39,761 bases of DNA from contig ADNK01003187.1 of NCBI GenBank assembly GCA_000320545.1, positions 1 to 39,761 on the forward strand. Reading direction: 5' to 3'. Both the position numbers and the translations under genes were made by a program. The notes under the pieces were generated by a model. That model was not told where the DNA came from and made no database searches. It saw only the letters and a list, made by a program, of their open reading frames with translations. Source of the DNA: Bigelowiella natans CCMP2755. Its lineage: Eukaryota; Protista; Cercozoa. Shown one piece after another: positions 1 to 39,761 of the stretch; the stretch's first letter is position 1; every line of letters starts with the position of its first letter.

Positions 1-149
1 TCTCCCCCCCTCTCACGCACTCTCTGTAGCATCGATAAATCATTATAAATGGGTGCCAGCACCCCCACCCAGCACGGAAAGCCCAACAAGCTTCAATGTC
101 CCCGGCCCAGTGTGAAGATCGGGCATGCAATCTGAACATGGTGTGCATG

Positions 150-189
<40 letters not shown>

Positions 190-503
190 ATTAGAAAGAA
201 TATACAGCTTTCGCAAACAGGGAAATACGCGATTTCACGAAGATTATCAAGAGGATAGGGGAGTTGGGGGGGGAGGGGGGGGCAACTAAGGCTGCTTTAG
301 ACTTTACCAGAATAAGACCAAGAAACACAGCTATTGATCGATAGAAAGACTCGTTGTCCTGTCATTTTATGCATACGTAACATGTGGAATTAGGGTAAGG
401 TAGGAGGACGCGCTATGAGGCAATTTAGTGCGGCCAATGCACGCAGTTTATGCACATTTCTATATACGTGCTGTGCAGTAAAGATCCTCCTCTCTCTTTC
501 ACA

Positions 504-552
<49 letters not shown>

Positions 553-578
553 GCACACGCACACGCACACGCACACAT

Positions 579-616
<38 letters not shown>

Positions 617-1070
617 ACACACATAGACAATCGCCTCGCACCTTCTTCTGCAGCGCTGTGTTAAAATTCCTACTTGCGTACGAGAAGCCGACAAATACCG
701 AGACCTTATATGTCAAAAACCCACAAACACGCCACATTCGTTAGCGAGGCAGCACAACGCTCAATCCTTACGCAAGCAAGCATGCACCGCACCGCCACTC
801 CCCTGCGCCCCCCGCCCCCCTCCCCTCCCCCCTCCCGGAGCCATCCTCTCTTAATCTTACTTGGAACAACGTCAATATCACAGTGGAGATGGAGAGGCAC
901 CAGGCCTTAGCGCTGATGATTGATTTATCGATCGGAATGGAGACGTGCGTGCGTGTTTTTATTCCATTTAAGTATAGTCATGCGGTGCGGTGTAGGGAAC
1001 GTGGTGGCAGGGGGGGCTGACTGATGGCACGTGTTTGTAATTTCGGTCCCTGTTGTAAACGGAAGATTTC

Positions 1071-1114
<44 letters not shown>

Positions 1115-1825
1115 GATAGATAGATAGATTGGCACCGCATACACATGACGCTATACACTGATAGTCACACACCGAATCCCCCTCTCGCAAAAGAATGGCT
1201 TCCCAATCGACGCCCAGTTTGGGAACAAAGACAAAAACCCTGTAATACGAGCAAATATCTTGTGTTTAAGGGGGGCGGGGGGGAGGAGATGGTTCGGAGC
1301 ATGTTGGTAGAACCTTCAAATTTGCGATTCGGGTCAACGGGCAAACTAGCGGCAGTGTCAGAATCCAGTCGCCTCGGCTGCTCAGCGCCATTGTCTTCTT
1401 CTCGTCCTCGAGCGAGGAAAGGGCGTTTCTGCATGGGCCGAGCAATGATGAGGAGGGGGCGGGATTGTCATGGAATTCAAGGGGAAAACGAAGCAGAGCA
1501 TATATCGCTCCAAAGACAGAGCTGCCTTGTGATCTGTACACTCACGAATGCTGCTGTTGTATCACTACCTCGTCATCTTCTGGGTCCTTGGAATCATGCT
1601 AGCGAAGGGTATGTGATATTATTATTGTCATTGCGTGGAAGTAGTCAGCCGATATATTGAGGGCATATCACACATGTGCGTAGTCGTATTTTACTGCATC
1701 GTGTATATATTTGCATGCACAAATCTCGTCATCATGATAACAATAATAATATTAATAATCATCATTATCATCATCATCATCATGATTCACATGAGTATCG
1801 AATATAACACGTGTGCGCTTTTACA

Positions 1826-1900
<75 letters not shown>

Positions 1901-1973
1901 ACCTCTCTATACATGAACACACACATGTGTGTGTGTGGCGTGTGTATTAGTGTGTGACTCAGTGAGTCCTGAG

Positions 1974-2022
<49 letters not shown>

Positions 2023-2900
2023 CGGAGGGGGGGGGGGTGATCGCTTCTATGTATCGAGGGTGGTTTATTGTGGCCATTATTGGCAGATTCCCACCCCTCT
2101 ATGAAGCGGTGGGTACATGTCTTTTGTGTCCCCCTGCATCGTTGCGTTGGTTGGGTGGGATGACTTCTGTGCTCGCTTATATCCTATCTCTGTCCTCTTG
2201 CGTGCTACCGTAGTGGATCGGAGAGAATTAAGACTCGAAATTCTATCAACTGACGATGCTAAAATGCATGCTTTTACCGTATTCACGCTGTGTATACCAA
2301 TCACAGAAGTGACTGTCCGCAGACACCGATGAATGTATGCGCGAAATCTTCAGAGCAACACGTGCACGGATGTGGATACTGCAAGCGACAAATGACATGC
2401 GATCGTGCATAGGTGCAGGGATAAATGGGGTGGGGGGGGGGAAGAGGGTGTGTGTGTAATGTGCATTCGGGGAGGGAGTTAACTGTAGAAACAGGCACTA
2501 ACCTCTGCCTCTCCCTCTCTCCACAAAAGCTGCTACGGTGTTGTGAGAACGTCGACTGGACGAGTTCCTGGGGTAGGCCTTCTGTTCGCCTGAGGAAATT
2601 GCCTTTATTTATAGAGAAAACCGCGTCAATTTCCTGTCGCAATGTGAAAACCACAAGGAGAATCACCCGGCGGCCGAACCGGGGCCGTGACAGCCAGTGG
2701 TTTCCAGAACGGAATCGAAAAAGGTCTGCGAGATGGCGGAATCCATCGCAGCATACCATGTCGTAGATGTATTTATTCGCGGGTTTAAATCCGTTCGACT
2801 AGTTAGCTCCAGGTGGGCGATTTTCCCCTCCAATGCCACCAAAATCTTCCCCAAATCCTTTGTCGCGAGGATTGTCATCATTCATTGCAAAAATAAAAAT
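1..2900 (-). CDS. ABC transporter D-family (ABC_membrane_2-type) protein, multi-exon; 3' part lies outside the window, 5' exons uncertain
   Basis: Manual splicing of minus-strand exons (~1170-1240, ~860-905, ~638-703, ~307-357, ~100-135) gives GFLSLFPNWASIGKPFF..GLCLSISTVILTLFQ|VSVFVGFSYASRNFNTALQKK|DNESFYRSIAVFLGLIL|IACPIFTL. This resembles the first TM segments of ABCD/YddA-type transporters (V.F.Y..R.F..AL..KD...F). The start codon is not resolved. Confidence 0.6.
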
Positions 2901-3776
2901 ATCATGGGCGATTGTTGTTTTTATATGTTGCACCAGGAATATCAACGAAGGTTCTCGTTCGGTAAATTTCTAAAGTTTCCTCAGATTTTAAGGATGCGAC
3001 CTTTAACCATTATATCACTATGTCGCGTAATTATTGTCCCCGATTAAAGTCGCATGCGACTTCGAATGGACAAAACTAATGAATTCAGGTTTACGAATTC
3101 GTACAGGACTTCTACAGATCTACAAGTACATTGATCTCGAGCAAATGACTGCAACTAATAAATAAACAGGGCTAATAAATTGTCTCATGGTTTCATCCCT
3201 TCGAAAAAATGCAAATACAGTTGTGGCGCACATGTATTTGATGTCGCCGTGCAGAATCACATGTGATTTTAACGTAGATGTCTTTTCTACCAAAAATTAA
3301 GATCCATTTTCCCAGCTCAGAGCTGTTCTTGCTCTTCGAGACGACGTTTCGCTTCGATTTTCAGCGTTTCCACAATATTTCGATGTTTCGAGGGGTTTAC
3401 TTCCCTACGGCAACAGCATTTTGCGGAAAAGCCGTTCGATTCCCCTTTTCAAACTTCGTAGAAGTATCTCGGTGAATGGCCCGAAGGCGGAACCCGCGCG
3501 GAGACTTTCCCTTCAGCCCTTCAGGCTTTGTGCACGTTGCGACAACCGCAAGATTTCCTGTCGCGTTCAAATGATCCCCTCAAATCTCTTGTGTGAAGCA
3601 CGTTCAAGCTCGCTTCTGCGTCCGAACGGGCGTGGTCTGCAATCTGTGAGTTATGGGAGATCAGTGAGACCTGTAGACAGATCTATAGACAAGAGGCCCT
3701 CTCTCACGGACATTGTGCAGCGCGCATTGGGCAAGGCCTCCCACCCAGTCTGGCCACAGACAAAGCCCATCAGAGC

Positions 3777-4352
3777 ATGGAGGAACCAAATCAGGAGCGA
3801 GTGGGGCCAAAGCGCACATCTCCAATGAAAGCACAGGCAACGCCGTCAACTCCGTCATCATCCAAACCTGTGCATCGCAGAACGATCTCGAGGAATGGAA
3901 AGCGTCGAAGTTCTTCTGCATTCACTCAAGTTTCCCAAAGTCCTGTTGTCATCAACGGGTACAGCCTTCAATCGAGTCCTATATGCTCAATAAGGAGGAA
4001 GCGTCGGGGGGTATCCTATTCATTTACCCCGATTGTGCACACTCCACGCACGTCATCCTTCGAGAATGACCAGTCCTGGCCAAATAAATCTTGTTGCACG
4101 CTCAATGGGAGTATGACTAAAGCATCAATGCATAGATTCTGCAAGAGATTTGCAAAGGGGGTGAATTTTAAAACAACAACTTTGCAGAGCACCCCGGTCA
4201 AAGCTAAGCCCCCCCAACGGACGTTCACGAACGAGCTGTTGCTAAAACCATCGATGCAGGTCTTCAGGCCTATCCCGGTTCGTGTCCTGTTTGTAGGATC
4301 GACGATGGAGACAGGGCAGCCCGTGTTTACCCATTACGACAAAGAGCTTTAA
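3777..4352 (+). CDS. Hypothetical S/T/P/R-rich protein (191 aa, intronless)
   Basis: ATG-initiated 191-aa ORF free of microsatellites, in TA-containing sequence. No recognisable domain. Confidence 0.3.
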   Translation: MEEPNQERVGPKRTSPMKAQATPSTPSSSKPVHRRTISRNGKRRSSSAFTQVSQSPVVINGYSLQSSPICSIRRKRRGVSYSFTPIVHTPRTSSFENDQSWPNKSCCTLNGSMTKASMHRFCKRFAKGVNFKTTTLQSTPVKAKPPQRTFTNELLLKPSMQVFRPIPVRVLFVGSTMETGQPVFTHYDKEL

Positions 4353-5599
4353 GACCATCGATCGGCACGAATAGCCTTTGTTGCTACCGAAATGTTACCG
4401 GATATTCAGTTTATCAGATAAAACTATAATGCAGACGAAATAAACTGTTTCAAGCCTCATCTTTTCGATGGTGCGCGCTACTCTATTTACATAGTTACGC
4501 AATAATATTGTATATAGCACCCCTGAAAAAAATAATGTGTTCTACATGATGCTGTCACAGCACAATTTTATTAAAGATAGAAAATAGAAAATGGAAAGAA
4601 TGACCAGAATTTAATTTGTTATTATAAGAGTTGTCTACGTATACAATTGATCTCGCCCTTTCACGGATAAAGGGAAAACCTGAACAATTCCGCGTTTTGG
4701 AAGCGCCCGACTGATACTGCCGGGTACAATTGTACATGGAGTACTTGCGTCACGGTGCGACCTTCTGGGGCGACTATACGACTAGCTTGCGAAATATGAA
4801 TTCTGCACTATTTCGACATGTGGAAGCTGGAGAACTTGCTTGTGCAGGCTCTTTTATTTCGATGACGCTCGCTTTGAAATAAGTGTGCACATTGCATCGA
4901 TCAGTTGCATCATAGCACATAGCACGCTGTATGCATCACACGGCGCACAAATGGGGCACGTAAAGCATCGATACAGATTGTCTGAAAGAAGCACAATGCC
5001 CATCCATCTTCATTGACATCAAAGTTGCAAAGTGCTGGACTAGTGCAAATGGCGCACGTACTGCGATCTTAATGAGCAACGTGCATCCTATAATAGACAC
5101 AGTAATATCATATATAGTACATATATAGTATATATATGGTATTACATGTCTATAATTCCTGACATTTCACACTTCCGTGCTGTGACTAACAGCACATTGA
5201 CCGCAGCAATTGCTATAGATTTGTTTCTTGTCACATTTCGGCCATTGCATCTGGCTAGCCACGGCTTTGCACAGCTACATTGTTAGATGACAATTGAACA
5301 TAATCCAATCACACTGGTTGTGATTACACCCATCTCACATTTGGCACAGTATATAAGACAAAATCAACAAAGCATGCTTTTGGTCATGTAGTAACCAATA
5401 GCACGCGCATACATGTGCTATCACAATGCGATGGCTACGATATGCGTATAACAGTCATGCAACATTACATTTAATAGAGAAGTTAATTCTGTCCTCGTTT
5501 ATTTCAGACAAAATGTGGTCATTAGCATTACGCTATGCAACCTTCTTGATCCGAATTTGATAATCGGCAAATCAGGCCTTTCGTTTCTTCATAGACTCT

Positions 5600-8500
5600 T
5601 TGTTGGAATGAAGAGTTCCCTGTGAAGGGATGGGGCTGGGCGATCTCGCGCATGTTGAAATATGTCCCTGGGCGCACCTAAAATAGAGCCACACAAACGA
5701 ATGAAATGAAGTCGTGGACGGAAACAACAAACTTTGCTGGCGCGTGGCGGCCTAAAACTGAGAGCTTTATAGCCCTGTCATTGAAACCTCGAGAAACTTA
5801 ATTTTGGGATGCATCGGCAATGGACGGAGGCGTATATGTCGCGCAGGATGCGCTTCACACTCGACGATGTTACACTGTGTTTTCTCGTTGTACCGGGGGG
5901 GGGTCTGAGAGAAGATACGCAGCTGTGCGCGCCACTTTCAGCGGCTCGACAAAGAACATCCGCTTCATCAACCAGTAAATAGGAAACAGCAAGCTGGGAA
6001 CGGAGTCCTCACCGAGGCCGGTGTCCACCTAACGCGCACACCGCAATTATTATGAAGAAGAGGGGAACGATCATTCAGAACTGGCGGCTGTGTGTGGACA
6101 CGCAAAATCTCTCTCAACCTAATTCTCCGGGGGGGGTTACCAAACCATATCCCCACCATTTCTTCCCCTTTCTGTTCTCCTCCCCCTCCCCCCGTACTCA
6201 TTACCGGCCCAGGATTCCAATAAACGATGAATGGTTTCTTCGGGTTCATGCCAGCTCCTCCCCTCCAGGACGATGCTCTGAGCCCTTCGAGCCTTTCGCG
6301 TAAGGAGGTTGATCACGGGATGACAAAGCTACAGCAGCAGCAGCAGCTGCACTCTTTGCGATCATCTCAATGCACAAACAATCCCATTTCCTGGAGACTC
6401 TCTTTTGTTTCGATTGCAGCAGCAGCCAAGCCCAGTGGCAAAACGTCGGGGAAAAAAATGCCAAACAAGACACGCGTTATGACCCAGTATCTGCGATGCG
6501 CGTCGTGTGCATGCACTTAACCTACCAGGACTGTAGCAGAAACTTGGATTGGCCGTCTAAGGAAAAATAAGTGTGAGAGCGTTTGTGTCTAAGCGCGCGC
6601 GCGCGCGTGTGTGTGCGTGTGTGTGTGTGTGTTGCTTATGTCTGTGAACGAGAGAGGAAGAGAGAGTGGGAGAGAGAGAAAAGCAAAATGTTGTAATTAG
6701 TGCTGTTGTTGTTGTTGTTGTTGATGAGATCTAGCCTGCCATATCGGCGACATATATCATCAATATGGTGAGAGGCAGCAGCGATGTGTGTCTGTGGTTA
6801 CAACATAGGCTCATGGCGTTGGTTGCAGAAGCTTCATCCTGCCCCCGATGACGACGACGATGATGATGATGATGTCAAATGAAGGAGCGGAGGGGGGAGA
6901 CCGCACACCGATTGACCAACCCGCCGATTCGCACATGATATCGTGAAAACAGTGATAGTTATCATTTATGAAGTCATTCATACTAGCTCGATGGAACACT
7001 AATTCTCACCCAGATGGGAAATGACTCGGGATCTCCGAGAACGTGCGCCCCAGAAGTTACCTGGACAATTTTCAGCCGTGTTTATTGCGTACTCGATTCG
7101 ACGATATGACAGCGGCAGCACGCAGGACTAGGAGGAGGAGGAGGAGGAAGGGGAGAGGACTTGCTGATCCGATGTGGAATGGAGCGAGGGGGATAGGAGG
7201 GGATGATAAAGATATTTGTCTGGAAAATTGAGTACTACCACGATAATGGAGGTATCCTTATTGACCAGGTTTGCTTTCAGATGATGGAGGAGGAGGAGGA
7301 GGAGAAAAATGAGAACACGAAAAGTGCTTCGCAAAAGCCGTTTTAATTCACAAAACTATCTATCTCTAATCGGGGTAATGCATTGCCATTGCACCGTTGC
7401 TATGGTCGATGTCGCGCCAGTCAGGCATGCATTTCGTCGGGATTGTGCATTCGATTAGCAAAGGGCAAGGAGGGGGAGTGTTGGCTCGCCCTCGATAAAG
7501 CGGGGGAAACAGAGCGCCATGTCGCTCTCACTCACCCCGAAGCAGCGAATCGAGGAGATACACGTTTCCTACAAAGTTTACGCCGAGGATTGGGTTCATG
7601 CCAGTCTCACGGTCCTGATGACGACAACATAGCTGGCAGATTAGTTTTGAGGAAAAAGCCTTCGAGCAAGTAAGGAACAGCAAGCGGTTGGTGCTACCTG
7701 GGGCACGATTCCGGCCACCGCAGCGTTGAGGACGATGGTGTTTACCCCCGCGTCGGTCGCAGACGTCGACTTCGATTTGAGTTCCTCCACAAATCTATCG
7801 ATCGAGGCAAAGGAGCCGAGATCCAGCTCCGCCGTTCCCACGCTGGGATGAAATTGAAGGAGGAGAAATGTGGGGGGGGGGGGGGGGGGGGGCGATTATG
7901 GAGGATACAAACGGTAGCGGTTACTTTTATAAGTACTGACAATTTTGAGGGCTGAAAAAGTCCTTGCTCTCAAAGAACAAAACATGTTAAGGATATCACA
8001 TTCGATTCACAAACCCACCGTGGCCCCAAGCCGCCGCCCTCTAATTTCCCGTTGCCAGATTCTCTCGCGATGATCTACCGAACCGTGAAAAACGATACGC
8101 GATCAGCTTGGCATAAGCAGCACACAACACAAACAAATTCAGCATCCCCATCGGCAAATATGAGGGGAATTTCCGAGGGTGAGAAGCGCAAACAGCAGCT
8201 TATAGGAAAAGCAAGGCAGTCAATGGATTGCGCGCTCCCATCTGCCAATTTGCTGAGCGAGACCGCACAAAAAAAAAACAACCTCTGCAGCCGCAGTTCT
8301 GCAGCGCTCTATGTTCCTTCCAGTCATCAAGACGCTGTCCGCATGATTCTGACAGACGCGTGCGAGAGATTCGCCAGGAGGCGATTTCAGAGTCATCAGT
8401 ATTATCGAGGAGCGTGAGCAATGGTGGAGGTGCATTGTGCCAAATATGGGTCGAGAAGGAGGGGGATTAGGAGGACGAGGAGGAGGGGGGGACGCTGAAC

Positions 8501-9080
8501 GACCGCATACACACGAAACATGAGATGCGGAGGAAATGCCACAATTGTGATCACCTCGAGTAGAACTTGCGAAATTGCCTTTCCTAAGCCTGGTATCATC
8601 GCACGAAACAAACAAACACTGTTCAAGACTTCATGCTTACATCTTCGCCTTCAACTGGAGGCTGTTATTGTCCGGAACCAACCAAACTCATACCTCGGTT
8701 TGCCCCAGTCACGAGAGCCCTTCTTCCGACAAGATCGGCCCCCTCGAATGGCTTTCACACCAAACGGTTATTATCATTATCATAGTCAGCCATTTTTTAC
8801 CCCCCTCTTCCGTTGATTCGATGTGACGTCTACTACCAGGTCAGCCTGGAACTTTTGTTTAATAAGATCCATGAAGACAGTCGGGCCCCCAGCCATCGCC
8901 ACCATGATGGCAAAGACTGCGATCACAAGTGACGATGATAGATACACCACCCGCTTCAACATCTCTTCGGAAGGGTTCCGCCACGGCTGTGCAGATCGAC
9001 CGTCGTCGCTCCAGTCCGGGAATGGAGACGCACATAATTCTCGTAAGAAATCGCAAGATTTTCATTGTCGCAGGATACAA
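5600..9080 (-). CDS. Short-chain dehydrogenase/reductase (retinol dehydrogenase/WWOX-like SDR), multi-exon, ends approximate
   Basis: Exons encode LVGRRALVTGANR|GLGKAISQVLLE (TGxxxGxG, ~8560-8740), ELDLGSFASIDRFVEEL..TIVLNAAVAG (7700-7840), GVNFVGNVYLLDSLL (~7545-7605), SGAH (~7045), YG|..SKFLL (YxxxK-like, ~6740/6540) and NPGPV (~6200). A hydrophobic N-terminal segment lies at ~8880-8950. Confidence 0.8.
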
Positions 9081-9880
9081 TTCGGACCATTATCGACGAC
9101 TTTGCGCTCCACAGCGTGGGGCCAAATCGCATCCGGTGGACATCCTAGATCTAGCAACAAATACTACCGGTCTGGGTCCAGCGCGGCCGCAGATTAGACT
9201 TATAGATTAGAATTCGGTCGAAGTTGATGTCGCAAGAGGGATAGTGCAGGGGATTTATGGAAATTTCTTTCTGATATTTTGGAACAAAATTAATGCCGAA
9301 AACATCTATCGTCTCCCTATGACGAGGACCAACGGAGAAAGGGTTCATAATCCCGAAAGGTTGATCTCGCGGGAGGGAGAGAGGGGGGGAGGACGAGGGG
9401 TGCCCAGAGTCCTTTGAATCATCCAATGTACATGCTCGACCTAACCACCCTTTTCAAACAGAAGTTGATGTTTCTACGCTGGCCTGGGCTAGCAATCGCC
9501 GGTCTATTATCAATTTCAGGTTGGTTCCGAGGGGGGTGGGAGATTAGTACCCTATGCACTGCAAGTAGTGAGTTCAACGATTGGTGCTGAAATGACGAGC
9601 TTTCGAGGCGGGGAATAGTAGTTTATATTTCAATTGGCACGAAGAACATGATAGACGGGAAAATTTTGAGAACAACGCAGCGCTTCGCTTCTTCATAATA
9701 AACATGTTCATCGCTCTCCACGCCCGCCTCTATTTTAGAACCGATGCTAAGCGCCAGAGCCTCGTCGTCGATCGTGAGAGGGAGATCATCACCTTGGTTC
9801 TCTATTCCAGCACGGTTGTGAGTAACGTGAAACTGAGTGGATTTGCCCGACCCTAACTTTCTTCTCCCCCCCTCACCCAG

Positions 9881-10632
9881 CAGCCTCAAACCACTACACA
9901 GTCGCAGGGGGGTCAGTATCAGGAGAAGGGGGCAAGCTACGACACCGCGAGCCGCAAACGGTGACTGGAAAAGGATGATGCCCTTCCGTCTTCAAGCAAA
10001 CCCGTCCTCCTTTTCTGCCCGCCGATGGGCCGGGTTGGAAAGAGCGAAGGGCTGTAGTCGCCGCCGCTTCCTCTCTCGTGCTGCTGCTGACATGGGAAGC
10101 ATGGACGAGGACGAAGAGGCTTTGAAGATTTTCTACGGGCAGGGCATCCCTATGGCAGAACTTGGACTAAACGCAGCTCTCGTCAAGGTAGAGGGTCGTC
10201 ACAAAAACATCAATATTGCAATAATATATATATATGGAAAGAAGGCCTCGAGGAGTCTACCTTGTCGAGACGCCTCGTCAGATATCTACGAGTACAACGC
10301 ACACACACGCGCTAAATGCACAGGCCATGGGCTCGATGGGAGTGACGAAGTCCACTGCAATTCAAGGTTTATCCCAACTGGGAACGATGAAGATGCTAGA
10401 TTGTAGCTTTCCGGCATTGCCCCGTATTGATTGGAATGTTAGAGTTAGAGTAGTCATCTGACCGAGGTGACCTCCATTTTCGCAGGTGCTGCGATTCCAA
10501 AGATTCTGACCAGCGACACGACAGTAGTGATGGGCGCGGAGACGGGCAGCGGAAAGACGCTAGCCTACCTACTTCCGGTCTTAAACAAGGTGCATTGTGT
10601 TTGTGTTTGTTGAGTTGCACTATGGCGGAGGG

Positions 10633-10669
<37 letters not shown>

Positions 10670-11197
10670 ACACCCACACCCACACACATATTACAGCGAA
10701 GACTTCTGATCTCGAATGTTTCTCCTTGCTACTTCCACAAAAAAAAAATAAAAAAAAGATTCTTGGAACTAGGGCCTCCTCCCAACCCGCTGGGGAAGAA
10801 AGCGAGATCACCACCACGGAGGAGGGCGAGAGCAAAGGCGACACACCCGTAAGGGCGACCGAGGAAGGCTATGGAGACGAGGAAATGCAATCAGCAGCAC
10901 TTTCTTCTTCCCCATACTCCTCTCCTCCTTCTAAACAGCGCCAGTGGCAAATGTACCCCCACGCCGTCGTCCTTACCCCAAATCGCGATCTATGCGAGCA
11001 AGCGGCGCGCATGGCTCGAGAGGTGGCGGAGGCTCTGGCAACGAGCAGCAGTGATGATAGCGGCGGCAGCGCCGATGCCCTTCGCGTGTTCTCTGTGCAT
11101 GGCTCGGAGAGAGACTGGCCGTTCCGACCGAACCTGCCCGCCCCTGATATCTTGGTTTGCACGCCTAAGATGCTCCGGCAGCACGTCAGGGTGAGAA

Positions 11198-11233
<36 letters not shown>

Positions 11234-11899
11234 GGGAGGAGGGGGAGGGGGGGGGGGGGGGGGAGGCTGGTGGTGGTGGCACTGATGACGACGATGGCAG
11301 TGACAAGGCCAATCAAGGATGGAAAAATCGCATCGTTCATTAGAGCGCATTGACGTCGCCATTTTCTCGATGTCTGCGGTTACAGATCATATACTTAACG
11401 TTTTTGTTGTTTTCGATGTTGCGAGCGATGATAAACGGCCCCCTGCGCATTCCTTTTGCGATGCATTCTGGCAGGATTTGGATCTTTTTGCGGAGATCGA
11501 GACTTTAGTGATCGATGAGGCAGATATGCTGCTGGACCGGGGAGGATACGAGTAAGTAACAATCGTCTGTTAATGCAAATGTATTCACGTTTCTCTCCCC
11601 CGCCCCCCCCCTTCTCCCCCGTTCGATTAAAAGCCATCATGGATAAAGACACACACACACGCGCACACGCACATGCACGCACAGACAAGCGCAAATTGTC
11701 TATATACTCGATGATAAAACGCACTCCTCGCAATCCGTGCTGCTACTATTCCCAGAAACGACATCAACGAGATCCTGGTCGCGTTCAAGCGTGCGAATCG
11801 AACGCTGGAATACAACAAACGGTGAGCGCAAATCAACCGTGGTGGCAAAAGAAACACGTGTCCGATGTATCTGGTTCGAAATCATGATCTTCCCTCCCC

Positions 11900-11931
<32 letters not shown>

Positions 11932-12087
11932 TTATCTCTCCCTGAGGAAATTCAAGTAATTTAAAAATAAAATTCGATGATTTCTTTCGCGCAGGACGCA
12001 AGTGATTCTGTCGGCCGCCACGATCCCTACGATGGGACTCAAATCTATGGAGGTGCTAGTCATAATGTCATTTGCGTTTTTGAACAT

Positions 12088-12142
<55 letters not shown>

Positions 12143-12380
12143 ATATTACATTTATTTAATTATAAGGTTGCGTGAGTGGGGGTGTTTGTGCGTTTTGGAG
12201 TTTCTTTGATTGTGGAGAGCATAGCTATGACTCTCTTTCCTCTTCATGGCAGAAATTCATCGAGAAACGCTTCCGGGATGCAATACATGTAAGCAGCGCG
12301 CGCCACCCATTGAAGAGCACTCTCGGAATATATTATCTAGCATTATATTGTCAAGATATTAGAAATATATCTATGTGTGT

Positions 12381-12420
<40 letters not shown>

Positions 12421-12846
12421 TGCATGTGTGGTTGTGTGTAATAGCGTTGATGTAATATTGTCCATCGTTTACCATGAGCGCATTTATGATATATGACCCA
12501 TTTAAAGATAAGGGCAGACTTGATGCATAAACACCACCCCTCCACAAAGCAAGTCTTCTTCAAGACGGAGACGGCTGATATCGAGGAGAGGGTGAGAGAG
12601 AATAAGAAGCCAGTGAAAATGAATTAGATTGTGTATGTGTATGTGTATGTGTGTGTGTGTGTGTGTGTGTGAGTGTGAGTGTGTGTGTGGGTGTGTGAGT
12701 GTGACGCAAAACGTCAAATCACATCCAATAGTTTGCATCATATCTGCACTACTACAGGCCGAGTTAATCTTCGAGGCAATCCAGGACGAGAGTGAGAAGT
12801 ACCCCAAAACCATCGTCTTTGCCAATTCGGCTCGCGACGCGCAGAG

Positions 12847-12888
<42 letters not shown>

Positions 12889-12900
12889 TCATATAATGTA

Positions 12901-12935
<35 letters not shown>

Positions 12936-13131
12936 GTGTAGGTGTGTGCTTGTGTTTATATGCTGCTCCCTCTATTTTCCAATTGCGTCGATGAGAAAAA
13001 GCGTACTCACTCTCGTTAGCATTGCCATGAAACGAGCGTGTGTATACAGCATAGCCGAAGAGCTCATGGAGCGTTTCGAGGACCCCTCGCTCGTGTTTCC
13101 TTACCACAAGGTTATTATTATGCATATATTC

Positions 13132-13170
<39 letters not shown>

Positions 13171-13330
13171 CTGCGACCAGAGGGACGATGAAAGTGATAA
13201 GCCTTTCTCCTCCCCCACCCCCTCATATTTCAGGACGTTCCTTCGTATGAGCGCGATACCGTTATAGAGAACTTCCGCAACACGTAATTCAGCGCCTACA
13301 TTGCGCTCGACCACACACATACACATACTG

Positions 13331-13384
<54 letters not shown>

Positions 13385-13714
13385 CATATTACGATTGATA
13401 AGCATATCCTGTGAGGCTTACGGCATGATGGCTGTTATTTAGGGCTAACGGTGTGCTCGTCTGCACGGATCTTGGTGCATAGCTTCAAACACAGAAGAAG
13501 AACAAGAAGAAGAAGAAGATGATGATGATGAAGGAAACGATTTCTCTCTCTCTCTGTCTCTCTCCCTCTCTCTCTCCTTCTCTTCCTCTCCTTCTCTTCC
13601 TTTCCCTCGTTATTGGTTGGTATGGTCGTGATGTGCGATGATACTACTCGTAAGGGGCGAGAGGGCTGGACATTCCAGATGTCAGGCACGTGGTGCAGGT
13701 AAGCCACGTATGAT

Positions 13715-13753
<39 letters not shown>

Positions 13754-14520
13754 AGCACTAGCCCAAAGCTACATACACACATTCACATACACACATACTC
13801 ACACTACCACAAAATTGAAATGTAAAGCGAAACCGCGTCTCTTCGCAATCACTCACAATAGACACGGTGTGACACTACAAGACGCTTACTTCTCTTCCTA
13901 CTCCCCACCCCCCCCCCCCCCCCCCTCCACCCACCAGGCCCAATTCGCGACTAATGTCGTCCAGCATTTACACAGGTGCTCTACTCGAACAAGCAGAAGA
14001 ATATGAACTACTTAGACTGATATCCAAATGAGGCAAAAAGCATAAAGCCTACCCTTCTGTTACTCTTTCCAATATCGTCGTCATTCGTATTCGTTCTTAC
14101 CCCCTCCTCCTTTCCTACTAGAATTGGGCGCGCCACTCGCGCGGGGAGAGCAGGTCGCGCAACGAACTTCTACGATGAAAGCAACCAAGATCTAGTGGAT
14201 GCCATCCAGGTGACTAAGTGAAGTACTGAGAAGGGGAGGAGGGAGGGGGGGGTCAGGAGAATGGTGAGCAGGAATATACCGGTGAAGCTAACAGTGACAT
14301 TATTCTCCTCAATTCATTCACTCCAACATCTATTCTCGATTATTCAACATCGAGTAAATGCCTCCTTTTCTCTCTCTCTCTACAGGACGCAGGAGAAGAT
14401 AGTCTGGATCATTCGTTTAGTCGAAGGAGGGGGTTCCGAAAAACAGTTAAGCGCTATGGGAAGAAGTTCTATAAGGGCGGGAAGAAGCCGCAGGGGAGTA
14501 TGCGCAAGAGCGAAGAGTAG
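9881..14520 (+). CDS. DEAD-box RNA helicase (organellar RH22/DDX28-like), multi-exon; true start may be further upstream
   Basis: Motifs in successive exons: Q-motif (ELGL..STAIQ), AETGSGKTLAYLLP (~10535-10580), VLTPNRDL, ILVCTP, LVIDEADMLL (~11505-11535), LSAATIP, TIVFANS, VCTDL|GARGLDIPDVRHVVQ, HLH|RIGRATRAG and FSRRRGFRK. Stop TAG at 14518-14520. Confidence 0.92.
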
Positions 14521-15343
14521 CGATGAATCGGGCCTTACATGATGTGGGAACGCACGAAAGCATTGACCATCGCATGAGGATGCTTTCGTGCGCGGATGTC
14601 AATGCATTGTGTTTGGTAATGACAATTCGTCAATCATGACATTTCCAGATGTCACTTGGTGCTATCTAGCTATGTACTAGCTAGCTAGTACAGTGCTCCA
14701 GGCATGCTAGCATGCGCTGCCATGATGATGTTTCATGCTAGCATGCTAGCATGGCTAGATGGGTGATGACACGCGCTAGCGCGCGGGAACACATTGCTAT
14801 AGATTCAGACCTCCCGCCCGCCTGCGTGCGTGTAACTGCATGATGCCGCTAAACACATGAACGAACCGAATCAAAGTGATACTGTTTGTGTGCGACGCTG
14901 ATGTGAGCACTACCAGACTAGCTAGCTAGCAAAGCTAGAAAGCGCACAGCTCTATAATTAGAGCTAGACAGGCTTTGTGAGCGTCATGTGTGCCTGCACA
15001 GATGCCAGCAACTGTCTGTAAATGTTCTCATGCTAATTTAGTTGCCATCAATCATGCATTTTTCGAAAATGCCAGTGCCAATGGATTCGACCTGACAGAG
15101 ACAGCAACAGTGTGTAGCGTGCAGTGTGCAAAATTTTGGCACAATGATGATAACCCTAATGAGCTGTCACCATTTTCATCGGTACTAACTTGTGAACACA
15201 TGCCTCTACATGCCCTACACATTGGACGGAACAAGGGGAGAAATGTGCTAAGCCAGAAGTACAATTAGCTAGCTGGCTAGGGTGGAGACAAAAGTTTCTC
15301 CCTGTGCCACCTCATGTCAGTAGCCTAGGTTTTTTGGAGATAC

Positions 15344-15697
15344 TTAGTAGCCCCCTTGCGCAAGAGGCGCTGAAAATTTGATCACATCAGCAATCAATTT
15401 ATCCTTTGCATCCTTGGAACAGATGCCAATAAGAGCACATTTTTTAAGTTTCTTGATCACGATGCAGTTCTTCTGAGATGCTCCGAACCAGGAACCGCCT
15501 TCAACTTCCTTGACAATCATTATCTTCTCTCCACAATAGCTGCACATTGTTCCAGGGCCAGCTTTAACCATTTTAGCAAGTTCTTGCTCCGAAGCCTTGA
15601 AGTCCCCTTTTTTTCCCCAAACGGTGTTTTTAGCATCGAGGCCACAAAGAGCAGCTACTGATGCGCTCGGCATGTTGCAATAATCATTCCAAGACAT
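15344..15697 (-). CDS. Profilin (117 aa, intronless)
   Basis: Begins MSWNDY, contains AALCGLD...VWG and CGEKIMIV, and ends LAQGGY. Length and termini are typical of profilins. Confidence 0.8.
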   Translation of the reverse strand: MSWNDYCNMPSASVAALCGLDAKNTVWGKKGDFKASEQELAKMVKAGPGTMCSYCGEKIMIVKEVEGGSWFGASQKNCIVIKKLKKCALIGICSKDAKDKLIADVIKFSAPLAQGGY

Positions 15698-16832
15698 TTT
15701 GTTTTCTAACGTGAACACATCACCAGAAACACTTCATAAGAAAGGCAAATCTGAGTGTTGGACTGAGGGTTAAAGACGCTCATACATCCATGAAGACAAA
15801 AGAAGAACAGAAAATAGTGTTGACACAAGGTGTTTTTGTTCAAATAGAATGATGAAAACAAAGTTACAATCTCTAAGATCACCCCTAAGTAACGAGACTG
15901 TATTTTTCAGTTGTATGATTGGTATCAAAATTCGGGGAAGTGGTGTTCGGGGGGACAGCAAACCTCGATTTTGATATTTTTTGATTTCGCTATCTTTTGA
16001 TTTTTAAGAAATGTAAAGCAAAAGATCACCGCAAAAGCAAAGTAATTTCTTGGAAGATCTTGAACTCATTCCTTATAAATACACAAATCTGCAGGGTTTC
16101 ACGAAATCTTGTTTGCCCGAAAACATACCATAATTCTTAAATTTAATTTCAAACATACCTTTGTACACTTTAGCAAAGAAGCTAGAGCATGATTACATCA
16201 AAATTATGTCAAACGACTGACCAAGTTTTCATTTTTTATACAAGCCGGGGAATATTTTATTTCCTTTATCCCATTATAAGTTCTTAGAGATCATCTGCGC
16301 ATATTGTTTTGAGGAAGGCAAGCTATTGTTGTGCTGCATCATCAATGCGAGCTGTCTTTAAAACAAAATAGCCCTGCATTTTGTTCCAACAATCCATGGA
16401 GTAGAGAAAGGCAACAAATAGGTCAAAAACAGCTCAAAATACATCGAAATCCATGTCGCAGGTCAACAAACATTTGGTTTCAATTCGTTACATGGGTTGT
16501 TGGAATGAATTTCAGTGCAATTTTTGTTTGAACAAGAGCTCACATTGATGGTGCAGCACCAAGATGGATCAGCCGTCAGATAAAATCTGCCTACACGCGC
16601 AACTGACGCCTCATTTTGTAGTGGACCCTAATTTCAGATCTAGACCCAAATGCACTGCATTTTAGCCACACTTTGGACATAGTATTTTGTCTTACGAGGT
16701 ATAAATGAGGCCAATATTGATGGTTCCGCACAGACTTTAGATCTGAATTTCCCGATAACCCTGCAAACATTCGTGGAAAGCAAACTATTTGAAGATTCGC
16801 AGAACTCATCCTGTCATCCTGTCCCCTCTCAC

Positions 16833-17587
16833 CATGGAATCTACAGTCGTTTTTTGCCTGTTTCTGGTCAACACCTTAATGTCGATTAATGTCTTATCTA
16901 TGATGATTTTTAATGGGTGTAATGGAGATGCTGTGGCAAAAATGGAGAACAACATGTTCGGTCTCATGCAGGAGTTCAATCCCATGTTTGAGGACACCTT
17001 TCCATTGAATTCTCCTTCCTCGTCTCCGCTGACACAAGCGCCAAATGTGAGCCCTTCCACGTCTCCCCTGACACAAGCGCCTCTTGCTTCAACATCTCGT
17101 CAAAGACCAATCACATGAAATGAACTTGTTCAAGGCTAAATTTGTAAATATCACCACGGAAAAAGGAAAGTCGATTGCTGCAACAAGATATCACTTACTT
17201 CCGATCTCCAAAGGCTGCAAGGAATTTGGAAGTGTTGACCATCCCACTTACATTTACTTCACAGACGTGCTGCCCGGCATGTGCATCTACACGATCGATG
17301 GAATTGAGCGAGTGGTCAGGGTGACAATCGAAGAGAAATTCGGAACGTACACGTTCGTGGCCGCCCATGGTGATGGGCAAGTGGTTGTAAATGGTATTGT
17401 CGCTTCATCTTTTGGCATGAGCTACAGCCTTGTCAACAATTATTACAACATACATCGATTTCTCTACATAATGACTTCGGTCTTCGCTACGTCCAGCACC
17501 TTTGTAAACGCAAATTTGAAGTTCGGAGATGTGGTTTTGACGGGCATGCAATTTCTCAAGAGCATCTGGTGGTTTTTTTACCATTAA
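16833..17587 (+). pseudogene. Secreted protein with a Hedgehog-type Hint domain, frameshifted near 17100 and missing the Hint N-terminus
   Basis: Frame 1 has a signal-peptide-like MESTVVFCLFLVNTLM and a duplicated SPSxSPLTQAP linker. Frame 2 has FVNITTEKGKSIAATRYHLL (Hint TxxH block) and GTYTFV..GQVVVNGIVASSF (Hint C-terminal block). No CF... autocleavage start is visible. Confidence 0.6.
17011..17081 (+). repeat. Imperfect 39-bp-period tandem duplication encoding SPSxSPLTQAP
   Basis: ccttcctcgtctccgctgacacaagcgcc / ccttccacgtctcccctgacacaagcgcc. Confidence 0.8.
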
Positions 17588-18275
17588 ATCTCTTCTTGAA
17601 TTCTCCAACGGCTTTCCATTCACAGGCTCTAAGACATTGCAGCAGAGATTTGAAAACGTTCTAATTGCATTCGCAAAACAGTCAATCACCTAATCTTGGT
17701 CTGGTTTTTGATCCAGAATCTTACTAGGACACAACGATGTCATAGCTAGACACAGTATAACGATGTTTTTGTAACATGATGTCGATGCCCATTGTAGATA
17801 AGATCGCAAGTAAATGCAGAGGCCTCACTTTGTTTCGTCACATACAGGTATGTACTTTATTGCAAACTCACTCTGACACAACAGTGTGCGCAGAGCTAGA
17901 GAGGCGAGCGCTCAACAAAATGGCGAATGCAGCTGCTTGCCTAGGTCGTAGGCGTGCGAACAACGCAACGATATTGGCATGATTTACATTTAGCTAGCTG
18001 CAGCCTTGTGGTAGCAACACTGGGCATCAACAAAGGCGCTCCACGCCAAACATGATACGAGTGCAGCAGCGCTGCGCTACATCAAATAAAGCAGAAAATG
18101 CATGCTTGTTGGTTGTGAGTCTAGAAGTAGATGAATCACAAGCAGTTGTTACGGTAGGATCAAATTACAATGCCACATATCTTGTTTCTTGTAGCTACCT
18201 GTAGCTACAGCACTATCACTTTCGCATCCATTAGTCTCTATTTGTAGAGCTTCATCTTCATTCCGAACTCTAGTT

Positions 18276-18313
<38 letters not shown>

Positions 18314-18357
18314 GCTCCACTTTCATGATTGAATTACACCGCCGCAGAACCTATGTC

Positions 18358-18516
18358 TTACCCCTCATTACGGACTGGGGAGCCGAGATCGTTGAACATA
18401 GGGAGTGGGGGCAGACCAAGCGAGTTCCTATGCAATATATACATGCCGTTTTCGTAGAAATTCAAATTAAAATACAGCATCAGACGCGTACGGACATGAA
18501 CACGTACACATACACA

Positions 18517-18571
<55 letters not shown>

Positions 18572-19690
18572 CGCGCAAACTCTTGATCCCTACAGCAATA
18601 CCTTGCGAGATTCAGCGAGTTCTGCAGAAGCATAGCCACGGTCATCGGCCCAACACCGCCCGGCACAGGAGTGATGAAGCTGCTGACCTTTCTGCGATGT
18701 GATGGAAAACAAACTCTTAATATCCGTTTTCGAATCTTTGGTAGCGAAAAGTAAAAGCCCTTGGATTGTGTTCCACGACACGGCCAAGAGGATGCCGCAT
18801 CAGCCATCAAAAGCCACAGGCAATTTGATGGGGCTCTGATACAATGGTTATATTTTCTCGATAGAAGGGCAGAGAGAGGATATGTTTGTATTCTGTTGCC
18901 TTCTCTACCAAAATGAGTTTTGGATGATGCTGCAGAGCAAAAAGTATGGAGTGCAAGGCAGGGACACAGGTGGCATGCAGGCGCAATAAATCATAGCGTG
19001 CAACATGTATCTACTTTGCTTCCTCAAATTCCACGTCGCCGACCAGCTTGTAGCCTCTTGGATCGCTGCTGTCATCCTGCGCGTTTGATAATAGGCGCAG
19101 TCAGCGAAATCACGAATTATTTTCCACATGATACGTGTTGCGACCTTGTTGTTTATGCCGACGTCAATCACTATTGCCCCTGGTTTCAGCCATTCCTGAG
19201 ATGAGCAAAACAGCACACGCAATCAGCAACGAGCCTCCTTTGTGAGATGTAAAGCCGAGTGGAAATGTGTCGACAGACCGCTTTGACAAACTCAGGCTGT
19301 CCTGCTGCTGCGACAACGATGTCAGCCCGCTTAATATGCTTCTCCGGTTCCACTGTTTGTGAGTGCACCTGGGTAGGAACGAGGGCGGTTCTCTTTTAGG
19401 ATAAAGGGGGGGGGGGGGGTTGATACTATCCACGTTGCGAAGGAAAATATAGTGCTAATCATCTTCTCAGAAGAAAAATGATTCGAAATCGCGACTTGTT
19501 CACGAATCATGGACATACACATCATAGCTCAGAGTGTTGTTGCTACAACTGCTACCACTGCTGCTAATGCTACAACAACTACTACTGCTGAGCACCATTG
19601 TCACAGTGCAGTCCATGCCGGTGAGAAGACCCTGATTGAATTGTACACAGATGAGCCACAAATATAAAGCAGAAAATAGTAGCTACATTA

Positions 19691-19731
<41 letters not shown>

Positions 19732-20041
19732 GCACACGCACGCATATGGTACCGAGACTGGCATTCCCACGATACGGCTACGTCCAATCACCACAGCTTC
19801 CTGCCCGTCGCAAGGGTACACAACAATAACAGCAGTCAGCTCCACTTTTCGCAGAAGAACATAGAAGAAGAACAAATCGACCGCACCGAACAAAAACAGG
19901 CCGTTCTCATCATATGGCACGGGTTGACTCCGCATTCTAGCAGCCCATAATCCTACCTTTCCTTGCAACGGCACGCCAAGGGAATGCAGCATCTGAATCA
20001 CGCCTGCAGCTGTGCAAGGCAGCACCTATCCCGTATTAAAC

Positions 20042-20072
<31 letters not shown>

Positions 20073-20780
20073 GCATAAGCCTAGGGACTTATCTATCGAC
20101 CCTACTCTGTCTCCCCCCCCCCCCCTCTCTCTCTCTTCTCTCGTGCCCCTGAAATCAGTTACCAGTGGCCTCGTCATGGTGAGGGAGGAGGAGACGTTGA
20201 ACTTGTAGATGTTCCTCGTGTTCAGCCACAAGTCGCCCACATTCTGAGCGTGGAAGCCGTCCACGTCCTTCTCGGGGGGGATCATTTGGAGCACGGAGTC
20301 GGTGTCGATGTGCCTGGGGAGCTAAATGGGGGGGGTGGGGGGGAAGGGGGATGAGCTCATCATTTCCCTACCACAACCAATACGATTTATCGAGAGGAAT
20401 ATGTAACAGGTACAGCACCGGAAGCTGCACGAGAATGGCGTGCACTCTCTCGTCGCCATTCAGCTCCTGGATCGCCTGGCAAGCAAATGAAGACACGATC
20501 AGGGGGGGGGGGGGGGGATAGTGAGGGTAAGCGGTTCGTTTGATGTATAATGATCGCATGGTGATGGTCTTGATGATGAAGATAATGGTGATGTTGATGG
20601 CGATGATCATATGATCATATAAATGAGGACAACTGCAATTTTCAGCTATCTGTCACTCACACCTTCTTGACTTCCTCCTCGGTTGTGTTTTCCGAAAGCA
20701 ATCGCTCGTAGCTCGCAATTCCGACCTAACGCGCGAAGAAGACTTTTCAGTGGCATCGCTCCCTCATCATCAGTGCTACT

Positions 20781-20815
<35 letters not shown>

Positions 20816-21340
20816 TATTGTGAGAATACACTCGCAATACTTCAAAGTATAAGATTGGGAGCCATTCACAACCCCAAGCCCCCACTCCTCCTATACCTCT
20901 GCCGCAGCCTTCTTCTTGAATTTCACGTAAGTTCTTAGACACAGATCGAACAAAAACGCAAATCAGCAAAACGTAGGGAGATTAGGCACGTTCAAGTTAA
21001 CGTCCATGTTGATGTTGCATCCTGCTGGGATCGCTACAATCACACGGACTGTTCCCAGAGCCCACTTTGCAGGGGGGGGGAAGCATCATTTGTCAATTTT
21101 TCGCGGGGGAAAATTATAATTTGCTCTCATTATATTTTAGTATTCAATAGCCGTGCATCTTCTACGCATCATCTGTATTTGATGTTGTTGTGGTTATTCA
21201 TCAGCATTTAACTGTGAATCAACTCGATTCCCGACGAGGATGACAGCGAGCCCTGGTGTTACTCCATGATCCTGCGGCACATTAAATACACAATGCGGTA
21301 CATTAGACACACACGCACAGGCCCACATGGGTGGGGGGGG

Positions 21341-21371
<31 letters not shown>

Positions 21372-21970
21372 GGGGGGGGGGGGGATTGAGAGAATATAAT
21401 AAAATATAATTTTGAGCCGCTTTCTTCAAGTTCTTAATTGTCGAATTTTATAAACCCGCCCCCCTCCTCCCCACCCGTGCCCCTCTAAATTGACCTCATG
21501 CAGCCGCGTGACGCGTTCTTTAATGTGCTCACGAAGCCGACCAGCCAGCATCTTGCCGTCTATAATCTACAGATGATGATGAGGAAGACGATAATGCGTG
21601 TTTATGGTGTATGTGTGTGTGTTCTCAGAAAACTCTTGGTAGTCATAGTACCCACAAACACGCACGAATACAGGCATGAATCTCACCCGCGCCGCCTTCG
21701 TCGTCGTCGTATCCCGAACAGCCGCAAAGGAGCGCTGATTGTTCACGAAGCCTGCACGTCGCATGTTGGAAAAGGAAGATGTTAGCGGCGACGACGAGAA
21801 CGACGAAGATGGCGAGGAGGAGAAGGAAGAGAGACAACGCGTGGAGGTGTGCAGGTGCCGTCTCAAAGGAGAGGGTCTTATCGACTCTAGCAGAGATTTA
21901 CTACCCCTCCTCCCCTGCCCGCCGAGATAGCTCCATCTCCAAGCATGCCTTCTTTCGCCACCGGCCGAAC
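18358..21970 (-). CDS. folD: Bifunctional methylenetetrahydrofolate dehydrogenase/cyclohydrolase (FolD) with organellar N-terminal extension, multi-exon
   Basis: Exons encode [35 protein letters not shown]|[63 protein letters not shown] and [20 protein letters not shown] Ser/Arg-rich presequence lies at 21690-21970, and a further 5' exon may reach ~22200. Confidence 0.93.
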
Positions 21971-22664
21971 GTATTCTACTGCCAATCGCAACCTATTATA
22001 ACCAATTCCACCGAAGAACAGGGAGGTGGGGGGACAGTAAGATACGTGGATCGAGTGAGTGGCTGTGGATGTTTCGTCGAGTAAAAACAGTTCTGGTACG
22101 ACCTTGGAGACGGCACGCGCGAGTAGCCTACGCTCAAAACTATGACAGAGTGTGAACCCCACTGCAACTAGGCCTAGGCCACACCTTATCGACACCAGGG
22201 TCAGGGGTCAGCATGTATATGGAAAACCACGATTTTGATGTACTCAAATCGTCATCCCCACTCGCCCTCCCTCCACGCCCATCCATTGACATACCCAAGA
22301 AATGAGAGACGTCCGCCGCGGCTCCATCGAGAACGAGTAGAGTCGCCTAAATACGGACGCCTAGCCCACATCGAGTATGTTCGTTTCGTTTCGAGTGGGG
22401 GGGGCGGGCACAGTTGTTATCGGTTGTTGCTTCAGGTATTTCAATTTAGGAAAAAATTCATACTAGAAATATCGACAGGGAATTTAGTTCGCCTTTGCCT
22501 GACCTTCGGAAGCAAACGTCTTAGGATTTGCAACATGCGACTTATAAAAAATAGATTATCCTAGGTAAAATCCCCTGCGTTTTGCCCACATGGATGCCAG
22601 TTCCCTTCTCTGCACTGGTCATCTTTTAACGGGTATAACCAACCATCGGGGGAGGGAAAAGAAG

Positions 22665-23438
22665 ATGAGTAATCGTCAGAAGGCTCTAGAGAAGGAGCTT
22701 AAGAGACAGGAGTACGTGAACAAAAAATTATTGGCCGCACTCCGTGCTGTAGAGGCCAAGTACGAGCAGGAACGGCAGAAGATGGATGGGTTATGCTCGT
22801 ATTTCTTCACACGTCTAAATCAGCTCGAAATGCAGGTTCGGTCTCACCATGCACAGAGAAATAGCTGCCCAAACTGTGGGCAGGAATCATATATAGGTAA
22901 ACGAGCTTTGACCGATCGTCAACCACCAAGCACGCCATGGACTAGCACCGAAAGAGAGCAGAGAGAGGAGGAGCAGGAGCTCTTTTTACGCGAGGCCGCC
23001 CAGGAGTCTTCTCGGAACTACCTCCAGCAGCTACAAATCAATCAGGGGAAAATGCTGTCGAGTGAGAAAGACGATGGCTCTCGTGCACTGGTACTGGCCG
23101 ATATCAAAGCAGCTGTTGAGATAGCAGAAAGGACCTCTAGTATGAGGAAAGGCCAGCGGCTTCCCCGAGAAGTGACCGCAAAACACGTCAATACAACTGA
23201 GAAAACTGTGGGCATTAGAGATAGGCCTTCAAATGTCGATGAAACGATAAGAAATAGGAACGATATACCACCCTCAAAAAACCTCGATAAAGCGACATTT
23301 CGCCAAGAGCGGGACGAGATACTACTGGGAATACATAAACATGACGAGGAAATCAGATCCTTGCGCAAAAGGTTAGAGTTAGTCAGCAGCCAGAGACGTG
23401 CTACAGGACTTAATAATAGTAGGAATGATGATCGTTAA
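22665..23438 (+). CDS. Hypothetical coiled-coil protein (intronless, ~257 aa; alternative start 22590)
   Basis: Long ORF with heptad-like E/K/Q/R/L-rich N- and C-terminal segments and one CPNC motif. Divergent from folD. Confidence 0.6.
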   Translation: MSNRQKALEKELKRQEYVNKKLLAALRAVEAKYEQERQKMDGLCSYFFTRLNQLEMQVRSHHAQRNSCPNCGQESYIGKRALTDRQPPSTPWTSTEREQREEEQELFLREAAQESSRNYLQQLQINQGKMLSSEKDDGSRALVLADIKAAVEIAERTSSMRKGQRLPREVTAKHVNTTEKTVGIRDRPSNVDETIRNRNDIPPSKNLDKATFRQERDEILLGIHKHDEEIRSLRKRLELVSSQRRATGLNNSRNDDR

Positions 23439-24970
23439 TATGACATTCGTATATGTAACAAATCATGGCCGTTTGCTATGAGACATCTTAACGCAATGCA
23501 AGCGAACATGTCTTGCTGATACGAGTGAACTGCGATATACACTGCCCTTAAGCATTTTTACCCATTATCAACTTGCAAAGCAAGCGTAATGTTGATAGAT
23601 GAACCATGTGCTAGGAAGTGACAGCTACAGTTTGCATGCAGGGCAAAAAAGCGCTAGCTACGCTAATCTTTGCACCACGTGGTAAGCAAGCAATTTGAGA
23701 TTGAAGATCGCATCGCCTTACGTCTCTTGTGCTTCGATCCTCGCTCGTCATGGATCGTGTCGTAGCATGACATGTGCAGGTGCTATGCGTACACGAGCTG
23801 CATTCGAACTGTGACCACAACCGCGTCTAGATGTGTGTCGTGATGTGCTAGTGTGGGCTGTGTGGGCAACGCAAAAGCCTCCGCCAAATGGCCACAGGCA
23901 GAAGCTTCTCGCTTTGATCCTGACATGTCATCCGACGCAATGCAAGCAATGCGTCACAGTGCAGCTAGCACAACCACCAACGCTGCCAAATGCGAACAAA
24001 CACGAGATGCAGATGCACGGCATCAAGATCTACGACTAGACGAGCTAGCATTGTTTTGAAACTTTGTGAATGGCACAGGCACACTACTAGCTGTGATGCG
24101 AATTTGTTTGTCCCCATGCACATGACCGCATGCCATCATCATGCACACTGTGCATGTGTCATCATGTCAAATGGAAACGTCAAGTGACAGTTTGTTGTCA
24201 GCGCGCGCTGAGACGTGCTGGCGTGTGGAAGTGCAGTTCATGAGTTCATTTCACGATTGCACGGCCCAGATTCCAGATTGGCAAAATCAGCAGTGGACTG
24301 GAAAATCACCACTTCCATGCTTCAACGCACAGAAAATCAGTCTGTCACCTGCGATGCGCTCCAGCTTTCACTTTGCATTGTTGCAAGTCGACGGGTCCAT
24401 CCACAGCCATTCAAAGTCGTGGATTCCACACGCACTCGCCACGCTCACTCAATCACTGAGTCCATTCGATCGATTTGCACCATGGTGTGTGCATTTTGAG
24501 GTCCTCATGACGTCATTTTTTTCACCGCCAAACTTGCACTGCCGTTGGATTGGGTCAACAAATGCGGTCTCCGGATCGCTCCTGTGGAAAATGAACGACA
24601 GAAGCCAGCAATTCCAATGTGCAGCTGAAAAGATCGTGAGATGCGCAACTCCCCTCCTCAATTGTCAAGACCACAGACCACCAAGGAAAGTTGATGATTT
24701 GTTTCACACACGCCAGCCAAGTGCAGTGACCTGGCAGTCCACAGCGCAGCAGTCAGAACTCTTCAAATCATTCAAAAAAAAAAAGCCTTCATTCCAAAAA
24801 AAAGGCCTTCTGCCGAGAGGAAATCCCAGGCGATTTTTCCCACTTTTGCACCCAATCGACTGTGTTTTTCTCCATTGTGGCTCTTTCCAGAACGTGCGAC
24901 ATGCAATTTTGGATGTCGCACAGGTAAATAATGTGCGCATTTTTGTACCGGAAACCATCCAGGAGAAGAA

Positions 24971-26934
24971 ATGATGGCCCCTTCGCTGTCACCGGTGCCT
25001 ATCCAACAATGCTCCCAATTCGTGGAAGCGTTGCTGTTCTTCCTGGCAGCTCCTTTTTGCTTTGGCAATAATTTCGACTTTTGTTTAGGTGACGGGTCTG
25101 GCCCTGCTTCTCTCCCTCTTGGTGGTATGGAGTTCCTTCTCCCAACGTGGAGATAGGCTTGCTTCTCGATTCTCTGCCCGGAAAGCTGGATCTTCTCGCC
25201 ATGGATCGGTCGTAGGATTCAACGCTATTTCTTACCCTCTTACACACAGAAGGGGGGTTATTACCCCGGCTTCATCACCTTTGCAGCAACCCTCGTCTCT
25301 AAATGCTCGAGTTTCCTCAGCCTCAGCAGCGTGGGGGGGGTACCGCCCCAGCTTCCGTTTTGCACAGGTAAGAGAGTCATTAGACATTTTTGGAAATTCA
25401 TTCGAATACATCTAGCAATTTTAAAGTAACACATCATCTTCGACTTGTTATTCATCCGGCCTTTATGGTTTGCGGCGATATGCGGGAGAGGTCATACAAT
25501 AATATAGCCATTGGTCGTCGCACAGGGTTTTCGATCAGTGAATGCGTTGGCCAAGAGGAAAAAAGGAGGGGGAGGAGGCGGCGGATCTGGAGGAGGAGGG
25601 GGGGGTTACAAATCGCCCGGTAAGGTCAAAGAAGGAGACGCTTACTCTCAGGAAACCCGGGAGATAATCCTCTCGATGGTATGTTACAGAGTGTATATAT
25701 ATTACAGAGGATACAAAATATTTATAATATTGTAAGGACACACATTCACACACACACTCACACTCACACATGCATAAATACACGCAGGATCGTGTTTCCA
25801 AAACTGCTCCGAACGGGAAGAAGCTACTCTCAGACGTGTCCCTCGGCATGTAGGAGAACGCAACACAAACATATCCGCAAACTGCTGTCACCAAGCTCCT
25901 ACCCGCCAAGATCAACAACATCACCAACACCAGCAATAAAAAAAAAATTGACCATCAACAACATAGGGAGAAAGTGAGAAATGAGAAGCTAAATTCACAC
26001 GAAAGGTACTTGGGAGCCAAAATCGGGATTCTCGGCCAGAATGGGGCCGGAAAGTCCACGCTGCTGCGAATATTGGCGGGCGAAGATACAGACATCGACG
26101 GAGACGTGACTCTGAACAAGGGAATAAAGATCGGTTACCTTGAGCAGGAACCCACGCTGGAGGACGGCAAAACCGTGCAGGAGAACCTCGAGGCGGGCAT
26201 GAAAGAAATGCGTGCTCTGGTTCAGGAGTTTGAGGAAGTTTCGCTGAAGCTGGGAGATCCCGACGCAGATACCGACTCGCTCATGCAGGTGTGTCTTCAT
26301 GTCGGGTGATGGCTGATGCTTTTTATGATTTCGATATGCGTGAGGCGGAGGTGGCCGTCGTTGCCGAGGAGGCGGCCACTACAAACGCTCGCAATCCGTG
26401 CGTCTTTCAATGGTGCATTGGGAAGCATCGCTGCCGCTGCTCCGACTCACTTTTCTCACACTATTTGCCCTCCCTCCCCACCTTGCCCGCAGAGAATGGA
26501 CACGCTCCAGACTGAGATTGATAGCTGCAACGGGTGGGAGATCGACCGCATCCTGGATCAAGCCAGCGACGCTCTGCGGTACTATTAGCGCTGCTATCTT
26601 TCTAATTACCACCTCGTCAATAACAACGATGACAAGGATGATAAATGGGGCGGATATTATGTCCATGATTTGACCTCGTGCCCCCCTGTTCTCTCCCTCA
26701 CCCCGCCCCTCCCCCTTCTCCCCAGATGCCCCCCCGGCGACGCCCTGGTTGAGAACTTAAGCGGTGGGGAGCGAAGGCGGGTGGCCCTCGCGAAGTTGCT
26801 GGTGTCCAATCCTGACATTCTGCTGCTCGATGAGCCGACGAATCACCTGGATGCTGAGAGTGTTGCATGGCTAGAGACCTTCCTCAAAGAGTAGTACTGC
26901 AGCATCAACCTCCTCTCTCTCTCTCTCTCCCTCC

Positions 26935-26969
<35 letters not shown>

Positions 26970-27539
26970 CTCCCCCCCCCCCCTTGCTAAAACGCGATTG
27001 CTTTTAGGTACCGGGGAACGGTAGTAGCAGTGACGCACGACCGCTACTTCCTCGACGCCTGTGCTGGTTGGATATTGGAGCTTGACCAAGGGAAGGGCAT
27101 TCCTTTCGAGGGCAACTACAACCAATGGCTAGAGGCCAAGGCTGCACGCCTTGAGCAAGAAGGAAAGGTGTGCGTGTCTAAAGTCAAAAGGAATGACCAG
27201 AACGATGATAGACCGCACGATATAAATATATATATAATTGCGTCCAAACGCTCCCCGCCACCGTTTGCTTCTTCATCCTCCTCTTTTCTCTCCCTCCCCC
27301 CCTCTCCCCTTATTTCAGAACAAAGCCGCCCGTGAGAAGGCCCTCGCGAAGGAGCTCGAGTGGGTGAGAAAGCAGCAGAAGGGCCAACAGAAGAAGGGAA
27401 AGGCGAGGCTGCGGCGTTACGATGAGCTGTTGGCGGAGCAGGAGCAGGAGGTGTCTCGATCCAACCTCGACGGCATCACCATCCCGGCTGGGCCGCGGCT
27501 AGGCGACATCGTGCTGCAGGTGCATGATCGACGTGTGAA

Positions 27540-27573
<34 letters not shown>

Positions 27574-28474
27574 TGCGCGCACGCATTTTAGATGGTTGAT
27601 TGTGCTCGCTCCTTCCTCCCTCTTCACAGGTGGATGGGCTCGCGAAGTCATTCGAGGACCGGCTGCTCTACGAGGATATGACGTTTGCGGTGCCTCCCGG
27701 TGCAACCGTCGGCATCATCGGCGGCAATGGGGCAGGGAAGACCACTCTCTTTCGAATGATCACGGGCGATGAAAAACCAACCAAAGGTGGAGGGAAGAGG
27801 GGTAGGGGGGGGGGGGGGTGCTCTGTAGAGTAGTGATGCACTCGATGTGTCTATATCTCTTGTGGTAGTAGTAGTAGTAGTTGTAGTAGTAGTTGTAGTA
27901 GTAGTAGTAGTAGTTGTTGCTGTTGTTCGATGAACCTGCCTGCTCCTACACCCCGAACAGTCGTATGGCATCGTCTCATTTTCCCTTAATATTTTCACCC
28001 ACACACACACACACACACACGCCACACACGTGCCTTCCTTGCTGCCAGGCGAGATTACCCTCGGACAGACGGTGCAGCCCATGTATGTCGACCAGTCACG
28101 CGACGACCTGGACCCCGAAAAGTCGGTCTTCGACCAGATCGGGGGGGGGGATGAGGAGGTGGATCTCGGCGGGAGGCGGATCAACACGCGCGCATACTGC
28201 ACTTGGTACAACTTCCGCGGGGCCGACCAGTCGAAGAAGGTTGGAACGTTGTCCGGGGGCGAGAGAAACCGCCTCCAGCTTGCCCAGGCGCTGCGCTCGG
28301 GGGGGAACCTGCTGATGCTCGACGAGCCGACGAATGACCTCGACGTGGAGACGCTCAGATGCCTCGAGGTTAGTGGTGGAGGGAGGTGTGGGTAGGGCAA
28401 TGGATCGTGCCATGCTCGTTTACTTGCCCCTGCCTTGAATTTTACGACGGGCACGCACATAGTGTGTGTGATAG

Positions 28475-28545
<71 letters not shown>

Positions 28546-28861
28546 CTAAAATTTTCCGCGTCCATTTTCCTCTCGTTTTGGAGTCGACGACATGTGTGCG
28601 CACGATATACCCCAAATGCTTTTCTGTCCTCCCCCCCCCCCTCCCATAGGACGCCATCGAGGCGTTTCCGGGAAGTACGCTCGTGGTGTCGCATGACAGG
28701 TGGTTCCTTGACCGAGTTGCGACTCACATTCTCGCCTTCGAGGGCGACTCCAGCGTCAAGTTCTTTGAGGGAAGCTTCTCGGAGTATGACAAAGATCGCA
28801 AGCAGCGCCTAGGCAAATCCGCCACGCCCACGCGCGTGAAGTTCCGAAAGCTCGCGAATAT

Positions 28862-28865
<4 letters not shown>
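24971..28865 (+). CDS. ettA: ABC-F translation factor EttA/YjjK with bipartite (signal + transit) plastid-targeting leader, multi-exon
   Basis: [135 protein letters not shown] and [20 protein letters not shown]. Leader MMAPSLSP|[15 protein letters not shown] followed by an S/R/A-rich segment. Confidence 0.92.
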
Positions 28866-28892
<27 letters not shown>

Positions 28893-29780
28893 CCGTCGTA
28901 GAATTTGTTGGAGTAGCATGTAGTGGTGGTACGAGGCACTAGATGTTTCTGGCGACATGTAGCACGGTCTGGTGTATGTGCATTACATAATATTGTGTTT
29001 ACGGATAAGTTACATAAGGCCGCATATGAACAGCATCTAGCTAGAGCATCTTCCCTGCTAGCGCATGGGAAAAGCACAACACCACTCAGTGAGACTGCCA
29101 AAATGCACAGCGCGGGCGCGCACAGAACGCAAGAAGCACACCCACTGCTAGACCAGAAACACGCACACGACATGCTAGCTAGCATGCACTTCTAGATGCA
29201 TCACGACAGCAGCACACTGGCTCTGGAGTGCAAGCTAGCAAGGTAGCGCAGTCGCACGAATGCAGTCGATCAGCTTAGCGCTGACTGTCAATTTGCGCAA
29301 AAACGTGCATTCCTAGAAACAGGCCCACGATGCACGACTGCTGCACGAGTCTGACGGCCATGCTGGCATGCGCTAGCTCCAGTGCTCAGTGCTGGCCACG
29401 CAAATGAACACGATCGAACACACCAGCACATCGTCGCCATCGCATCGACGATGTTGCGATGCGATTTGTCCAACTAGCCGCAGCGTCCTCCATTGTCTCA
29501 ATTGTTCACCTGCAACACTTGCGTGCACGTGCATGTGCGATGCGACATGCAGCATGCACAGTCTGCTAGCAGTGCACGCATTGCACGTGTGACAAAAATC
29601 GATCAGCTTGCCAGCGCGCCTAGCAGATGCGCTAGTGCGCCATTGTTGGCATGTCCACGCCAGCACGCTGGCATGTCTAGATGTGCGTGCATGTGATTTG
29701 TTGCTGCATCACTGTGTGTGCCACACACGTGATGTCCAACATCACCGTGTGTCAATTGTGAGTGTGGGTTCCGTTCTGGT

Positions 29781-30202
29781 TGCAACGGCGGAAAATTCAA
29801 AGGAATTTGACCGTTGAAAGTGGTCAATCAAGTCAAGTTGATCCCGTTGAAATGCCCTGCAGTTTTGGCAGTTTTGGGTTTGGTTGGTGCTGTCAGTTGA
29901 TGAGCAAATTGAGTCATCAAATGGGAAGCAAGTGGTTTGGGAAAACCAAGTTTGTGTGCACGCAGCTGCCTCGATTGGTCAATGGCAGCGAACCCGCACC
30001 TGGCAGTCAGTTCGCTAGAAGTTTGAAAGCGGTCAGTGTGTTTGTTTGAGCGTGCACATGCGTGTGTTCTGAAGTCACCAATGTCATCAGGGTTTCATTG
30101 TTCATTGGAAAGTTTGATTGTTTTTGCTGAATGAGCGGCGACGAGCTTGCTGGTTTGGCAGAGACAGAAGCCGACACTGGGAGGATGCTCTCAGTGGTCG
30201 CA
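29781..30202 (+). repeat. 5' LTR (422 bp)
   Basis: TGCAACGG...GGTCGCA. Matches 35868-36289 except at 3 positions by manual alignment. Confidence 0.96.
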
Positions 30203-33200
30203 GATGGCAGCGGCGCAGTGGAAGGAAAGGAAAAAGTGCCAGAGGTGATGCACATTGAAACAGGAGGACCTGTTGCTGCAGGTGCTGCAGGTGACTTGAA
30301 GGAATCCAATTGGCAGGAAGTTCTGCTCAGGATGGAAATTGACAAGTTTCGAATGGTCCTGGAAGGGGTGTCCATCCAGGAGAAACTGGCGGTTGATTTC
30401 AACAAGGATGTCCGCAGCTTGCGAGACAATCGCAGTTCCCGTAGGTTCTTCATGGATCGATGTGGTGACAAAGGAGTGCCGGAGAAAACGTGGAAATGCT
30501 TCACAGAAAATCCGGAAGTAGCGGAGGACTTGACAGACGAGGAAGATGCAACGGTAGCAGAGGAAAAGAAACAAAATGAAATGCGAGAACAAGACATCGG
30601 GGACCACCGAGGAATGTCTCACAGAGCGAAAGCTGTGGAAATGTTCGGAAAGAAAATGAAGGTGAGGGGAGAACTAGACCCAGCCTTCATTTACCGTGAA
30701 AAGTTTCGGAAGAGGGTGAGAAGAATCCAGAGTCAAATCGCAGGGCACAGCGAACTCTTTGGAGCGGATGTGAGATTCGGATGCGAGTTCTTCCGAACGA
30801 TATTGTCCCAGGATGCACGGGACAGATTCGACCTGTACGTTAAAAAACAGGAGAAGGAACGGCAATGCCAAATGGATCATCGCGAGAAACTCGAACAAGG
30901 AATGCAACACCTGTGTGGCGAAGAGTCCCCGCAAGACACAAGGTTTGGGTTTAACAAGGAGTTTGATAAACTGCGAAAGGAGAAATTCAGATTTGTAGAC
31001 CAAACACATAGCAAATACAAACAAGTATGCAGTCTGTTCCCGACATACAAGATTGACAGGTACGACAGGATGAACCATTACAAAATACTATTGCAAAACC
31101 ACAGATATGGTCGATCCCTACTCCTAGCTATGGCACATTACGATACCACGGGTATGACTCCAGCCGAACTCTTCAAACAGCTGAGAATTAGAGAGGAAAT
31201 AATTCAGGAGTCACAACCGAAATACAATAGTGTGAATGCAATTGGAATGGAAGGGAATAAGAAGAAGAAGATCTGCTTCAACTTCCACAAAAAAGGAACT
31301 TGTCGATATGGAAATGAATGCAAATATAGTCATGAGAAAGGAGGGAAGTCTAACAGGCTGTGCAAATATATTAGAGAGGGAAAATGTAAATGGGGCAAGA
31401 GATGTAGATTCTCGCACGACCTAGGGGATAAAGCGGCAAATTTGTCGAAGGTCACAGTGGATGCGAGTTACCCCAAAGTAAACCCTAGCCCCCATCCCTC
31501 TTCTAATACCTTGAATAGTGACTGGAGGGAATCCGGCAAGGACGTAGTGCAAACTGTGGAAAACGATATGACAGAGTTAGCAAAAATAAATATCCCACAG
31601 GTCAACATCGCCTCTAAGCCCTACAATGCAAATGAGTCTTTACGCCAACGCAATGTGCTAAGGGTATTTGTGGAAGGCAAGAGTGGACCTGCTGAGATGA
31701 AAGCACTCCTTGACGATGGATCGCAGCCTACCACCATTAGCCTGCAAAAGATCAAATTGCTCAGTAAGCTAGGTGTAAAAATGAAAAGGACAAAGATGAG
31801 TGGCCAGGTTAGAGGTTTAAGTACTACCTGTGTCCGCATGGAGGGTGAGGTGGAATTTGAGATAAGAGTGAAGTGCAAAACCGCTCGGGGGGGATACGTA
31901 AGGCTCAGGATTTTTGCTATAGTCCTGGATGGGAATGTAAACTTTGAATTTATAATTGGCCAAGATATGAGAAACCTATACCGCATCATGTCGTACCCAG
32001 ACCCCAAACCCGAACACCGTAAAGTCACAATTGATGGCACACCTGTTTGCTCTTATCCCTGCACTTCTCACCTTCGAAATGCGAACTCACTTATACTGGA
32101 AAGCAACTTGCTGGCCTTGCCTGCAGTAGCCCAGGATGCGGGTGTTAACGAAGGTAAACGAAACAAAGCTAAAAGGCTATTAAATTCATGTCTAGTCCAT
32201 GAAACACTCGACCTGTTAGATGCAGCGGATTCCCGATTGAGAGAGTGCGACCACGTCTGCGGTACGGGGGTACCTGATGAGGAAATTAAACATAGTCTCG
32301 GCAAGATCGTATCGCTCCAATACGTCCATAGAGAATCAGAACGTACCAATGCGGAACTTGCTTCGGGAGACTGCTTGCGCATGCTGAACAGAGTGGAGAA
32401 AGAGTTCCGCGCGGGTTCCACACTCATGACGTCAAGAGAACAATTTTGTTACCTACGTCGTGTCCTGTGTCGTTGTTCGTCGCGATTTGTGGAAAATGCA
32501 CCTGAGACAGGAGAATTGCGTGTGCCGAAACACGAAGTCCACGATTGCCTTCTACCAGGAAAGAAATTTGTGCACCAAAAGGCTCACCGATTGCCCCCGG
32601 ACAGATTGAATGCGATGGAGACTGAGTTGGAAGAACTGGAAAAACATGGGTCATGTTGTGAAGTGTCGAATGAAGAAAAAGTGACAGCCACTTCACCTGC
32701 ATTTCCTGTCTGGGACAAAGGCAAGAGCACCTGTCGGGTGGTCATCAGCATGAAAAAGGTCAACGATGCTGTGGAATTGATGCACTTCGTTGTGCCGATG
32801 ACGGAAAACACCACACGGAAAGCAATGACGAAAAACTGGGTGACATCAACCGACGCTAAATCAGGCTGGCCACAGATGGGGTGCACAAAGAAAACGCAAA
32901 TGACCTTCGCATTTGCAACTCAGAAATGTGCTAGATCAAGTTTGGGCCTGCCATTCGGACACAAAAATGCTCCTCAGATGTTTGCGTGGTTGATGATCCA
33001 AATCATCAAAGGACTCAACGACACTGTGGTTCATGTGGATGATCACTGCAACATGGGGGACACGTTCATGGCAGCATTGTTGGAGTTCACCAGATTTGTG
33101 CAGAGGGCTGAGACCAAGAACTTGTGCCCATCTGCTGAAAAATCACAAGCGTTTCCAAAAGAGTTGTCCATGGTGGGAGTTGTCAGGAAAAATGGCAAAC

Positions 33201-35752
33201 ATCACCCAGACCCGAAGAGGATGCATCCCCTGGATGCACTCCAACCACCTGAAAAGGGAGCACGATTCCTCAAATCGGTGCAACGCATCATGGGATCATT
33301 CATCTGTCATCCACGATGTGTCAAAGACTTCTGGAACATCATTCGACCTGTCAGCATCCTGAATTCAAAAACAGCTCCACAAGTCTGGGGAAAAGAACAA
33401 CAGATGGCTTCAGATGCTGCGAGGGATGTGCTGAAGTCTTCGTCTTTGCATGTGCCCAAGTTCGAACACATCACCCGTGAGAGTCCATTCCTTGTGGATG
33501 TGGATGCGTCCAAACGTGCTGGTGGAGCTGCTCTGTCTCAAGTGGTTGATGGGGTGGAGCGCCTCACATGTTGCTTCAGCTTCACCTGGCGCAAACATCA
33601 GATGAAATGGCACGCAATGAGAAAAGAATTTGACAACGGTGCTAGGAGTCTGGACTGCTTCAGCATCTTCATTGAGGGATTTCCAACGCGTGCAAGAATG
33701 GATGCAAAGGTTGCCATGCACATGGTGGCACATGGACAAGATCAATTGCGCGAACCTCACACCAGAATCTCCGCAGCTTGCAACTCGCACATGCCAGTGG
33801 GTGTTGAACACAGAGAGGGCCCGAGCCACAAAAATGCGGATTGCATCAGTGGGCCTGGACACAGTGTTGAAGATGATGCGGATGAAGAAACACTGGTCAA
33901 TCTCTTCCCTCTCCACCATGCTTCGGCAATGCTCAAATGCTTTGGTGATGAATCAAAAAATGGCACCTGCTTGAGCTGCAACCAACCGGCAGTTGGACAC
34001 CATCCCACAGATGCAGAGGTTGAACTTGCTTGCTCACAACTGTGTTGTGATGTGGCGAAGAAGGTGGGCTTTGACGAGTCCAAGTTTCGCATCCTTTTTG
34101 AAAGGATGAACACAAAAAACAAATCAAACCAGAGCAAGCTCACTCCTGAAGTTGATGCTGCGCGCTTCGACGGGGACTCAATGATCCACCCGTGCTCCAC
34201 GTTGGCGCATGAAGCAGATGAATGCATGGAGAACTGTGACACAATGGAATGCGGAATGGAGTTCTCACCTTTGCAGTCGGACAGTGTGGAGGTGGAGCTC
34301 AAGTGCGATGCATCATCTGAGCGCCTACCTGCAGAACAACGGGCAGAGTTCACTGAAATGTTCGCAGCTCTGGAAAATGAAGGCAATCCAAATCATGCTC
34401 TTGCTGCGGCACAATGCAAAATTGTGGACAATGCCTTGCACAAGTGCGGCGACTGTGAGAACGACGACCACAGTGTCCCTTTGCTCATTGTGGTTCCTGA
34501 TCAATGTCGGACTGAAATCATGGACGCCCACCACACAACGAATCTTGCAAATCACAGATGTGCAAATGACATGGCAACAAAAATCCTGCAAGCACATTGC
34601 TGGAAAGGCTTGACGCATTCATGCAAAAAATGTGTTGCAACCTGTCAGGCATGCATCAGAACAAAATCTCGCATGAAGCAATTGCCTTGCAAGCAGCTGC
34701 AGATGAGAGGAGCAATGGAAGCCGTGTCGATTGATGCCATTGGACGCATGGAAGGAAAGTGTCACCACATGCTGAATGCGTGCACCTTGTCGACAGGATG
34801 CATTTTCGCGAAACACTGCAAGAAACTTGACGCTGAAGTCATGGCAGAGTTTCCATTCGACTTCATTGTCGTGTTTGGTGCACCTCGTGAGATCCTCACT
34901 GACCAGGGACCTGAATTTGTGAACAGCGTCATGTTGCACTTGAAGAACAGATTCGGTTTTGCAAAACTCACCACATCGAGCAAATCCAAAACGGGCAACT
35001 CACTGATTGAAAGAAAGAATGGAGTGCTCAACAACGGAACATTGGCACAGCTCACACAACAGTCTGAATCGAGACACAATTGGCACAAAGAATCACCTCA
35101 TGCTGTCTTCTCAGCCAACACTTTGTTGCCCAATGCTCGAGGAAACTCGTGCGCTGAGCTCCTGTTCGGGTTTCAACCCAAGTTGGAAGGAGACTTGAAC
35201 GGCAAACGTGCACCTGTGAGAGAGGAGAAAGTCGGAGACGACATTGACTCTCGCATTCAAATTGCAAAGAAGATGAGACAGTTGTTCCTGACGGATGGAT
35301 CTGAATGGAGATTCTTGAAAAACTTCAAACGCAATGACAAGATGGGGCAACTGAAACGATGCAAAGTGGGGGATCCAGTGTGGTTGTGCCGTGATGAGGA
35401 CCGCAAAGGGCATCGTGTTGCTCCGCATTTCGCGCTGAAAAAGACAGGCCCCGTCCTGATCACAGCGAGCATCAGAGATTCCAACACTTGCAGAGTGGAA
35501 GATCCTGAAACAAGTCATCGAAACGCAGTTCATGCAAAGTGCTTGTCTCCCTTTGGCACCTTCACAGCATCACCGGAAGCTGCAGTGCCACCACAGGATG
35601 AAGCGTCTTCGTCGGAGAGTGATCAAGATCTGTTCAATGATTCATCGGGGGATGAGGAAGAAGAGGATGATGCTGACATCAGTGCACGCAACGTTCTGAT
35701 GCACACTCGTGCCCGCAAGGCACCTGATCGTGGAGCCTTCGTGTCACATTGA
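30131..35752 (+). CDS. Gag-Pol polyprotein (1873 aa; open frame but probably catalytically dead)
   Basis: Two CCCH fingers (31271-31420), protease ALLDDGS (31703-31723), RT (DAKSG, LPFG.KNAP, HVDD at 33032-33043), RNase H (VDAS..GGAALSQ, NAD), integrase HHCC and core (SID, TDQGPEF, IERKN). The first ATG lies inside the LTR, so the real start may be downstream. Confidence 0.9.
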   Translation: MSGDELAGLAETEADTGRMLSVVADGSGAVEGKEKVPEVMHIETGGPVAAGAAGDLKESNWQEVLLRMEIDKFRMVLEGVSIQEKLAVDFNKDVRSLRDNRSSRRFFMDRCGDKGVPEKTWKCFTENPEVAEDLTDEEDATVAEEKKQNEMREQDIGDHRGMSHRAKAVEMFGKKMKVRGELDPAFIYREKFRKRVRRIQSQIAGHSELFGADVRFGCEFFRTILSQDARDRFDLYVKKQEKERQCQMDHREKLEQGMQHLCGEESPQDTRFGFNKEFDKLRKEKFRFVDQTHSKYKQVCSLFPTYKIDRYDRMNHYKILLQNHRYGRSLLLAMAHYDTTGMTPAELFKQLRIREEIIQESQPKYNSVNAIGMEGNKKKKICFNFHKKGTCRYGNECKYSHEKGGKSNRLCKYIREGKCKWGKRCRFSHDLGDKAANLSKVTVDASYPKVNPSPHPSSNTLNSDWRESGKDVVQTVENDMTELAKINIPQVNIASKPYNANESLRQRNVLRVFVEGKSGPAEMKALLDDGSQPTTISLQKIKLLSKLGVKMKRTKMSGQVRGLSTTCVRMEGEVEFEIRVKCKTARGGYVRLRIFAIVLDGNVNFEFIIGQDMRNLYRIMSYPDPKPEHRKVTIDGTPVCSYPCTSHLRNANSLILESNLLALPAVAQDAGVNEGKRNKAKRLLNSCLVHETLDLLDAADSRLRECDHVCGTGVPDEEIKHSLGKIVSLQYVHRESERTNAELASGDCLRMLNRVEKEFRAGSTLMTSREQFCYLRRVLCRCSSRFVENAPETGELRVPKHEVHDCLLPGKKFVHQKAHRLPPDRLNAMETELEELEKHGSCCEVSNEEKVTATSPAFPVWDKGKSTCRVVISMKKVNDAVELMHFVVPMTENTTRKAMTKNWVTSTDAKSGWPQMGCTKKTQMTFAFATQKCARSSLGLPFGHKNAPQMFAWLMIQIIKGLNDTVVHVDDHCNMGDTFMAALLEFTRFVQRAETKNLCPSAEKSQAFPKELSMVGVVRKNGKHHPDPKRMHPLDALQPPEKGARFLKSVQRIMGSFICHPRCVKDFWNIIRPVSILNSKTAPQVWGKEQQMASDAARDVLKSSSLHVPKFEHITRESPFLVDVDASKRAGGAALSQVVDGVERLTCCFSFTWRKHQMKWHAMRKEFDNGARSLDCFSIFIEGFPTRARMDAKVAMHMVAHGQDQLREPHTRISAACNSHMPVGVEHREGPSHKNADCISGPGHSVEDDADEETLVNLFPLHHASAMLKCFGDESKNGTCLSCNQPAVGHHPTDAEVELACSQLCCDVAKKVGFDESKFRILFERMNTKNKSNQSKLTPEVDAARFDGDSMIHPCSTLAHEADECMENCDTMECGMEFSPLQSDSVEVELKCDASSERLPAEQRAEFTEMFAALENEGNPNHALAAAQCKIVDNALHKCGDCENDDHSVPLLIVVPDQCRTEIMDAHHTTNLANHRCANDMATKILQAHCWKGLTHSCKKCVATCQACIRTKSRMKQLPCKQLQMRGAMEAVSIDAIGRMEGKCHHMLNACTLSTGCIFAKHCKKLDAEVMAEFPFDFIVVFGAPREILTDQGPEFVNSVMLHLKNRFGFAKLTTSSKSKTGNSLIERKNGVLNNGTLAQLTQQSESRHNWHKESPHAVFSANTLLPNARGNSCAELLFGFQPKLEGDLNGKRAPVREEKVGDDIDSRIQIAKKMRQLFLTDGSEWRFLKNFKRNDKMGQLKRCKVGDPVWLCRDEDRKGHRVAPHFALKKTGPVLITASIRDSNTCRVEDPETSHRNAVHAKCLSPFGTFTASPEAAVPPQDEASSSESDQDLFNDSSGDEEEEDDADISARNVLMHTRARKAPDRGAFVSH
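30205..30216 (+). other. Putative primer-binding site
   Basis: TGGCAGCGGCGC begins 2 nt after the 5' LTR. It resembles TGGTAGC-type initiator-Met PBSs with a TA->CA change. The cognate tRNA is not verified. Confidence 0.45.
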
Positions 35753-35850
35753 ACTTGCAATGGAAGTCCAAGTTTCCAAGTGTTCCGTTCAGTTTGTGCA
35801 AGTGCACATGGATTGTTGCATCAAGTTGGTTTTGCGACGTCCGCAAATTC

Positions 35851-35864
35851 AAAAAAGGGGGGAA
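35851..35864 (+). other. Polypurine tract
   Basis: AAAAAAGGGGGGAA, 3 nt upstream of the 3' LTR. Confidence 0.85.
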
Positions 35865-35867
35865 TGA

Positions 35868-36289
35868 TGCAACGGCGGAAAATTCAAAGGAATTTGACCG
35901 TTGAAAGTGGTCAATCAAGTCAAGTTGATCCCGTTGAAATGCCCTGCAGTTTTGGCAGTTTTGGGTTTGGTTGGTGCTGTCAGTTGATGAGCAAATTGAG
36001 TCATCAAATGGGAAGCAAGTGGTTTGGGAAAACCAAGTTTGTGTGCACGTAGCTGCCTCGATTGGTCAATGGCAGCGAACCCGCATCTGGCAGTCAGTTC
36101 GCTAGAAGTTTGAAAGCGGTCAGTGTGTTTGTTTGAGCGTGCACATGCGTGTGTTCTGAAGTCACCAATGTCATCAGGGTTTCATTGTTCATTGGAAAGT
36201 TTGATTGTTTTTGCTGAATGAGCGGCGACGAGCTTGCTAGTTTGGCAGAGACAGAAGCCGACACTGGGAGGATGCTCTCAGTGGTCGCA
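35868..36289 (+). repeat. 3' LTR (422 bp)
   Basis: Direct repeat of 29781-30202, preceded by a polypurine tract and followed by TSD CTGGT. Confidence 0.96.
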
Positions 36290-36670
36290 CTGGTTTCCCA
36301 ACAACTTCATTTGCATGTTCCTTCACAGACACCAAACATGCATGCCTCCTCCATGTTTCGAAACCGTCGCGTGTGCGTTTTTTGCAATGCACACAATGAC
36401 AGGCAGTGGCACGTGAACACAACGAGTGAACGCTCTTGGGCCCCAAGCAAAGCTGCATTGTGAAAAGATCATTGCGTTTTCATGCATGTGGCAAAGGCAA
36501 ATTGCAAGCCTTGTGTGTTTGCACGTTCTTTTCTGGTTTTTCACACCATGTGTTTTGCTTCTTTTGCACACGTGTTCTTGTGACACACGCGTGTTCATAA
36601 ACACACACGTGCACTAGAGGCCATGTTTCATGGTCCTCATCGCCATCAAGTGAGCACCTACCGGCCAATG

Positions 36671-36992
36671 TCAGACCAGATGCTTCGTGCAAGGCGCGCA
36701 TTGGACCACATCAATCCTCTCGTCTCTGCCACAATTCCAGTAAAGGGAGGGGGGGGAGGGAGGGCGACAAAATGAAAATAAGAAATTATTCGCACTCTAC
36801 TCAGCATCGTCATTGTTCAGAATATGCATGAAATGTCTGCTGCCGCTCCAAACACCAATCGAACCAATCAAGACAACTAATATTACATCGTGATCATTAC
36901 AATAGCCACGAGCACCCACTACCATCCTTGCTATTAATATTGGCCTCATCACCGCTATCATCGCTTCTACAATCAGAGTATATCATCATAAT

Positions 36993-39761: not shown

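Follow-up and report, generated by a model that had tools for sequence, protein, structure and literature searches.

The question raised by this locus of Bigelowiella natans CCMP2755 is how several kilobases of a retrotransposon came to lack nearly every TA dinucleotide. In the window, i.e. the whole stretch of 39,761 nt of contig ADNK01003187.1 analysed here, positions 32456-35867 (3412 nt) hold five TA against 216 expected from base composition (observed/expected, o/e, 0.02), exactly at the sites counted in a preliminary description made from the sequence (32553, 32857, 32932, 33643 and 34326), with TG at an o/e of 1.82, CA at 1.51 and CG mildly low at 0.66. This portion corresponds to the reverse transcriptase (RT), RNase H and integrase of a Ty3/Gypsy element. 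Very probably, what is seen here is a young Ty3/Gypsy insertion, represented by its pol half and 3' LTR, that was mutated as integrated DNA by the TpA-specific A:T>G:C hypermutation of B. natans. The preliminary description knew of no such system; however, hypermutation at TpA has been demonstrated by mutation accumulation for viral DNA integrated in B. natans (Mettrop et al., bioRxiv 2026, doi 10.64898/2026.01.13.699255), and the process itself is thus already known from that preprint.

The element and its TA-free tracts

The features of the window considered here are the following.

23791..24924, separate single-copy TA-free tract without a recognisable transposon, in which only CTAG and CTAC survive
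29026..30691, 5' TA-free tract, comprising the 5' LTR with 750 bp of single-copy DNA upstream of it, the leader and the start of gag
29776..29780, 5' target-site duplication CTGGT, the identical 5 nt standing outside both LTRs
29781-36289, Ty3/Gypsy LTR element L001, flanked by the 5-bp duplication CTGGT
29781..30202, + strand, 5' LTR, TA-erased, 422 bp, TG...CA
30131..35752, + strand, gag-pol open frame of 1873 aa with CCCH zinc fingers, protease, RT (HVDD), RNase H and integrase
30900..32380, + strand, spared island of normal TA density, covering C-terminal gag and the protease
32451..36597, main TA-free tract, comprising RT, RNase H, integrase, the polypurine tract, the 3' LTR and, downstream of it, about 300 bp of flank
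35851..35864, + strand, polypurine tract, its purines stopping 3 nt short of the 3' LTR
35868..36289, + strand, 3' LTR, 422 bp
36290..36294, 3' target-site duplication CTGGT

L001 shows the full Ty3/Gypsy set, i.e. TG..CA LTR ends, a 5-bp duplication, a PBS, a PPT and the order gag-PR-RT-RH-IN, and perfect 5-bp target duplications surround all six copies of the element, each with its own sequence. The CCCH fingers of gag and the HVDD of the RT are unusual yet native. Since the first ATG of the 1873-aa frame lies inside the 5' LTR, the true gag-pol start is probably further downstream.

Ignoring CTA/TAG survivors, the window has the three TA-free zones listed above. Across 4.1 kb, the o/e of TA lies at 0.00-0.09 and that of CA+TG at 1.5-1.8, far past the thresholds used in the preprint (<=0.43 and >=1.52). 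The main tract has a sharp 5' border (32344 to 32474), and in 32456-36290 221 of 227 ancestral TA sites are mutated, the six survivors being CTAC, CTAG or GTAG. In the 5' tract, surviving TA are likewise only of the CTA/TAG type, and the flank at 29000-29780 is single-copy in the genome. A 277-aa ORF in the separate tract (24141-24974) had no Pfam match. Erasure begins at the ends of the element and extends into its flanks.

Sister copies and the level of action

L001 has five sister copies, ranging from TA-normal (L002) to fully erased, which contradicts the possibility, raised in the preliminary description, that all copies are equally free of TA and Tyr. Comparison states were taken from real copies, i.e. 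L002 and L024, and not from a consensus or an ancestral reconstruction. L001 and L002 differ by 254 substitutions, with 124 TA>TG (A>G) and 102 TA>CA (T>C) changes together accounting for 226 (89 %), so that the predicted dominance of these two changes at a ratio of about 1:1 was found; among differences from L002, their share is 266/296 in L004 and 322/407 in L005. Both CA and TG outcomes occur among the copies at 245 of 337 TA sites, and such alternative outcomes at the same sites prove that TA was ancestral and that each copy was mutated independently. Spectrum and alternative outcomes thus bear out the strand-symmetric, near-saturating TA>TG/CA process that had been proposed. CG double changes make up about 10 of some 1,220 mutated-site states. 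TG:CA ratios per copy are 118:92, 126:123, 148:151 and 134:171, strand-run tests gave z from -0.76 to +1.83, i.e. no strand runs, and the concordance of outcomes between copies was 0.49-0.58 in well-sampled pairs.

The protein carries the same imprint. As first described, the C-terminal end is free of Tyr: the last one is residue 774 of the 1873-aa ORF, followed by 1099 residues without any, whereas L002 has 48 Tyr in the matching part. The reported richness in Cys and His also holds (4.4 % and 4.6 %, vs 1.8 % and 2.9 % in the same part of L002). Against L002, six of the seven motif changes that had been read from the sequence were recovered (YYW>HCW, KYV>KCV, EYR>EHR, YKVGDLV>CKVGDPV, NTY>NTC and LPYA>SPHA). 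The seventh, YVDD>HVDD, was a misreading, since every copy has HVDD, as do unmutated relatives from the environment (84 % and 53 % identity), so that it is native to the element family.

The open 1873-aa frame and the 99 % identity of the L001 LTRs might be taken as signs of a functional element of recent activity that avoids TA natively or under selection, e.g. as protection from a nuclease that targets TA or from transposons that insert at TA. However, the open frame is uninformative, because TA>TG/CA is unable to create an in-frame stop codon; L002 is TA-normal, as are the relatives from Tara and from seawater (63-72 Tyr), and where conserved Tyr have been lost, the choice between His and Cys varies randomly from copy to copy. 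Nor is a sequencing or assembly artefact any more plausible: the stretch was found in 20 public runs from 16 studies, 14 of which contained half or more of the sampled words, and contigs from two DNA runs covered all 30 bins at >=97 %. Instead of TA at the erased sites, which would have spoken against the whole interpretation, independent short-read data reproduce the erased sequence. The covering runs are probably the mutation-accumulation lines of the preprint, i.e. independent sequencing of the same strain and not independent strains. We regard avoidance, selection and artefact as having practically no chance of explaining the locus.

Evidence for hypermutation of integrated DNA is given by the paired LTRs. 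Within copies, LTR differences are nearly all TA vs TG/CA, or CA vs TG, and in L002, L003 and L004 the pairs diverged at TA sites after insertion. The L001 LTRs differ at three sites; at two of these the 5' LTR has CA or TG where the 3' LTR has TA. Together with the erased unique flanks, these differences indicate that integrated DNA is what the process acts on and that repeats are not required, in line with the DNA-level action first suggested; in the L001 family, it is regional irrespective of copy number. The preference of ADAR and TadA/ADAT for a 5' U would suit editing of RNA at UA by an ADAR/ADAT-like enzyme, followed by reverse transcription into new insertions. Moreover, identical outcomes between paired LTRs in L006, and largely also in L005 and L001, show that some erased sequence passed through retrotransposition. 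Nevertheless, RNA editing is very improbable as the main cause, considering that sense-strand A>G and T>C are equally common, that three LTR pairs diverged at TA sites after insertion, that unique flanks and single-copy DNA outside retroelements are erased too, and that de novo events were seen in integrated DNA-virus sequence of clonal lines (Mettrop et al. 2026).

Erased copies have been mobilised again. The L001 LTRs share the same outcome at five of five doubly mutated sites (p ~0.03-0.06), and part of the erasure of L001 may predate its present insertion.

Conversion of the spared gag-protease island from an unmutated copy is unsupported. At element position 2168 the island retains a lineage-specific non-TA variant common only to L004, and this speaks against an L002- or L003-type copy as the donor; non-TA divergence (3/1266 vs 22/3028) is not decisive. 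A nucleosome-scale periodicity of hits was sought in the half-mutated pol of L003, which has a broad regional gradient alone and no period. A scan of viral contigs for relatives found none.

Sequence context and the mutating activity

The rate of mutation follows the order WTAW > GTAH/DTAC > CTAH/DTAG >> CTAG, with 91/93, 104/115, 68/101 and 0/11 sites mutated in L004, respectively. The near-total erasure first described is not uniform at TA: it depends on the flanks, and CTAG is nearly immune. Since GTAC mutates (14/17) and CTAG does not (0/15; p = 1.5e-6), recognition is sequence-specific and not simply a matter of duplex breathing. At slow flanks the strand chosen is unbiased (174:170), and flanking bases had no consistent effect on which strand was changed.

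An unrelated LINE-type family shows the same spectrum, no runs, survivors confined to CTA/TAG contexts, a strand skew of 61:61 and six CG doubles among 471 mutated sites. The same footprint was found on one environmental contig (L050, OZSS01003905.1). In our own tally of Table S2 of the preprint (10.64898/2026.01.13.699255), G follows the mutated A in 20/206 events vs a background of 20 % (p ~7e-5, relative rate 0.42), and strands do not cluster within lines (z -1.17, -1.24 and +0.30). Strict strand symmetry predicts neither the imbalance of TAG (3) vs CTA (17) in that table (p = 0.003) nor a weak CA excess in the LINE family (191:141, p = 0.007).

These observations show several features of the process. 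Each TA is converted once, to TG or CA at equal odds, the site being dead after one change because no TA is left on either strand; the outcome at a site depends neither on adjacent sites nor on the other copies, and hits build up gradually over many generations, not in a single burst. Mutation is confined to domains that take in the ends of elements (LTRs, LINE 3' ends) together with 0.3-1.5 kb of the unique DNA next to them; the borders of the domains are sharp or graded, and sequence repetition is not required. Chromatin state or small RNA may provide the domain signal. The 4-bp duplex context sets the rate, with A/T flanks fastest and CTAG almost immune, each C 5' of T (equal to a G 3' of A) slowing the site about threefold on both strands equally. 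A sequence-reading factor would recognise the site as double-stranded DNA, a suggestion drawn solely from the strand-neutral flank effect, and either adenine would then be deaminated to inosine and fixed as G at replication, which is the most likely chemical step.

A search for Tad/ADAT deaminases, as the preliminary description had advised, revealed TadA-like deaminase exons at five loci, on contigs C980, C3623, C3286, C1679 and C3588, in contrast to the single ADAT2-like candidate proposed in the preprint, which argues that ADAR and TadA/ADAT prefer a 5' U (10.64898/2026.01.13.699255). A sixth CDA-fold locus (L015) spans introns. The strand-neutral flank effect appears to fit a double-strand reader better than a single-strand deaminase of the tRNA type, although a single-strand reader disliking C at -2 and G at +1 predicts the same result.

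Instead of deamination, a thymine or adenine modification at the palindromic TA might be mutagenic, e.g. an oxidised thymine such as 5-formyluracil pairing with G, or a symmetric epigenetic mark with mutagenic decay. The footprint is formally the twin of CpG decay, i.e. a palindromic dinucleotide, limited domains, 50:50 TG/CA, no runs and a strand-neutral flank, and mutation of GTAC but not CTAG would suit such a mark as well. We nevertheless consider it unlikely, given the TadA-like exons at five loci. A six-frame genome search gave no match to Tet/JBP or MT-A70, and the control genomes gave none either. No TA-specific DNA mark is known in B. natans. Going beyond adenine deamination as such, one may speculate, with more doubt than conviction, that the hypermutator reads a 4-bp double-stranded site of about [not C]-T-A-[not G] and alters either strand at random, i.e. 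that, unlike a tRNA-type ADAT2, it is a sequence-specific double-stranded DNA enzyme (either a TA-specific base modifier or a new kind of DNA adenine deaminase in eukaryotes), that other marine protists possess it too, as the erased contig L050 suggests, and that TA-free elements are immune and able to keep spreading.

Known mutators and implications

The system of Mettrop et al. and the L001 footprint share TpA>TpG/CpA changes, A:T>G:C only, confinement to regions and independence of copy number; the preprint studied two integrated viruses, whereas our material is an LTR element family. In two integrated viral regions, 230/231 de novo mutations were A>G or T>C, described as on TpA, at a rate of about 4-6e-7 per site per generation in a mutation-accumulation experiment, and 124 TpA-depleted clusters were reported genome-wide, with TpA-depleted genes enriched in reverse-transcriptase and DDE domains (10.64898/2026.01.13.699255). 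At this rate, 99 % of TA would be lost in about 4e5 generations with about one background change per 6.5 kb, in agreement with LTRs that hardly differ outside TA sites; the measured rate accounts for the saturation of L001. A search of the full text of the preprint found nothing on LTR elements, copy-by-copy comparison, flanking-base context or CTAG, nor on strand-run tests, domain borders and flank spreading, re-mobilised copies or environmental sequences. Added here are the context rate order, the strand-neutral flank, the absence of strand runs, ends-first spreading, remobilised erased copies and the environmental footprint. Another report, on giant viruses of chlorarachniophytes (ISME J 2026), lists the methylation motifs RCGY, TGCA and CANNNNNNTG, and nothing on TA.

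Among known mutators, ascomycete RIP is likewise a DNA-level, context-specific, genome-defence-like process of transitions that leaves transposons riddled with missense changes. RIP turns CpA into TpA and needs duplicated sequence and a premeiotic dikaryon. The process in B. natans, by contrast, destroys TpA and mutates single-copy DNA, while the RT of a 1659-aa family with at least 100 loci appears unmutated (RT scores are identical among the loci listed); it makes no stop codons, so that frames stay open. Fungal RIP was thus correctly dismissed in the preliminary description, the direction being opposite and single-copy tracts being erased too. Also unlike premeiotic RIP, the process was seen in clonally grown lines, in integrated DNA-virus sequence (Mettrop et al. 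2026).

APOBEC3 and ADAR of animals resemble it in leaving clusters of deaminase-type transitions in retroelement copies. Both act on cDNA or RNA before integration, in a strand-asymmetric and clustered manner, whereas here the changes are strand-symmetric, site-independent and post-integration, and reach unique flanks. Methylation-driven CpG decay shares the palindromic dinucleotide giving TG/CA, the 50:50 strands, the gradual course and the silenced domains, but the target here is TpA, and CpG counts are the same in erased and intact copies (133 vs 130), which agrees with the earlier dismissal of 5mC decay. A lower CpG o/e in erased tracts was rejected as a sign of cytosine methylation, being a by-product of the rise in GC from 43 % to 49 %.

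The family offers a clean natural experiment, in which six dated insertions of the same element cover the whole range between an intact copy and complete erasure, and a second family is available beside it. Any mechanism has to accommodate the four-base context with its immune CTAG, the strand-neutral flank, one hit per site, gradual action and ends mutated first, with spreading into unique flanks. Open frames that persist while every tyrosine is lost will mislead gene prediction in this genome. A programmed, sequence-specific A:T>G:C mutator acting against foreign DNA is rare among the genome defences of eukaryotes, and a natural DNA adenine editor might be obtained from it.

TA erasure in the Gypsy element

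By dinucleotide count, the stretch from 32456 to 35867 holds only five TA (32553, 32857, 32932, 33643 and 34326) compared with 216 expected, at 1.82 times the expected TG and 1.51 times the expected CA, exactly as the preliminary description had listed them. In the open frame of 1873 aa the final tyrosine is at residue 774. Beyond it come 1099 Tyr-free residues with 4.4 % Cys and 4.6 % His (1.8 and 2.9 % in the corresponding part of a sister copy without the mutations), which agrees with the Tyr-free, Cys- and His-rich end of about 1100 aa described earlier. A profile across the whole window shows three TA-free zones, with the limits set by disregarding survivors in CTA/TAG context:

23791-24924, TA-free tract
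29026-30691, TA-free tract
32451-36597, TA-free tract

The carrier of the stretch is a Ty3/Gypsy LTR retrotransposon with the following features:

29781-36289, whole element (copy L001)
29781-30202, 5' LTR, 422 bp, TG..CA ends
30131-35752, open frame with CCCH fingers, protease, RT, RNase H and integrase in one frame
about 30900-32380, gag-protease island, about 1.5 kb, normal TA density
35851-35864, polypurine tract
35868-36289, 3' LTR, 422 bp, TG..CA ends
both sides of the element, target duplication CTGGT, 5 bp

The open frame has its first ATG within the 5' LTR. At this locus both LTRs, 750 bp of upstream flank, the leader, the whole RT-RH-IN region and 300 bp of downstream flank are TA-free, and the island between them has a sharp 3' border (32344 to 32474) and a fading 5' border. 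About 0.7 kb separates the erased tract from an ABC-ATPase-like host gene upstream (26815-28368, duplicated Walker B-type motif), whose TA density is normal; the gene next to the domain is thus left outside its border. The one RNA run with raw reads was of very low depth (52 reads) and left pol essentially uncovered; in it, the few reads of the 3' LTR had the opposite first-mate orientation to those of the flank beyond about 36236 (35862-36600), a hint that transcription from the LTR may be divergent.

The stretch was present in 20 public runs from 16 studies, 14 of these runs having at least half of the sampled words, and contigs from two DNA runs covered all bins at an identity of at least 97 %, their variant pieces being the CA/TG alternatives of sister copies. 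Therefore the sequence is real. The runs probably represent the mutation-accumulation lines studied by Mettrop et al. (bioRxiv 2026, doi 10.64898/2026.01.13.699255), i.e. independent sequencing of the same strain.

By mutation accumulation, that preprint located 231 of 302 nuclear mutations of B. natans in two integrated viral regions, 230 of the 231 being A>G or T>C and described as on TpA, at a rate of about 4-6e-7 per site per generation and in some lines only. It also reported 124 TpA-depleted clusters genome-wide, an enrichment of reverse-transcriptase and DDE domains among TpA-depleted genes, and one proposed candidate deaminase, which is ADAT2-like. The core of the preliminary idea, which named no described system of this kind, was therefore already known. 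A search of the full text found no mention of flanking context, CTAG, LTR/retrotransposon copies, flanking DNA or strand-coordination tests.

Direction and timing among sister copies

A search of the genome (91.4 Mb, 3736 contigs) found five further full-length copies of the family, each with a perfect 5-bp duplication of its own. Together with L001 they are in different states of erasure:

L002, TA-normal inside
L003, pol part-mutated
L001, patchy
L004, about 83 % mutated throughout its length
L005 and L006, erased completely

Between L001 and L002, 254 positions differ, of which 124 are A>G and 102 T>C in TA, i.e. the predicted roughly equal dominance of TA>TG and TA>CA, and the remaining copies show a similar spectrum against L002. 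Both CA and TG were seen among the copies at 245 of 337 TA sites; TA is therefore ancestral and each copy was mutated separately. Among the mutated-site states, roughly 1,220 in number, about 10 are CG; therefore, a site changes once and the target is then gone. The TG or CA outcome is random along a copy, without runs (z -0.76 to +1.83), and agreement between copies is about half in well-sampled pairs.

The two LTRs of one copy differ almost exclusively at ancestral TA (TA versus TG/CA, or CA versus TG), and the change must therefore have occurred post-integration, in line with the DNA-level action proposed earlier. Outcomes common to both LTRs (all sites in L006, 5/6 in L005 and 5/5 in L001) point to LTR erasure before the last transposition, L001 taken alone being only suggestive (p about 0.03-0.06). 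Erased copies have been mobilised again, presumably in trans.

Flanking bases and the mutation-accumulation data

The lightly mutated L003 and the intermediate L004 give the rate order WTAW > GTAH/DTAC > CTAH/DTAG >> CTAG.

Sites mutated in L004 by flanking class
WTAW, 91/93
GTAH/DTAC, 104/115
CTAH/DTAG, 68/101
CTAG, 0/11

Since GTAC is changed (14/17) and CTAG spared (0/15; p = 1.5e-6), the effect is sequence-specific rather than a general stability of G:C flanks. Each slow C:G flank (CTA/TAG type) makes a site about three times slower, the effects being roughly multiplicative, and leaves the strand outcome unbiased (Gypsy family 174:170, LINE family 61:61). If one strand were read, with an aversion to C at -2 alone or to G at +1 alone, the rate would fall by half at most and the outcome would be strongly skewed. 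Neither was observed, which leads us to infer recognition of the site as a duplex; a reader of single strands averse to both C at -2 and G at +1 is a possible alternative.

The LINE family shows the same spectrum without runs, rare double changes (6/471) and survivors confined to CTA/TAG. CA outcomes are slightly more frequent there than TG outcomes (191:141, p = 0.007), an imbalance that the Gypsy family lacks.

Table S2 of the preprint lists the trinucleotide of each event, and scaffold 10 was tallied by hand.

Events on scaffold 10 of Table S2
A>G: TAA 32, TAC 22, TAG 3, TAT 34
T>C: ATA 33, CTA 17, GTA 30, TTA 35

A 3' G lies beside the mutated adenine in 20 of 206 events (9.7 %), whereas unmutated DNA gives a background of 20 % (p about 7e-5, relative rate 0.42); the effect is underestimated because the region is already half depleted. 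The slow CTA/TAG rule thus has experimental support. TAG (3) and CTA (17), one class under strand symmetry, are asymmetric (p = 0.003), and four T>C events are listed outside TA (three at ATG, one at ATT), although the text states that all are on TpA. Strand runs in the three busiest lines were not significant (z -1.17, -1.24 and +0.30). The measured rate, about 1.1e-5 per generation at each TA site, implies that 99 % of TA would be lost in about 4e5 generations, a time in which background mutation would add about one change per 6.5 kb; the erased copies, with LTRs almost identical apart from these sites, fit this expectation.

Targets, candidate enzymes and relatives

The tract at 23791-24924 and the flank upstream of the Gypsy element are single-copy and yet erased; the process is therefore not repeat-induced. 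The tract, in which no transposon is recognisable, is probably what is left of old foreign DNA; its surviving TA are CTAG or CTAC only, and Pfam has no match to its 277-aa ORF (24141-24974). In a very abundant retroelement family with a frame of 1659 aa, the RT score is identical at no fewer than 100 listed loci (e.g. C1179:22365-22790); judged by these scores, its RT appears to have escaped mutation although copies are numerous.

In every Gypsy copy the erased tract extends 0.3-1.5 kb into the flanks, the LTRs of L002 are mutated although its interior is untouched, and erasure in the LINE-type family is graded inward from the common 3' end. Therefore, element ends appear to be mutated first, the domain then spreading. 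Within the LINE-type family (L024-L049, 1179-aa frame), the grading is seen in L041, and 5'-truncated copies are fully erased. In a third RT cluster (L020, L022, L046 and L048) the RT core is wholly TA-free in every copy examined, none being unmutated.

A six-frame search of the genome gave six CDA-fold loci, of which the five scorable ones, on five contigs, are TadA/ADAT-like by sequence, two having HAE...PCPMC within a single exon. One ADAT1/ADAR-type locus and several C5 DNA methyltransferase loci were also found; Tet/JBP and MT-A70 gave no match in this search, in which the controls were silent too. At L014 (G000:C980:63831-67133), about 800 bp separate a TadA-like deaminase exon (HAE...PCPMC) from the TA-free tract of 719 bp with which the locus starts; this may be coincidence.

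The metagenome contig L050 (OZSS01003905.1), with a pol 64 % identical to the Gypsy family, has a TA observed/expected ratio of 0.22, a CA+TG ratio of 1.62, no Tyr in 427 residues and 56 of 63 surviving TA in CTA/TAG context. Since it is only about 70 % identical in nucleotides to the B. natans assembly, it represents a related element absent from it, possibly from another strain or species. Its commonest survivors are TTAG (21) and CTAA (12), ahead of CTAG (9), and the mutator of its host may have a slightly different flank preference.

Two further relatives from the environment, one from Tara Oceans (84 %) and one from seawater (53 %), have normal TA, are rich in Tyr and carry HVDD, which is therefore native to the family RT in place of YxDD and not, as initially proposed, a product of YVDD. 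Tandem CCCH zinc fingers, replacing the usual CCHC knuckle, are likewise native to the family gag; both traits are common to these relatives (L052, L053).

The observation of TA erasure is thus confirmed and its interpretation as hypermutation supported. Considering that the system is already described, novelty is low, and the value of the present data lies in extra mechanistic constraints on TpA hypermutation.
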